From Escherichia coli (GTDB lineage: Bacteria > Pseudomonadota > Gammaproteobacteria > Enterobacterales > Enterobacteriaceae), in NCBI RefSeq assembly GCF_003334385.1, contig NZ_QOWN01000001.1: 64,000 nucleotides of DNA; one strand, 5' to 3'. Below are positions 1 to 64,000 of this stretch, piece by piece. The notes under the pieces were generated by a model. The model saw only the letters and a program-made list of their open reading frames with translations, did no database searches and had not been told where the DNA came from. Numbering within the stretch: the first letter of the stretch is position 1; each line of letters opens with the position of its first letter. Position numbers and translations under genes: made by a program.

Positions 1-2
1 AG

Positions 3-125
3 AACTGGACACTGTGCCTGCGCAATGTTGTGAAAGTAAATGGTCTGCAAGACGGTTCGCAGGCTGAAAGTGAGCAGGGGCTGGTGGTGAAGCCTCAAGG
101 GAATGCGCTGACAATTACGTTGTAA
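3..125 (+). CDS. yicI: alpha-xylosidase, C-terminal fragment (gene continues beyond left edge)
   Basis: Frame open from the window edge, ends ...SEQGLVVKPQGNALTITL* (stop 123-125); convergent with yicH as on the E. coli K-12 map; identity by synteny only. Confidence 0.5.
   Translation, partial: NWTLCLRNVVKVNGLQDGSQAESEQGLVVKPQGNALTITL
80..87 (+). other. Chi site GCTGGTGG
   Basis: exact 8-mer on + strand. Confidence 0.9.
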
Positions 126-139
126 TCTATTGATGGAAT

Positions 140-166
140 GCCGGGTACGTCTGAGTCGTACCCGGC
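140..166. terminator. stem-loop between convergent yicI and yicH
   Basis: GCCGGGTACG-N7-CGTACCCGGC, perfect 10-bp stem in the short gap between the two stop codons. Confidence 0.5.
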
Positions 167-177
167 GAGATTGATGT

Positions 178-1887
178 TTACCGCACCGGCTCCGTCGATG
201 TAACTTCACCGCTGGAAACGATGCCAGCATTCATGGTTTGAGTCACTTGCTGCTTTGCGGCGTTCACGGCATGCAATTGCCCGCTAACCGTAGGTTTCAA
301 CGGGACATTGGCCTGAATATCGCCACTGGCGGTAAGCTGAATATTGCCGTCGCCAGTCAACGGTAATTCAGGCCATCCCCACTGTTGCAAAATATTCACC
401 GGCACACCGCGTCCATTCAGGCTGATATGTGTCTGACGTTGTGGCGTTTGTGAAACACTGGCGGTGGCTTCCAGAATGCCTTTTTCAGTAAATGCACTCA
501 GTTCGCTGATATTCACCGTGCTGCTGTTGGCGGTCAGCGCCAGCGACGGGCGACGAACATCAACACGATTGAATGTCGCGGCGGCGGCATTCAGATTCGC
601 CGAGCCACTCCAGACGCCCCATTTATGATCGGTAACCAGCGTCAGGTTGGCACCGTAACCATCGAGCGCGGTGAGCTGCCACGGGAAGTCAGGGTCGATA
701 TCAATGATCAGATTGCGGCTGGCGCTAAATCTCTTCAGTTGCAGGCTGTTTAACCAACCGGGTGTCGTTTCCATCCACAACTGTTGCCAGTTTTTCGGCA
801 AGGTATATTCCAGCCCGGCAATTGCCGCATCATCAAGGATCAACGTTTTCCCGTCACGCAGCCAGTTCCCTGACGTTCTGACCATACCCCCTTCCCAGCG
901 GCTGGTGAACTGGCGCAGCGCTACGCCCTGCGGGGAAAATTCCGTGTTTATAATCGGGTCAAATAAATGCAGCGAACCATAAATGAACTCGCTAGCGTTC
1001 ATCGACAGTTTGCCTTCCTGTGTCTGCCAGTCATCTTTACTGAAGGTCATGTTGCGCAAGCTGAGATCGAGGTCGGTCACCGCCCAGTCCGGACCTTGCA
1101 AACGAGCATCGATCACTTCCAGGCGACCAATCTGCAACGACGGGACAGAGCGTAATGGCGCAAAGAAGTCGGTTAGCGATTTTTCGCTTTGTAGACGTAT
1201 ATCCGCCATGCGCAGGTTTTCCACTTGCCAGCTGCCGTCGGCGTTACGCTGCGCGTTTCCGGTTAATGTCCCGCGGGCGATGTCGGCACCCAGGTTAGTC
1301 AGCGTAACGCGATCGTTATCAATACTGCCTTCAATCAGTACATTGGTGGCAGGAACATCATTGAGCGAAAGCGATCCGGCACTAAACTGAATCTGCGCCT
1401 TCGTACCCAGCACTTTACCGGCTTTTGGTGACCACGGAACTACGCCGCCATTTACCCGCTGCGCGCTCAGTTTCCATTCGCTATTCGGGCTATTAAACGC
1501 CATATCACGCAGTTGCAGACGATCGGCTTTGAACGGTAGCGGCGCGGTCTGGTCGGTGAGATTCAGCGTCCCGTTTTCCAGCAGGATGGTATCGACATGG
1601 CGTGGTTCGGTCAGTTGCCGACTGCTTAGCGCAATGTCGACACTTTTGGCCACCAGGGTCGCGGGCTGGCCATCACGACCAAACGTGACGTTCTCCAGCA
1701 CGATATGAGATGGCGCGGAAAAACGGTGATCCATCGCCCCGAAGGCCAGATGATAGTCGCTATTCTCGGAAACCCATGCGCTGATATGTTCTGCTCCCCA
1801 GCGGGTTTGCAGAAGAAAATAGAGGCCAGCGATCGCCACTAACAGAGCGATGAGAATGTAGAGAAGCAGCTTCCCAATAAATTTCAT
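178..1887 (-). CDS. yicH: AsmA-family envelope protein
   Basis: 577-aa ORF; internal Met at 1887 gives 569 aa starting MKFIGKLLLYILIALLVAIAGLYFLL (N-terminal membrane anchor); recognised as E. coli YicH. Confidence 0.9.
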   Translation of the reverse strand: MKFIGKLLLYILIALLVAIAGLYFLLQTRWGAEHISAWVSENSDYHLAFGAMDHRFSAPSHIVLENVTFGRDGQPATLVAKSVDIALSSRQLTEPRHVDTILLENGTLNLTDQTAPLPFKADRLQLRDMAFNSPNSEWKLSAQRVNGGVVPWSPKAGKVLGTKAQIQFSAGSLSLNDVPATNVLIEGSIDNDRVTLTNLGADIARGTLTGNAQRNADGSWQVENLRMADIRLQSEKSLTDFFAPLRSVPSLQIGRLEVIDARLQGPDWAVTDLDLSLRNMTFSKDDWQTQEGKLSMNASEFIYGSLHLFDPIINTEFSPQGVALRQFTSRWEGGMVRTSGNWLRDGKTLILDDAAIAGLEYTLPKNWQQLWMETTPGWLNSLQLKRFSASRNLIIDIDPDFPWQLTALDGYGANLTLVTDHKWGVWSGSANLNAAAATFNRVDVRRPSLALTANSSTVNISELSAFTEKGILEATASVSQTPQRQTHISLNGRGVPVNILQQWGWPELPLTGDGNIQLTASGDIQANVPLKPTVSGQLHAVNAAKQQVTQTMNAGIVSSGEVTSTEPVR

Positions 1888-1973
1888 GGTCTTCCATCCC
1901 GTGAAATGCACATAAGGGAGTTATGCACGATTTACGCGCAATCCTCAAGGCGGGAATGGTTAAAGAGGTGAGA

Positions 1974-2003
1974 CTGCGGCGGTAATTATCTTACCGCCGC
2001 CAG
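1974..2003 (-). terminator. stem-loop just downstream of xanP
   Basis: CTGCGGCGGTAA-N5-TTACCGCCGC(C)AG inverted repeat abutting the xanP stop; weak T-run on the minus strand. Confidence 0.4.
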
Positions 2004-2007
2004 TGAA

Positions 2008-3399
2008 TTACTGTTTTTCTGGTGGGAAAATCAGATTCAGCACGATGGCAGTAATACCGCCCGCGGCGATCCCGGAGGAGAGCAGGTTTTTCAGCCATTC
2101 AGGGGCAAACTGCAAAATCAGCGGCTGCTGAGACACGCCCAGACCAACCGCCAGCGACAGCGCGATAATCAGAATCGCCCGACGGTTCAGCGGCTCACGA
2201 GAAACGATACGCACACCGGAGGCGGCGATGGTGCCAAACATTACAAGCGTTGCGCCGCCCAGAACCGGTTCTGGAATGTGTTGTACAAAACCGCTCACTG
2301 CCGGGAACAGACCCAGCACGATCAACATCAGCGCGACGACAAAACCGACATAGCGGCTGGCAACACCAGTCAACTGGATCACTCCGTTGTTTTGCCCGAA
2401 GCAGGAGTTCGGGAAGGTGTTAAACACCGCCGAAACAAACGAGTTCAGGCCGTTTGCCAGCACGCCGCCTTTCAGGCGTTTCATGTACAGCGGACCGGAC
2501 ACTGGCTGTTCGGAAACGTCAGAGGTCGCCGTGATATCGCCAATGGTTTCCAGCGAAGTGATCATAAAGACCAGCATCAGCGGCAGCAGCAGACTCCATT
2601 CAATGCCAAGACCGTAATAGAGCGGCGTTGGCACCATAATCAGTTCTTGCGTCATAGGTTCGTTGCTTTCTGGCAACATGCCCATAAACCACGCCAGCGC
2701 ATATCCGGCCGCCATCGCAATTACCAGTGAGGCCACGCGTAAGTAAGGGTTACGTTGACGGTTAAGCAGGATAATTAAGGCTAAGACCACGCCTGCCAGC
2801 AGCAGATTTTTCGGTGCGCCGAAGGTGTTATCGCTCATGGCTGCGTAACCGCCGCCAATGGACGTTAACCCAACCTGAATTAGCGACAGGCCGATAATCA
2901 TCACCACAACGCCAGAAACCAGCGGCGTAATAATGCGGCGCGCCAGATGCAGAACGCGGGAGATCACCATCTCGGTGCAACTTGCCAGCATCAACGTGCC
3001 GAACAAAGCCGCCATCATGGTAGGAACATCAGCACCACCGGTTTTCAGCGCGGTACCGCCCATAATCAGCGGGGCAACAAAGTTGAAGCTGGTGCCCTGA
3101 ATAGACAACAGCCCGGAGCCAACCGGACCCCAGGCCTTAATTTGAATAATCGATGCCACACCGGAGGCAAACAGCGACATACTAATAATGTGTTGCGTGT
3201 CTTGTGCCGGTAAACCCAGCGCCTGGCAGATTAATAGCGCTGGCGTGATCACCGCAACGAACATCGCCAGCAGATGCTGACAGGCGGCAAACAGGGTTTG
3301 AGGAAGCGGCGGACGATCTTCAAGACGGTAAATCAGTTCGCTGTTTTGAGTCTGCGCAACCGGTTGCGCATTTTCTGACTCGAGGGTGGAAACAGACAT
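2008..3399 (-). CDS. xanP: xanthine:H+ symporter (NCS2 family)
   Basis: 466-aa ORF; Met at 3399 gives 463 aa [18 protein letters not shown]..., polytopic membrane protein recognised as XanP/YicE. Confidence 0.95.
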
Positions 3400-3678
3400 C
3401 GAAAACAATCCCGTGGTAGCAAAGCGGGCATTTTAGCTGACCGAAAGAGAAAAGCAAACGTTTGCCACATCCTCATCTAAATATTTAAATGAGATAAATG
3501 CACTTTTTTATATAACTTTTGGTATTTTTCTGCTTAAAATCCATGCCATTTGTTCATTAACAGCTGAGAATTTGACCCAGGAAAGCATAACTCGATACCC
3601 GTCATAGTTCATGAAGTTGCCACTGCGCGATGAAGTATGACGAGTATGAAAGAGTGATGCGGATACAAAGGAGTAACT

Positions 3679-4884
3679 ATGTTTCATCTCGATACTTTAG
3701 CAACGCTTGTTGCCGCAACGCTGACGTTGCTGCTCGGGCGTAAGTTGGTCCATTCCGTCTCCTTTTTGAAGAAATACACCATACCGGAACCTGTTGCGGG
3801 TGGTTTGTTGGTGGCGCTGGCGCTACTAGTACTGAAAAAAAGCATGGGCTGGGAAGTCAACTTTGATATGTCCCTGCGCGATCCGTTAATGCTGGCTTTC
3901 TTCGCCACCATTGGCCTGAACGCCAACATTGCCAGTTTGCGTGCCGGTGGGCGTGTGGTTGGCATCTTCTTGATTGTGGTTGTTGGTCTGTTGGTGATGC
4001 AAAATGCCATTGGCATTGGTATGGCTAGCTTGTTAGGGCTTGATCCGCTGATGGGGCTGTTGGCCGGTTCTATTACGCTTTCCGGCGGTCACGGTACGGG
4101 CGCTGCGTGGAGTAAATTGTTCATTGAACGTTATGGCTTCACCAATGCGACGGAAGTGGCGATGGCCTGTGCAACGTTCGGTCTGGTGCTGGGCGGCTTG
4201 ATTGGCGGTCCGGTGGCGCGCTATCTGGTGAAACACTCCACCACGCCGAACGGTATTCCGGATGACCAGGAAGTCCCGACGGCGTTTGAAAAGCCGGATG
4301 TGGGACGCATGATCACCTCGTTGGTGCTGATTGAAACTATCGCGCTGATTGCTATCTGCCTGACGGTGGGGAAAATTGTTGCGCAACTTTTGGCTGGCAC
4401 TGCTTTTGAACTGCCGACCTTCGTCTGTGTACTGTTTGTTGGCGTGATTCTGAGCAACGGTCTGTCAATAATGGGCTTTTACCGCGTCTTTGAGCGTGCG
4501 GTATCCGTGCTGGGTAACGTAAGCTTGTCGTTGTTCCTGGCGATGGCGTTGATGGGGCTGAAACTGTGGGAGCTGGCTTCGCTGGCGCTGCCGATGCTGG
4601 CGATTCTGGTGGTACAGACCATCTTCATGGCGTTGTATGCCATCTTCGTTACCTGGCGCATGATGGGCAAAAACTACGATGCGGCAGTGCTGGCTGCGGG
4701 TCACTGTGGTTTTGGCCTCGGTGCAACGCCAACGGCAATCGCCAACATGCAGGCGATCACTGAACGCTTTGGCCCGTCGCACATGGCGTTTTTGGTGGTG
4801 CCGATGGTCGGTGCGTTCTTTATCGATATCGTCAATGCGCTGGTAATTAAGTTGTATTTGATGTTGCCGATTTTTGCCGGTTAA
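3679..4884 (+). CDS. gltS: sodium/glutamate symporter
   Basis: 401-aa polytopic ORF MFHLDTLATLVAATLTLLLG... recognised as GltS; AAGGAG 7 nt upstream. Confidence 0.95.
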   Translation: MFHLDTLATLVAATLTLLLGRKLVHSVSFLKKYTIPEPVAGGLLVALALLVLKKSMGWEVNFDMSLRDPLMLAFFATIGLNANIASLRAGGRVVGIFLIVVVGLLVMQNAIGIGMASLLGLDPLMGLLAGSITLSGGHGTGAAWSKLFIERYGFTNATEVAMACATFGLVLGGLIGGPVARYLVKHSTTPNGIPDDQEVPTAFEKPDVGRMITSLVLIETIALIAICLTVGKIVAQLLAGTAFELPTFVCVLFVGVILSNGLSIMGFYRVFERAVSVLGNVSLSLFLAMALMGLKLWELASLALPMLAILVVQTIFMALYAIFVTWRMMGKNYDAAVLAAGHCGFGLGATPTAIANMQAITERFGPSHMAFLVVPMVGAFFIDIVNALVIKLYLMLPIFAG

Positions 4885-4892
4885 CCGATGAA

Positions 4893-4914
4893 GCGGCGGT
4901 AGAAGTGCCGCCGC
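4893..4914 (+). terminator. GC-rich stem-loop after gltS
   Basis: GCGGCGG-N8-CCGCCGC 9 nt after the gltS stop; no clear T-run, so weak call. Confidence 0.35.
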
Positions 4915-4927
4915 AACAAAGACAAAT

Positions 4928-5007
4928 GCCTGATACGCTTCGCTTATCAAGCCTGCGTATTGATTCATAATTTATTGAATTTGTAGGGTGATGAATCGCA
5001 TCCGGCA
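4928..5007. repeat. pair of degenerate REP elements in opposite orientation (BIME-like)
   Basis: GCCTGATACGCTTCGCTTATCAAGCCTGC and GTAGGGTGATGAATCGCATCCGGCA resemble the REP consensus (GCC(G/T)GATGCG...CTTATC(C/A)GGCCTAC). Confidence 0.5.
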
Positions 5008-5052
5008 GGAAGGTAGGGTAACCTGAAATGGCGGTCTTCTCACTGCCGCCTT

Positions 5053-7134
5053 TTACGCATTCGAGTAACGTTCCGTCTCCGGCATCCAGCGTTCTATCAG
5101 GGCTTTTGCCTGTTGTGGGTAACGTTCGTGAATATGGCGTGCCAGGCGCTGAACTTCCGGGATCATCGCCTGATCGCGCAGTAAATCCGCCACTTTAAAT
5201 TCAGCATTACCCGTCTGACGCGTGCCTAACAATTCGCCAGGGCCGCGAATCTCCAGATCTTTTTGCGCAATCACAAAACCGTCGTTACTGTCGCGCAGCA
5301 CTTGCAGGCGAATTTGCGCCGTTTTAGAAAGCGGCGTTTTGTAGAGCAGCACGCAGTGAGAAGCCACCGCGCCACGACCTACGCGCCCGCGCAGCTGGTG
5401 TAACTGCGCCAGACCCAGACGCTCCGGGTTTTCGATAATCATCAGACTGGCGTTAGGCACATCAACGCCGACTTCAATAACGGTTGTGGCAACCAGCAGG
5501 TGTAGCTCACCTTGTTTAAACGACGCCATCACCGCCTGTTTCTCGGCAGGTTTCATCCGCCCGTGTACCAGGCCAACGTTCAACTCTGGTAGCGCCAGTT
5601 TCAACTCTTCCCAGGTAGCTTCCGCCGCCTGCGCTTCCAGCAATTCCGACTCTTCAATCAACGTACAAACCCAGTATGCCTGACGACCTTCAGTTATGCA
5701 GGCGTGGTGCACGCGGTCAATGATGTCGGTACGGCGGGTATCAGGAATAGCGACCGTAGTCACTGGCGTGCGGCCTGGCGGCAGCTCATCTATCACCGAG
5801 GTATCGAGATCGGCATACGCAGTCATTGCCAGCGTGCGGGGGATCGGCGTGGCGGTCATGATCAACTGATGCGGATGGAAGCCCTGCTGCTGGCCTTTCT
5901 CCCACAATGCCAGACGCTGATGCACGCCAAAACGATGCTGTTCGTCGATAATCACCAGCGCCAGGCCGTTAAACTGCACCTGTTCCTGGAAGATGGCGTG
6001 TGTACCGACAATCATCTGCACCTGACCGCTGGCGATGGCTTCCTGCTGTGCCAGCCGTGCTTTACCTTTCTGCTTACCGGCGAGCCAGCCCACTTCGATA
6101 CCGAGCGGTGCAAACCAGTTGCGGAAGTTATTGGCGTGCTGCTCGGCGAGTAATTCGGTTGGTGCCATCAATGCTACCTGTTTGCCGTGGGCAATCGCAC
6201 GCAACGCGGCGAGGGCGGCGACCAGCGTTTTACCGGAACCTACATCGCCCTGCACCAGACGCATCATCGGCACATCCAGCGCCATATCGCGCTCGATCTC
6301 CGCCACTACGCGTGCCTGTGCGCCCGTTGGCTTGAACGGTAAGGCGGCGAGGAGTTTATTTTTCAGCGTGTCATTGGCGCTCAGCGGCTGGGCATGAAAA
6401 CGCTGTGCTCCGGCACGTAAGGCTAACATGCTGAGGTTGTGCGCCAGCAGTTCTTCCAGAATCAGACGACGTTGCGCCGGATGCTGCCCGGTTTCCAGAT
6501 CGCTAAGCTGTAGCGTCGGTGGCGGGCGGTGCAAAGTGCGCAACGCTTCCGGTAGCGTCATCATTCCTTGTGACAGTTCCGGCGGCAGGAGTTCTTCAAT
6601 GGCGCAGGTGTCGAGCAGATCCAGCGCCTGGTCGGTTAATTTACGCAGCGTGGCCTGCTTTACGCCTTCCGTTGTTGGATAAACCGGCGTGAGCGTTTCC
6701 TGTAATTCTGGCGTGCTGAGATCGCCCTGCACGCGGTATTCCGGGTGGATCATCTCCGCACCATATTTACCGCGCTTTGCTTCGCCATAAGCCAGTACAC
6801 GGCGGCCCGCCGCCAGGCTATTTTTCATTGCCGCGCTGAAATTGAAAAAGCGCATGGTGAGGATGCCGGAACCGTCGCTGATCTGGCAGGTCATCATCCG
6901 CCGACCGCCGAAGGAGATATTGCAGTTCAGCACTTCGCCTTCCACCGTGGCATAAACGCCCGGCAGTAGTTCTCCGATGGGGTAGAGATGGGTGCGATCT
7001 TCGTAGCGCAGGGGAAGGTGTAAGAGTAGATCCTGCACGGTATGCAGGTTGATTTTCGCCAGTTTGTTACTAAGTGCTGCGCCAACGCCCGTTAGGGAAC
7101 TGAGTGGGACAGCATCTAACAGGCGACCTTTCAT
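5053..7134 (-). CDS. recG: ATP-dependent DNA helicase RecG
   Basis: 704-aa ORF; Met at 7134 gives 693 aa MKGRLLDAVPLSSLTGVG...; Walker A GDVGSGKT and DEQH box (VIIDEQHRFG). Confidence 0.95.
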   Translation of the reverse strand: MKGRLLDAVPLSSLTGVGAALSNKLAKINLHTVQDLLLHLPLRYEDRTHLYPIGELLPGVYATVEGEVLNCNISFGGRRMMTCQISDGSGILTMRFFNFSAAMKNSLAAGRRVLAYGEAKRGKYGAEMIHPEYRVQGDLSTPELQETLTPVYPTTEGVKQATLRKLTDQALDLLDTCAIEELLPPELSQGMMTLPEALRTLHRPPPTLQLSDLETGQHPAQRRLILEELLAHNLSMLALRAGAQRFHAQPLSANDTLKNKLLAALPFKPTGAQARVVAEIERDMALDVPMMRLVQGDVGSGKTLVAALAALRAIAHGKQVALMAPTELLAEQHANNFRNWFAPLGIEVGWLAGKQKGKARLAQQEAIASGQVQMIVGTHAIFQEQVQFNGLALVIIDEQHRFGVHQRLALWEKGQQQGFHPHQLIMTATPIPRTLAMTAYADLDTSVIDELPPGRTPVTTVAIPDTRRTDIIDRVHHACITEGRQAYWVCTLIEESELLEAQAAEATWEELKLALPELNVGLVHGRMKPAEKQAVMASFKQGELHLLVATTVIEVGVDVPNASLMIIENPERLGLAQLHQLRGRVGRGAVASHCVLLYKTPLSKTAQIRLQVLRDSNDGFVIAQKDLEIRGPGELLGTRQTGNAEFKVADLLRDQAMIPEVQRLARHIHERYPQQAKALIERWMPETERYSNA

Positions 7135-7139
7135 GGCAC

Positions 7140-7829
7140 TTACCCTGCAGCCTGCATAGTAGCCCACCAGTCGGCATCAGCTTCGATCTCGCCTTGCTGA
7201 TTGACGTGGGGATAAGGCAGGCCTTTGCGTTTTGCGACTTTCGCCAGCACCGGATAGCCGCCTTCAAACAACAGGCGTTGTTGCTCTGCTTCCGGCAACA
7301 TGCTGTTTTCACGCAGGTACATGCCTGCATTTTGCCGCTGACGCTGGGCTTCGTAAAGAATGAGGGCTGAGGCAACGGAAACATTCAGCGACTGCACCAT
7401 GCCGATCATCGGAATGATGATGTCCTGATCCGCCAGGGCCAATGCTTCCTGCGTGATGCCCGTTTTCTCCTGTCCCATCAAAATGCAGGTCGGGCGAGTG
7501 TAATCAATTTCGCGGAAATCGACAGCGTTATCAGAAAGATGGGTTGCCAGAATCTGCATGCCCTGGCCTTTGAGATGAGCGACGGCATCGCCAATGGTGC
7601 GGTGTGTTTTCACCTGTACCCAGCTGTTACTACCCGCCGCTGCCGAAGCCATGGTGCGCATGCGGCTACCAGGCCAGACGGCGTGAACTTCATGTACGCC
7701 AACGGCATCTGCGGTACGAATAATCGCAGAAACGTTATGAGGTTTGTGGACCTGCTCCATGCAGACGGTCAGATCAGGCTGCCGCCTGGCGAGCATTTCG
7801 CAGATGCGTGCATAACGTGTTGGGTTCAT
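7140..7829 (-). CDS. trmH: tRNA (Gm18) 2'-O-methyltransferase (SpoU family)
   Basis: 229-aa ORF MNPTRYARICEMLARRQPDLTVCMEQVHKPHN... recognised as TrmH/SpoU; sits between spoT and recG. Confidence 0.95.
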   Translation of the reverse strand: MNPTRYARICEMLARRQPDLTVCMEQVHKPHNVSAIIRTADAVGVHEVHAVWPGSRMRTMASAAAGSNSWVQVKTHRTIGDAVAHLKGQGMQILATHLSDNAVDFREIDYTRPTCILMGQEKTGITQEALALADQDIIIPMIGMVQSLNVSVASALILYEAQRQRQNAGMYLRENSMLPEAEQQRLLFEGGYPVLAKVAKRKGLPYPHVNQQGEIEADADWWATMQAAG

Positions 7830-7835
7830 AAAACA

Positions 7836-9944
7836 TTAATTTCGGTTTCGGGTGACTTTAATCACGTCTGGCATCACGCGGATTTTGCGCATGATATTCG
7901 CCAGATGCACACGGTCACGAGCGGTCAGACGAATAAAGGCGCTGTAGACGCGACCATCTTTCTCTTCCGTATTCAAACTTTGAATATTCGAAGTCGTGGT
8001 GTTAATTGCCGCCGTCAGGTTTGCCAGCGCACCCTGATGATTGAACATCTCCACCTTGATTTCGGTGATGAACTCCTGCGCCGTCTCTTTATCCCATTCC
8101 ACAGCCATAAACTTCTCTGGCTCTTTCTGGTAGCCACGGATATTACGGCAGGATTCATGGTGGATCACCAGACCTTTACCGGGGCTGACGTGGGCGATAA
8201 TCGGGTCGCCAGGAATAGGGCGGCAGCATTTCGCAAAGGTGATCAGCACGCCATCGGCACCTTTAATGGGCAGATGTCCGTGGCTTTGGGTTGCCGGTGG
8301 AATGGAGGCGTCCCCATGTTGCAGATTTTTCGCGACCACCACGCTCATTGCGTTACCAAGTCCGATTTCTGCCAGCAGATCGTCAAGCGTTGCCAGCTTC
8401 ATGCGATCCAGCTCGCGCTGAATATTTTCCTGCGGGATTTCATTCAGCTTACGGCTACCACCCAAAGCATGGTTGAGCAGACGACGGCCCAGGCTTACAG
8501 AATCATCACGCTTGAGGTTTTTCAGCAACTGACGAATTTTGGCGCGCGCTTTCGAGCTAACGACAAAGTTCAGCCAAGCGGCATTCGGGCGAGCGCCCGG
8601 AGCGGTAATGATTTCAACGGTTTGACCGCTGGTAAGCGGCTGCGACAGCGGGTAAGGCTGGCGGTCAACGCGTGCGCCCACGCAGGCATGACCGATATCG
8701 GTATGCACTGCATAAGCGAAGTCGACGGGCGTTGCACCGGCAGGCAGCTCGACAATGCGCCCTTCCGGTGTGAAAACGTAAATCTCATCCGGGAAGAGAT
8801 CGGATTTAACGCTCTCGATAAATTCAAACGAACTACCGGCGCTCTGTTGCAGCTCCAGCAGGCTTTGCATCCAGCGCTGGGCGCGGATTTGTGCGGTAGT
8901 ACTGGTTTCGCCGTGCTCTTTATAAGCCCAGTGCGCGGCAACACCCATCTCCGCCATCTGGTCCATATCTTCGGTACGGATCTGGACCTCAACCGGCACA
9001 CCGTGCGGGCCGATCATCGAGGTGTGCAAAGACTGATAGCCGTTCGCTTTTGGAATGGCGATATAGTCTTTCACGCGGCCCGGACGCGGCTTGTACAGGC
9101 TGTGCATCTGGCCCAGCACGCGATAACAGGTGTCAGAATCATTGACGATCACGCGGAAAGCGTAGATGTCCATGATCGAGTGAAAACGCTGCTCTTTGAG
9201 CACCATTTTGCAGTAAATCGAATAAAGATGCTTCTCGCGACCACTGACGCGGCACGGTATTCCCGCTTCCTGCAAACGCCCTTCGATTTCAGAAAGAATC
9301 TTCTGGATCATCTCTTTACGGTTGCCGCGCGCGGCTTTCACCACTTCTTTGATTACGCGATAACGGTTGGGATACAGCGCCTCAAAACCCAGCTCTTCGA
9401 GTTCGGTTTTAATGTGGTGGATACCTAAACGGTGCGCCAGCGGGCTATAAATTTCGAGAGTTTCACGGGCGATGCGGCGACGTTTGTCCGGGCGAAGTGA
9501 GCCCAGCGTGCGCATGTTGTGGGTACGGTCGGCAAGTTTGATGAGGATGACGCGGATATCCTGCACCATCGCCATAATCATCTTGCGAAAGTTTTCGGCC
9601 TGCGCCTCTTTCTTATCGCGGAACTTGAGTTTATCAAGTTTCGACACCCCCTCTACCAGCTCGGCGACGCTTTTACCAAAAAGCTGTTCCATATCCTGGT
9701 AGGTGGCGGGAGTATCTTCAATCACGTCATGCAGCAGCGCCGCCATCAGCGTTTCATAGTCGAGTTTCATCTCGGCCAGAATGCAGGCAACCGCTACCGG
9801 GTGCGTGATATAGGGTTCACCGCTTGAACGTGTTTGCCCCTCGTGAGCATCACGTGCAACGAGATACGCCTGCCGCAGACGCTTGATTTGGTCTTCCGGC
9901 AGGTAGGTTTGAATCAGTTGATTCAGGCTTTCAAACAGATACAA
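7836..9944 (-). CDS. spoT: bifunctional (p)ppGpp synthase/hydrolase
   Basis: 702-aa ORF with TTG start; HD motif (LLHDVIEDT), RelA/SpoT synthetase region, TGS and ACT-like C-terminus. Confidence 0.97.
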   Translation of the reverse strand: MYLFESLNQLIQTYLPEDQIKRLRQAYLVARDAHEGQTRSSGEPYITHPVAVACILAEMKLDYETLMAALLHDVIEDTPATYQDMEQLFGKSVAELVEGVSKLDKLKFRDKKEAQAENFRKMIMAMVQDIRVILIKLADRTHNMRTLGSLRPDKRRRIARETLEIYSPLAHRLGIHHIKTELEELGFEALYPNRYRVIKEVVKAARGNRKEMIQKILSEIEGRLQEAGIPCRVSGREKHLYSIYCKMVLKEQRFHSIMDIYAFRVIVNDSDTCYRVLGQMHSLYKPRPGRVKDYIAIPKANGYQSLHTSMIGPHGVPVEVQIRTEDMDQMAEMGVAAHWAYKEHGETSTTAQIRAQRWMQSLLELQQSAGSSFEFIESVKSDLFPDEIYVFTPEGRIVELPAGATPVDFAYAVHTDIGHACVGARVDRQPYPLSQPLTSGQTVEIITAPGARPNAAWLNFVVSSKARAKIRQLLKNLKRDDSVSLGRRLLNHALGGSRKLNEIPQENIQRELDRMKLATLDDLLAEIGLGNAMSVVVAKNLQHGDASIPPATQSHGHLPIKGADGVLITFAKCCRPIPGDPIIAHVSPGKGLVIHHESCRNIRGYQKEPEKFMAVEWDKETAQEFITEIKVEMFNHQGALANLTAAINTTTSNIQSLNTEEKDGRVYSAFIRLTARDRVHLANIMRKIRVMPDVIKVTRNRN

Positions 9945-9962
9945 GGGCGACCCGCTTTGTGA

Positions 9963-10238
9963 TTAACGACGACCTTCAGCAATAGCGGTAACGGCTTGTA
10001 ATTCAGCGGCTTCCTGCTCTTGCTGTTCCTGGCGTTCGCGAACGTCGAGGATCTGGTTGTTGATCAGACCTTCTTCGATTTCGCGCAGCGCGATTACAGT
10101 GGTTTTATCGTTTTCTTCCGGTACCAGCGGATCCTTTCCGCCTACCTGCATCTGACGAGCGCGACGCGCGGCGACCAGTACCAGGTCAAAACGGTTACCA
10201 ATTTTCTCTACAGCGTCCTGAACAGTTACGCGTGCCAT
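9963..10238 (-). CDS. rpoZ: RNA polymerase omega subunit
   Basis: 91-aa [34 protein letters not shown]... Confidence 0.97.
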
Positions 10239-10292
10239 ACTTAAAAAGCTCCACAGGTGAAGAAATGACTGGGCATGATACTGAAATCAGGT

Positions 10293-13470
<3,178 letters not shown>

Positions 13471-13760
13471 GGTTCTCTCCCTAAAAATCTGTCTGGCAGG
13501 GTAGCGATTTGTGCGCATTGTCACGATTGAGATTTTTTAAGGGGAGGGGAAATTGATAACTTGTAGTTATGTGAAATCGCTATTTTCTGTAGCAGAGATG
13601 CATTCTTCTGACTTCTTGTCTGAGAAAATGCATAAGAAAAAATAGGTTAAAACTGAGGGGGGAAAAGAAAGGTGCAATATTTAGCCATTGTGTTCACTGC
13701 ACCTGGACCTTGGCTTACGCATCGGGTGTCTCAATCAACAAAAAGAGTTTTTAGTTTCTG

Positions 13761-14585
13761 CTATTTCTTCTCTGTAATTTTTACACTGTTTTCCAACTGC
13801 TTGATGCTGACCTGCGGGGTCGGCAACTCCTCAGGCATGGTTCCGCCAAGTTCCTGAATGGTTTGCCTCACCTTGCGACCCACGTCAAAGTGTGTGGTGT
13901 TTGCTTGCTGTTTTGAATTCACGCCATCCCGCTTGAGTTTTTCTTCTGTTTGGGTAGCTCGAAAGAGATTAGCCGCCAGTTCTGTTGAACCCATATGATC
14001 CAGGATCTTCTGATTCTTTTTCAGCCCCTTCCGCTGATGAATAGCTTTCTGATCTAATCCACCATACAGCCCCTGGTAACCATGATTCTGAAATATGGCG
14101 AAATCAGTAGCTGTCGCTACCCCAGCTTGCTGTGCTGCCTCAACCAATTGTTTGTTATGTTCTTTCAACTCATTTCTCAGAAACAGACGCTTTTCGTCTT
14201 CACGAAGTTGCTTAAATGCTTCATCGTCAGCAAGCTCCTGCCGTCGGGTCTGGATAGCAAAATAAGTCTGCCCTGCCGCAATGACCGGTTTCGCAGGGTC
14301 GCCGTTTTGTACTACCAGGTAACAGGCATAGCGGGAGAGTACGATGTCTTTTAATGCTCTTTTGGCATTTGAGCCAATTTTGACCATATCGAGGATCTCC
14401 TCGAAATGGTCATCAATTGTGTGACCACTGTTCTCACAGGCTTCTTTGGCGCGCGTTAATACAGGTATAAAGTGACGATACTCTGAATAACCCAGTAGTT
14501 TCCCAAGTTGTCTTGCTGACCATTGTTCTGCTCCGTTTGCATTAATCAGTTTTATCTCTTCAAAAGGTTGATGATGTTCGTTCAT
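13761..14585 (-). CDS. dinD: DNA-damage-inducible protein D
   Basis: 278-aa ORF; Met at 14585 gives 274 aa MNEHHQPFEEIKLINANGAEQWSARQLGKLLGYSEYRHF...; LexA box 46 nt upstream. Confidence 0.93.
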   Translation of the reverse strand: MNEHHQPFEEIKLINANGAEQWSARQLGKLLGYSEYRHFIPVLTRAKEACENSGHTIDDHFEEILDMVKIGSNAKRALKDIVLSRYACYLVVQNGDPAKPVIAAGQTYFAIQTRRQELADDEAFKQLREDEKRLFLRNELKEHNKQLVEAAQQAGVATATDFAIFQNHGYQGLYGGLDQKAIHQRKGLKKNQKILDHMGSTELAANLFRATQTEEKLKRDGVNSKQQANTTHFDVGRKVRQTIQELGGTMPEELPTPQVSIKQLENSVKITEKK

Positions 14586-14630
14586 TGCCCACTCCATGTG
14601 ATATCAATTGCAAAGAAAGTAAATCTGTAA

Positions 14631-14646
14631 CTGTATTTATATACAG
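14631..14646 (-). promoter_or_regulatory. LexA (SOS) box of dinD
   Basis: Minus strand reads AACTGTATATAAATACAGTT: CTGT-N8-ACAG with AT-rich centre, close to the TACTGTATATATATACAGTA consensus. Confidence 0.9.
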
Positions 14647-14737
14647 TTGTGAGTATCTCACGTTCTCAGTGTGCTGGGCAAAAAAACATCGCAAAATCTG
14701 GAGCAGGCACGCAAAACAGAATTGAATGTTGCGGGGA

Positions 14738-14770
14738 AGAAAAATGCCGCTCTGTTTGAGTGGCGGCATT
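14738..14770 (-). terminator. intrinsic terminator downstream of yicC
   Basis: AATGCCGC-N12-GCGGCATT stem; on the minus strand it is followed by TTTTTCTTCC. Confidence 0.6.
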
Positions 14771-14805
14771 TGTGAAGGCGGAAAAGTAAGAATTGGCGTT
14801 ACGAG

Positions 14806-15669
14806 TTATTCGATGTTCTGAATCTGCTCGCGCATCTGCTCAATCAACACTTTCAGCTCGATGGCGGAGTTTGTCACTTCGGCATTGATAGACTTCGACG
14901 CAAGAGTGTTCGACTCGCGGTTGAACTCCTGCATCATAAAATCCAGACGACGACCAACCGCTTCTTTTTTCTTCAGAATGTTGTAGGTCTCTTTGACATG
15001 CGCTTCGAGGCGATCCAGTTCTTCGGCAACGTCAATTCGTTGTGCCAGCAGAACCAGTTCCTGCTCCAGACGGTTGTTTTCCAGTTGCACCTGAGCATCT
15101 TCCAGCTTCGCGACCAGACGCTCACGCTGCCATTGCAGGATTTCCGGCATATGGGAGCGGACTTTGACCACTTCGGCGGTGACGCCTTCCAGACGCTGCT
15201 CGATCAATGCTTTCAGTGCCTGACCTTCGGTTTCGCGCGCGACAATAAAGTCGTCCAGCGTACCATCCAGCGCCGCGAGAATTTCAGCGGCAATGGCGTC
15301 AAGATCCTGCTCCTGGGCTGCCATCACGCCCGGCCAGCGTAGAATATCAACCGGGTTGATTTCCCCTTCGTCACTCTGCATTTTTACCCAGTTCGCGGCA
15401 GTTACCAGCTGTTTAGCCAGTTTTTCGTTGAGGATCAGCTCACCTTGCGCGCTAACATCTGGCTCATAGCGCAGGGTACATTCCACTTTACCGCGCGTCA
15501 GGCGAGAACGAATACGCTCGCGAACGACAGGTTCAAGGCTACGGAACTGCTCCGGCAGACGAAAGTAAGTTTCCAGATAACGCTGGTTTACCGAGCGCAT
15601 TTCCCAGGTTGCGCTCCCCCATTCACCCTTGATTTCACGCCGGGCGTAGGCGGTCATACTGCGGATCAT
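14806..15669 (-). CDS. yicC: YicC-family stress-induced protein (endoribonuclease family)
   Basis: 287-aa ORF MIRSMTAYARREIKGEWGSATWEMRSVNQRYLETYFRLPE... recognised as YicC. Confidence 0.93.
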   Translation of the reverse strand: MIRSMTAYARREIKGEWGSATWEMRSVNQRYLETYFRLPEQFRSLEPVVRERIRSRLTRGKVECTLRYEPDVSAQGELILNEKLAKQLVTAANWVKMQSDEGEINPVDILRWPGVMAAQEQDLDAIAAEILAALDGTLDDFIVARETEGQALKALIEQRLEGVTAEVVKVRSHMPEILQWQRERLVAKLEDAQVQLENNRLEQELVLLAQRIDVAEELDRLEAHVKETYNILKKKEAVGRRLDFMMQEFNRESNTLASKSINAEVTNSAIELKVLIEQMREQIQNIE

Positions 15670-15795
15670 AGACGTTCCTGTTTATAAAAGGAGAGGTGGA
15701 AGGATTATAGCCATCGATGCCTTGTCAGGATAGGAATAACCGCCGGAAGTCCGTATAATGCGCAGCCACATTTGTTTCAAGCCGGAGATTTCAAT

Positions 15796-16512
15796 ATGCG
15801 TCCAGCAGGCCGTAGCAATAATCAGGTGCGTCCCGTTACCCTGACTCGTAACTATACAAAACATGCAGAAGGCTCGGTGCTGGTCGAATTTGGCGATACC
15901 AAAGTGTTGTGTACCGCCTCTATTGAAGAAGGCGTGCCGCGCTTCCTGAAAGGTCAGGGCCAGGGCTGGATCACCGCAGAGTACGGCATGCTGCCACGTT
16001 CTACCCACACCCGTAACGCTCGTGAAGCGGCGAAAGGTAAGCAGGGTGGACGCACAATGGAAATCCAGCGTCTGATCGCCCGTGCTCTTCGCGCGGCAGT
16101 AGATTTGAAAGCGCTGGGTGAGTTCACCATTACGCTGGACTGCGACGTGCTTCAGGCTGATGGTGGCACGCGTACCGCGTCGATTACGGGTGCCTGCGTG
16201 GCGCTGGTAGATGCGCTACAGAAGCTGGTGGAAAACGGCAAGCTGAAAACCAATCCGATGAAAGGGATGGTAGCCGCAGTTTCTGTCGGAATTGTGAACG
16301 GCGAAGCGGTTTGCGATCTGGAATACGTTGAAGACTCTGCCGCAGAGACCGACATGAACGTAGTGATGACCGAAGACGGGCGCATCATTGAAGTGCAGGG
16401 GACGGCAGAAGGCGAGCCGTTCACCCATGAAGAGCTACTCACCTTGTTGGCTCTGGCCCGAGGGGGAATCGAATCCATTGTAGCGACGCAGAAGGCGGCG
16501 CTGGCAAACTGA
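15796..16512 (+). CDS. rph: RNase PH, full length
   Basis: ATG at 15796; 238 aa [38 protein letters not shown]... reading through to ...[16 protein letters not shown]; no frameshift near the 3' end. Confidence 0.95.
16224..16231 (+). other. Chi site GCTGGTGG
   Basis: exact 8-mer on + strand. Confidence 0.9.
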
Positions 16513-16517
16513 TTTTT

Positions 16518-16545
16518 AAGGCGACTGATGAGTCGCCTTTTTTTT
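16518..16545 (+). terminator. pyrE attenuator (intrinsic terminator between rph and pyrE)
   Basis: AAGGCGACT-GATG-AGTCGCCTT stem followed by T8, 6 nt after the rph stop and 33 nt before pyrE. Confidence 0.9.
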
Positions 16546-16577
16546 GTCTGTAGAAAAGTAAGATGAGGAGCGAAGGC

Positions 16578-17219
16578 ATGAAACCATATCAGCGCCAGTT
16601 TATTGAATTTGCGCTTAGCAAGCAGGTGTTAAAGTTTGGCGAGTTTACGCTGAAATCCGGGCGCAAAAGCCCCTATTTCTTCAACGCCGGGCTGTTTAAT
16701 ACCGGGCGCGATCTGGCACTGTTAGGCCGTTTTTACGCTGAAGCGTTGGTGGATTCCGGCATTGAGTTCGATCTGCTGTTTGGCCCTGCTTACAAAGGGA
16801 TCCCGATTGCCACCACAACCGCTGTGGCACTGGCGGAGCATCACGACCTGGACCTGCCGTACTGCTTTAACCGCAAAGAAGCAAAAGACCACGGTGAAGG
16901 CGGCAATCTGGTTGGTAGCGCGTTACAAGGACGCGTAATGCTGGTAGATGATGTGATCACCGCCGGAACGGCGATTCGCGAGTCGATGGAGATTATTCAG
17001 GCCAATGGCGCGACGCTTGCTGGCGTGTTGATTTCGCTCGATCGTCAGGAACGCGGGCGCGGCGAGATTTCGGCGATTCAGGAAGTTGAGCGTGATTACA
17101 ACTGCAAAGTGATCTCTATCATCACCCTGAAAGACCTGATTGCTTACCTGGAAGAGAAGCCGGAAATGGCGGAACATCTGGCGGCGGTTAAGGCCTATCG
17201 CGAAGAGTTTGGCGTTTAA
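16578..17219 (+). CDS. pyrE: orotate phosphoribosyltransferase
   Basis: ATG 16578; 213 aa [36 protein letters not shown]...; PRPP-binding [13 protein letters not shown]. Confidence 0.97.
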
Positions 17220-17226
17220 AGAAACT

Positions 17227-17250
17227 CGCCGGATGAAAAGTCATCCGGCG
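17227..17250. terminator. bidirectional stem-loop between convergent pyrE and slmA
   Basis: CGCCGGATGA-AAAG-TCATCCGGCG perfect 10-bp stem. Confidence 0.6.
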
Positions 17251-17255
17251 TCATA

Positions 17256-17852
17256 TTACTGCAACTGTGCCGCAATTAGCGGCCAGCGGGCGTCAAAATC
17301 ATCCGTCGGGCGGTATTTAAATTCGCTGCGGACAAAACGTGACAGCATACCTTCACAGAAGGCCAGGATCTGGCTTGCCAGCAGGGTTTCATCGGTGGTG
17401 TAACCTTCACCCTCACGCATTCTCTTTTCACGCAATACCTGGCGCAGCTGCGCTTCAATACGCTCGAACAGCTGGTTGATGCGCCCTTGCAGGCGATCCT
17501 GTTCAAACATTAGCGCATGACCAGTGAGGATGCGGGTCAGGCCAGGATTACGCTCACCAAAACCGAGAAGCAGCAACACAATCAGACGCAGGCGCGCTGT
17601 GGTGTCTTTCTCATCTTTCAGAATCAGGTTGATGCGAGTAATCAGGCTATCTTCGATAAACTCAATCAGGCTATCGAACATGCGGGTCTTACTGGGGAAG
17701 TGGCGATACAGTGCCGCTTCGGAAACGCCGACAGAGGCGGCCAGTTTTGCCGTCGTGATACGTTGGCTTCCATCGCTGGATTCCAGCATCAGCGCCAGAG
17801 ACTGAAGTATTTCCTCGCGACGGTTCCTTTTCGCAGTTTGTTTTTCTGCCAT
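17256..17852 (-). CDS. slmA: nucleoid occlusion factor (TetR family)
   Basis: 212-aa ORF; Met at 17852 gives 198 aa [52 protein letters not shown] (HTH). Confidence 0.95.
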
Positions 17853-17958
17853 GTTACAAAATACCCCTGAAAATAAGCACTTGCCAGGCGGCACCCACGC
17901 TATGACCGCAAACGAAATGTTTGCGGCTATGTTATGACGTTATTCGGATGCGTATGTG

Positions 17959-18417
17959 TTACTGACGACCAGAGTGACCAAAGCCGCCTTCACCGCGGTC
18001 GGTGGCGTCGAAATCTTCCACCAGATTAAATTCAGCCTGTACTACCGGAACAAAAATCATCTGGGCGATGCGTTCGCCAGGTTGAATGGTGAAGCTGTCC
18101 TGACCACGGTTCCACACGGAAATCATCAACTGGCCCTGATAGTCAGAATCGATCAATCCTACCAGGTTACCAAGCACGATACCGTGCTTATGTCCCAATC
18201 CGGAGCGCGGCAGCATCATTGCCGCCAGTGAAGGATCGGCAATATGAATCGCCAGCCCGGTCGGAACCAGCGTAGTGTCACCCGGAGCCAGTTCTACGGC
18301 GTCGTTGAGACAGGCACGCAGGTCAAGTCCGGCAGAGCCAGAGGTGGCATAAGTCGGGAGCGGAAATTCCTTCCCAACGCGCGGGTCCAGAATCTTAACG
18401 TCGATTTTTTTCATCAT
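17959..18417 (-). CDS. dut: dUTP diphosphatase
   Basis: 152-aa [38 protein letters not shown]...; the true start may be the second Met (18414). Confidence 0.95.
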
Positions 18418-19615
18418 AACGGGTCACGATCTCGTCGAGTAATAATTGGCCAAGGAGCTCTTTGCGCTCAAGCGGTAAGACTTTATCTCCGTCCTGCCAG
18501 AAAAGGTGTAATGCGTTGTTGTCGCTGTTAAATCCTTGAGTTGGCTGGGAAACATCGTTCGCGCAGATCAGATCAAGGTTTTTACGGATACGTTTTTGCC
18601 GGGCGTATTCTTCCACATTATTTGTTTCGGCGGCAAATCCAACGACGTAGGGTCGATGGTCTTTTAGTGCGGCAACGCCTGCGACGATATCGGGGTTTTT
18701 AACCATTTTTATTGTTAATTCATCACCCTGCGTGGCCTGCTTTTTGATTTTCTCTGGGGCCACGGTAGCTGCGCGATAATCCGCCACGGCGGCGCAGCCG
18801 ATAAAAATATTTTGCTGCTGTACAGAAGCATTCACGGCGGCTTCCATTTCCAGCGCGGTCATCACATCAACACGTTTAACAAACGGTGGCGTCGGTAGTG
18901 AAACCGGACCTGATACCAGCGTGACGTTCGCGCCACGACGGGCAGCGGCGGCGGCGATAGCAAAACCCATCTTGCCGGAGCTGTGATTAGAGATATAACG
19001 CACCGGATCGAGCGGTTCACGCGTCGGGCCGGCGGTAATCATAATGTTCAGATGTTTCAGGTCGTTGACGGGCGAAAAATGCGCTACCGCCATATCCACA
19101 ATGGTTAACGGATCGAGCATTCGCCCAGGACCGATATCACCACAAGCCTGACTGCCACTGTCTGGCCCCCAGATGAGCAAACCACGGGAAGCAAGCACCT
19201 CTAAATTATGCTGCGTGGCAGCGGCACGGTACATCTGCTGGTTCATGGCGGGGAGCACGGCTACAGGCGCAGGTGTAGCCAGACAAATCGTCGATACCAG
19301 GTCATTCGCCATTCCGGCAGCAACACGGGCAATCAAATCTGCCGTGGCAGGGGCGAGAATCACTAAATCAGCCCATTTACCCAGCTCAATATGGCCCATA
19401 GCGGCTTCGGCTGCCGGGTCCAGCAGACTGTCGGAAACGGGATAACCAGAAACCGCCTGCAAGCTAAGTGGGGTGATAAAGGCTTTTGCCGCTTCGGTCA
19501 TGGCTACGCGGACGTCGGCCCCGCGATCGCGCAAACGACGCACCAGTTCAGGGGTTTTATAGGCAGCAATACCGCCGCTAACGCCGAGAACGATTTTTTT
19601 ACCGGCCAGGCTCAT
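18395..19615 (-). CDS. coaBC: phosphopantothenoylcysteine decarboxylase / phosphopantothenate-cysteine ligase
   Basis: 430-aa ORF; Met at 19615 gives 406 aa [28 protein letters not shown]...; 3' end overlaps the dut start by 23 nt. Confidence 0.95.
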
Positions 19616-19786
19616 GATGATTTTTCCTGTAGGGTGACACCAGAAGTTGGCGATTTTATCACAATACTTTTGTTGTCGTGCCTTCACCTGAGATTCACTT
19701 TGCGAGGCGCTTTCCAGGATTGAAAACTGGCCGTCGATTTAACGAAACGGCTATGACAGGATGCGAGCACCACAAAGGAGGTGAAG

Positions 19787-20455
19787 GTGAAAAACAATTC
19801 ACAGCTGTTGATGCCGCGCGAAAAAATGCTGAAGTTTGGTATTAGCGCCTTAACGGATGTCGAGCTGCTGGCGCTATTTCTGCGTACCGGAACGCGCGGT
19901 AAAGATGTATTAACCCTGGCAAAAGAGATGCTGGAGAATTTCGGCTCTCTTTATGGCTTGTTAACCTCTGAATATGAACAATTTAGTGGCGTTCATGGAA
20001 TTGGCGTGGCGAAATTTGCCCAGTTAAAGGGGATTGCTGAACTGGCGCGGCGTTACTACAACGTGCGGATGCGTGAAGAAAGCCCTTTACTCAGCCCGGA
20101 GATGACGAGGGAATTTTTACAAAGCCAGCTCACGGGTGAGGAGCGGGAGATCTTTATGGTGATCTTTCTCGACTCCCAACACCGGGTTATAACGCATAGG
20201 CGTCTTTTTTCCGGCACGCTAAACCATGTTGAAGTCCATCCTCGGGAAATTATCCGCGAAGCGATAAAAATAAACGCCTCGGCGCTGATCCTTGCACATA
20301 ATCACCCTTCGGGTTGTGCTGAACCCAGTAAAGCGGATAAACTCATTACTGAACGGATAATAAAGAGTTGTCAGTTCATGGATTTACGCGTGCTCGACCA
20401 TATCGTGATTGGGCGTGGAGAGTATGTTTCTTTTGCCGAACGCGGCTGGATTTAA
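19787..20455 (+). CDS. yicR: RadC-like JAB/MPN-domain protein
   Basis: AAGGAGG ends 5 nt before GTG 19787 (222 aa, [15 protein letters not shown]...); the ORF-track start 19781 overlaps the SD; JAMM-type motif [17 protein letters not shown]. Confidence 0.9.
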
Positions 20456-20497
20456 CCCGCTATGCGCGATCCTTCGGGATCTTTGTCTGTTCGGGAC

Positions 20498-20526
20498 TTG
20501 AGCACATCGCTGAGTCAGCGTATACT
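20498..20526 (+). promoter_or_regulatory. candidate sigma70 promoter of rpmB-rpmG
   Basis: TTGAGC - 17 nt - TATACT, about 145 nt upstream of rpmB. Confidence 0.5.
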
Positions 20527-20650
20527 ACGCCACCTTTGAGAATCTCGGGTTTGGCATTTGGGCCTGGCAATCGAGAGTTCACATAGAACTGCGATGACCG
20601 GGCTGTAAAGCCTGACGAGGCGCCAATACCCCATACGAAGCTCGAGCTAA

Positions 20651-20908
<258 letters not shown>

Positions 20909-20925
20909 GTACTTAGAGGAAATAA

Positions 20926-21096
<171 letters not shown>

Positions 21097-21114
21097 TTCT
21101 CGCTTTGATGTAAC

Positions 21115-21142
21115 AAAAAACCTCGCTCCGGCGGGGTTTTTT
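21115..21142 (+). terminator. intrinsic terminator/attenuator after rpmG
   Basis: AAAAAACCTCGC-TCCG-GCGGGGTTTTTT. Confidence 0.7.
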
Positions 21143-21193
21143 GTTATCTGCTTGCCCCCATATTGACTGCATCTGTTCATTCCTGGAGATGCT

Positions 21194-22003
21194 ATGCCTG
21201 AATTACCCGAAGTTGAAACCAGCCGCCGCGGCATAGAACCGCATCTCGTTGGTGCAACCATTCTTCATGCAGTGGTGCGCAACGGACGCTTGCGCTGGCC
21301 GGTTTCAGAAGAGATCTACCGTTTAAGCGACCAACCAGTGCTTAGCGTGCAGCGGCGGGCTAAATATCTGCTGCTGGAGCTGCCTGAGGGCTGGATTATC
21401 ATTCATTTAGGGATGTCTGGCAGCCTGCGCATCCTTCCAGAAGAACTTCCCCCTGAAAAGCATGACCATGTGGATTTGGTGATGAGCAACGGCAAAGTGC
21501 TGCGCTACACCGATCCGCGCCGCTTTGGTGCCTGGCTGTGGACCAAAGAGCTGGAAGGGCATAATGTGCTGACCCATCTTGGACCGGAGCCGCTTAGCGA
21601 CGATTTCAATGGTGAGTATCTGCATCAGAAGTGCGCGAAGAAAAAAACGGCGATTAAACCGTGGCTGATGGATAACAAGCTGGTGGTAGGGGTAGGGAAT
21701 ATCTATGCCAGCGAATCACTGTTTGCGGCGGGGATCCATCCGGATCGGCTGGCGTCATCACTGTCGCTGGCAGAGTGTGAATTGTTAGCTCGGGTGATTA
21801 AAGCGGTGTTGCTGCGTTCGATTGAGCAGGGTGGTACAACGCTGAAAGATTTTCTGCAAAGTGATGGTAAACCGGGCTATTTCGCTCAGGAATTGCAGGT
21901 TTACGGGCGAAAAGGTGAGCCGTGTCGGGTGTGCGGTACGCCGATTGTGGCGACTAAACATGCGCAGCGGGCAACGTTTTATTGTCGGCAGTGCCAGAAG
22001 TAA
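21194..22003 (+). CDS. mutM: formamidopyrimidine-DNA glycosylase
   Basis: 269-aa [21 protein letters not shown]...; C-terminal zinc finger [25 protein letters not shown]. Confidence 0.97.
21679..21686 (+). other. Chi site GCTGGTGG
   Basis: exact 8-mer on + strand. Confidence 0.9.
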
Positions 22004-22012
22004 TTCATGCGC

Positions 22013-22034
22013 GCCGGATGGCATACCATCCGGC
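22013..22034. terminator. stem-loop between convergent mutM and coaD
   Basis: GCCGGATGG-CATA-CCATCCGGC perfect 9-bp stem. Confidence 0.6.
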
Positions 22035-22041
22035 ATAAACG

Positions 22042-23806
<1,765 letters not shown>

Positions 23807-24125
23807 AGTAAATAGCTGACTTATGGATGTGCTGGGGATTCTATGTATTTAGCTGTGGCTTTACCATTACTTTTCCCGTTTTTGACTTAAATAGCTTCAG
23901 TTTGGTCTGATCTGCCGCTACATCTTCATTTTTTTTGTATTTTTATGCGATTCATTGAAACTCGGCCCCATTTTCAAATCTACATAGGCCGTACTGACAT
24001 TATCGAAATGCTATTTTTTATCTATTTGATTTTTATGATTAAAGTATATTTTGTGTATAAAAATCATTCGGGTCGGATTGCTGCGAAAGAAATGATACAC
24101 TAGCACGTCAAAGTAAGTGCGTTAT

Positions 24126-24164
24126 CAGTATTCAGGTAGCTGTTGAGCCTGGGGCGGTAGCGTG
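24126..24164 (+). promoter_or_regulatory. JUMPstart element with ops site (RfaH-dependent antitermination) in the waaQ leader
   Basis: CAGTATTCAGGTAGCTGTTGAGCCTGGGGCGGTAGCGTG; ops core GGCGGTAG at 24153-24160, about 50 nt before the waaQ start. This leader is also the reported source of the RirA small RNA. Confidence 0.85.
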
Positions 24165-24211
24165 CTTTTTTCTGCTTAACTTAACCAGACAATCACACAA
24201 AAGAGTCGCTA

Positions 24212-25282
24212 GTGGAAAAGCCATTTCGAAAAATCCTGGTCATAAAGATGCGATATCATGGGGATATGTTATTAACTACTCCTGTCATCAGTACGCTCAA
24301 GCAGAATTATCCTGATGCAAAAATCGATATGCTGCTTTATCAGGACACCATCCCTATTTTGTCTGAAAACCCGGAAATTAATGCGCTCTATGGGATAAGC
24401 AATAAAGGTGCGGGAACTTTCGATAAAATTAAAAATGTGCTTTCGTTGATAAAAACTCTGCGTGCGAATAATTATGACCTGGTCATTAATCTTACGGATC
24501 AGTGGATGGTGGCGCTGCTGGTACGTTGTTTACCTGCACGGATGAAAATATCGCAACTTTATGGTCATCGGCAGCATGGTATTTGGAAAAAAAGCTTCAC
24601 ACACTTAGCGCCAATACACGGTACACATATTGTTGAGCGTAATTTATCGGTCCTTGAGCCATTAGGTATTACCGATTTCTACACCGACACAACAATGAGT
24701 TACGCCGAAGATTGCTGGAAGAAGATGCGCCGGGAATTAGATGCCCTGGGCGTAAAAGATCATTATGTTGTCATCCAACCGACAGCGCGTCAGATATTTA
24801 AGTGTTGGGATAACGATAAATTTTCTAAGGTTATCGATGCGCTGCAACAGCGAGGCTATCAGGTTGTGCTAACCTGTGGGCCCTCGGCAGATGATCTCGC
24901 TTGTGTAGATGAGATTGCACGAGGTTGCGAAACAAAACCCATTACTGGCCTTGCAGGTAAAACACGTTTTCCTGAACTGGGTGCATTAATTGATCATGCA
25001 GTGCTTTTTATTGGTGTGGATTCTGCGCCGGGACATATTGCAGCGGCAGTGAAAACGCCAGTCATTAGTCTATTTGGTGCAACGGATCACGTATTCTGGC
25101 GTCCCTGGACCGAGAATATTATTCAATTCTGGGCGGGGAATTATCAGAAAATGCCGACCCGGCATGAACTTGACCGCAACAAAAAATATCTTTCTGTTAT
25201 CCCAGCGGAGGATGTGATCGCCGCTACGGAAAAGCTGTTGCCAGAAGATGCCCCTTCAGCTGACAGGAATGCACAATTATGA
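24212..25282 (+). CDS. waaQ: LPS core heptosyltransferase III (GT9)
   Basis: 356-aa ORF from GTG 24212 (AAGAG 6 nt upstream). The 344-aa form I recall for K-12 starts at ATG 24248, which would remove the KILVIK strand conserved in GT9 paralogs. Confidence 0.9.
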   Translation: MEKPFRKILVIKMRYHGDMLLTTPVISTLKQNYPDAKIDMLLYQDTIPILSENPEINALYGISNKGAGTFDKIKNVLSLIKTLRANNYDLVINLTDQWMVALLVRCLPARMKISQLYGHRQHGIWKKSFTHLAPIHGTHIVERNLSVLEPLGITDFYTDTTMSYAEDCWKKMRRELDALGVKDHYVVIQPTARQIFKCWDNDKFSKVIDALQQRGYQVVLTCGPSADDLACVDEIARGCETKPITGLAGKTRFPELGALIDHAVLFIGVDSAPGHIAAAVKTPVISLFGATDHVFWRPWTENIIQFWAGNYQKMPTRHELDRNKKYLSVIPAEDVIAATEKLLPEDAPSADRNAQL

Positions 25283-26403
25283 TCGTGGCGTTTTGTTTAT
25301 ATAAATATTTTCCATTTGGTGGGCTTCAACGTGACTTTATGCGCATTGCATCAACAGTTGCCGCACGGGGCCACCATGTTCGGGTATATACACAGTCGTG
25401 GGAAGGCGATTGCCCGAAAGCATTTGAGCTTATTCAGGTGCCAGTTAAGTCCCATACCAACCATGGACGCAATGCAGAATATTATGCCTGGGTACAAAAT
25501 CATCTCAAAGAGCATCCCGCAGATCGCGTTGTTGGGTTTAATAAGATGCCTGGCCTGGATGTTTATTTTGCCGCTGATGTTTGTTACGCCGAGAAAGTTG
25601 CGCAAGAAAAAGGTTTTTTATATCGTTTAACATCACGATATCGCCATTATGCCGCATTTGAGCGAGCGACTTTCGAGCAGGGTAAATCGACGAAACTTAT
25701 GATGCTGACCGATAAGCAAATCGCCGATTTCCAGAAGCATTATCAAACTGAACCTGAACGTTTTCAAATTCTTCCTCCCGGTATTTATCCGGACAGAAAA
25801 TACAGTGAGCAAATCCCAAACAGCCGTGAAATTTATCGCCAGAAAAATGGCATAAAAGAGCAACAAAACTTATTACTGCAGGTTGGATCAGATTTTGGCC
25901 GTAAAGGTGTAGATCGCTCAATTGAAGCTTTGGCATCGTTACCGGAATCATTACGTCACAATACGCTTTTATTTGTTGTTGGTCAGGATAAGCCGCGAAA
26001 ATTTGAAGCGCTGGCAGAAAAACTCGGCGTGCGGAGCAATGTGCATTTCTTCTCCGGTCGCAATGATGTGTCAGAATTAATGGCAGCCGCTGATTTATTA
26101 CTGCATCCCGCTTATCAGGAAGCCGCGGGTATCGTTCTTCTAGAAGCGATCACTGCTGGGTTACCTGTTTTAACAACAGCGGTATGTGGGTACGCGCATT
26201 ATATTGCGGATGCCAATTGTGGAACGGTCATCGCTGAACCTTTCTCTCAGGAACAATTAAATGAAGTTTTACGTAAAGCGCTAACTCAGTCGCCATTGCG
26301 AATGGCCTGGGCGGAGAATGCTCGCCATTATGCCGATACTCAGGATTTGTATAGCTTGCCAGAAAAAGCCGCGGATATCATTACAGGTGGTTTAGATGGT
26401 TGA
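25279..26403 (+). CDS. waaG: LPS core glucosyltransferase I (GT4)
   Basis: 374-aa [41 protein letters not shown]...; ATGA overlap with the waaQ stop. Confidence 0.96.
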
Positions 26404-27193
26404 ATTAAAAGAGCCGCTTGCCACACTTTGGCGTGGTAAAGATGCTTTTGCAGAGGTCAAAAAACTGAACGGCGAGGTCTTTCGTGAACTGGAGACTCGT
26501 CGTACATTACGCTTTGAACTGTCCGGGAAAAGCTATTTTCTTAAATGGCACAAGGGGACGACATTAAAAGAGATTATAAAAAATCTACTCTCATTGCGGA
26601 TGCCCGTTTTGGGCGCAGACAGAGAGTGGCACGCTATTCATCGCCTGAGTGATGTTGGCGTTGATACAATGAAGGGCATTGGGTTTGGCGAAAAAGGGTT
26701 AAATCCATTAACTCGCGCATCATTTATTATTACCGAAGATCTCACTCCCACAATTAGCCTTGAAGATTATTGTGCCGATTGGGCAGTCAACCCGCCTGAT
26801 ATACGTGTTAAGCGTATGCTGATCGCACGTGTAGCAACTATGGTGCGTAAAATGCATACTGCAGGGATAAATCACCGCGACTGTTACATTTGCCACTTTT
26901 TGCTTCATTTGCCATTTACTGGCCGGGAAGATGAATTAAAAATTTCAGTTATCGATCTGCATCGGGCACAGATACGTGTAAAATTACCGCGCCGCTGGCG
27001 CGATAAAGACCTGATTGGTTTATATTTCTCATCAATGAATATTGGCCTGACGCAAAGAGATATCTGGCGATTTATGAAGGTTTATTTTGGGATGCCTTTA
27101 CGCAAAATATTGTCTCTTGAACAGAATTTATTGAACATGGCAAGCGTTAAGGCCGAGCGTATTAAAGAGCGAACACAACGCAAAGGATTATAA
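26396..27193 (+). CDS. waaP: LPS core heptose I kinase
   Basis: 265-aa ORF, kinase-like ([13 protein letters not shown]); overlaps the waaG end by 8 nt. Confidence 0.95.
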
Positions 27194-27229
27194 AAATATT
27201 TATTAGTATGTACTGGAACTAACTTTATT

Positions 27230-28165
27230 ATGACTATTTATTTTATAAATTGGGTTGCAGATTATGAATTAAAAATGATTCAGTACCTGAAAAAAAAGTA
27301 CAAGATAAAAAATATAACAACACCAAAAAAATATAACTGGATTAATAAAAAAATATCAAAAATAGGGATGGATAATGCATGGCTGGGGCGATTATTCATC
27401 AAGCATTACCTCAATGATATTAAAAAAGATGACATAATTATCATTAATGACAGTGTTGTTAATAAAGGTATCAATAAACAAATATTAAAAAATATTAACT
27501 GTCATAAAGTTTTGCTTCTAAGAAATACTGTTGGCGAAGATTTTATTCTTGATAACGCGAATTATTTCGATATTATATATGATTTTGAGCATAGATTTAT
27601 AGGGAATGAAAAGATCAAGGCAATAGAACAATTTTTTCCTATAGGAATGGATGAAATTAGAAATTATAGTTTATCTGACAAAAATAACAGCCAGCCAATA
27701 TGTTTTTTCCTTGGTCGTGATAAAGGGCGTCTTCAAATAATTAATGAGTTAGCCGAGAGATTAACAACACTAGGATGTAAGCTAGATTTTAATGTTGTCA
27801 AAGATAAGACATCATCTACGACTTCAAAGTATTTGATTGAAAAACAAATATCTTATGAAGAGAATATTAGAAGAACATTAAATGCTAATATAATTGTTGA
27901 TATAACCAAAGAAAACCAATCTGGCTGGACTCTTCGTATACTTGAGGCACTATTTTTCAATAAAAAATTAATTACTAATAATATAAATGTATTTGGTTCA
28001 GAAATCTATAGTGAATCTCGCTTTTTTATAATAGGTCATGATGATTGGGATAAGTTAGAGTATTTTATTAACTCATCTGTTAAACCAATGGATTATGATA
28101 GTTTATATAAATTCAGTCCAGATAAAATGATGTCAACGATTGTTTCTGATTTTATAGACAAATAA
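27230..28165 (+). CDS. waaS: LPS core modification protein WaaS (K-12 core-type specific)
   Basis: 311-aa [31 protein letters not shown]...; very AT-rich; recognised as K-12 WaaS/RfaS. Confidence 0.9.
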
Positions 28166-28208
28166 AACCGTTAAAACAGTGAGTTTTACTCAATTAATGA
28201 GAGTTTCT

Positions 28209-29288
28209 ATGAAAATAGCGTTTATCGGCGAAGCTGTTTCTGGATTTGGCGGCATGGAAACTGTCATCCGTGATGTTATTACTACCTTCAGGCAACAACA
28301 TATCCAAAGTGAAATGTTTTTCTTTTGTCGTAATGACAAAATGGATAAGGGATGGCTGGAAGGTATTAAATACTCATGTTCATTTTCCAATATTCGTTTA
28401 GGTTTTTTGCGTCGGGCGAAACATATTCATGCTCTAAGTAAATGGCTTCAGGAGTACCAACCAGATATCGTTATTTGTATTGATGTGATCTCCTGCCTGT
28501 TTGCCGCAAAAGCACGTAAAAAATCAGGAATTGATATGCCAGTATTTTCATGGCCACATTTTTCTTTAGATCACAAAAAACATGCTGAATATATCACCTG
28601 TGCCGACTATCATTTAGCAATCAGCTCTGGCATTAAACAGCAAATGATTAATCGAGGTGTAGCAGAATCGACGATAAATGTTATTTTTAATCCCGTCGAA
28701 ACTAAAGACTCAGTCATTCCCGCGCCCGAGGAAGGTGAAACGGCAACGTTTATTTATGTTGGGCGTATGAAATTTGAAGGCCAGAAAAGAGTTAAAGACC
28801 TGCTTGATGGCTTATCACAAGCGAAAGGTAACTGGAAACTCCATGTATTGGGTGATGGCTCCGATTTCGAAAAATGCCAGGCTTATGGTAGAGAATTAAA
28901 TATTGATGATCGAATTGTCTGGTATGGTTGGCAACAATATCCCTGGGAATTGGTCCAGCAAGATATTGAAAAAGTGAGTGCGTTATTGCTCACGTCATCT
29001 TTTGAAGGTTTCCCAATGACCCTACTTGAAGCCTTGTCGTGGGGGATTCCTTGTATCAGTGCCGATTGTGTCTCCGGGCCTGCTGACATTATTCAACCTG
29101 ATGTCAATGGCCATCTGTATCAACCGGGAGATATTGCTGGTTTTGTAACTCTTCTAAATAAATATATAGCAGGTGAAATTCATATCGAACATGAAAAAAT
29201 TCCTGCGTCGATCGATGAATTTTACCAATCGAAGTATTACGATAGATTACATAAGGTAATTATTTCTGCTATTTCCCGGAGGAAATAA
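28209..29288 (+). CDS. waaB: LPS core alpha-1,6-galactosyltransferase (GT4)
   Basis: 369-aa ORF; Met at 28209 gives 359 aa MKIAFIGEAVSGFGGMETVIRDV...; GT4 motif SSFEGFPMTLLEALSWGIPCIS. Confidence 0.93.
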   Translation: MKIAFIGEAVSGFGGMETVIRDVITTFRQQHIQSEMFFFCRNDKMDKGWLEGIKYSCSFSNIRLGFLRRAKHIHALSKWLQEYQPDIVICIDVISCLFAAKARKKSGIDMPVFSWPHFSLDHKKHAEYITCADYHLAISSGIKQQMINRGVAESTINVIFNPVETKDSVIPAPEEGETATFIYVGRMKFEGQKRVKDLLDGLSQAKGNWKLHVLGDGSDFEKCQAYGRELNIDDRIVWYGWQQYPWELVQQDIEKVSALLLTSSFEGFPMTLLEALSWGIPCISADCVSGPADIIQPDVNGHLYQPGDIAGFVTLLNKYIAGEIHIEHEKIPASIDEFYQSKYYDRLHKVIISAISRRK

Positions 29289-30307
29289 TGCAGCAGGTGT
29301 TTTTCCAGGAAACTGAGTTTCTTAATTCAGTTATTGATTATGATCATAAAGTAGAAACAGAAAATCTTTGTCTGGACATCGCTTATGGAACTGACAAAAA
29401 CTTTCTATTTGGTTGCGGAATTTCGATTGCTTCAATATTAAAATATAATGAAGGAAGTCGATTGTGTTTCCATATTTTTACTGATTATTTTGGTGATGAT
29501 GATCGTAAGTATTTTGATGCCCTGGCGTTGCAGTATAAAACCAGAATTAAAATATATCTGATTAATGGTGATCGACTGCGCTCATTGCCTAGCACTAAGA
29601 ATTGGACTCATGCAATATATTTTCGTTTTGTTATTGCAGATTACTTTATTAATAAGGCGCCTAAAGTCCTTTATCTGGATGCAGATATCATTTGTCAGGG
29701 GACTATTGAGCCACTAATTAATTTCTCATTTCCTGACGATAAAGTCGCAATGGTTGTTACAGAAGGGCAAGCTGACTGGTGGGAAAAACGCGCCCATTCG
29801 TTAGGTGTTGCGGGAATTGCTAAAGGTTACTTTAACTCCGGTTTTTTATTGATTAATACTGCCCAATGGGCGGCTCAGCAGGTTTCTGCACGAGCTATTG
29901 CAATGCTAAATGAGCCAGAAATAATCAAAAAAATAACACATCCTGATCAGGATGTGTTAAATATGTTGCTGGCGGATAAACTTATTTTCGCTGATATTAA
30001 ATATAACACCCAGTTCAGCTTAAATTATCAACTCAAAGAAAGCTTTATAAACCCAGTAACCAACGATACTATTTTTATCCATTATATCGGGCCAACCAAG
30101 CCCTGGCATGATTGGGCCTGGGATTATCCTGTATCACAAGCCTTTATGGAGGCAAAAAATGCTTCGCCATGGAAGAATACGGCGTTGCTGAAACCGAACA
30201 ATAGCAATCAATTAAGATATAGCGCAAAACATATGCTTAAAAAGCATAGATATCTAAAAGGATTTAGCAACTATCTTTTTTATTTTATTGAAAAGATAAA
30301 GCATTAA
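29288..30307 (+). CDS. waaO: LPS core alpha-1,3-glucosyltransferase (GT8)
   Basis: 339-aa ORF; GT8 motifs LDADIIC and HYIGPTKPW; start overlaps the waaB stop by 1 nt. Confidence 0.93.
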   Translation: MQQVFFQETEFLNSVIDYDHKVETENLCLDIAYGTDKNFLFGCGISIASILKYNEGSRLCFHIFTDYFGDDDRKYFDALALQYKTRIKIYLINGDRLRSLPSTKNWTHAIYFRFVIADYFINKAPKVLYLDADIICQGTIEPLINFSFPDDKVAMVVTEGQADWWEKRAHSLGVAGIAKGYFNSGFLLINTAQWAAQQVSARAIAMLNEPEIIKKITHPDQDVLNMLLADKLIFADIKYNTQFSLNYQLKESFINPVTNDTIFIHYIGPTKPWHDWAWDYPVSQAFMEAKNASPWKNTALLKPNNSNQLRYSAKHMLKKHRYLKGFSNYLFYFIEKIKH

Positions 30308-30346
30308 AACTGGGAAACTATAAAGTAATGATATAAGGGTAGCATT

Positions 30347-31363
30347 GTGGACTCATTTCCTGCCATAGAGATAGATAAAGTTAAAGCCTGGGATTTTCGG
30401 CTAGCTAATATAAATACTTCTGAATGTTTAAATGTTGCCTATGGTGTCGATGCTAATTATCTTGATGGTGTAGGTGTTTCCATCACATCAATTGTCCTAA
30501 ATAATCGACATATTAATCTTGATTTTTATATTATTGCTGATGTTTATAATGATGGTTTTTTTCAAAAAATTGCAAAGCTTGCAGAGCAAAACCAATTAAG
30601 AATCACGTTATATAGAATTAACACTGATAAGCTCCAGTGCTTGCCTTGTACACAGGTCTGGTCAAGAGCAATGTACTTCCGTTTATTTGCATTTCAATTA
30701 TTGGGTTTAACGCTTGATCGTTTGCTTTATCTTGATGCAGATGTTGTTTGTAAAGGCGATATTAGCCAACTATTACATCTGGGTTTAAATGGAGCGGTTG
30801 CTGCTGTTGTTAAAGATGTTGAGCCAATGCAAGAAAAGGCGGTATCCAGGTTGTCTGATCCTGAATTACTTGGGCAGTACTTTAATTCCGGTGTCGTTTA
30901 TTTAGACTTAAAAAAATGGGCTGACGCAAAACTAACAGAAAAAGCGTTGTCTATTCTTATGAGTAAAGATAATGTTTATAAATACCCTGATCAGGATGTT
31001 ATGAATGTCTTACTGAAAGGGATGACATTATTTTTGCCTCGTGAGTACAATACAATTTATACAATTAAAAGTGAATTAAAAGACAAAACACATCAAAACT
31101 ATAAAAAGCTGATTACAGAAAGTACTCTTCTTATTCATTATACAGGTGCAACTAAACCGTGGCACAAATGGGCAATTTATCCATCGGTAAAATACTATAA
31201 AATAGCTTTAGAAAATTCCCCCTGGAAAGATGACTCTCCACGAGATGCGAAATCAATTATTGAATTTAAAAAAAGATATAAACATCTTTTAGTGCAACAT
31301 CATTATATCTCAGGAATTATAGCAGGAGTCTGTTATCTTTGCCGAAAATATTACCGTAAATAA
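30347..31363 (+). CDS. waaJ: LPS core alpha-1,2-glucosyltransferase (GT8; WaaJ, also called WaaR)
   Basis: 338-aa ORF with GTG start; GT8 paralog of WaaO (LDADVVC, HYTGATKPW). Confidence 0.93.
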   Translation: MDSFPAIEIDKVKAWDFRLANINTSECLNVAYGVDANYLDGVGVSITSIVLNNRHINLDFYIIADVYNDGFFQKIAKLAEQNQLRITLYRINTDKLQCLPCTQVWSRAMYFRLFAFQLLGLTLDRLLYLDADVVCKGDISQLLHLGLNGAVAAVVKDVEPMQEKAVSRLSDPELLGQYFNSGVVYLDLKKWADAKLTEKALSILMSKDNVYKYPDQDVMNVLLKGMTLFLPREYNTIYTIKSELKDKTHQNYKKLITESTLLIHYTGATKPWHKWAIYPSVKYYKIALENSPWKDDSPRDAKSIIEFKKRYKHLLVQHHYISGIIAGVCYLCRKYYRK

Positions 31364-31380
31364 CATTTAACTGGTTTATT

Positions 31381-32079
31381 ATGATTCAGAAGAGCAAGAT
31401 CAAAGACTTGGTTGTTTTTACCGATGAAAACAATTCAAAGTACCTCAATGTATTAAATGACTTCTTGTCTTATAATATAAATATCATCAAGGTTTTTCGT
31501 TCTATTGATGATACAAAAGTTATGCTTATTGATACCGATTACGGTAAATTGATTCTTAAGGTTTTTTCTCCGAAAGTTAAGCGTAACGAACGTTTCTTTA
31601 AGTCTCTGTTAAAAGGTGATTATTACGAACGCCTTTTTGAGCAAACCCAAAAAGTACGAAATGAAGGGTTAAATACACTCAATGACTTTTATTTATTGGC
31701 TGAACGGAAAACCTTACGTTTTGTCCATACTTATATCATGATCATCGAGTATATTGATGGCATAGAGTTGTGTGATATGCCCGATATTGATGATGCGCTA
31801 AAAAATAAAATTCAGCAATCAATTAATGCCTTACATCAACATGGCATGGTTTCTGGCGACCCCCATCGTGGTAACTTCATTATAAAAAATGGTGAGGTTC
31901 GAATTATCGATCTCTCCGGAAAGCGTGCTTCAGCGCAGCGTAAAGCGAAAGATCGTATTGACTTAGAGCGTCATTACGGTATTAAAAATGAGATTAGAGA
32001 TCTAGGCTATTATCTTTTAGTATATCGTAAAAAAATGCGCAATTTTATGCGGCGTTTGAAAGGGAAACCAGCGCGCTAA
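31381..32079 (+). CDS. waaY: LPS core heptose II kinase
   Basis: 232-aa ORF, kinase-like (HGMVSGDPHRGNFII). Confidence 0.92.
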   Translation: MIQKSKIKDLVVFTDENNSKYLNVLNDFLSYNINIIKVFRSIDDTKVMLIDTDYGKLILKVFSPKVKRNERFFKSLLKGDYYERLFEQTQKVRNEGLNTLNDFYLLAERKTLRFVHTYIMIIEYIDGIELCDMPDIDDALKNKIQQSINALHQHGMVSGDPHRGNFIIKNGEVRIIDLSGKRASAQRKAKDRIDLERHYGIKNEIRDLGYYLLVYRKKMRNFMRRLKGKPAR

Positions 32080-32149
32080 AAAAAATCCCACAATTACATG
32101 TCTTCACCAGGACAGTTTTAAGCGGAGTTATTTATTTCACAGGTTTATC

Positions 32150-33001
32150 ATGAAGAATATTAGATACATTGACAAAAAAGATGTTGAAAACCTGATTGAA
32201 AATAAAACATCTGATGATGTTATTATTTTTCTTTCGGGCCCTACATCGCAAAAAACACCTTTGTCAGTATTACGAACAAAGGATATTATTGCTGTCAATG
32301 GTTCTGCGCAATATCTGTTAAGTAATAATATCGTTCCTTTTATATATGTACTTACAGATGTCCGATTTTTACATCAGCGTCGTGATGATTTTTATAAATT
32401 TAGCCAGAGAAGTCGTTATACCATAGTAAACGTTGACGTTTATGAACACGCTTCCAAAGAAGATAAACTTTATATCCTCCAGAACTGCCTCGTATTACGG
32501 TCCTTTTACCGTCGGGAAAAAGGTGGTTTTATAAAGAAGATTAAATTTAATATTTTGAGACAGATTCACAAAGAACTGCTGATCTCTGTACCGTTGTCTA
32601 AAAAAGGTCGTCTGGTTGGATTTTGCAAGGACATTAGTCTTGGTTATTGCTCATGCCATACTATTGCCTTTGCTGCAATTCAAATCGCATATTCACTTAA
32701 GTATGCGCGGATTATTTGTTCTGGTCTTGATTTAACGGGTAGCTGTTCTCGTTTCTATGATGAGAATAAAAATCCCATGCCCTCGGAATTAAGTAGGGAT
32801 TTATTCAAAATATTGCCATTTTTTCGTTTTATGCATGATAATGTAAAAGATATTAATATTTATAATTTATCAGATGATACAGCTATTTCTTACGATGTAA
32901 TTCCATTTATTAAACTTCAAGACATCAGTGCAGAAGAATCAAAAGATATGACAAGGAAAAAAATGCAATATAGAACTTCAACCGATTCTTATGCTAATTA
33001 A
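32150..33001 (+). CDS. waaZ: LPS core biosynthesis protein WaaZ (Kdo III-associated)
   Basis: 283-aa ORF MKNIRYIDKKDVENLIENKTSDDVIIFLSGPTSQK... recognised as K-12 WaaZ/RfaZ. Confidence 0.9.
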   Translation: MKNIRYIDKKDVENLIENKTSDDVIIFLSGPTSQKTPLSVLRTKDIIAVNGSAQYLLSNNIVPFIYVLTDVRFLHQRRDDFYKFSQRSRYTIVNVDVYEHASKEDKLYILQNCLVLRSFYRREKGGFIKKIKFNILRQIHKELLISVPLSKKGRLVGFCKDISLGYCSCHTIAFAAIQIAYSLKYARIICSGLDLTGSCSRFYDENKNPMPSELSRDLFKILPFFRFMHDNVKDINIYNLSDDTAISYDVIPFIKLQDISAEESKDMTRKKMQYRTSTDSYAN

Positions 33002-33033
33002 TCATCCTGAAACTAAAATAATATGGTATAAAA

Positions 33034-34107
33034 ATGCGCTTAGGAACTTTTCACAAAAAGAAAAGATTTTATATAAACAAAATCAAGATTAATTTCCTTT
33101 CTTTTTTATTTCGTAATAAAATAAATAATCAAATTACAGATCCAGCACAAGTTAAATCATGCCTTATTATTCATGATAATAATAAACTTGGTGATCTAAT
33201 TGTATTAAGTTCGATTTATCGTGAACTTTATAGTAAAGGGGTTAAAATAACTCTTCTCACAAATAGAAAGGGTGGGGAATTTCTCTCTAATAATAAAAAT
33301 ATATTTGAGTTCTGTATTAAAGAATCAACCGGTTTTCTTGAAATGCTTACTCTATGTAAGCATCTGCGGGATTTACAGTTCGATATTGTATTAGACCCCT
33401 TTGAAACTATGCCCTCATTTAAGCATAGCTTAATATTATCAAGTTTAAAAGATTCTTACATTCTGGGTTTTGATCATTGGTATAAGCGTTACTATTCATT
33501 TTACCATCCCCACGATGAATGTTTAAAAGAACATATGAGTACACGAGCAATAGAAATACTGAAGCATATTTATGGTGAGGGTAAATTTTCCACCAACTAC
33601 GACTTGCATTTACCAGTAGATGTTGAAGATAAAATAAAAGAATTTATTGGAGATACAAGAATAGTCATTATTAATCCATTAGGTGCAAAAAAAATATGCC
33701 GTCTTACGTTTGAGCAAATAAAAGTTATATATCAAGAAGTGAAAACACACTTTGAAAATTATCGGATTATATTTACCGGGTTACCGCAAGATTTATTGAC
33801 AATACCAATACTTGAAATCGAAACACTACCATTTGATGAGTTTATTTATACCGTTGCGTTGACCAAGTATAGTGATTTTGTCATTTCTGTTGATACAGCT
33901 CTTGTTCATATCGCTGCGGCTTATCATAAACCAACGCTTGCATTTTACCCTAATTCACGTACTCCGGAATATCCCTCGCATTTAATTTGGTCCCCGAATC
34001 ATCATAAATCTATACAAATAGTATCCCCAACATATACGGTAAAAGATATCGATACTGAAACTTTAACTAATTCAGTAAAGAGATTAAGTTGTATAGATAA
34101 GAAGTGA
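33034..34107 (+). CDS. waaU: LPS core heptosyltransferase IV (GT9; WaaU/RfaK)
   Basis: 357-aa ORF; GT9-like (CLIIHDNNKLGDLIVLSS, SVDTALVHIAAA). Confidence 0.9.
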   Translation: MRLGTFHKKKRFYINKIKINFLSFLFRNKINNQITDPAQVKSCLIIHDNNKLGDLIVLSSIYRELYSKGVKITLLTNRKGGEFLSNNKNIFEFCIKESTGFLEMLTLCKHLRDLQFDIVLDPFETMPSFKHSLILSSLKDSYILGFDHWYKRYYSFYHPHDECLKEHMSTRAIEILKHIYGEGKFSTNYDLHLPVDVEDKIKEFIGDTRIVIINPLGAKKICRLTFEQIKVIYQEVKTHFENYRIIFTGLPQDLLTIPILEIETLPFDEFIYTVALTKYSDFVISVDTALVHIAAAYHKPTLAFYPNSRTPEYPSHLIWSPNHHKSIQIVSPTYTVKDIDTETLTNSVKRLSCIDKK

Positions 34108-34124
34108 GTTTTAACTCACTTCTT
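34099..34124. terminator. palindromic stem-loop at the convergent waaU / waaL junction
   Basis: AAGAAGTGAGTT/AACTCACTTCTT, 12-nt perfect inverted repeat covering the waaU stop codon. Confidence 0.6.
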
Positions 34125-34138
34125 AAACTTGTTTATTC

Positions 34139-35398
34139 TTAATTAATTGTATTGTTACGATTATTAATGACGAGTAAGAGGACTATAGCGGATATAATGA
34201 TAATTGGAATGCTGCGTGCCCATATGATCACATCACTGAGTCCAATCCCCACAATGCCAAGCGTTAATATCAACAAACCCAAAGCTCGTTTTTTATATGC
34301 TATATAAAATAGTGAAAAATAGAGGAAAAGTGTGGAAAAAATTCCCATCAGACCTTTCAGTGACCCTGCTTCAATTATCTCATTATGTAGATGTACGTTA
34401 GAAAACTCCAATGCCCCTCTTAGCCTATTGTGTTCTGCAACTAACAAATTCATACTTTCAGCGCGTGACTCTGCTGATCTAAATGAAAAAGGTGACTTTA
34501 TGAATATATTTAAACCAATTTCGTACATTGCCAGTCTTGCACCTAGGGAAGTAACACTATTAGCATTGGTATAACTGTTTAAGTCATTTAATGCTTCATT
34601 ATAGCGATTCTGTATTGGTTTATTAAATATAATAACAATGCTAGCTAATATAGCAATTAGTAGAACAATAGAGGAAGTGAATTTCTTGGGTGATTTATTA
34701 TAATAAGCTATTAATGCAGCAACACAAATTATAGGGAACAGGAGTAGGGTTGCTCTGGTTTGTGTTAGCGCCAGAACATAAAGTACCGCGCAACTATTTA
34801 ATAAAAATAAAAAAGGATGATTTTTCTTAGTATAAAGAATCGCAACGCCACTAACTATCCCTATTAGCATTGTTGAATATGCTGCTCCTGTTGCCGTTCC
34901 TACACCAAAAGAAATGCGGTCATTTTCATGAATGCTATTAATATACATTGCATATCCAGCAATTAGAAATGACAGAGAATACAAAGTGTATAATACACTC
35001 TCTTTTTTTGATTTTAGCTGGCTAGTTAGTGTCAAGAAAACAATAAAAGAACCAAATATAAATATTTTGGCAGTATTTAAATAACTATGGTAAGTAGCAC
35101 GAAATGGCGAATTATCTACTTTAAACGCAGAATACCAAATTAAATCAAGCAAGCCTATTAAAAATATAGAAAGGGGAAGAATAAGGTTTTTTATATTATA
35201 ATTTTCTTGTCTGCCACGTAAAATTAGTGACAATAAGCAAACTATAGCAGTGATATTATATATTTTTATGCTGAAAGTATTATCGACGAATGCAATTATC
35301 ATTGAAAAAAAACATAATATATAAGTTATTATCTCTAAAATCATTGATGATTTCAGAGTGTAAGGTTTCAATGAATGAAGTTTAAAGGATGTTAGCAT
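34139..35398 (-). CDS. waaL: O-antigen ligase
   Basis: 419-aa polytopic ORF MLTSFKLHSLKPYTLKSSMILEIITYILCFF...; very AT-rich; recognised as K-12 WaaL. Confidence 0.93.
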   Translation of the reverse strand: MLTSFKLHSLKPYTLKSSMILEIITYILCFFSMIIAFVDNTFSIKIYNITAIVCLLSLILRGRQENYNIKNLILPLSIFLIGLLDLIWYSAFKVDNSPFRATYHSYLNTAKIFIFGSFIVFLTLTSQLKSKKESVLYTLYSLSFLIAGYAMYINSIHENDRISFGVGTATGAAYSTMLIGIVSGVAILYTKKNHPFLFLLNSCAVLYVLALTQTRATLLLFPIICVAALIAYYNKSPKKFTSSIVLLIAILASIVIIFNKPIQNRYNEALNDLNSYTNANSVTSLGARLAMYEIGLNIFIKSPFSFRSAESRAESMNLLVAEHNRLRGALEFSNVHLHNEIIEAGSLKGLMGIFSTLFLYFSLFYIAYKKRALGLLILTLGIVGIGLSDVIIWARSIPIIIISAIVLLLVINNRNNTIN

Positions 35399-35407
35399 GT
35401 TTTACCT

Positions 35408-36367
35408 TTATAATGATGATAACTTTTCCAAAACTGCTTGACTGTTGAGGTTAATTAAATTTTCTCTTGGAGCCCTACATACCATCTGATTCTTCCCATA
35501 CCCACCAATTAATCCCGGATCGGTTGGTCCATAAACCGTGATATTGGGTCTATCCAGTGCCGCCGTTAAATGGCTTAACCCCGTATCCACCGACACTACA
35601 AATTTAGCCCCGGCCAGCACGCGGGCAACGCCTTCCAGACTCATCTTCGGCAATACTTCAACATAAGCAAATCCTTCCGCCAGTCGTTTCGCCCGTTCTT
35701 CCTCATGCGGCGCGCCCCACGGAAGTTTAATCCGTATTCCTGAATCAGCCAGTAAACCAATCAATTCTCGCCAGTGTTCTTCCGGCCAGTGTTTATCATC
35801 ACGGGTCGTCGCATGAAGAAATACGGCATATTCGCCAGCATCTGTAGGCAGGTTCGTCAGAAAATGCTGTGCGATAGCATAATCGCCCTGGGTTTGCGGT
35901 TTGCTATAGCCCAAACTTTTGGCAAACAGTTCGCGGGTGCGTTCTACGGCGTGCTGCTGTTTTGCAATATGATGCTTACGATTGTAAAACAGGCTGGCTA
36001 AAGGTTCGCGAGCGGTTTGCCAGTCCATGCCATGCTTTACGCCATGCGCCAGACGCGTCACCAGCGCCGCGCTTTTTACCAGCCCCTGAGCGTCGATAAC
36101 TGCGTCATAGTTCTCTGCTTGTAGCGCTTCACGAAACGCTTTGCGTTCCGCTTTTATGGGGGCCGAGAACCAGGCTTTACGCCAGCGACGTATTGCCACA
36201 GGAATAACTCGCTCAACGGCAGCGTGCCAGGAAGGAATCTGTGCGAACCCTTCTTCCACCACCCAGTCAAACTTAATCCCTGGGATTGCCTGCTGGGCAT
36301 CAGTGAGTGCGGGCAACGTATGGAGAACATCGCCCATCGACGATGTTTTAACGATCAAAACCCGCAT
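35408..36367 (-). CDS. waaC: LPS heptosyltransferase I (GT9)
   Basis: 319-aa ORF MRVLIVKTSSMGDVLHTLPALTDA... Confidence 0.96.
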   Translation of the reverse strand: MRVLIVKTSSMGDVLHTLPALTDAQQAIPGIKFDWVVEEGFAQIPSWHAAVERVIPVAIRRWRKAWFSAPIKAERKAFREALQAENYDAVIDAQGLVKSAALVTRLAHGVKHGMDWQTAREPLASLFYNRKHHIAKQQHAVERTRELFAKSLGYSKPQTQGDYAIAQHFLTNLPTDAGEYAVFLHATTRDDKHWPEEHWRELIGLLADSGIRIKLPWGAPHEEERAKRLAEGFAYVEVLPKMSLEGVARVLAGAKFVVSVDTGLSHLTAALDRPNITVYGPTDPGLIGGYGKNQMVCRAPRENLINLNSQAVLEKLSSL

Positions 36368-36370
36368 CCG

Positions 36371-37417
36371 TCAGGCTTCCTCTTGTAACAATAGCGCGTT
36401 GAGTTCTTCCAGTACGCGCTGGGGAGTAATGTTGATTAAGCTCTGGTGATAACCCTCCGCAGCGTCACCTTTACGCACTTTGTGATAGCCGGTAATCAAA
36501 CGGATCACGCGCGCTTTATGGGATAGCGGCGGTGTGAAGTCCGGGCTACTCGGACCATACAGGGCAACCAGCGGACGATTGAGCGCCGCCGCAACATGCA
36601 TCAGGCCAGAATCGTTAGTGACAATGGCTTTACAGGCTGCAATCAGGATAACCGCTTGATCAAGCTGTGTTTCCCCCGCCAGGTTCCGACACCATGCCTG
36701 CTGCTCGGTATTCAAAGCGGCAAGAATCTCATTGCCCGCTTCATGATCTTTCGCCGAGCCAAACAGAACCACCTGATAACCTTCATCAATCAGCTGCTTT
36801 GCCAGCTCCGCATAGTGGTAGTGTGGCCAGCGTTTTGCCGGACCAAACTCCGCACCCGGGCAAAAACCAATCATCGGACGTTCTGATGAAAGCGAAAATT
36901 GATTACAGGTATATGATTTTTCACCTTCGCTCACCTGCAACTGCGGCCATAACAATGGCTGCGGCAGATCTTGTGCTGTGCGCATAATGCCTTTGTCATA
37001 GGCCAGCGCTATATAGCGTTCCACCATTAGCGGCCAGGCTTCTTTATCGAGCACGCGTACATCGTTGAGTAAACCGTAGCGCATCTCGCCGCGCCAGCCG
37101 GTGCGATGAGGAATACCCGCGAAGAAAGGCACTAATGCAGATTTGAAGGAGTTGGGTAAGACGTAGGCGCGGTCGTAGCGCTTTTCACGCAGGCTATGAC
37201 CCAGTTTGCGGCGTTCGCCGATTTCCAGCGCTCCGTGACCGAGAGGCATAGGAATAGCTTCGTTAACTTCCGGCATCCGCGATAATAATGGACGGCACCA
37301 TGCCGGTGCCATCACATCGATTATCGCCTGGGGATAGCGCGCCTGGAGCGTGCGATAGAGACTTTGCGACATCATCATGTCGCCAACCCAAGACGGGCCG
37401 ATCACCAGTATTTTCAT
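36371..37417 (-). CDS. waaF: LPS heptosyltransferase II (GT9)
   Basis: 348-aa ORF MKILVIGPSWVGDMMMSQSLYRTL... Confidence 0.96.
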   Translation of the reverse strand: MKILVIGPSWVGDMMMSQSLYRTLQARYPQAIIDVMAPAWCRPLLSRMPEVNEAIPMPLGHGALEIGERRKLGHSLREKRYDRAYVLPNSFKSALVPFFAGIPHRTGWRGEMRYGLLNDVRVLDKEAWPLMVERYIALAYDKGIMRTAQDLPQPLLWPQLQVSEGEKSYTCNQFSLSSERPMIGFCPGAEFGPAKRWPHYHYAELAKQLIDEGYQVVLFGSAKDHEAGNEILAALNTEQQAWCRNLAGETQLDQAVILIAACKAIVTNDSGLMHVAAALNRPLVALYGPSSPDFTPPLSHKARVIRLITGYHKVRKGDAAEGYHQSLINITPQRVLEELNALLLQEEA

Positions 37418-37426
37418 GCAGAGCTC

Positions 37427-38359
37427 TTATGCGTCGCGATTCAGCCAGGCCATGTATTCCGTTACACCTTCAGCAACGGTTTTGAACGGTTTGTCGTAAC
37501 CCGCCGCGCGCAGATTTGTCAGATCTGCCTGAGTGAACGCCTGATAGCGGCCTTTCAGTTTATCCGGGAACGGAATGTATTCGATCTGGCCTTTCTTGTG
37601 ATAAGCCAGCGTAGCATCAGCTACCGCCTGGAAGGATTCCGCACGACCAGTACCGAGATTGAAGATGCCGGAAACGCCATTTTCCAGGAACCACAGATTC
37701 ACATCAGCCACGTCGCCCACATAGACGAAGTCGCGTTTGAAGTTCTCGCTACCTTCAAACAGCTTCGGTGATTCACCGTTGTTAAGCTGGGTGTTGAGAT
37801 GGAAAGCGACGCTCGCCATGCTGCCTTTATGGCCTTCACGCGGTCCATAAACGTTGAAATAACGGAAGCCAACAATCTGCGAGTTCGCTTCAGGCAGGAT
37901 TTGACGAACATATTCATCAAACAGGAATTTTGAGTAACCGTAGACGTTCAACGGTTTTTCGTACTCGCGGGATTCAATAAAGTCGGAGGTGCGTCCGCCG
38001 TAGGTGGCTGCGGAAGAAGCGTACAGGAACGGGATTTCACGCTCCAGGCAGTAGTGCAGCAGCTCCTTGGAGTATTGATAGTTGTTATCCATCATATACT
38101 TGCCGTCCCACTCGGTGGTGGAAGAGCACGCGCCTTCGTGGAAAATCGCTTCGACATCGCCGAACTCTTCGCCAGCCATAATCTGGATCAGGAAGTCTTC
38201 CTTATCCATATAGTCTGCGATATTCAGATCCACCAGGTTCACAAACTTGGTGCCGTCTTTCAGGTTGTCCACCACCAGAATATCGGTGATGCCTTTATCA
38301 TTCAGGGCTTTAACGATGTTGCTGCCGATAAAGCCCGCGCCGCCGGTAACGATGATCAT
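37427..38359 (-). CDS. hldD: ADP-L-glycero-D-manno-heptose 6-epimerase
   Basis: 310-aa [26 protein letters not shown] (SDR Rossmann motif). Confidence 0.97.
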
Positions 38360-38647
38360 AACTGTAACCTTCGAATTATGGAGTCAGAGACAATCTCAGA
38401 CACGAATGTCTGTAATCATACCATCACATCCGAATCCCTTCAGCCCTTTACATAGAGGTGCAAGGATGCTAATTGCAACAAACTAGTTTGGGTTTTAGCT
38501 AGTCCTTCATGGCGGATGTTGGTTTTGCATGTGAATAGTGCTTTAGTATCAATATTCCGATGTATGATAAATAACGGAAGCATTTGAATGGATAATATAC
38601 AGTATACATTCTATTAATATTTATGATATAATTCTTTTTTTATATTA

Positions 38648-39520
38648 ATGGTCTTATTAGTAATGAAATCATCCACCACAATTATCACTGCATATTTTGA
38701 CATTGGTAGAGGGGATTGGACTGCTAATAAAGGGTTCCGTGAAAAACTAGCTCGTTCAGTTGATGTTTATTTTAGTTACTTTGAGCGTCTGGCCGCACTT
38801 GAAAATGAGATGATTATTTTCACTTCTCCCGATTTGAAACCAAGGGTTGAAGCGATTCGCAACGGAAAACCAACAACGGTTATCGTTATCGATATAAAAA
38901 AGAAATTTAGATATATCAGAAGTCGTATCGAAAAAATTCAAAAAGATGAGTCGTTTACAAATAGACTTGAGCCTCGACAATTAAAAAAACCAGAGTACTG
39001 GTCACCAGAGTATGTTTTGGTATGTAACCTTAAGGCCTATTTTGTAAATAAAGCTATCAACATGGGCTTAGTGAAAACGCCTCTTGTTGCGTGGATAGAT
39101 TTTGGCTATTGCCGTAAGCCAAATGTAACTCGAGGATTGAAAATTTGGGATTTCCCATTTGATGAAAGTAAGATGCATCTTTTCACTATAAAAAAAGGGC
39201 TTACTGTCACATCTCAACAACAGGTTTTTGATTTCATGATTGGCAATCATGTATATATTATTGGGGGCGCAATTGTTGGTTCACAGCATAAATGGAAAGA
39301 ATTCTATAAATTAGTTCTGGAAAGTCAAAAAATAACACTAAATAATAACATTGTGGACGATGACCAGGGCATTTTTGTCATGTGCTATTACAAACGCCCC
39401 GATCTCTTCAACCTAAACTATCTGGGGAGAGGAAAATGGTTCGATTTGTTTCGCTGCTTCAGGAGTAACACTTTAGGGGCAAAAATGCAGGCGCTGAGAA
39501 TTTTCCTTTCAAGAAAATAG
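38648..39520 (+). CDS. htrL: HtrL/YibB-family protein of unknown function
   Basis: 290-aa ORF MVLLVMKSSTTIITAYFDIGRGDW...; alternative start at Met 38663 (285 aa); AT-rich. Confidence 0.85.
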   Translation: MVLLVMKSSTTIITAYFDIGRGDWTANKGFREKLARSVDVYFSYFERLAALENEMIIFTSPDLKPRVEAIRNGKPTTVIVIDIKKKFRYIRSRIEKIQKDESFTNRLEPRQLKKPEYWSPEYVLVCNLKAYFVNKAINMGLVKTPLVAWIDFGYCRKPNVTRGLKIWDFPFDESKMHLFTIKKGLTVTSQQQVFDFMIGNHVYIIGGAIVGSQHKWKEFYKLVLESQKITLNNNIVDDDQGIFVMCYYKRPDLFNLNYLGRGKWFDLFRCFRSNTLGAKMQALRIFLSRK

Positions 39521-39566
39521 GTTTCCCTCCATTAGTGGGTAGCGTTTTGATACCAACTGAGATAGG

Positions 39567-39595
39567 AAAAATGATGCTTTGGCATCATTTTTTCT
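39567..39595 (+). terminator. intrinsic terminator after htrL
   Basis: AAAAATGATGC-TTTG-GCATCATTTTTTC. Confidence 0.75.
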
Positions 39596-39794
39596 TTTTA
39601 TATCAATGCAGTAAAATCAATCATCATTATGCCCAGCCAAAACTGTACAGCTTTTCTACTATCTGTAGGTGTTGAGAGACATCAAGTTACACGTTATTTA
39701 TCCTGAATTTTGCAGAAGTGTTAACGCGTTATCTCGTCGCGACCTATAAGTTTGGGTAATATGTGCTGGAATTTGCCCTGTCTGGAGAATCGCA

Positions 39795-40991
39795 ATGCGT
39801 GGAGAATTTTATCAGCAGTTAACCAACGATCTGGAAACCGCACGGGCGGAAGGGTTGTTTAAAGAAGAGCGCATTATTACGTCTGCGCAGCAAGCAGATA
39901 TCACTGTGGCTGATGGAAGCCACGTCATTAACTTTTGTGCCAACAACTATCTCGGGCTGGCGAATCATCCTGATCTGATTGCGGCGGCAAAGGCGGGAAT
40001 GGATTCTCACGGTTTCGGCATGGCTTCGGTGCGTTTTATTTGCGGCACTCAGGACAGCCATAAAGAGCTTGAACAAAAACTGGCGGCCTTCCTGGGGATG
40101 GAAGATGCGATTCTCTACTCTTCCTGCTTTGATGCTAACGGTGGCCTGTTTGAAACGCTTCTGGGTGCGGAAGACGCCATTATCTCCGACGCACTGAACC
40201 ACGCGTCTATTATTGATGGTGTGCGTCTGTGCAAAGCTAAACGCTATCGCTATGCCAACAACGATATGCAGGAGCTGGAAGCACGTCTGAAAGAAGCGCG
40301 TGAAGCCGGTGCGCGTCATGTGCTGATCGCCACCGATGGTGTGTTCTCAATGGACGGCGTGATTGCCAACCTGAAGGGCGTTTGCGATCTGGCAGATAAA
40401 TATGATGCCCTGGTGATGGTAGACGACTCCCACGCGGTCGGTTTTGTCGGTGAAAATGGTCGTGGTTCCCATGAATACTGCGATGTGATGGGCCGGGTCG
40501 ATATTATCACCGGTACGCTTGGTAAAGCGCTGGGCGGGGCTTCTGGTGGTTATACCGCGGCGCGCAAAGAAGTGGTTGAGTGGCTGCGCCAGCGTTCTCG
40601 TCCGTACCTGTTCTCCAACTCGCTGGCACCGGCCATTGTTGCCGCGTCCATCAAAGTACTGGAGATGGTCGAAGCGGGCAGCGAACTGCGTGACCGTCTG
40701 TGGGCGAACGCGCGTCAGTTCCGTGAGCAAATGTCGGCGGCGGGCTTTACCCTGGCGGGAGCCGATCACGCCATTATTCCGGTCATGCTTGGTGATGCGG
40801 TAGTGGCGCAGAAATTTGCCCGTGAGCTGCAAAAAGAGGGCATTTACGTTACCGGTTTCTTCTATCCGGTCGTTCCGAAAGGTCAGGCGCGTATTCGTAC
40901 CCAGATGTCTGCGGCGCATACCCCTGAGCAAATTACGCGTGCAGTAGAAGCATTTACGCGTATTGGTAAACAACTGGGCGTTATCGCCTGA
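39795..40991 (+). CDS. kbl: 2-amino-3-ketobutyrate CoA ligase (glycine C-acetyltransferase)
   Basis: 398-aa [35 protein letters not shown]...; PLP-enzyme fold. Confidence 0.96.
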
Positions 40992-41000
40992 GGATGTGAG

Positions 41001-42026
41001 ATGAAAGCGTTATCCAAACTGAAAGCGGAAGAGGGCATCTGGATGACCGACGTTCCTGTACCGGAACTCGGGCATAACGATCTGCTGATTAAAATCCGTA
41101 AAACAGCCATCTGCGGGACTGACGTTCACATCTATAACTGGGATGAGTGGTCGCAAAAAACCATCCCGGTGCCGATGGTCGTGGGCCATGAATATGTCGG
41201 TGAAGTGGTAGGTATTGGTCAGGAAGTGAAAGGCTTCAAGATCGGCGATCGCGTTTCTGGCGAAGGCCATATCACCTGTGGTCATTGCCGCAACTGTCGT
41301 GGTGGTCGTACCCATTTGTGCCGCAACACGATAGGCGTTGGTGTTAATCGCCCGGGCTGCTTTGCCGAATATCTGGTGATCCCGGCATTCAACGCCTTCA
41401 AAATCCCCGACAATATTTCCGATGACTTAGCCGCAATTTTTGATCCCTTCGGTAACGCCGTGCATACCGCGCTGTCGTTTGATCTGGTGGGCGAAGATGT
41501 GCTGGTTTCTGGTGCAGGCCCGATTGGTATTATGGCAGCGGCGGTGGCGAAACACGTTGGTGCACGCAATGTGGTGATCACTGATGTTAACGAATACCGC
41601 CTTGAGCTGGCGCGTAAAATGGGTATCACCCGTGCGGTTAACGTCGCCAAAGAAAATCTCAATGACGTGATGGCGGAGTTAGGCATGACCGAAGGTTTTG
41701 ATGTCGGTCTGGAAATGTCCGGTGCGCCGCCAGCGTTTCGTACCATGCTTGACACCATGAACCACGGCGGCCGTATTGCGATGCTGGGTATTCCGCCGTC
41801 TGATATGTCTATCGACTGGACCAAAGTGATCTTTAAAGGCTTGTTCATTAAAGGTATTTACGGTCGTGAGATGTTTGAAACCTGGTACAAGATGGCGGCG
41901 CTGATTCAGTCTGGCCTCGATCTTTCGCCGATCATTACCCATCGTTTCTCTATCGATGATTTCCAGAAGGGCTTTGACGCTATGCGTTCGGGCCAGTCCG
42001 GGAAAGTTATTCTGAGCTGGGATTAA
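41001..42026 (+). CDS. tdh: L-threonine 3-dehydrogenase
   Basis: 341-aa [34 protein letters not shown]...; Zn-ADH motifs GHEYVGEVV and GAGPIG. Confidence 0.96.
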
Positions 42027-42033
42027 CACGAAC

Positions 42034-42058
42034 AAGGGCTGGTATTCCAGCCCTTTTA
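42034..42058 (+). terminator. intrinsic terminator after tdh
   Basis: AAGGGCTGG-TATT-CCAGCCCTTTT. Confidence 0.8.
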
Positions 42059-42264
42059 TCTGAGGATAATCTGTTAAATATGTAAAATCCTGTCAGTGTA
42101 ATAAAGAGTTCGTAATTGTGCTGATCTCTTATATAGCTGCTCTCATTATCTCTCTACCCTGAAGTGACTCTCTCACCTGTAAAAATAATATCTCACAGGC
42201 TTAATAGTTTCTTAATACAAAGCCTGTAAAACGTCAGGATAACTTCAGAGGTCGTCGGTAATTT

Positions 42265-43299
42265 ATGATGAACAGCACCAATAAACTTAGTGTTATTATT
42301 CCGTTATATAATGCGGGCGATGATTTCCGCACTTGTATGGAATCTTTAATTACGCAAACCTGGACTGCTCTGGAAATCATTATTATTAACGATGGTTCAA
42401 CGGATAATTCTGTTGAAATAGCAAAGTATTACGCAGAAAACTATCCGCACGTTCGTTTGTTGCATCAGGCGAATGCTGGCGCATCGGTGGCGCGTAATCG
42501 TGGGATTGAAGTGGCAACGGGCAAATATGTCGCTTTTGTCGATGCTGACGATGAAGTCTATCCCACCATGTACGAAACGCTGATGACCATGGCGTTAGAG
42601 GACGACCTCGACGTGGCGCAGTGCAACGCTGACTGGTGTTTTCGTGAAACGGGAGAAACCTGGCAATCCATCCCCACCGATCGCCTTCGCTCAACCGGCG
42701 TATTAACCGGCCCGGACTGGCTGCGGATGGGGCTTTCTTCGCGCCGTTGGACTCACGTTGTCTGGATGGGGGTTTATCGCCGTGATGTTATTGTTAAAAA
42801 TAACATTAAATTTATTGCCGGATTACATCATCAGGATATTGTCTGGACAACAGAATTCATGTTTAACGCGCTGCGTGCGCGATATACCGAGCAATCATTA
42901 TATAAATATTATCTGCATAATACGTCAGTGAGTCGGTTGCATAGACAAGGGAATAAAAACCTTAATTATCAACGTCACTATATTAAGATTACCCGCCTGC
43001 TGGAGAAATTAAATCGAAATTATGCCGACAAAATTATGATTTATCCGGAATTTCATCAGCAAATAACTTACGAGGCATTGCGTGTTTGCCATGCGGTGCG
43101 CAAAGAGCCGGATATTCTTACCCGCCAACGGATGATTGCCGAGATATTTACTTCCGGTATGTATAAGCGCCTGATTACCAATGTGCGCAGCGTGAAGGTC
43201 GGTTACCAGGCGTTACTGTGGTCTTTCCGCTTATGGCAATGGCGCGACAAAACGCGGTCGCACCATCGCATTACGCGTAGCGCCTTTAATTTGCGCTAG
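42265..43299 (+). CDS. waaH: GT2 glycosyltransferase (LPS core glucuronic acid transferase WaaH/YibD)
   Basis: 344-aa ORF MMNSTNKLSVIIPLYNAGDDF...; GT2 motifs (IIINDGSTD, DADDE). Confidence 0.92.
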   Translation: MMNSTNKLSVIIPLYNAGDDFRTCMESLITQTWTALEIIIINDGSTDNSVEIAKYYAENYPHVRLLHQANAGASVARNRGIEVATGKYVAFVDADDEVYPTMYETLMTMALEDDLDVAQCNADWCFRETGETWQSIPTDRLRSTGVLTGPDWLRMGLSSRRWTHVVWMGVYRRDVIVKNNIKFIAGLHHQDIVWTTEFMFNALRARYTEQSLYKYYLHNTSVSRLHRQGNKNLNYQRHYIKITRLLEKLNRNYADKIMIYPEFHQQITYEALRVCHAVRKEPDILTRQRMIAEIFTSGMYKRLITNVRSVKVGYQALLWSFRLWQWRDKTRSHHRITRSAFNLR

Positions 43300-44245
43300 C
43301 GTTAAACTTCGCCGCTTCGGGCTGTTTGCCCCAGCCTTGCCACTGATGCTGGAAGTAAACGATCAGCGTGCTCTGGCTGATGCTTTCGCTTAATACTTCA
43401 AAGAAGCGATTAGCATAAACAGGTTCTATCGGTTTCTTCGGTTTGCACAGCTTCACGCCACGGAACGGATTACGCGGTGCATCAGGCACAGCGTTTTTCG
43501 GCGGTGTAGAAGTATCAACCTGCGGTTCATTCAGCAAGCTGCTGGCTTTCACCAGCGTAATGTCTGGCGGCAGGTTATAAACCATCTGTTGCAACACGCG
43601 TACCGTTGCAGGGTGAGGATGCCCAATGGCAATGGTCGAACCGTTGCGACGCGCCAGGTCAATTGCGCGATTAAATTGCACACGGATGTCCGCTTCATTT
43701 TGCGAATCGTCGAGGAATACCTTCCGTTTGATCACCTTCACGCCAGTGCCTTGCGCGGCGCGCATCGCCTGGGTATTACCGATGGTTACGCTGTCGAGGA
43801 AGTAAAGATTGTAACGCTCCAGCGCCTGCATCACTTTCTGCATACCAAACAGGTTAGAGGTCATCTTGCTGCCCATGTGGTTGTTGATCCCCACGGCATA
43901 GGGCACGTTATTGACCGCACTACGAATAATGCGCTCAATTTCGTCGCTGCTCATCTCCGGGCGTAGCGTATTTTTCTCCAGCGGCTGTTTACTCAACGGT
44001 GCCATCGGGAGATGAATCAACACTTCGTGCCCGCTGTTATGCGCTTTGGTCGCCATCTCTCTGGCGTGCGGTGAATCGGGTAATACAGCGACGGAGATAG
44101 CGGAAGGCATCGCCAGCACCTGGTTTTCGTTGTGCGGGCGATACCCAAAATCATCAATGACGATGGCAAGTTTGCCAGCAAGTACGGGGGAGGAGAGCGC
44201 CAACAGAGCGGCAAATGCAAGAACGTTACGACGAAATGGAAACAA
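43286..44245 (-). CDS. yibQ: divergent polysaccharide deacetylase family protein
   Basis: 319-aa ORF with signal peptide MFPFRRNVLAFAALLALSSPVLAG; 3' end overlaps the waaH 3' end by 14 nt. Confidence 0.9.
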   Translation of the reverse strand: MFPFRRNVLAFAALLALSSPVLAGKLAIVIDDFGYRPHNENQVLAMPSAISVAVLPDSPHAREMATKAHNSGHEVLIHLPMAPLSKQPLEKNTLRPEMSSDEIERIIRSAVNNVPYAVGINNHMGSKMTSNLFGMQKVMQALERYNLYFLDSVTIGNTQAMRAAQGTGVKVIKRKVFLDDSQNEADIRVQFNRAIDLARRNGSTIAIGHPHPATVRVLQQMVYNLPPDITLVKASSLLNEPQVDTSTPPKNAVPDAPRNPFRGVKLCKPKKPIEPVYANRFFEVLSESISQSTLIVYFQHQWQGWGKQPEAAKFNASAN

Positions 44246-44248
44246 AAC

Positions 44249-45508
44249 TTATCTTCCCAACCACGGCTGTGGATTGACCGCCTGACCCTGGCGGCGAATT
44301 TCGAAATAGAGTGAAGGCCGACCCTGACCGCCACTGCTGCCCACCAGTGCAATCGGCTGGCCCGCGCGAACCTGCGAACCAACGCTCACCAGTGCGCTCT
44401 GATTATAGCCGTAAAGACTCATGTCGCCTTTACCATGCTCAACCACCACCACCAGACCGTAGCCTTGCAGCCAGTCAGCCAGAATCACCCGACCGTCGGC
44501 AATCGCTTTAACTTCAGTACCTTCAGAAGCACCGATAACCATACCTTTCCAGCGTAATTCACCCTGTAGCTGTTCGCCATAGCGATGCAGCGTCGGCCCG
44601 CGAACCGGCCAGAATGCCTGACCACGCGGCGCGCCCAGACCACCGGTACGGGACATCAGCGATTTTTCGCTTTCGGTCGGTTTGTAGGTGGTGCCTTTGC
44701 GCGTCGCTTCTTTCTGGCGGTCGCGAACCGCCTGGGCCTCACGTGCTTCTCGTTCTGCACGCGCTTTCGCCGCGGCTTCCGCACGGGCAATGCTGTTACG
44801 CAGACGGGATTCGTTGGCGCGCAGCTCGCTCAACTGTTGCTGACCTTGCTGGATGGAAGACTCCAGCCCTGCCAGCGTCTTTTTACGCTCGTTCAGCGCC
44901 TGAGTCAGTTTCGCCTGTTGGGCGCGCTGCTCATATAACAGCGTTTGTTGCTCGCTCTGTTTCTCTTCCAGTTCAGCACGCTGCATGGCGACTTCTTCAC
45001 GCGTTTGCTTCAACTGGGCAATGGTTTCTTGTCGTGCCTGGTTGAGATAGCCGAAATAAGCCTGTAAACGCTGTCCACGCTGGCTTTCTTCACCGCTGAG
45101 AATCAGCTGAATACCGGTATGCTCGCCCTGACGGAATGCGGCATCCAGTTGTGCGGCGAGGCTGCGCTCCTGGGCGGCTTTTTGCTGCTCCAGTTTGGCA
45201 ATCGACGCGTTCATCTCATCAATCTGTTTATTGAGTTGATTGAGCGTGTTTTGCGTTTCGCGCAGCTTACGGGTGGCTTCAGAGATCGCTTCTTCCTGCT
45301 TTTTCAATTGTGCGAGCAGGCTTGCGCGTTGTTGTTGCTTTTGGCGTACCGCGCGCTCTTTTGCGGCGATGTCAGCCTGAATAGATTTGAGTTGGTCACG
45401 CTCATCCGCGTGGGCGGAAAAGGCGCACAACAATACGCCAGCGCTAAGAACGCTGGCGTAGATGATGGGCCTGATTGCAAACCTGCGCGGTTTCACGGCC
45501 CGTGTCAT
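44249..45508 (-). CDS. envC: murein hydrolase activator EnvC
   Basis: 427-aa ORF; Met at 45508 gives 419 aa MTRAVKPRRFAIRPIIYASVLSAGVLLCAFSAHA; long coiled coil plus C-terminal LytM/M23-like domain. Confidence 0.95.
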   Translation of the reverse strand: MTRAVKPRRFAIRPIIYASVLSAGVLLCAFSAHADERDQLKSIQADIAAKERAVRQKQQQRASLLAQLKKQEEAISEATRKLRETQNTLNQLNKQIDEMNASIAKLEQQKAAQERSLAAQLDAAFRQGEHTGIQLILSGEESQRGQRLQAYFGYLNQARQETIAQLKQTREEVAMQRAELEEKQSEQQTLLYEQRAQQAKLTQALNERKKTLAGLESSIQQGQQQLSELRANESRLRNSIARAEAAAKARAEREAREAQAVRDRQKEATRKGTTYKPTESEKSLMSRTGGLGAPRGQAFWPVRGPTLHRYGEQLQGELRWKGMVIGASEGTEVKAIADGRVILADWLQGYGLVVVVEHGKGDMSLYGYNQSALVSVGSQVRAGQPIALVGSSGGQGRPSLYFEIRRQGQAVNPQPWLGR

Positions 45509-45541
45509 GGTATTAATCGCCTTTCCCCTCATGGGGAGGGA

Positions 45542-47086
45542 TTATTCCACGATGAACAGCGGCTTACCAGTCATCTCTTGCGGGATTTCCATACCCATCA
45601 GCGACAACATGGTCGGCGCGATGTCAGAAAGTTTGCCGCCTTCAACCGCTTTCACGTTCTTATCACCAACGTAAATCAGCGGAACTGGCTGGTTGGTGTG
45701 TGCCGTGTGTGCCTGACCCGTTGCCGGATCGCGCATCTGCTCAGCGTTACCGTGGTCAGCGGTGATCAGCAGTTGTCCACCCACGGACTCAACCGCTTTC
45801 GCGACTTCTTCCACGCAGTGATCCAGCGCTTCAACCGCTTTAACCGCCGCTTCCATCACCCCGGTGTGACCTACCATGTCGCCGTTCGGATAGTTACAGA
45901 TGATGGTGTCGTATTTGCCGCTCTTGATGGCCGCAACCAGTTTTTCGGTCAGCTCTGCGGAGCTCATTTCCGGTTGCAGATCGTAGGTAGCCACTTTCGG
46001 TGAGTTGATCAGAATGCGATCTTCGCCTTTGAACGACTCTTCTACGCCACCGTTGAAGAAGAAAGTAACGTGGGCATATTTTTCGGTTTCGGAAATACGC
46101 AACTGAGTTTTGTCGTTTTTCGCCATCCACTCGCCGAAGGTGTTAACCAGGGAAGCGGGTGGGTAAGCAACCGCAGTTTTGATGTCAGCGGCGTATTCGG
46201 TCAGCATCACGAAATCGACGTTAACCACTTTCTTACGCGCGAAGCCATCGAAATCAGCGTTCACGAAAGCACGAGTGATTTCACGCGCGCGGTCAGCACG
46301 GAAGTTCATGAAAATCAGTGCATCGCCGTCTTCCATTGCCGCGTCTGGCTGACCTTCAGCACGGATAACGGTCGCTTTCACGAATTCATCATTTTCGTCG
46401 CGAGCATAAGCAGCCTGCAAACCAGCAACGGCGGTATCGGCCTGGAACTCGCCCTGCGCCAGAGTCAGCAGGTCATAAGCTTTTTCTACGCGATCCCAAC
46501 GGTTATCGCGGTCCATCGCGTAGTAACGACCAATGATGGACGCTACGCGGCCTTTGCCCAGCGCGGCAAATTTTTCTTCGAATTTTTTCAGCGAGGATTC
46601 AGCACTGCGCGGCGGAGTGTCGCGACCGTCAAGGAATGCGTGCAGGTAGATTTTTTCTGCGCCGCGTTCAGCTGCCAGTTCTACCATCGCCATGATGTGA
46701 TCTTCGTGGCTGTGTACGCCGCCTGCGGAGAGCAGACCCATAATGTGTACCGCTTTGCCTGCGTTTTTCGCTTTATCTACCGCGCCAGTCAGCACCGGAT
46801 TAGCAAAGAAAGCGCGATCTTTGATTTCAACGTCCAGACGAGTCAGGTCCTGATACACGATGCGGCCGGCACCCAGGTTAACGTGGCCTACTTCGGAGTT
46901 ACCCATCTGACGGTCAGGCAGACCGACTTCCAGACCGGAAGCGTCGATTAGGGTATGCGGACGATTGGCCCACAGTGCATCCATTACCGGGGTTTTAGCA
47001 CTAAAAATGGCGTTATCCTGCTGTTCTTCGCGATAGCCATAGCCATCCAGAATCACCAGTACCATAGGTTTTTTAGAAACCAACAT
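45542..47086 (-). CDS. gpmM: 2,3-bisphosphoglycerate-independent phosphoglycerate mutase
   Basis: 588-aa ORF; Met at 47086 gives 514 aa [27 protein letters not shown]... Confidence 0.95.
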
Positions 47087-47331
47087 TGCGACAACCTCAT
47101 ACTCAAGAGTCAAAATTTGCGTAATTTTACTACAGCTGAATCGATAAAATAGCCTCTGAAGATCAAAATATACGACCGCTCGCGGCAAGCCGATGCCAGA
47201 TTTACGCTTTTTTTTTCGTCGCGCCCCGCAAAATTGCATTCCAGTTAACGCGCTGGCTGTATTTGCCGCACCGCGCAGGTATACTCCTTTCCTGGTTTTT
47301 TTAATCACTACGTCGGGAGTTGTTACCCCCC

Positions 47332-47763
47332 ATGCAAGAAATTATGCAATTTGTTGGCCGTCATCCCATACTGAGTATCGCCTGGATCGCGTTACTGGTG
47401 GCGGTTCTTGTGACTACGTTTAAGAGCCTGACCTCGAAAGTGAAGGTGATTACTCGTGGTGAAGCTACGCGTCTGATCAACAAAGAAGACGCTGTGGTTG
47501 TGGATTTACGTCAGCGTGATGACTTCCGTAAAGGCCATATCGCAGGTTCTATTAATCTGTTGCCGAGCGAAATCAAAGCCAACAATGTTGGTGAGCTTGA
47601 GAAGCACAAAGACAAACCGGTTATCGTGGTAGACGGTTCTGGCATGCAGTGCCAGGAGCCTGCAAACGCACTGACGAAAGCTGGTTTTGCGCAAGTATTC
47701 GTGCTGAAAGAAGGCGTCGCTGGCTGGGCTGGCGAAAACTTGCCTTTGGTGCGCGGCAAATAA
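47332..47763 (+). CDS. yibN: rhodanese-domain inner membrane protein
   Basis: ATG 47332 gives 143 aa [27 protein letters not shown] (TM) followed by a rhodanese fold. Confidence 0.92.
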
Positions 47764-47904
47764 TTTACCTGTCGTCTTTCATGATGCAGGCCGTTAGCTG
47801 CAATTAGGCCCCCAGCGACTTATTGTTATAAGCTTCTGGGGACACTCCATTTTGCTGCCGCCCTGCAACATGAAATTTCAGGGTAAAAAAACAGGAGCTA
47901 ATTT

Positions 47905-48156
47905 ATGGCCAATGTTGAAATCTATACCAAAGAAACCTGCCCGTATTGCCATCGTGCAAAAGCACTGCTGAGCAGCAAGGGCGTGAGTTTCCAGGAGCTG
48001 CCGATCGATGGCAACGCCGCCAAGCGTGAAGAGATGATCAAACGCAGCGGTCGCACCACGGTTCCCCAGATTTTTATTGACGCACAGCACATTGGCGGCT
48101 GTGATGACTTGTATGCATTGGATGCACGTGGTGGACTGGATCCCCTGCTGAAATAA
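47905..48156 (+). CDS. grxC: glutaredoxin 3
   Basis: 83-aa [22 protein letters not shown] (CPYC active site). Confidence 0.97.
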
Positions 48157-48218
48157 CGTGTGAACGTTGGCATTACATTGCGCAGTATTTAAGGACAACA
48201 CTTAAGGGTTTTCTACAC

Positions 48219-48686
48219 ATGTCAGAACAAAACAACACTGAAATGACTTTCCAGATCCAACGTATTTATACCAAGGATATCTCTTTCGAAGCGCCGAACG
48301 CGCCGCACGTTTTCCAGAAAGATTGGCAACCAGAAGTTAAACTTGATCTGGATACGGCATCTTCCCAACTGGCAGATGACGTATACGAAGTGGTACTGCG
48401 TGTTACCGTAACGGCCTCTTTGGGCGAAGAAACCGCGTTCCTGTGTGAAGTTCAGCAGGGCGGTATTTTCTCCATCGCGGGTATCGAAGGCACCCAGATG
48501 GCGCATTGCCTGGGAGCATACTGCCCGAACATTCTGTTCCCGTATGCTCGTGAGTGCATCACCAGCATGGTATCCCGCGGTACATTCCCGCAACTGAACC
48601 TTGCGCCGGTTAACTTCGATGCGCTGTTCATGAACTATTTGCAGCAGCAGGCTGGCGAAGGTACTGAAGAACATCAGGATGCCTGA
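48219..48686 (+). CDS. secB: protein-export chaperone SecB
   Basis: 155-aa [35 protein letters not shown]... Confidence 0.97.
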
Positions 48687-49705
48687 TGAACCAACGTAAT
48701 GCTTCAATGACTGTGATCGGTGCCGGCTCGTACGGCACCGCTCTTGCCATCACCCTGGCAAGAAATGGCCACGAGGTTGTCCTCTGGGGCCATGACCCTG
48801 AACATATCGCAACGCTTGAACGCGACCGCTGTAACGCCGCGTTTCTCCCCGATGTGCCTTTTCCCGATACGCTCCATCTTGAAAGCGATCTCGCCACTGC
48901 GCTGGCAGCCAGCCGTAATATTCTCGTCGTCGTACCCAGCCATGTCTTTGGTGAAGTGCTGCGCCAGATTAAACCACTGATGCGTCCTGATGCGCGTCTG
49001 GTGTGGGCGACCAAAGGGCTGGAAGCGGAAACCGGACGTCTGTTACAGGACGTGGCGCGTGAGGCCTTAGGCGATCAAATTCCGCTGGCGGTTATCTCTG
49101 GCCCAACGTTTGCGAAAGAACTGGCGGCAGGTTTACCGACAGCTATTTCGCTGGCCTCGACCGATCAGACCTTTGCCGATGATCTCCAGCAGCTGCTGCA
49201 CTGCGGCAAAAGTTTCCGCGTTTACAGCAATCCGGATTTCATTGGCGTGCAGCTTGGCGGCGCGGTGAAAAACGTTATTGCCATTGGTGCGGGGATGTCC
49301 GACGGTATCGGTTTTGGTGCGAATGCGCGTACGGCGCTGATCACCCGTGGGCTGGCTGAAATGTCGCGTCTTGGTGCGGCGCTGGGTGCCGACCCTGCCA
49401 CCTTTATGGGCATGGCGGGGCTTGGCGATCTGGTGCTTACCTGTACCGACAACCAGTCGCGTAACCGCCGTTTTGGCATGATGCTCGGTCAGGGCATGGA
49501 TGTACAAAGCGCGCAGGAGAAGATTGGTCAGGTGGTGGAAGGCTACCGCAATACGAAAGAAGTCCGCGAACTGGCGCATCGCTTCGGCGTTGAAATGCCA
49601 ATAACCGAGGAAATTTATCAAGTATTATATTGCGGAAAAAACGCGCGCGAGGCAGCATTGACTTTACTAGGTCGTGCACGCAAGGACGAGCGCAGCAGCC
49701 ACTAA
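48686..49705 (+). CDS. gpsA: NAD(P)H-dependent glycerol-3-phosphate dehydrogenase
   Basis: 339-aa ORF; Rossmann motif [12 protein letters not shown]; start overlaps the secB stop (TGATG). Confidence 0.96.
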
Positions 49706-49784
49706 CCCCAGGGAACCTTTGTTACCGCTATGACCCGGCCCGCGCAGAACGGGCCGGTCATTATCTCATCGTGTGGAGTAAGCA

Positions 49785-50606
49785 ATGTCGTGTGAAGAAC
49801 TGGAAATTGTCTGGAACAATATTAAAGCCGAAGCCAGAACGCTGGCGGACTGTGAGCCAATGCTGGCCAGTTTTTACCACGCGACGCTACTCAAGCACGA
49901 AAACCTTGGCAGTGCACTGAGCTACATGCTGGCGAACAAGCTGTCATCGCCAATTATGCCTGCTATTGCTATCCGTGAAGTGGTGGAAGAAGCCTACGCC
50001 GCTGACCCGGAAATGATCGCCTCTGCGGCCTGTGATATTCAGGCGGTGCGTACCCGCGACCCGGCAGTCGATAAATACTCAACCCCGTTGTTATACCTGA
50101 AGGGTTTTCATGCCTTGCAGGCCTATCGCATCGGTCACTGGTTGTGGAATCAGGGGCGTCGCGCACTGGCAATCTTTCTGCAAAACCAGGTTTCTGTGAC
50201 GTTCCAGGTCGATATTCACCCGGCAGCAAAAATTGGTCGCGGTATCATGCTTGACCACGCGACAGGCATCGTCGTTGGTGAAACGGCGGTGATTGAAAAC
50301 GACGTATCGATTCTGCAATCTGTGACGCTTGGCGGTACGGGTAAATCTGGTGGTGACCGTCACCCGAAAATTCGTGAAGGTGTGATGATTGGCGCGGGCG
50401 CGAAAATCCTCGGCAATATTGAAGTTGGGCGCGGCGCGAAGATTGGCGCAGGTTCCGTGGTGCTGCAACCGGTGCCGCCGCATACCACCGCCGCTGGCGT
50501 TCCGGCTCGTATTGTCGGTAAACCAGACAGCGATAAGCCATCAATGGATATGGACCAGCATTTCAACGGTATTAACCATACATTTGAGTATGGGGATGGG
50601 ATCTAA
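49785..50606 (+). CDS. cysE: serine O-acetyltransferase
   Basis: 273-aa ORF MSCEELEIVWNNIKAEARTLADCEPMLASFYH...; hexapeptide repeats. Confidence 0.96.
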   Translation: MSCEELEIVWNNIKAEARTLADCEPMLASFYHATLLKHENLGSALSYMLANKLSSPIMPAIAIREVVEEAYAADPEMIASAACDIQAVRTRDPAVDKYSTPLLYLKGFHALQAYRIGHWLWNQGRRALAIFLQNQVSVTFQVDIHPAAKIGRGIMLDHATGIVVGETAVIENDVSILQSVTLGGTGKSGGDRHPKIREGVMIGAGAKILGNIEVGRGAKIGAGSVVLQPVPPHTTAAGVPARIVGKPDSDKPSMDMDQHFNGINHTFEYGDGI

Positions 50607-50620
50607 TGTCCTGTGATCGT

Positions 50621-50653
50621 GCCGGATGCGATGTAATCATCTATCCGGCCTAC
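50621..50653. repeat. REP element between convergent cysE and trmL
   Basis: GCCGGATGCGATGTAATCATCTATCCGGCCTAC. Confidence 0.75.
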
Positions 50654-50658
50654 AGTAA

Positions 50659-51132
50659 CTAATCTCTCAATACCGCTCCCGGATACCCCAACTGCCGCCA
50701 GGCTTCATACACCACTACCGACACCGCATTGGACAGATTCATGCTGCGGCTGTCCGGCACCATCGGAATGCGAATTTTTTGTTCAGCGGGCAGGGCATCA
50801 AGAATGCTCGCTGGCAGGCCGCGTGTTTCCGGGCCGAACATCAGATAATCGCCATCCTGATAGCTTACGGCGCTGTGAGCAGGTGTACCTTTCGTGGTGA
50901 GGGCGAACAGGCGCTGGGGATTTTCTGCTTCGAGGAACGCGCGATAGTCATGATGACGCGTAACGGCGGTAAACTCGTGATAGTCCAGCCCCGCGCGGCG
51001 CAGGCGCTTATCGTCCCAGGCAAATCCCATCGGTTCGATGATATGCAGACGAAAGCCGGTATTAGCGCAAAGACGGATGATGTTGCCAGTATTTGGCGGA
51101 ATTTCTGGTTCGTAAAGTACGATGTTTAGCAT
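50659..51132 (-). CDS. trmL: tRNA (cytidine/uridine-2'-O)-methyltransferase TrmL
   Basis: 157-aa [40 protein letters not shown] (SpoU-TrmD fold). Confidence 0.95.
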
Positions 51133-51190
51133 ACTGCCCCCTTAGTGCGGGGGCAGGATAGCAGAAAATTGGTGAGCAGTGCGGCCTTTT

Positions 51191-51320
51191 CCCCTCACCC
51201 CGGCCCTCTCCCCGGAGGGGCGAGGGAGAAAAAAAGAGTGCGGTGTCGTTTCAGAGTGAGGGAGTACATACAGCGCCGAACGGTCCCCTCTCCCTGAGGG
51301 AGAGGGTTAGGGTGAGGGGG
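51191..51320. repeat. two inverted copies of a G/C-rich palindromic unit (boxC-like)
   Basis: 51191-51228 CCCCTCACCCC-GG-CCCTCTCCCC-GGA-GGGGCGAGGGAG. 51285-51320 CCCCTCTCCC-TGA-GGGAGAGGG-TTA-GGGTGAGGGGG is its reverse-complement relative. Confidence 0.7.
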
Positions 51321-51329
51321 CGCAAACGA

Positions 51330-52520
51330 CTATGCCGCATTCCCTTTCGCCATGGGAGCCAGTGCCGCAGGCAACTCTTTACCCAGCCCCTGCACCAGCG
51401 AATCTTGCGTAATTTCGCTGATCGATTTCGCGCCAGTCAGCGTCATCGCCACTTTCATCTCTTTTTCGATCAGATTTAGCAGGTTAGCTACACCCGCCTG
51501 GCCCGCTGTTGCCAGCGCATACAAGAAAGCACGACCCAGCAGTACGGTGTCGGCACCGAGCGCAATCATACGCACGACATCAAGCCCGTTACGAATTCCG
51601 CTATCCGCCAGAATGGCTATATCACCTTTCACCGCATCTGCAATAGCAGGCAGTGCACGGGCGGAAGAGAGTACACCGTCCAGCTGGCGGCCACCGTGGT
51701 TAGAAACCACAATTCCATCAGCACCAAAACGTACTGCATCGCGCGCATCTTCCGGATCGAGGATCCCTTTGATCACCATCGGGCCATCCCAGAAATCGCG
51801 GATCCATTCAAGGTCTTTCCATGAGATGGACGGATCGAAGTTATTCCCCAGCCAGCCGATGTAATCTTCCAGTCCGGTCGGTTTGCCGAGATAAGCTGAG
51901 ATATTACCTAAATCATGTGGACGACCGTTCAGGCCCACATCCCACGCCCATTGCGGATGTGTCACCGCTTGCAAGTAGCGGCGCATTGCCGCGTTCGGGC
52001 CGCTCATACCTGAATGCGCATCACGGTAGCGTGCGCCCGGTGTCGGCATATCCACGGTGAAAACCAGCGTCGAACAACCCGCTGCTTTTGCTCGCTCCAG
52101 CGCGTTACGCATAAAGCCGCGATCGCGCAGTACATAAAGCTGGAACCACATTGGGCGCTTGATGGCTGGCGCGACTTCTTCAATCGGGCAAACGGAAACC
52201 GTCGAGAGAGTAAACGGAATACCATGCGCGTCCGCCGCTTTGGCTGCCTGAACTTCGCCACGACGCGCATACATGCCACACAAACCCACCGGAGCCAGTG
52301 CCACCGGCATCGACAATTTCTCATTAAACAGCGTCGTTTCCAGGCTTAAGTCGGACATGTTTTTCAGAATACGCTGGCGCAGCGCCACTTCTGACAAATC
52401 TTCCACGTTGCGGCGCAGCGTGTATTCAGAATATGCACCACCATCCATATAGTGGAACAGGAACGGCGGCAGAATGCGTTGCGCTGCGGCGCGATAATCG
52501 CTGGCTGCGGAAATAATCAT
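51330..52520 (-). CDS. lldD: L-lactate dehydrogenase (FMN-dependent)
   Basis: 396-aa [41 protein letters not shown]... Confidence 0.96.
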
Positions 52521-53293
52521 GCGTTTTTCTCCCTCGAATGCTCATTATGCTCACCGGGCAGGCGGGTAATCCGTGCGTGGCGAGCCTGATCTTCATCGAA
52601 TCGTTTCATGGTGGTGTGAACAAAACTAAGGTGCGCCATCATTGCTTTACGCGCCCCGTCAGCATCACCGGCAAAAATGGCGTCAATGACAGCCTGATGT
52701 TGTTCGGTCAGTTGTGAAAAAACCGGTGGCACCAGATACATCCGCTGACGGCTATGCTTCACTGAGGATTGCAGGACATCGAAGAAACCGCGCATGGTTT
52801 GCAGCAGCACGATGTTATGTGAGGCTTCGGCAATCGCCAGATGAAAACGAACGTCCGCTTGTGAGGCGATATCCGGGTCTTCACTTAGCGTTGCTTCAAA
52901 GCAAAGCTGAATCTTTTCTTTGTCGCCAGGTGTGGCGCGCATTGCCGCATGCCATGCGGTGCTGGCTTCAATGGCGTAGCGGGCTTCCAGAATATCGAAA
53001 CTGTAATCCGGATCATCGGCCATCAGTGTTTTTAGCGGCTGGACGATGTTTTGCTCCGACCATGTGTCATGACGCCAGCGAATAAACGTCCCGCCGCCGC
53101 GTCGACTGAGCAGCACGCCTTCACTCACCAGTTTTGCCAGCGCCTCGCGCAGTGAATTACGTGATACGCCGAGTTGCATCGCCAGTTGGCGCTCAGCGGG
53201 CAACTTCATGCCCGCTTCCAGGTTTTTTTCATCAATCAGCGCCCGCACACGATCGGCAACCTCGTCTGACAGGCGTCTGGGTAAAACAATCAT
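52517..53293 (-). CDS. lldR: GntR/FadR-family regulator of the lld operon
   Basis: 263-aa ORF; Met at 53293 gives 258 aa [52 protein letters not shown] (wHTH). Confidence 0.94.
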
Positions 53294-54948
53294 TAAGGAA
53301 TCATCCACGTTAAGACATAAGCCTGAAGCGTGGTGATCACGCCCACTATACAGGTGAAGATCAGGCTGTGTTTGACAGTAAAGCGGAACAAATCAGACTC
53401 TTTGCCCACCAGGCCTACCGCCGCACAGGCGATAGCGATAGATTGCGGGGAGATCATCTTACCGGTGACGCCACCGGTGGTATTGGCGGCAACCAGCAAC
53501 AGATCAGAGACGCCAATTTGTTGTGCTGCGGTGGCTTGCAGCGCGGCGAACAGGGCGTTAGATGAGGTATCCGACCCGGTCAGGAATACCCCCAGCCAGC
53601 CGAGGAACGGCGAGAAGAAGGTGAATGCATGACCGGTGTGCGCCAGTGCCAGCGCCAGTGTTGATGACAGTCCGGAATAGTTCGAAATAAAGGCGAATGC
53701 CAGCACCATACCGATGGAGTAGATGGGCAGAGCCAGTTCTTTCAGCGTGCTGCCGAAGGTGCTGATAGCGTCAGACGGTTTCATCTTCAGCCAGACAATC
53801 GAGAGCAGTGCAGCAAACAGAATGGCGGTGCCGGTGGCAGAGAACCAGTCAAACTTAAACACGGCGGCATAGGCTGTAGCCTCGCTGACCACTGGCGGCA
53901 TACGGGCAACCAGTTTATCGAGGTACGGCACCGGAATATTGATCACCCACTCATACAGCGCGCCACCCGATGCGAACAGGGCTTTAAACGGCGGGATACT
54001 CCACAGTGTTACGGTAGCTGTCAGGAACAGGAACGGTGTCCAGGCACGTAACACCTGACCCGCAGTGTAACTGGTGTGGGCCAGCGTCATATCAACCTGT
54101 GACGCCCCCAAATCACCAAAACGGAATACACGCACTGGCTGCCAGCGTTTGAGGAACAGCGTCAGGCAGAGCAGTGATACCAGCGAAGAGATAATGTCCG
54201 GCAGCTCCGGCCCAATGAAGTTAGAGCTAAGGTACTGAGCGATGGCAAACGAGCCGCCCGCAACCACGACCGCAGGCCACGTCTCTTTGATACCGCGCCA
54301 GCCGTCCATAATCGCCATGATCCAGAACAGCACGATAATGGTCATAAACGGTAGCTGCCGCCCCACCATCTGACCAATCTCAAAGCTGTCGATACCTGTT
54401 ACCTGTCCGGCAACCAGGATTGGAATGCCCATCGCACCAAATGCCACTGGCGCGGTGTTAACAATCAGGCACAGCCCGGCGGCGTACAGCGGTTTAAAAC
54501 CCAGGCCGACCAGCAATGCGGCGGTAATTGCTACCGGTGCGCCAAAGCCTGCGGCTCCTTCAAGGAACGCGCCGAAACAGAAACCGACGATCAGCATTTG
54601 CAGACGCTGGTCAGGGGTTATCGAAAGAATAGACGAGCGAATGATGTCAAACTGCCCGGTTTTCACCGAGATCTTATAGACGAACACCGCTGCAATAATG
54701 ATCCACGCGATGGGCCACAACCCGTAGAAGAAACCATAAACCACCGAGGCCAGCGCGTTAGCGACCGGCATTTTATAGAACAGCAAAGCCACGGCAAGGG
54801 CGATTGCCACCGTCCACGAGGCGGCGACGTATCCTTTCAGTTTGAGCTTAATCAGCGCAAAGAAGAAAAACAGGATGGGAAGCGATGCTATCAGACTGGA
54901 AAGCCAGATATTCCCGGCGGGATCGTAGTTTTGTTGCCAGAGATTCAT
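53293..54948 (-). CDS. lldP: L-lactate permease
   Basis: 560-aa ORF; Met at 54948 gives 551 aa [32 protein letters not shown]... Confidence 0.95.
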
Positions 54949-55020
54949 TGCAGGTCTCCTGGAGTCCACGCACATCGTGTAATGAGTCTGTTGCTCATCT
55001 CCTTGTCACACGTTGTGTAA

Positions 55021-55037
55021 AAGTGGCACTGCCAATT
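55021..55037 (-). promoter_or_regulatory. LldR operator-like palindrome (proximal)
   Basis: AAGTGGCACTGCCAATT, 5/6 + 6/6 match to the AATTGG-N5-CCAATT arms. Confidence 0.6.
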
Positions 55038-55146
55038 GTGTTGTGTAGGGATAATGACAATGAATGGTTAACTAAATGTTATGTATTGGCAACATTGATG
55101 TGAGTTTTAATTGGGAAATTGTGAACCAGAGGTCAGATAAGCGAAG

Positions 55147-55163
55147 AATTGGTAGGGCCAATT
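55147..55163 (-). promoter_or_regulatory. LldR operator-like palindrome (distal)
   Basis: AATTGGTAGGGCCAATT, perfect AATTGG-N5-CCAATT arms, 126 bp from the proximal site. Confidence 0.7.
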
Positions 55164-55185
55164 CTTGTGGGGGGAGATGTCTGGT

Positions 55186-55221
55186 AAAGAAAAGGGCAAT
55201 CCTCATCAGAGAATTGCCCTT
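55186..55221 (-). terminator. intrinsic terminator downstream of yibL
   Basis: AAGGGCAAT-N12-ATTGCCCTT; on the minus strand it is followed by TTTTCTTTACC. Confidence 0.55.
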
Positions 55222-55249
55222 AGGTTGTTGATCCAGAGCGCCTTATCTT

Positions 55250-55283
55250 GCCGGATGCGGCGTGAACACCTTACTCGGCCTAT
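55250..55283. repeat. REP element
   Basis: GCCGGATGCGGCGTGAACACCTTACTCGGCCTAT. Confidence 0.75.
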
Positions 55284-55319
55284 AGGAATGTGCAGAATCA
55301 CCCTGTAGATACTGTGTTC

Positions 55320-55682
55320 TTAAAACGCGGTCTTTGAAAACCCAGTCATCTCCTGCAGGCCCATTTCGCGGCCCAGTGCGGTCATTGGGTGCACAACGAC
55401 CAGTCCGCGAACACTTTTCTTCAGCTTGCCCATATCAGCCTGCTCTTTTTTGGTAATTGCGCGCTGGAATGGCATCTTCATCAGCTTCTGTGCTTCTTTA
55501 CTCAGTTTTTGGCTATGAACTTCACGCAGGCGAGCAATTTCTGCTTCCAGCGTGGCTTTCTCTTTTTCCAGCTCGGCATATTTGTCTGCGGCTTCAACCA
55601 GCGAAAGATCGGCCTGCTGGTGGCGGATGGCGTCCAGGCGATCGCTGAGACGTTTGATTTCGTTTTTTTCGACTTCTTTCAT
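55320..55682 (-). CDS. yibL: ribosome-associated DUF2810 protein
   Basis: 120-aa [44 protein letters not shown]... recognised as YibL. Confidence 0.9.
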
Positions 55683-55966
55683 GTGATGGCTTCTGATAAA
55701 GATAAATTTATAGCCCCTAGTATGCGCGACCAGGTGCTTTGTTCACAACTAATGACATTGTAATAGTTCTGTAACGTAATCATTAACATGCTCAAAAACT
55801 ACGCAATTCGTTGATTAATTAAGAAATCTATAGAAAAAAGATAATAAACAGCAGCGGATGATTATTGAGGATTCAGCACGTTTTCCTTAATGTCATCTTT
55901 ACCGGGAACCTAAACTAAAATTGGCGGCCGCGCATTCCCGGCGCGGGGTAATACGGAGATATCATC

Positions 55967-56176
55967 ATGGGCAAATTAGGTGAAAACGTTCCGCTTCTTA
56001 TCGATAAAGCCGTAGATTTCATGGCATCAAGCCAGGCGTTCCGGGAGTATCTGAAAAAACTTCCTCCCCGTAACGCGATTCCGTCCGGAATACCCGATGA
56101 AAGCGTGCCGTTATATCTACAACGTCTGGAGTATTATCGTCGGCTTTATCGGCCGAAGCAGGTAGAGGGGCAGTAA
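55967..56176 (+). CDS. yibT: small protein YibT
   Basis: 69-aa [40 protein letters not shown]...; GGAG 8 nt upstream. Confidence 0.85.
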
Positions 56177-56196
56177 GCAGACGTTGCTTACTTTTG
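56172..56196 (+). terminator. intrinsic terminator of yibT, overlapping the mtlR 3' end
   Basis: AGTAAGCA-GACGT-TGCTTACT followed by TTT. Confidence 0.5.
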
Positions 56197-56775
56197 AAAG
56201 GCTTTTTTTAAGCTGATTTTGGAAATCAGCTCAGTCAGTGAAAGGACCATTGTTGATCGCACAGCCTGTTGATAGCGCTGAATTTGCATTGCATACAAAC
56301 TGGAGTCTGCTGGTTCAAACTGTGGCGGCGGTGGTAACGCCGCCACGCAGTGCAGTTCACCAAAGGGTCCAAGGATTTCGTCGTCGGTAAAGGCGTACTC
56401 GTTGCCGTCGTGATTTAGCTCTTCACGCAATGCCATCAGCAGTTCCGCATCTTCGTATTCCTGGCGGTTAATGACGCCCAACCCGTAAATGAGTTTTAAA
56501 CGCACAGAAAGATCGCCCAGCGGACCATCGCCGTCGAGTAACGGTTCTACAGCATACTTCACCGCGTAATCGTCTTTGCGGAATACCTGAAGCACCAGAA
56601 GATTTACCGCCTCGGTCAGGAGCTCGACGGCGGTGATCAGAAAGCTTCGCACGGTTTTGCCAGCATTCAGACGCTCAAGCACACGGTTTTCAAAGGCCTG
56701 GGTTTGTTCCATTGTTGCCTGCATATCTGACAATCTGTTATTCGGGCGCAGGGTGTCCTGCGCCTGGTCCACCAT
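56188..56775 (-). CDS. mtlR: mannitol operon repressor
   Basis: 195-aa [43 protein letters not shown]...; start overlaps the mtlD stop (TAATG). Confidence 0.94.
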   Translation of the reverse strand: MVDQAQDTLRPNNRLSDMQATMEQTQAFENRVLERLNAGKTVRSFLITAVELLTEAVNLLVLQVFRKDDYAVKYAVEPLLDGDGPLGDLSVRLKLIYGLGVINRQEYEDAELLMALREELNHDGNEYAFTDDEILGPFGELHCVAALPPPPQFEPADSSLYAMQIQRYQQAVRSTMVLSLTELISKISLKKAFQK

Positions 56776-57923
56776 TATTGCATTGCTTTATAAGCGGTTA
56801 CCGCCTCGGATACAACCTCGCTGTTGGCATCAAGACCGGAAATCTGTGCCAGCGCCGCCTGCGGACCTTTGTCAGCGATCAGTGCTGCCAGTTCCTGAGC
56901 CTGCGGATCATCTTCACTGCGGAAGTGCATTGCAGCGGCAATACCTTCAATCAGGTTTTTATGTGGCAGACCATATTCCAGCGTACCGAGCAGTGGCTTG
57001 ATCAGACGGTCGCCAGCACTCAGTTTACGCAGTGGCTGACGGCCTACGCGCTCTACATCATCTTTCAGATACGGGTTCTCAAAACGGCCGAGAATTTTCT
57101 GGATGTACGCCGCATGCTTGTCAGCGTCAAAGCCGTAGCGCTTGATCAATACTGCACCACTTTCTTCCATCGCACCTTTTACCACCGCGCGGATTTTCTC
57201 GTCGAGAATCGCGTCACGAATGGTCTGATGACCGGCCAGTTTTCCGAGGTACGCGGTTATAGCATGACCCGTGTTCAGGGTGAAGAGTTTACGTTCGACA
57301 AATGCCATCAGGTTGTCGGTTAACTCCATGCCTGGGATGTTCGGCAGTGCGCCTTTGAACTGCGTTTTATCGACAATCCATTCGCTGAAGGTTTCTACCG
57401 TCACTTCCAGCGGATCGTTAGTTGCCGAAGCCGAAGGCGGTACGATGCGGTCAACGGCGGAATCGACAAAGCCAACGTGTTCTTCTACCCACGCTTTGGC
57501 GTCTTCCGGCAGGGCGTTCATCACATGGCCTTTCAGCTGCGTGGTACCGCGTACCATGTTTTCACAGGCGATGATGTTCAGCGGGGATTCATTACCTTGT
57601 TCTTTACGTTTCACCAGCCCTTTGGCGATTGCCGGAGCAATACGTTCCAGCACAACCGGGCCAACGGCGGTAGTGACTAAATCAACCTGAGCAATCAGAT
57701 CAACGACATCATCACCAATGCTGCTGACAGCATTGACGCCGGAAACGGTATCTACCTGCTCGGTTTCACCAACCACATGTACCTGATAGCTATGACGGGC
57801 ATTCAGGGCATCAAGTACCACCTGATTGACATCGGCAAACGTCAGTTGGATACCCGCGTCTGCCAGCAGTTTACCGATAAAGCCACGACCGATATTACCT
57901 GCGCCAAAATGTAATGCTTTCAT
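56775..57923 (-). CDS. mtlD: mannitol-1-phosphate 5-dehydrogenase
   Basis: 488-aa ORF; Met at 57923 gives 382 aa [20 protein letters not shown] (Rossmann). The upstream 106 codons run through REP repeats. Confidence 0.95.
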
Positions 57924-57952
57924 AGTATTAACCTTCATCAATGTTTTTACCC

Positions 57953-58146
57953 GAGAGGGCTGGGGTGAGGCTTTTCCCTCACCCAAACCCTCTCCGTGAG
58001 GAGAGGGGCAGCGCCGGATGCGGCGTAAGCGCCTTATCCGGCCTACAAGAACGTGCAAATTCAACAAATTGTGATGCATCCTGTAGGCCTGATAAGCGTA
58101 GCGCATCAGGCAATTAACCCCACCTTCTCCATGTGGAGAGGGTGGG
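57953..58146. repeat. composite BIME-like mosaic: G/C-rich palindromic units flanking two inverted REPs
   Basis: GGGGTGAGG..CCTCACCC-AAA-CCCTCTCC-GTGA-GGAGAGGGG (57962-58008); REP GCCGGATGCGGCGTAAGCGCCTTATCCGGCCTAC (58013-58046); inverted REP GTAGGCCTGATAAGCGTAGCGCATCAGGC (58083-58111); CCCCACCTTCTCC-ATGT-GGAGAGGGTGGG (58118-58146). Confidence 0.8.
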
Positions 58147-58152
58147 ATTGGA

Positions 58153-60066
58153 TTACTTACGACCTGCCAGCAGTTCCAGCACTTCATCCACGCTGGTGGT
58201 GTGTGCCAGACGCTCGATGACGGACTCATCATCCAGTGCATTGGTCAGGCTGGTGATAACCTGAATGTGCTCGTTGTTACGGGCAGCAATACCAATCACC
58301 AGACGGGCAATGTCATCTTCTTCTTCACCGAAGCGCACGCCTTCCGGGTACTGGCAGAACACGACGCCCGTTTTCAGTACGCGATCTTTCGCTTCAACCG
58401 TACCGTGTGGCACCGCGATAGACTCACCCAGATAAGTCGGGGTCAGTTTTTCACGATCCAGCATCGCCTGAACGTATTCCGGCTCAACGTAACCGCCTTT
58501 CACCAGCTGCTCGCCAGCAAAACGAATCGCTTCTTCTTTGGTTGCCGCTTTGCGACCGAGGAAGATGTTCTCCGCGCCTAGCTTGAACAGGTTAGCACTG
58601 GAATCGTCAAAGCTGTCTTTCAGGCTGTCTTTTACTTTCTCTTCGTTTGCCGTGTGGCGTTGGGCAGCAACCAGACGTTCGGTCAGGCTGGTGTACAGGC
58701 CGCTGTCGAGGAAGTTGGTCAGCGAAATATGCTGTGCCTGCGGAACCTGGCGCATAGCGCGTTCGGTCAGGTCACGGTGAGTGATGACGAGGTCCACATC
58801 TGGCGGCAGGTTGTTGATCGCGCTGTTAGTAACAGAAATCTGCGACAGACCTGCATCCTGAATTTTCTTACGCAGAACGCCTGCGCCCATCGCACTGGAA
58901 CCCATACCGGCGTCACAGGCAACGATGATTTTACGTACGTGGCTCAGGTCGTTAGTCACATCGCCAGCAGACAGCGGAGATGCGCCTTTAGACTCAGCTT
59001 TCATGTCCTGCATACGACGAGTTGCTGCTTCAATATCATCTTCTTCTTTCACTTTGCTGGTTTTCAGCAAAATAGCAGAGACAACGAAGGAGACAGCCAT
59101 CGCCGCACACACACCCGCGATGTTAGCGAAGTAAGCACCTTTTGGTGTCATCGCCAGTACAGCAAGGATAGAACCCGGAGACGCCGGAGAAACCAGACCA
59201 CCGCCCAGGATAGTCAGCGTGAACACGCCAGTCATACCGCCGAGGATGACTGCGAGGATCAGACGCGGATTCATCAGCACATACGGGAAGTAGATTTCGT
59301 GGATACCCCCCAGGAAGTGGATGATTGCCGCACCGCCCGCAGACTGTTTAGCGCTACCACGACCAAAGAACATGTACGCCAGCAGCACGCCCATACCTGG
59401 ACCTGGGTTAGCTTCAATCAGGAAGAAGATTGATTTACCCAGTTCATGGGACTGCTGAATACCCAGCGGCGAGAAGATACCGTGGTTAATGGCGTTGTTG
59501 AGGAACAGGATTTTCGCCGGTTCAACAAAGATAGACGCCAGCGGCAGCATGTCATGGACAACCATGAAGTTAACGCCCGCAGCCAGCATTTTGGACAGGG
59601 CTTCAACAATCGGGCCAATGCCGAGGAATGCCAGAATAGCGAGGATCATCCCGATGATGCCTGCGGAGAAGTTATTCACCAGCATCTCAAAACCGGATTT
59701 GATCTTACCGTCTACCCAGCGGTCGAAGTGCTTAATGCACCAGCCGCCCAGCGGACCTGCAATCATAGAACCGAGGAACATCGGCATGTCTGCGCCGACG
59801 ATAACGCCCATGGTGGTGATGGCACCGACTACGCCGCCACGTTCGCCGCCTACCAGCTTACCACCGGTATAACCGATCAGCAGCGGCAGGAGATAAGTGA
59901 TCATCGGCCCGACCAGCTTCGCCAGCGTCTCGTTCGGTAACCACCCTGTTGGAATAAATAACGCGGTGATGATACCCCACGCGATAAACGCGCCGATATT
60001 TGGCATCACCATGTTGCTGAGGAAACGACCAAAGCTTTGCACTTTGATCTTAATATCGGATGACAT
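58153..60066 (-). CDS. mtlA: PTS mannitol-specific EIICBA component
   Basis: 637-aa [40 protein letters not shown]... Confidence 0.97.
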
Positions 60067-60209
60067 AAAAACACCCCTTCTTATGTTTGCTGTCGCGCAG
60101 GCTGGAAGCCCGAGGTTTTTTGTTAATGTGGCGGCAGAGGTAGCCGGACCTTGTAGATACTGCGAAATCTGGCACTGAATCGGTTAACTGTCCAGTCGAC
60201 GGCCTTTTG

Positions 60210-60225
60210 TGTGATATCAATCACA
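60210..60225. promoter_or_regulatory. CRP site in the mtlA regulatory region
   Basis: TGTGATATCAATCACA (TGTGA-N6-TCACA, both half-sites perfect). Confidence 0.8.
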
Positions 60226-60326
60226 TAAATATAGGGGGTAGAGAGGTAATTGACGTGACGTTCATCACAAAACGCTTGTGTAAAAAAGCAACAAGGCGGC
60301 GATTTTCGCTAAAAATGGCATTTAAA

Positions 60327-60342
60327 TGTGAGTAGTGTCACA
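60327..60342. promoter_or_regulatory. CRP site in the mtlA regulatory region
   Basis: TGTGAGTAGTGTCACA. Confidence 0.8.
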
Positions 60343-60370
60343 TTTTTGTTTTGATGGTTTGTTGAATCTT

Positions 60371-60386
60371 TGTGATCTGAATCACA
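60371..60386. promoter_or_regulatory. CRP site in the mtlA regulatory region
   Basis: TGTGATCTGAATCACA. Confidence 0.8.
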
Positions 60387-60413
60387 AGATATTTTCTTAC
60401 GGCGTTCACCTGA

Positions 60414-60429
60414 TGTGATCTACAGCATG
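60414..60429. promoter_or_regulatory. weaker CRP-like site
   Basis: TGTGATCTACAGCATG, one perfect half-site only. Confidence 0.4.
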
Positions 60430-60602
60430 TTATGCCTTCGTCATACAATCGTTATGTAACTAAGCAACTCATCACCTCTAAAAATTATTCTTTGGTGTTA
60501 TGGCGAGAATCGCGAACCCGGATTATTGTCAAAATATCAGCCTGACTCCCTTCTGGCTGCCAGCCCAAAAACAACACTGATAAACGTGAATCCGAGGCAG
60601 AT

Positions 60603-60965
60603 ATGTTTCTAAACTATTTCGCGTTGGGAGTGCTGATCTTCGTCTTTCTGGTGATTTTTTATGGAATCATCGCGATACATGACATCCCTTATCTGATTGC
60701 CAAAAAGCGCAACCATCCCCATGCCGACGCTATTCATACGGCGGGCTGGGTGAGCCTGTTTACTCTGCATGTTATCTGGCCGTTTCTGTGGATCTGGGCG
60801 ACGCTCTATCAACCGGAGCGTGGCTGGGGTATGCAGTCACATGTTGCGTCGCAGGAGAAAGCGACTGACCCGGAAATCGCCGCACTTTCTGACCGAATTT
60901 CCCGGCTGGAGCATCAACTCGCCGCCGAGAAAAAGACTGACTATTCCACGTTCCCGGAGATCTAA
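60603..60965 (+). CDS. yibI: DUF3302-family small inner membrane protein
   Basis: 120-aa [69 protein letters not shown]... (two TM helices, charged C-tail). Confidence 0.9.
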
Positions 60966-60967
60966 TT

Positions 60968-62104
60968 ATGGATCTATTGATTGTTTTAACTTACGTGGCG
61001 CTGGCGTGGGCGGTCTTTAAAATCTTCCGCATTCCGGTAAATCAGTGGACGCTGGCGACGGCGGCGCTGGGAGGCGTGTTTCTGGTGAGTGGTTTGATTT
61101 TGTTGATGAACTACAACCACCCTTACACTTTTACCGCGCAAAAGGCAGTGATAGCGATCCCTATCACGCCACAGGTGACGGGAATTGTTACTGAAGTCAC
61201 TGACAAGAATAATCAGCTTATTCAAAAGGGCGAGGTGCTTTTTAAGCTCGACCCGGTTCGTTACCAGGCGCGAGTTGACAGACTTCAGGCTGACCTGATG
61301 ACGGCGACGCATAATATAAAGACGCTGCGTGCGCAGCTCACTGAAGCGCAGGCCAACACCACCCAGGTTTCAGCGGAGCGCGACCGTCTGTTTAAAAATT
61401 ATCAACGTTACTTGAAAGGCAGCCAGGCGGCGGTGAATCCGTTCTCGGAACGTGACATCGACGATGCGCGGCAAAATTTCCTCGCGCAGGATGCGCTGGT
61501 GAAAGGCTCGGTGGCGGAGCAGGCGCAGATCCAGAGCCAGCTCGACAGTATGGTTAACGGCGAGCAATCGCAGATTGTGAGCTTAAGAGCGCAACTTACT
61601 GAAGCAAAATATAACCTTGAGCAGACTGTCATTCGCGCGCCGAGCAATGGCTACGTTACTCAGGTACTGATCCGCCCAGGTACATACGCAGCTGCCTTGC
61701 CGCTGCGTCCGGTGATGGTCTTCATCCCCGAGCAAAAACGGCAAATTGTCGCCCAATTTCGGCAAAACTCGCTGTTACGTCTGAAACCCGGCGATGATGC
61801 GGAAGTGGTGTTTAACGCGCTACCTGGGCAGGTGTTTCACGGCAAACTGACTAGTATTTTACCTGTCGTGCCAGGCGGTTCTTATCAGGCGCAGGGGGTA
61901 TTGCAATCATTAACGGTCGTGCCCGGCACGGACGGTGTGCTGGGAACCATTGAACTGGACCCTAACGATGATATCGATGCCTTACCCGACGGCATCTACG
62001 CCCAGGTGGCGGTTTACTCCGACCATTTCAGCCATGTTTCGGTGATGCGGAAAGTGCTGCTAAGAATGACCAGCTGGATGCATTATCTTTATTTGGATCA
62101 TTGA
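60968..62104 (+). CDS. yibH: HlyD-family membrane fusion-like protein
   Basis: 378-aa ORF; N-terminal TM, coiled-coil middle ([24 protein letters not shown]), barrel-like C-terminus; starts 2 nt after the yibI stop. Confidence 0.9.
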
Positions 62105-62142
62105 GGGGGAGGGGGGAGATTATGGAACTTTGCTCCTTGTAA

Positions 62143-62400
62143 GGACTAATTATTTTTGCATATTACTTCATTAGCTGCGATGATTTTTCTTTAATATTCA
62201 TTATGTTAATAAGTTCTGGATGAGTGTGCTCTCATTGGATTTTTTATCCGTCTTGTTCTGCCGCAGGATGAGACTATACATCGTCGAGATCGCAATGATG
62301 ATATGAGTTGTTCCTCCTGCGACGGCTCTAATCAAAAAAGAGCAGGAGTGCTTTTCCATCTATTGCGATGATGGCTTTATTATCTGAAGGATGACAGTCA
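62143..62400 (-). pseudogene. degenerate fragment of an ISAs1-family (H-repeat-associated) transposase gene
   Basis: Minus-strand translations in shifting frames: ...PSDNKAIIAIDGKALLLFFD*, ...LRQNKTDKKSNESTLIQNLLT**, ...NIMNIKEKIIAANEVICKNN*. They resemble the conserved AIDGK.LR and KTDEKSNEI..IP.LL..LDIKG...T.DA..CQ blocks of H-rpt transposases (from memory); many stops and shifts. Confidence 0.45.
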
Positions 62401-62563
62401 CATTTAAAAAATATTTAATCTATAGATCACAATGTAGGGTCATGGAATATATGTATACAACTATTTTCTTCTTCACTTTTAATTATCGTATTCATTATAA
62501 AACTAAGTTAAAAAAACTCCTGGAGAGTGAGTTATTAATATATTTTTAAATAAAATTAAGTTA

Positions 62564-63084
62564 TCATTCATCGATGCACTTTATAGAATCATCAATGGCC
62601 ATAATAGTACTATTAACTCTCAATTTTATATTTTTATCATCACTACAAATATTAACTGAATTTATATCAATGATTTTTTTATTCTTATCTTTTATTTTAT
62701 TTACTGTTTCAATGCAATCAGCGGCAAGTTGGAGTGGATTTAGATTTTTCAGATATGGTCTTATGATCTTTCCCTTACTTAATAAATAGCATGTATAGGA
62801 TTCGGAAAGTCCAGCATCTATTTTGTACCTCATTATATTAGATAAGGATGTGAGAAATTCCTTGTTATCATTCGCAGCCATATATGCCAGTCCGAGTTCA
62901 GCCTCTGCGGCCTTACAGGCAAAATAGCTTAGTGAACACGCTTTTCGTCCCTCTTTAGTACTGGCTGATATTAGTGCCCATAATATTGCTTTGTCTGCCA
63001 AATCTAACTCTCTCTGAAATTGTCTTGCAGTAACTGCACTCGCAGAAATAGAGAAAAAAATACAATTGTTAATAACCTTGCCAT
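62564..63084 (-). pseudogene. immunity-like gene following the orphan Rhs toxin tip; signal peptide separated from the body by a frameshift
   Basis: ATG 63084 lies 5 nt after the toxin stop and encodes MARLLTIVFFSLFLRVQLLQDNFRES*. One extra T in the T7 run (63054-63060) would fuse MARLLTIVFFFSISASA|VTARQFQRELD to the 145-aa ORF (TTG 63001) LADKAILWALISASTKEGRK... Confidence 0.5.
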
Positions 63085-63089
63085 ATTTT

Positions 63090-63668
63090 TTAGTCCGTAA
63101 CTGTTAATGTGCTATCTGGCTCTGAAAATATTAACTCATTTAATTTTTGCATGTCATTAGATAAACCAGTTATACAACCCTCGGAACAGAATCGAGGTCC
63201 TAAAGACGGACCAAAAGCGTTTAAACAACTATGTATTGAAAATCCATTGCGATTATAAGTTCCTGTATTAACTGACGGTACTAATCGTATGCCGTCAGGT
63301 TTTCTATTGCTTGCTCCCGGGTCATTAACATTCCAACTCCATAGGCCTTGAGGTATTGGCCATCTATTTATAAATGTGTACAACGGGGATTATTTTTACA
63401 TTGCATATTATTACCAGAAGCGACTGGAATACTAAGCACATCATAAAAATTATCATCACATGGTATATCTGAAACACACGAAAGCATACCTAAAGTTATG
63501 CTGTATAAACAGGTGGCTAATCCCAAGGGGATCGATTCCAGAAATCGGGTTCAACGGATACTGATAAAAATTCCACCTACCTTCCAGCCCAATCGGAGCC
63601 TGAGTGTTATACCGCCCCTGCTGCGGTTAATGTTACCGATAATAGTTATAGTACAGCCCTGATTCATC
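63090..63668 (-). pseudogene. orphan Rhs C-terminal toxin cassette (Rhs core-tail remnant + YkuD/Tlde1-like domain), disrupted
   Basis: Minus strand: [46 protein letters not shown](L), the end of an Rhs core with the DPxGL boundary. The tip is readable only across two C4-run frameshifts (63527-30, 63385-88), ending in the 97-aa ORF ...WPIPQGLW...NGFSIHSCLNAFGPSLGPRFCSEGCITG... Confidence 0.55.
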
Positions 63669-63707
63669 ATCATACTACTGCTGCGGCAGTCTGATGAACT
63701 ATTGCTT

Positions 63708-64000
63708 TTACGGATTCTCCTTATTCTTCCTTCTATCCATTCGCTTTAGCTTTTTGAGCTCTTGAAGTTTGCTCTTTGCATCAATATTACCGTTATTTAC
63801 AGCGAATTCCATCCAATAAATAGCTCTATTCAAATTATAATATTCTGATAATGTTGGATTTGTATCTGATAAAAAGACCCCATAATTAAACTGCGCTGTA
63901 ACATTCCCCTGAGATGCTGATCTTTCCAAGAATCGCAATTGTTTGTAAATGTTATTTTTAGTAAAGCAGTAATATTGATATAGTCGAAATGATGCCTCTG
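63708..64000 (-). CDS. yibG: Sel1/TPR-like repeat protein, C-terminal part (gene continues beyond right edge)
   Basis: The frame is open to the window edge (...EASFRLYQYYCFTKNNIYKQLRFLERSASQGNVTAQFNYGVFLSD...AIYWMEFAVNNGNIDAKSKLQELKK...). Sel1-like A..G...A and A..W...A...G spacing; the yibG name is tentative, from position in the rhsA tail. Confidence 0.45.
   Translation of the reverse strand, partial: EASFRLYQYYCFTKNNIYKQLRFLERSASQGNVTAQFNYGVFLSDTNPTLSEYYNLNRAIYWMEFAVNNGNIDAKSKLQELKKLKRMDRRKNKENP

Follow-up and report, generated by a model that had tools for sequence, protein, structure and literature searches.

The yibI-yibH locus

The window analysed here, a 64,000-nucleotide stretch of Escherichia coli DNA, contains two plus-strand genes that a megablast search identifies as E. 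coli yibI and yibH (Table 1). The first runs from an ATG to a TAA codon and encodes 120 amino acids, the second runs from an ATG to a TGA codon and encodes 378 amino acids, and the two are separated by 2 nt, exactly, to the base, as the initial annotation had described them. That annotation had also placed the pair between the mtlA regulatory region and Rhs debris, with no ABC, RND or MFS pump and no outer-membrane factor adjacent, and the annotated neighbours agree. On one flank mtlA is the divergent neighbour, the other flank carries an Imm57 gene, RHS fragments, yibG, yibA and rhsA, the lactate permease gene lldP lies 5 kb away, and no ABC, RND, MFS or outer-membrane-factor gene is found within 9 kb on either side. 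The GC content of the pair (~0.53) is at the level of the core genome and is 0.27–0.40 immediately past yibH. Of 5426 complete E. coli genomes, 5407 (99.6%) carry the pair, in every case on the chromosome; IS insertions occur within it in some E. coli strains.

Table 1. Coordinates of the genes and features discussed in the text, numbered from the first nucleotide of the window.
Feature	Position	Strand	Basis
Four CRP-type palindromes, mtlA/yibI divergent intergenic region	60210..60386	.	Motif scan
yibI CDS, DUF3302 family	60603..60965	+	PF11742 match, E = 2.7e-41
YibI hydrophobic helix 1, residues 3-25	60609..60677	+	Hydropathy, AF2; conservation 0.82
YibI charged hairpin tip, residues 26-46	60678..60740	+	Alignments, AF2 turn 36-38; conservation 0.88
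YibI hydrophobic helix 2, Trp-rich, residues 47-68	60741..60806	+	Alignments, hydropathy, AF2; conservation 0.93
YibI C-terminal helix, residues 90-115	60870..60947	+	AF2; tail conservation 0.27
yibI/yibH junction TAA-tt-ATG, 2-nt spacer	60963..60970	+	Sequence; spacers in 119 pairs
yibH CDS, EmrA-type membrane-fusion (periplasmic adaptor) protein	60968..62104	+	Pfam, NCBIfam, AF2, fold match
YibH N-terminal membrane module, helices 2-19 and 29-48 with a short basic loop	60971..61111	+	Hydropathy, AF2, alignment
YibH alpha-helical hairpin, residues 97-218	61256..61621	+	AF2, HMM alignment to 8zar EmrA
YibH second lipoyl half and beta-barrel, residues 221-350	61628..62017	+	HlyD_3, HlyD_D23, AF2 strands
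YibH C-terminal amphipathic helix, residues 352-377	62021..62098	+	Conservation 0.80-0.90

The four CRP-type palindromes upstream of yibI are the sole matches to this motif in the window and, as putative sites, possibly represent a regulatory context shared by mtlA and yibI-yibH. A scan for promoters and terminators returned nothing exceeding shuffled expectation, and Rfam gave no match at E <= 1 within or around the pair.

A paralogous pair, yiaW-yiaV, had been named in the initial annotation as having the same arrangement, and it is indeed found ~17 kb from yibI-yibH, with 75% and 77% identity. The two loci are alike in architecture, in lacking a pump gene and in being uncharacterised; YiaV is listed in TCDB as 8.A.1.1.4 and labelled “uncharacterized” (PMC10971958). 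They differ in context, as yiaW-yiaV is accompanied by aldB and yiaU and has no Rhs element at its locus, in the tail of YiaW, which is shorter than that of YibI (107 aa), and in the yiaW-yiaV spacer of 5 nt. Pairs of a DUF3302 gene and an adaptor gene are present twice in E. coli and at least twice in Serratia proteamaculans.

The literature searched assigns no function to yibI-yibH, and yibH appears there mostly as a site for strain construction or as an entry in a list. In E. coli K-12, YibH and YiaV are two adaptors that lack a neighbouring pump gene; a 2024 survey of the y-ome includes both of their genes in clusters of uncharacterised genes, yibH together with yibI (PMC11551758). In E. 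coli O157:H7, expression of yibH, yiaW and the neighbouring genes mtlA and aldB is induced as cells pass from exponential into stationary phase, and mtlA and yibH are co-induced at glucose exhaustion (PMC2241611). In uropathogenic E. coli, yibI is induced in urine, and the deletion mutant has a competitive index of 0.33 and adheres less (PMC5404293). A yibH knockout was among the ornidazole-hypersensitive strains of a screen (PMC9405208), and deletion of yibH in Klebsiella pneumoniae lowers plaquing by evolved phages (PMC11796411). For the paralogue, IS1 insertions in yiaW arose in macrophage-adapted clones and did not explain the phenotype tested (PMC5495878), and a yiaW deletion is described as raising transformation efficiency in an earlier study cited in PMC12844161. 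The published phenotypes of yibIH and yiaWV are mild or come from screens.

Architecture and conservation of YibI and YibH

YibI scores 140 bits with the DUF3302 model PF11742, whose gathering threshold is 32, over model positions 1–76 of 77. Its AF2 model (mean pLDDT 79) consists of a helical hairpin, residues 2–35 and 39–68, with a tight turn at N37-H38-P39, and a third helix at residues 90–115. The hairpin tip is rich in His, Asp, Lys and Arg and contains the invariant residues H26, D27, P29, R36, H38, P39, D42 and H45, and the second helix contains the invariant residues W49, S51, H56, W59, P60, W63 and W65. The C-terminal helix is variable in sequence and keeps a Leu heptad pattern, with L95 and L102 nearly invariant. 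Under the positive-inside rule the charge distribution of YibI predicts a cytoplasmic tip and periplasmic termini. A Foldseek search with the YibI model gave no match, and its matches in the PDB are designed coiled coils only, aligned against the tail. The PDB holds no solved structure of YibI or YibH.

YibH is matched by the Pfam families CusB_dom_1, HlyD_D23, HlyD_3 and Biotin_lipoyl_2. Among NCBIfam models it passes only the generic RND_mfp (99.9 vs 94.9 bits) and falls far under the cutoffs for EmrA/EmrK (TIGR00998, 113.5 vs 390.8 bits), MdtN (NF007785, 110.9 vs 376 bits) and AaeA (NF007850, 75.1 vs 400 bits). The long hairpin and barrel-like C-terminus from which an HlyD architecture had initially been proposed are borne out by Pfam and AF2, as YibH has the HlyD-family (TCDB 8.A.1) fold of a lipoyl domain split by an alpha-hairpin and followed by a beta-barrel. 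The N-terminal membrane anchor of that proposal is also present, but it is made of two hydrophobic helices, which provide the inner-membrane anchor typical of the family. A conserved C-terminal helix was absent from the earlier description.

In the AF2 model of YibH (mean pLDDT 64; ~88 in the hairpin and a low 40–58 in the membrane parts), helices 2–19 and 29–48 are followed by the split lipoyl domain with its hairpin, the beta-barrel and a final helix at residues 352–377. The loop between the first two helices carries K18 and R21, which under the positive-inside rule predicts a periplasmic location for the N-terminus and most of the protein, and the N-terminal module ends in an invariant YNHP motif. 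The hairpin is built from helices 97–152 and 161–218, each of ~57 residues. Foldseek ranks EmrA of EmrAB-TolC as the best match to the YibH model (E = 6e-18, TM 0.52–0.56), followed by MacA, AcrA and MexA, all with the same probability of 1.00.

Conservation was scored over 30 non-redundant YibI/YibH pairs. In YibH it reaches 0.81 in residues 1–52 and 0.80 in residues 346–378, is 0.62–0.73 in the lipoyl domain and barrel and is lowest in the alpha-hairpin (0.56), whose tip scores no higher than the residues around it across the diverse set. In YibI it is 0.82–0.93 in the hairpin and 0.27 in the tail. The most conserved parts of the pair are thus the N-terminal helices and C-terminal helix of YibH and the hairpin of YibI, and YibI retains 55–67% identity to its E. 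coli counterpart where the adaptor has fallen to 36–46%. Full-length adaptors fall into three classes, of 317 aa, 375–385 aa and 429–438 aa. The entire difference in length sits in the alpha-hairpin, which varies threefold, and every class keeps the two-helix N-terminal module, a YNHP/FHP motif and a C-terminal helix of the form ...RKxLLRMxSW..., in which R361, L365, R366 and W370 are invariant across all three. The two N-terminal helices of YibH, its conserved C-terminal amphipathic helix and the variable length of its hairpin are the features newly described in this analysis.

Distribution of the pair and the search for a third partner

To define how constant the pairing is, DUF3302 loci were collected from one genome per species (80 loci), from metagenomes seeded with distant members (80 loci) and by exact look-up of divergent representatives in Shewanella, Marinobacter, Vibrio, Chromatiaceae and one soil contig. 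All loci were scanned with HMMs of YibI and YibH, and DUF3302 genes were counted where the sequence continued for 600 nt or more downstream. A YibH-like adaptor gene lies directly downstream on the same strand in 147 of 149 DUF3302 genes, which span Enterobacterales, Vibrionales, Alteromonadales, Marinobacter/Alcanivorax, Chromatiales and Alphaproteobacteria. The two exceptions arose secondarily. At locus L105 a transposase gene has inserted between the DUF3302 and adaptor genes, and at L099 a deletion fuses DUF3302 to the final 20 residues of the adaptor, a remnant that still has the C-terminal tail. Look-ups in the reverse direction agree, in that adaptors retrieved by YibH's own profile also have DUF3302 upstream of them.

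Spacing within the pair is equally regular. Of 119 pairs with clear boundaries, 58 have a spacer of 2 nt, 17 of 4 nt, 16 of 5 nt and 14 of 1–3 nt, while 10 have a 1-nt overlap and four a longer distance; a spacer of 5 nt or less, or an overlap, is therefore found in 115 of 119, a pattern typical of translational coupling between yibI and yibH.

Both genes are under constraint. Measured against Escherichia sp. E1V33, dN/dS is 0.040 for yibI and 0.037 for yibH, and it stays below 0.1 in both at larger distances where dS is still measurable. Values of ~0.04 indicate strong purifying selection and not a decaying efflux operon, and together with the 147 paired loci they uphold the initial suggestion of a recurring two-gene module that is conserved as a unit. 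About 6% of the sampled adaptor genes are frameshifted or truncated, which, with the IS insertions in E. coli, shows that the pair is dispensable in some backgrounds, and this fits the reported use of yibH as a neutral integration site. The top match, P0270 (446 aa), was considered as a possible fusion and proved to be an artefact of internal duplication.

A third component encoded beside the pair was sought by clustering flanking ORFs over 16 adaptor lineages (70% identity) from alpha- and gamma-proteobacteria. No third gene recurs, as no neighbour family is present in more than five of the 16 lineages. The three families that reach five lineages are minus-strand ORFs of ~100–120 aa inside the pair and, being short, antisense and internal, are read as shadow ORFs. 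Neither a pump gene nor one for an outer-membrane factor is a recurrent neighbour of the pair in the 16 lineages or in the three adaptor length classes; the adjoining transporter gene that was looked for as a mark of the HlyD family is lacking within 9 kb on either side in E. coli as well as across the lineages, and a FUSC/ArAE pump gene is absent from the window and from all related loci.

The Pfam families that neighbour non-enteric loci are heterogeneous, comprising aminotransferase, glycosidase, DnaJ, porin, MFS, amidase, isoamylase, PGM, SLT, SecA-like, MscS-like, sulfate permease and MalT. On two Chromatiaceae contigs an RND operon lies directly upstream of the pair on the same strand; this operon carries its own adaptor, and the adjacency is absent at L108, another locus of the same adaptor length class. 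As candidates for a third partner, the SecA-like gene, an MscS-like gene (L090), the RND operon, a porin (L079) and a LysR regulator (L072) were each seen at single loci and were rejected because none recurs. An anti-phage defence system was also considered and ruled out, as there was no significant match to the PADLOC models: YibI matched none, and YibH gave only coiled-coil noise (E = 0.005).

Candidate functions and comparison with known adaptor systems

To our knowledge, every adaptor (membrane-fusion) protein that is well understood has a recognisable pump as its partner. The genes discussed here are known and annotated, and as far as the literature searched extends, a module of an adaptor and DUF3302 without a pump has not been described. 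Constant coupling to DUF3302 and a conserved membrane module turn the question “which pump?” into the hypothesis that YibI is the partner. We tentatively favour, with somewhat less than even confidence, a reading in which yibI and yibH form an obligate two-gene operon with coupled translation and their products act as one complex, YibI being the dedicated membrane partner of the adaptor and the pair a self-contained, EmrA-like envelope complex. In its favour stand the near-constant pairing, the tight spacing, the lack of a recurrent third gene, the low dN/dS, the concentration of conservation in the membrane module, the EmrA-type fold and, as hints, the expression of both pairs and the phenotypes of yibI and yibH mutants.

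In such a complex, spanning inner membrane and periplasm, YibI would take the place of a classical ABC, RND, MFS or ArAE pump as the dedicated inner-membrane partner of YibH, probably in a 1:1 ratio. YibH would oligomerise like EmrA into a periplasmic tube and, since the enteric hairpin has the length of EmrA's, this tube could reach TolC. The bundle formed by the helices of both proteins, with four transmembrane helices per heterodimer and the conserved residues H26, D27 and H56, may act as a gate or in energy coupling, and would serve a small self-contained export or conduit system that is presumably turned on when glucose runs out, during stationary phase and in urine. Docking to TolC is unlikely to be universal, because the hairpin of the 317-aa class could span the distance to an outer-membrane channel only with the help of a pump's periplasmic domain. 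Four helices per protomer and no known transporter fold are also a weak basis for the word “pump”. The use of yibH as a neutral integration site and the mildness of the screen phenotypes were likewise counted against a self-contained complex.

A more specific form of this proposal, which we regard as doubtful, is that the DUF3302 hairpin, together with the two transmembrane helices and the C-terminal helix of YibH, constitutes a minimal inner-membrane translocator or gate of a kind not described before, with about four helices per heterodimer, for an adaptor tube that operates without an ABC, RND, MFS or ArAE pump, in which case the invariant, membrane-embedded His and Asp residues could provide a proton or metal relay. 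If true, the pair would represent a new class of envelope-spanning export system with two copies in the E. coli core genome. A self-sufficient pair would widen the repertoire of envelope-spanning transport machines and could account for the mild phenotypes seen in urine fitness, permeability and phage infection. An adaptor that borrows a distant pump would be a rare instance of an adaptor gene unlinked to that of its pump.

That last arrangement, in which YibH bridges a distant pump to TolC, whether the orphan FUSC/ArAE proteins YccS or YhfK or an MFS pump, is credible yet unlikely. YibI would then correspond to AaeX, YdhI or AcrZ, as a small subunit with an accessory role. The gene order gives this alternative some weight, as aaeX-aaeA-aaeB and ydhI-ydhJ-ydhK share the front end of a small protein followed by an adaptor; so does the homology of YibH to AaeA and YdhJ, with EmrA/EmrK and MdtN giving its top model scores, and the Chromatiaceae pair lying directly downstream of a same-strand RND operon. 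However, the RND operon has an adaptor of its own and is not repeated at L108, and a relation between DUF3302 and DUF1656, the family of the small proteins in those operons, goes undetected. An adaptor gene nearly always lies close to that of its pump, yet no pump gene recurs beside this pair in 16 lineages or three length classes, and the strongest conservation lies in YibI and the extra helices of YibH and not on a generic pump-contact surface. If the pair were what is left of an efflux operon in decay, its pump gene lost perhaps through rearrangement at the neighbouring Rhs element, this would account for the low-GC Rhs debris that the pair abuts, for the damaged adaptor genes and for the IS insertions in some E. 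coli strains. This reading is highly improbable and is contradicted by the evidence: both genes are strongly constrained and nearly universal in complete E. coli genomes, the same pump-less order recurs in unrelated contexts across two proteobacterial classes, and yiaWV is pump-less too, at a locus without an Rhs element.

Transport itself need not be the function, and an adaptor-fold protein anchored by YibI could have a structural or sensing function in the envelope, such as that of a scaffold, of a sensor of membrane stress or of a spacer or tether in the periplasm; the variable hairpin would then be a ruler and not the wall of a channel. The threefold variation in hairpin length beside a fixed membrane module favours such a role, as it is hard to reconcile with fixed docking to an outer-membrane channel, and the unremarkable conservation of the hairpin tip points the same way. 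Mild envelope-type phenotypes in adhesion, urine fitness and phage plaquing are also consistent with it, as are the effects on permeability and transformation ascribed to the yiaW deletion. Against it, each characterised fold relative (EmrA, MacA, AcrA, MexA and ZneB) belongs to a transport conduit, the lipoyl domain and beta-barrel are conserved at 0.73, as expected for assembly into a ring, and the expansion of paralogues in E. coli and S. proteamaculans resembles the diversification of substrates in efflux families. We judge a non-transport role to be, like the distant pump, credible yet unlikely, and retain the self-contained complex of YibI and YibH as our working proposal.

Among known systems, the aaeX-aaeA-aaeB and ydhI-ydhJ-ydhK operons resemble the pair in that a small two-helix protein is followed, 2–8 nt later, by a homologous adaptor, and YibH is 24% identical to both AaeA (E = 2e-16) and YdhJ (E = 7e-19). 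They differ in having a FUSC/ArAE pump gene, which yibI-yibH lacks in every lineage, and in shorter adaptors (310 aa for AaeA and 285 aa for YdhJ) whose hairpin is short and whose N-terminus forms one helix where that of YibH forms two. In fitness data, DUF1656 cofits with its own adaptor and FUSC pump (bioRxiv 10.1101/072470). Homology between DUF3302 and DUF1656 was considered and rejected, as BLASTP returned no significant match and hhalign gave a probability of 0.9%, with only two sequences on the DUF1656 side. A looser parallel is AcrZ of AcrAB-TolC, also a small inner-membrane protein within an adaptor-containing envelope complex; AcrZ consists of a single helix and interacts with the RND pump AcrB; its gene is not located beside acrAB, and its sequence bears no relation to that of YibI.

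In the PDB, EmrA (8zar and 8zal; Aquifex aeolicus 4tko) is the best match to YibH both in fold and by sequence profile (E = 4e-18). Both proteins have the order of membrane anchor, lipoyl domain, long alpha-hairpin and beta-barrel, with no membrane-proximal domain, and the profile alignment to E. coli EmrA is unbroken over residues 55–281 apart from a 2-residue gap at the hairpin tip, so that the YibH hairpin has the length of that of E. coli EmrA; in the other two adaptor length classes the hairpin is much shorter or longer. Identity is nevertheless ~20%, and YibH scores under the EmrA/EmrK cutoff (113 vs 391 bits). EmrA has a charged cytoplasmic tail and one helix where YibH has two N-terminal hydrophobic helices, and it aligns only to the second of these segments. 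YibH also has, unlike EmrA, AaeA and YdhJ, the conserved C-terminal amphipathic helix. No emrB-like MFS gene adjoins yibH, whose partner gene encodes a DUF3302 protein.

Adaptor length classes and neighboring genes

The adaptor encoded downstream of DUF3302 falls into a short (317 aa), a ~380-aa and a long (429-438 aa) class. These classes differ solely in the length of the alpha-hairpin, while the membrane module, consisting of two N-terminal hydrophobic helices and a conserved C-terminal helix, is the same throughout.

At the two Chromatiaceae loci (L088/L089), the short-class pair is immediately preceded by an RND operon of the same orientation, and a MoxR/DUF58/VWA (BatA-like) cluster lies downstream. 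The RND operon arrangement is absent at L108, which also carries a short-class pair. Among the neighbors of non-enteric pairs are two MscS-type channel genes and two genes of the SBF family (bile acid:sodium symporter-like), counts that are too low for a claim of association. LysR family genes were also observed next to pairs. At L002, yiaU is convergent with yiaV (the yibH paralogue), with stop regions overlapping by 4 nt, and is truncated by IS1. At a Serratia locus (L072), the pair and a neighboring LysR gene are divergently oriented.

Coordinates of features in the window and at collected DUF3302 loci (L-numbers)
Feature	Locus	Position	Strand	Details
CRP-type sites (four)	window	60210-60386		217-393 nt upstream of yibI; TGTGA-N6-TCACA, <=1 mismatch
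Imm57 immunity protein ORF	window	62564-63001	-	145 aa, intact; Imm57 match, E = 1.9e-48
RND operon genes	L088/L089	3331-7950		376-aa adaptor, 1035-aa ACR_tran, 92-aa ORF
MscS-type/SBF-family neighbors	L087	6112-7751
	L090	658-2925
	L102	2006-2938
yiaU/yiaV	L002	4631-6690
Short-class adaptors	L088/L089	8346-9299		317 aa
	L108	3206-4159		317 aa
	L115	602-1555		317 aa
Long-class adaptors	L090	3292-4593		429-438 aa
	L093			429-438 aa
	L097			429-438 aa
	L102	6394-7707		429-438 aa
DUF3302-adaptor remnant	L099	5734-6462
Transposase-like ORF	L105	6430-7749	-	439 aa
Frameshifted/truncated adaptors	L007, L017, L029, L038, L075, L123, L131, L160, L161

Disrupted pairs and a suspected contaminant

Several pairs are interrupted or incomplete. 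At L099, DUF3302 is joined in frame to the last ~20 residues of the adaptor (...IRRILLRMRSWQNYIFMEGH) beside an integrase-like ORF, and this fusion is a remnant left by deletion. At L105, a transposase-like ORF sits between DUF3302 and the adaptor, both of which are intact; similarly, two E. coli matches to the yibI-yibH locus (H1 and H2) carry IS421 and IS903B insertions. The adaptor is frameshifted or truncated next to an intact DUF3302 gene in nine of the 151 adaptor genes found downstream of DUF3302, and these nine could be pseudogenes or assembly errors. Finally, an enterobacterial-type DUF3302 (73% identity to YibI) in a Myxococcus genome assembly resides on a 433-bp, low-coverage contig (L020) and is probably contamination.

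Boundaries of yibIH in the window

Directly downstream of yibIH, GC content falls from ~0.53 to 0.27-0.40 (62100-64000), a drop that marks the border between the core genome and an rhsA-associated low-GC island. The Imm57 ORF beyond this border is an orphan immunity gene amid Rhs debris, and its counterpart in strain 300709 is annotated as a frameshifted pseudogene. For two further minus-strand ORFs, 63090-63383 and 63708-63938, a Pfam search found nothing at E <= 0.001.

Upstream, the only four CRP-type sites in the whole 64-kb window all fall within the divergent mtlA/yibI intergenic region, a cluster that corresponds to the multi-CRP mtlA promoter. Both yibH and mtlA are co-induced at glucose exhaustion (PMC2241611), and the CRP sites predicted from sequence may also account for this co-induction.

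Follow-up and report, generated by a model that had tools for sequence, protein, structure and literature searches.

Gene layout of the locus

The window is a stretch of 64,000 nucleotides of Escherichia coli DNA. Its gene layout runs from the mannitol operon on the minus strand through yibI and yibH on the plus strand to an A+T-rich block on the minus strand. In that block, the minus strand at 63090-63703 carries a short Rhs-core remnant ending in DPLG, followed by a toxin domain split across three frames. A frameshifted Imm57 immunity gene starts 5 nt past the toxin stop. The features are as follows.

63708 to 64000, minus strand: 3' end of yibG, encoding a Sel1-repeat protein (open reading frame list and RefSeq annotation of the syntenic W3110 locus)
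63527 to 63703, minus strand: remnant of the 3' end of an Rhs core, called the handle, about 58 codons (RHS_core, TIGR03696 and alignment to intact cores)
63699-63701, 63675-63677, 63633-63635 and 63627-63629, minus strand: four in-frame stop codons of the handle (alignment to intact copies)
63527 to 63531, minus strand: lesion 1, a +1 insertion at the boundary between DPLG and L, in or next to the first C4 run (alignments)
63090 to 63526, minus strand: toxin-domain pseudogene, Tlde1-like with a predicted YkuD fold, in two reading frames, stop codon at 63090-63092
63408 to 63417, minus strand: lesion 2, a 9-bp in-frame deletion within the TGGTAATAA tandem duplication (alignments, family alignment)
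63385 to 63388, minus strand: second C4 run, without a lesion (the homologous frame runs straight through, CKNNP-R-C)
63368 to 63371, minus strand: lesion 3, a CAA-to-TAA nonsense change plus a 1-nt deletion, the true second frameshift (alignments)
63360 to 63362, minus strand: Trp codon (TGG) at a position where Gly is invariant, NRGPIP to NRWPIP (family alignment, n = 20)
63231 to 63233, minus strand: putative catalytic His codon (motif)
63174 to 63176, minus strand: Cys codon of the SEGC motif (motif)
62564 to 63084, minus strand: Imm57 immunity pseudogene, ATG at 63082-63084 (Pfam Imm57)

The yibG stop codon lies at 63708-63710, 5 nt upstream of the remnant, and the earlier note was right that no core lies upstream. 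The presumed role of yibG is immunity to the orphan rhs fragment before it. The orphan block at 62105-64000 (spacer, Imm57, toxin and yibG) had a G+C content of 33-37%, and the handle, at 46%, lay between this and the values for the window (49%) and for mtlA and yibH (53-54%). Such a difference, 34-37% against 49% for the window, is typical of Rhs tips.

In the RefSeq annotation of K-12 W3110, the gene order is rhsA, yibA, an rhs fragment, yibG, the remnant (a pseudogene labeled RHS repeat-associated core, with an internal stop), an unannotated gap, a frameshifted Imm57 gene, and yibH. The feature under study corresponds to the second rhs fragment of W3110 and the unannotated gap. W3110 and the window were 99.9% identical over 1,601 bases, and the W3110 locus contains a full-length rhsA. 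In the window, rhsA would lie beyond position 64000, so the linkage to rhsA rests on synteny in other genomes. In K-12, the stretch from the remnant to Imm57 carries the annotation that we take to be yibS/yibW/yibV. Literature searches under the names yibV, yibU, yibW and yibS returned almost only unrelated acronyms.

Of the 5,426 complete E. coli genomes, 3,710 were matched by the 1,601-base query (62400-64000), and in 3,342 the identity reached at least 99%. The decayed cassette is present in about 60% of complete E. coli genomes, and the locus is therefore ordinary. In other strains, insertion sequences occurred repeatedly within the orphan block, with IS3 and IS1 interrupting several window-type genomes.

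The Rhs-core remnant

The handle matched the last 49 positions of the NCBIfam RHS_core model (positions 1212-1260 of 1261) at 65.8 bits. It also passed the TIGR03696 cut-off, scoring 47.4 bits against 32.5. The earlier note had recognized the end of an Rhs core at this place, and the profile matches bear this out. It had, however, assigned the remnant about 45 codons from 63668 with two stops. When the handle was set against the 3' ends of the intact cores in L004 and L006, an alignment that the note had suggested with full-length rhs genes, homology was found from about 63703, giving about 58 codons and four stops. The handle reads KQ-stop-FIRLPQQ-stop-YDDESGLYYNYYR-stop-H-stop-PQQGRY..., and the intact copies have no stops at these places. 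Nucleotide identity to the intact handle was 76.6%. As expected of an orphan module, a 3' core fragment ends in the DPxGL motif and the full core upstream is absent.

Lesions in the toxin frame

The two C4 runs of the minus strand, which are G4 on the plus strand, lie at 63527-63530 and 63385-63388, just where the earlier note had placed them, and its translations were reproduced exactly. The note had proposed two opposite-sign frameshifts, one in each run. The toxin frameshifts do sum to zero, and lesion 1 does lie at the first run, where the window has GATCCCCTTGGG and the intact alleles have GA-CCCGTTGGG (GATCCCC versus GA-CCCG). The second shift is not in the second run but at lesion 3, 17 nt past it, where intact TTACAAAATAG stands against TTA-TAAATAG in the window. 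In every distant homologue, as in the intact alleles of E. coli, the middle frame continues as CKNNPxCTxxxNRGPIPxGxW.

Lesion 2 (about 63416/63417) had been missed. It converts ASGNNGNNMQC to ASGNNMQC, so that GNN is lost from the conserved SGNNGxx motif and a nearly invariant Gly is gone; its exact breakpoint is ambiguous inside the repeat. The repaired protein of the earlier note, with its wrong second junction (...NNPPLYTFINRW...), scored 18.7 bits on the Pfam Tlde1_dom model, compared with 28.8 bits for the homologue-guided repair (...NNPRCTHLQNRW...). The correct reading frame through the toxin wreck is now given.

Two substitutions were also found. Trp in place of the invariant Gly of NRGPIP likely damages the toxin. 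The window has Ile where the family has Thr or Ser, directly before the conserved His of HSC, and this is likely a second damaging substitution. In total, at least eight changes in the cassette are inactivating or suspect. With both shifts restored, five stop codons would remain and the core would still be missing, so no Rhs-linked product could be made. From its reading frames, the window module is predicted to make no toxin and no exported immunity protein.

Toxin family, fold and catalytic motif

The gathering threshold of Pfam Tlde1_dom (PF10908) is 30.1 bits. The intact E. coli allele from strain E700025, which RefSeq labels as a tlde1 domain-containing protein, scored 34.9 bits and passed, in agreement with the Tlde1/YkuD assignment made in the earlier note. 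The intact allele P0002 scored 28.0 bits, and the homologue-guided repair of the window lay 1.3 bits under the gathering score. In the profile searches that the note had called for, all 20 aligned family members matched Tlde1_dom at E <= 0.01, with a best value of 6.2e-10. None of the 20 matched the YkuD model at E <= 0.01. No NCBIfam model matched the toxin or the Imm57 protein beyond chance hits (E about 0.03-0.2).

When the family profile was searched against PDB sequences, it matched only the Rhs handle, with no sequence-level link to Tlde1a or to L,D-transpeptidases (Ldts). The fold was therefore compared by model. A structure model of P0002 with 19 homologues was obtained (pLDDT 85, pTM 0.81), and its significant Foldseek matches were DpaA, Bd1075, Pgp2 and L,D-transpeptidases. 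The toxin tip is thus modeled with a YkuD-like L,D-transpeptidase fold.

The His and the Cys of SxGC are invariant in the family, 19 residues apart, and about seven cysteines are conserved. The His, Ser, Gly and Cys of the motif are invariant or nearly so and are retained in the window. The published motif is HXX14-17-(S/T)HGCh (10.1101/2020.02.18.954545). The family departs from it in the second His, which is replaced by Glu (SEGC) in 17 of the 20 members. The earlier note had described its H-x15-SEGC arrangement as one residue short of the transpeptidase signature. The published spacing includes 15, at its lower edge, and with Glu as the real departure and a YkuD-like spacing this description was mistaken. 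The spacing of 19 residues resembles that of classical YkuD enzymes, compared with 10 in Tlde1a (H121 to C131). Because it is unlike that of Tlde1a, we infer the assignment of the catalytic His. By analogy with known relatives, we infer a Cys/His L,D-peptidase activity on peptidoglycan, a periplasmic target and type VI delivery.

The Imm57 immunity gene

In the window, a T7 run at 63054-63060 on the minus strand breaks the signal peptide of Imm57, and a T8 run restores a 173-aa protein. The T8 protein matched Pfam Imm57 (PF15596) at 160.4 bits (E 1.3e-47, profile positions 2-100 of 100, threshold 25 bits). Its N-terminus, MARLLTIVFFFSISASA followed by VTARQ past the presumptive cleavage point, is a Sec-type signal peptide by inspection. 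The remaining 145-aa Imm57 ORF of the window begins past the signal peptide, so its product could not reach the periplasm.

Among complete genomes, 38 had the T8 state, including several O121:H19 STEC, and 3,344 had at least one difference (non-T8). The immunity half is therefore not dead everywhere. Over the interval 62540-63720, strain XH993 and O121 strain RM8352 each have just the extra T and a single SNP relative to the window; in RefSeq their Imm57 genes are annotated as intact. The toxin beside Imm57 was dead in all 38 T8 genomes. Across the same interval, the sole difference between W3110 and the window was an A8 for the A7 run at 62674-62680 on the minus strand. The Imm57 pseudogene of W3110 therefore carries two opposite-sign homopolymer shifts (T7 and A8), compared with only T7 in the window.

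The earlier note had proposed a toxin that acts in the periplasm. The restored Imm57 signal peptide and the roughly seven conserved cysteines of the toxin fit such a site of action, which these sequence features suggest.

Intact and full-length relatives

In strain Ec73552 (L003, 3370-8074 of NZ_CP151643.1), a 1392-aa PAAR-Rhs protein ends in the tip and is followed by an intact 173-aa Imm57. This module occupies the same chromosomal site, with yibF and yibH as its immediate neighbors and no yibA, yibG or other orphans. The arrangement may be either ancestral or the result of a recombinational collapse that re-armed the orphan. In strain 6409, an orphan with about 355 core codons in frame with an intact tip was found together with an intact Imm57. 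An ST648 genome also has an intact orphan tip, and there an ISAs1 transposase of the H-repeat type abuts the truncated handle.

When 1.84 billion representatives were searched exhaustively with an HMM, 65 proteins reached E <= 1e-30. Among them were Rhs proteins from metagenomes, 1308-1616 aa long, that carry the domain at their extreme C-terminus. A word-indexed protein search had suggested a family made up of orphans only, and this was overturned by the exhaustive search and by Ec73552. The matches to RHS_core and TIGR03696 and the full-length carrier in Ec73552 support the displaced orphan Rhs tip of the earlier note. The note had staked its reading on a profile match, a conserved middle frame and an intact copy. 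All three were found, and the intact versions and the conserved middle frame therefore favor it.

Compared with the intact allele, dN/dS was 0.22 for the toxin (dS 0.295), 0.40 for Imm57 and 0.25 for the handle. These values indicate that the divergence occurred mostly under purifying selection and that inactivation came later. The module of strain DSM 103246 (L006, 2704-4136 of NZ_CP019944.1) is a mosaic: its 5' toxin part is of the intact type, with a GAG-to-TAG change 10 codons before the end, and its toxin 3' end and intact Imm57 are of the window type. This mosaic indicates recombination between two allele classes inside the toxin gene.

P0001 and P0031, which looked like partly re-opened window-type ORFs, were considered as revertants and rejected; they were treated as error-prone data or an unsampled lineage. 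Their Logan contigs, L009 (SRR31976258) and L010 (SRR6334890), of 1,846 and 1,847 nt, have a common first base (window 63874). Five departures from the window are found in both, among them a C4 to C2 contraction and a CA deletion by which a 131-aa ORF is re-opened. Homopolymer contractions were many in both contigs, with about 20 in 1.7 kb of L010. The frame-restoring CA deletion was found in none of the 5,426 complete genomes.

Fixation of the lesions and alternative explanations

A fully repaired 602-nt query gave a best match of 99.3% in the 5,426 genomes, which was the window state with all four differences present; among the matches listed, the matched span was 601 nt in all but one of the full-length ones. 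A 90-nt query with the C3 state gave no full-length 100% match in the 5,426 genomes, and 3,489 genomes matched at 95-99% identity. A 91-nt query with the restored A-run (A4) matched no genome at 99% or more, and 3,492 matched at 95-99%. No toxin-frameshift revertant was found among the roughly 3,490 complete genomes that carry the window allele, and the toxin lesions are fixed across K-12, B, C and O157:H7 backgrounds. This fixation excludes an assembly artefact and leaves a slippage switch unsupported.

The earlier note had viewed the cassette as silent but kept, with a sequencing artefact or a reversible off-switch as possible causes of the paired shifts. At least eight changes and the lack of a corrected run among the roughly 3,490 genomes do not support these views. 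Homopolymer miscalls in a single assembly would explain the two indels, and the contracted runs of L009 and L010 do indicate that technical run-length errors occur in this region. However, the same indels are present at 99% identity or more in over 3,200 independently sequenced complete genomes, including MG1655, W3110, C600, BL21 derivatives and O157:H7, and neither the nonsense substitution nor the 9-bp deletion is a homopolymer error. An assembly artefact is effectively refuted. A contingency locus, in which slippage of the two toxin runs restores the frame in a subpopulation, appears very improbable, although lesion 1 does lie at a C4 run, the T-run of Imm57 is truly polymorphic (T8 in 38 genomes against non-T8 in 3,344), and W3110 has an extra A in the A7 run. 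When run lengths were tabulated across complete genomes, as the note had proposed, no corrected state of the toxin runs appeared, and only the immunity T-run varied. The second shift lies outside any C run and is accompanied by a TAA nonsense codon. The four handle stops, the missing upstream core and the lack of a start codon would leave even repaired shifts unproductive. Efficient slippage also needs longer runs than 3-4 bases, as is established for contingency loci.

A residual function of the remains was also weighed. The 97-aa ORF at 63090-63383, presumably the yibV of K-12, might be produced, or the T8 Imm57 might serve as an immunity-only shield against Rhs-Tlde1 attackers. The ORF retains the His...SEGC residues and many records list it as a protein (P0004, with 480 member sequences); an intact Imm57 stands beside a dead toxin in the 38 genomes, for example in O121:H19, and the immunity dN/dS is 0.40. 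Against this, the N-terminal half of the fold (model strands 1-3, the CKNNP region) is missing from the 97-aa piece, which has no export signal and only a TTG start, and the Imm57 product of the window lacks its route to the periplasm. A promoter and terminator scan found nothing above chance, with 6 promoter-like sites compared with 8.6 expected. We consider such a function quite improbable. A bolder version, in which the toxin is dead everywhere, the T8 Imm57 is kept in some lineages such as O121:H19 against RhsA-Tlde1 attackers with T8/T7 slippage as a switchable shield, and the SEGC, cysteine-rich branch borne by Rhs is separately a distinct L,D-peptidase in its biochemistry, is unlikely. 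What the genomes display is the usual decay of a pseudogene: the toxin was lost first, and loss of the immunity gene is still under way.

Interpretation of the module

With a probability of about 0.9, the module is best read as an orphan toxin/immunity pair, the last in the row at the 3' end of the E. coli rhsA locus and the one that has decayed furthest. In its working form, the tip would have been the C-terminus of a PAAR-Rhs protein. From the published literature on Rhs and Tlde1, it would have been cleaved after DPxGL and delivered by a type VI secretion system into the periplasm of a neighbor. There it may have acted as a YkuD/Tlde1-fold Cys/His L,D-peptidase on peptidoglycan stem peptides, with the producer shielded by the secreted Imm57 encoded just downstream. 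Newer tips would then have pushed the module downstream with about 58 core codons retained, and decay would have followed.

Under this reading of an orphan module, what fills the unannotated gap of K-12-type genomes is a wrecked cell-wall toxin of the Tlde1 type. The locus gives a clean example of the order of decay in polymorphic toxin loci, with a toxin for which no corrected state was found and an immunity gene that is intact in about 1% of the genomes with the window allele. Its importance is limited mostly to tidy annotation. The intact allele of Ec73552 offers a ready-made construct for the uncharacterised SEGC branch of the Tlde1 family.

Relation to known systems

Rhs-LD-peptidase-Imm57 modules and orphan displacement have already been published, and the cassette is of a known kind, thoroughly decayed. 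RefSeq labels exist for the handle, the intact tips and the Imm57 genes. Tox-LD-peptidase toxins with conserved H, S and C, RHS repeats, linkage to type VI secretion and Imm57 immunity were described in beta- and gamma-proteobacteria (Zhang et al. 2012, PMC3482391). The very same combination was found in the window; that study is a computational catalogue, and the decayed E. coli copy and its lesions are not described there. Rhs-DUF2778 fusions were reported in 11% of genomes with a Tae7-family member, with a Shigella example named and the Imm57 link cited (10.1101/2020.02.18.954545).

Short-handled orphan rhs tips, in some cases with in-frame stop codons in the handle, were described together with a C-terminal displacement model for orphan rhs-CT/immunity modules (Poole et al. 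2011, PMC3150448). Orphan rhs modules are also the subject of Jackson et al. 2009, as cited in PMC3150448. The window module resembles these in its short core ending in DPxGL, its toxin tip and its cognate immunity gene, which by synteny with W3110 would be stacked 3' of the main rhs and the immunity gene of that rhs, and in having a counterpart tip fused to a full-length Rhs in another strain (Ec73552). Unlike the functional orphans studied experimentally, the window copy is far more degraded, and one recombination event with the main core would not suffice to revive its allele.

In Salmonella Typhimurium, Tlde1a with its immunity protein Tldi1 is a type VI L,D-carboxypeptidase and transpeptidase-exchange effector (PMC9638812; 10.1101/2020.02.18.954545). 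The window family shares with it the Tlde1_dom, the conserved His and SxGC Cys, a cysteine-rich composition (disulfides fit the periplasm) and an immunity protein with a signal peptide. Sequence identity to Tlde1a is 16%. Whereas Tlde1a stands alone, the window family is fused to Rhs; it has SEGC in place of SHGC, with Glu replacing H129 of Tlde1a, and its partner is Imm57 instead of DUF2195/Tldi1. The cell-shape L,D-carboxypeptidases Pgp2 of C. jejuni and Csd6 of H. pylori and the L,D-transpeptidases LdtMt2, LdtMt5 and Ldtfm differ in that they serve the wall of the cell that makes them, as housekeeping enzymes with extra domains; none is a secreted toxin, and none has an Rhs carrier or an immunity partner.

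Other observations in the window

In the mtlA-mtlD intergenic region (about 57940-58150), a spurious long ORF at 56775-58241 crosses repeated palindromic-looking segments (PSPHGEG...), which suggests REP/BIME-type elements. The mtlA-mtlD spacer was 230 nt in W3110 and 95 nt in strain E700025.
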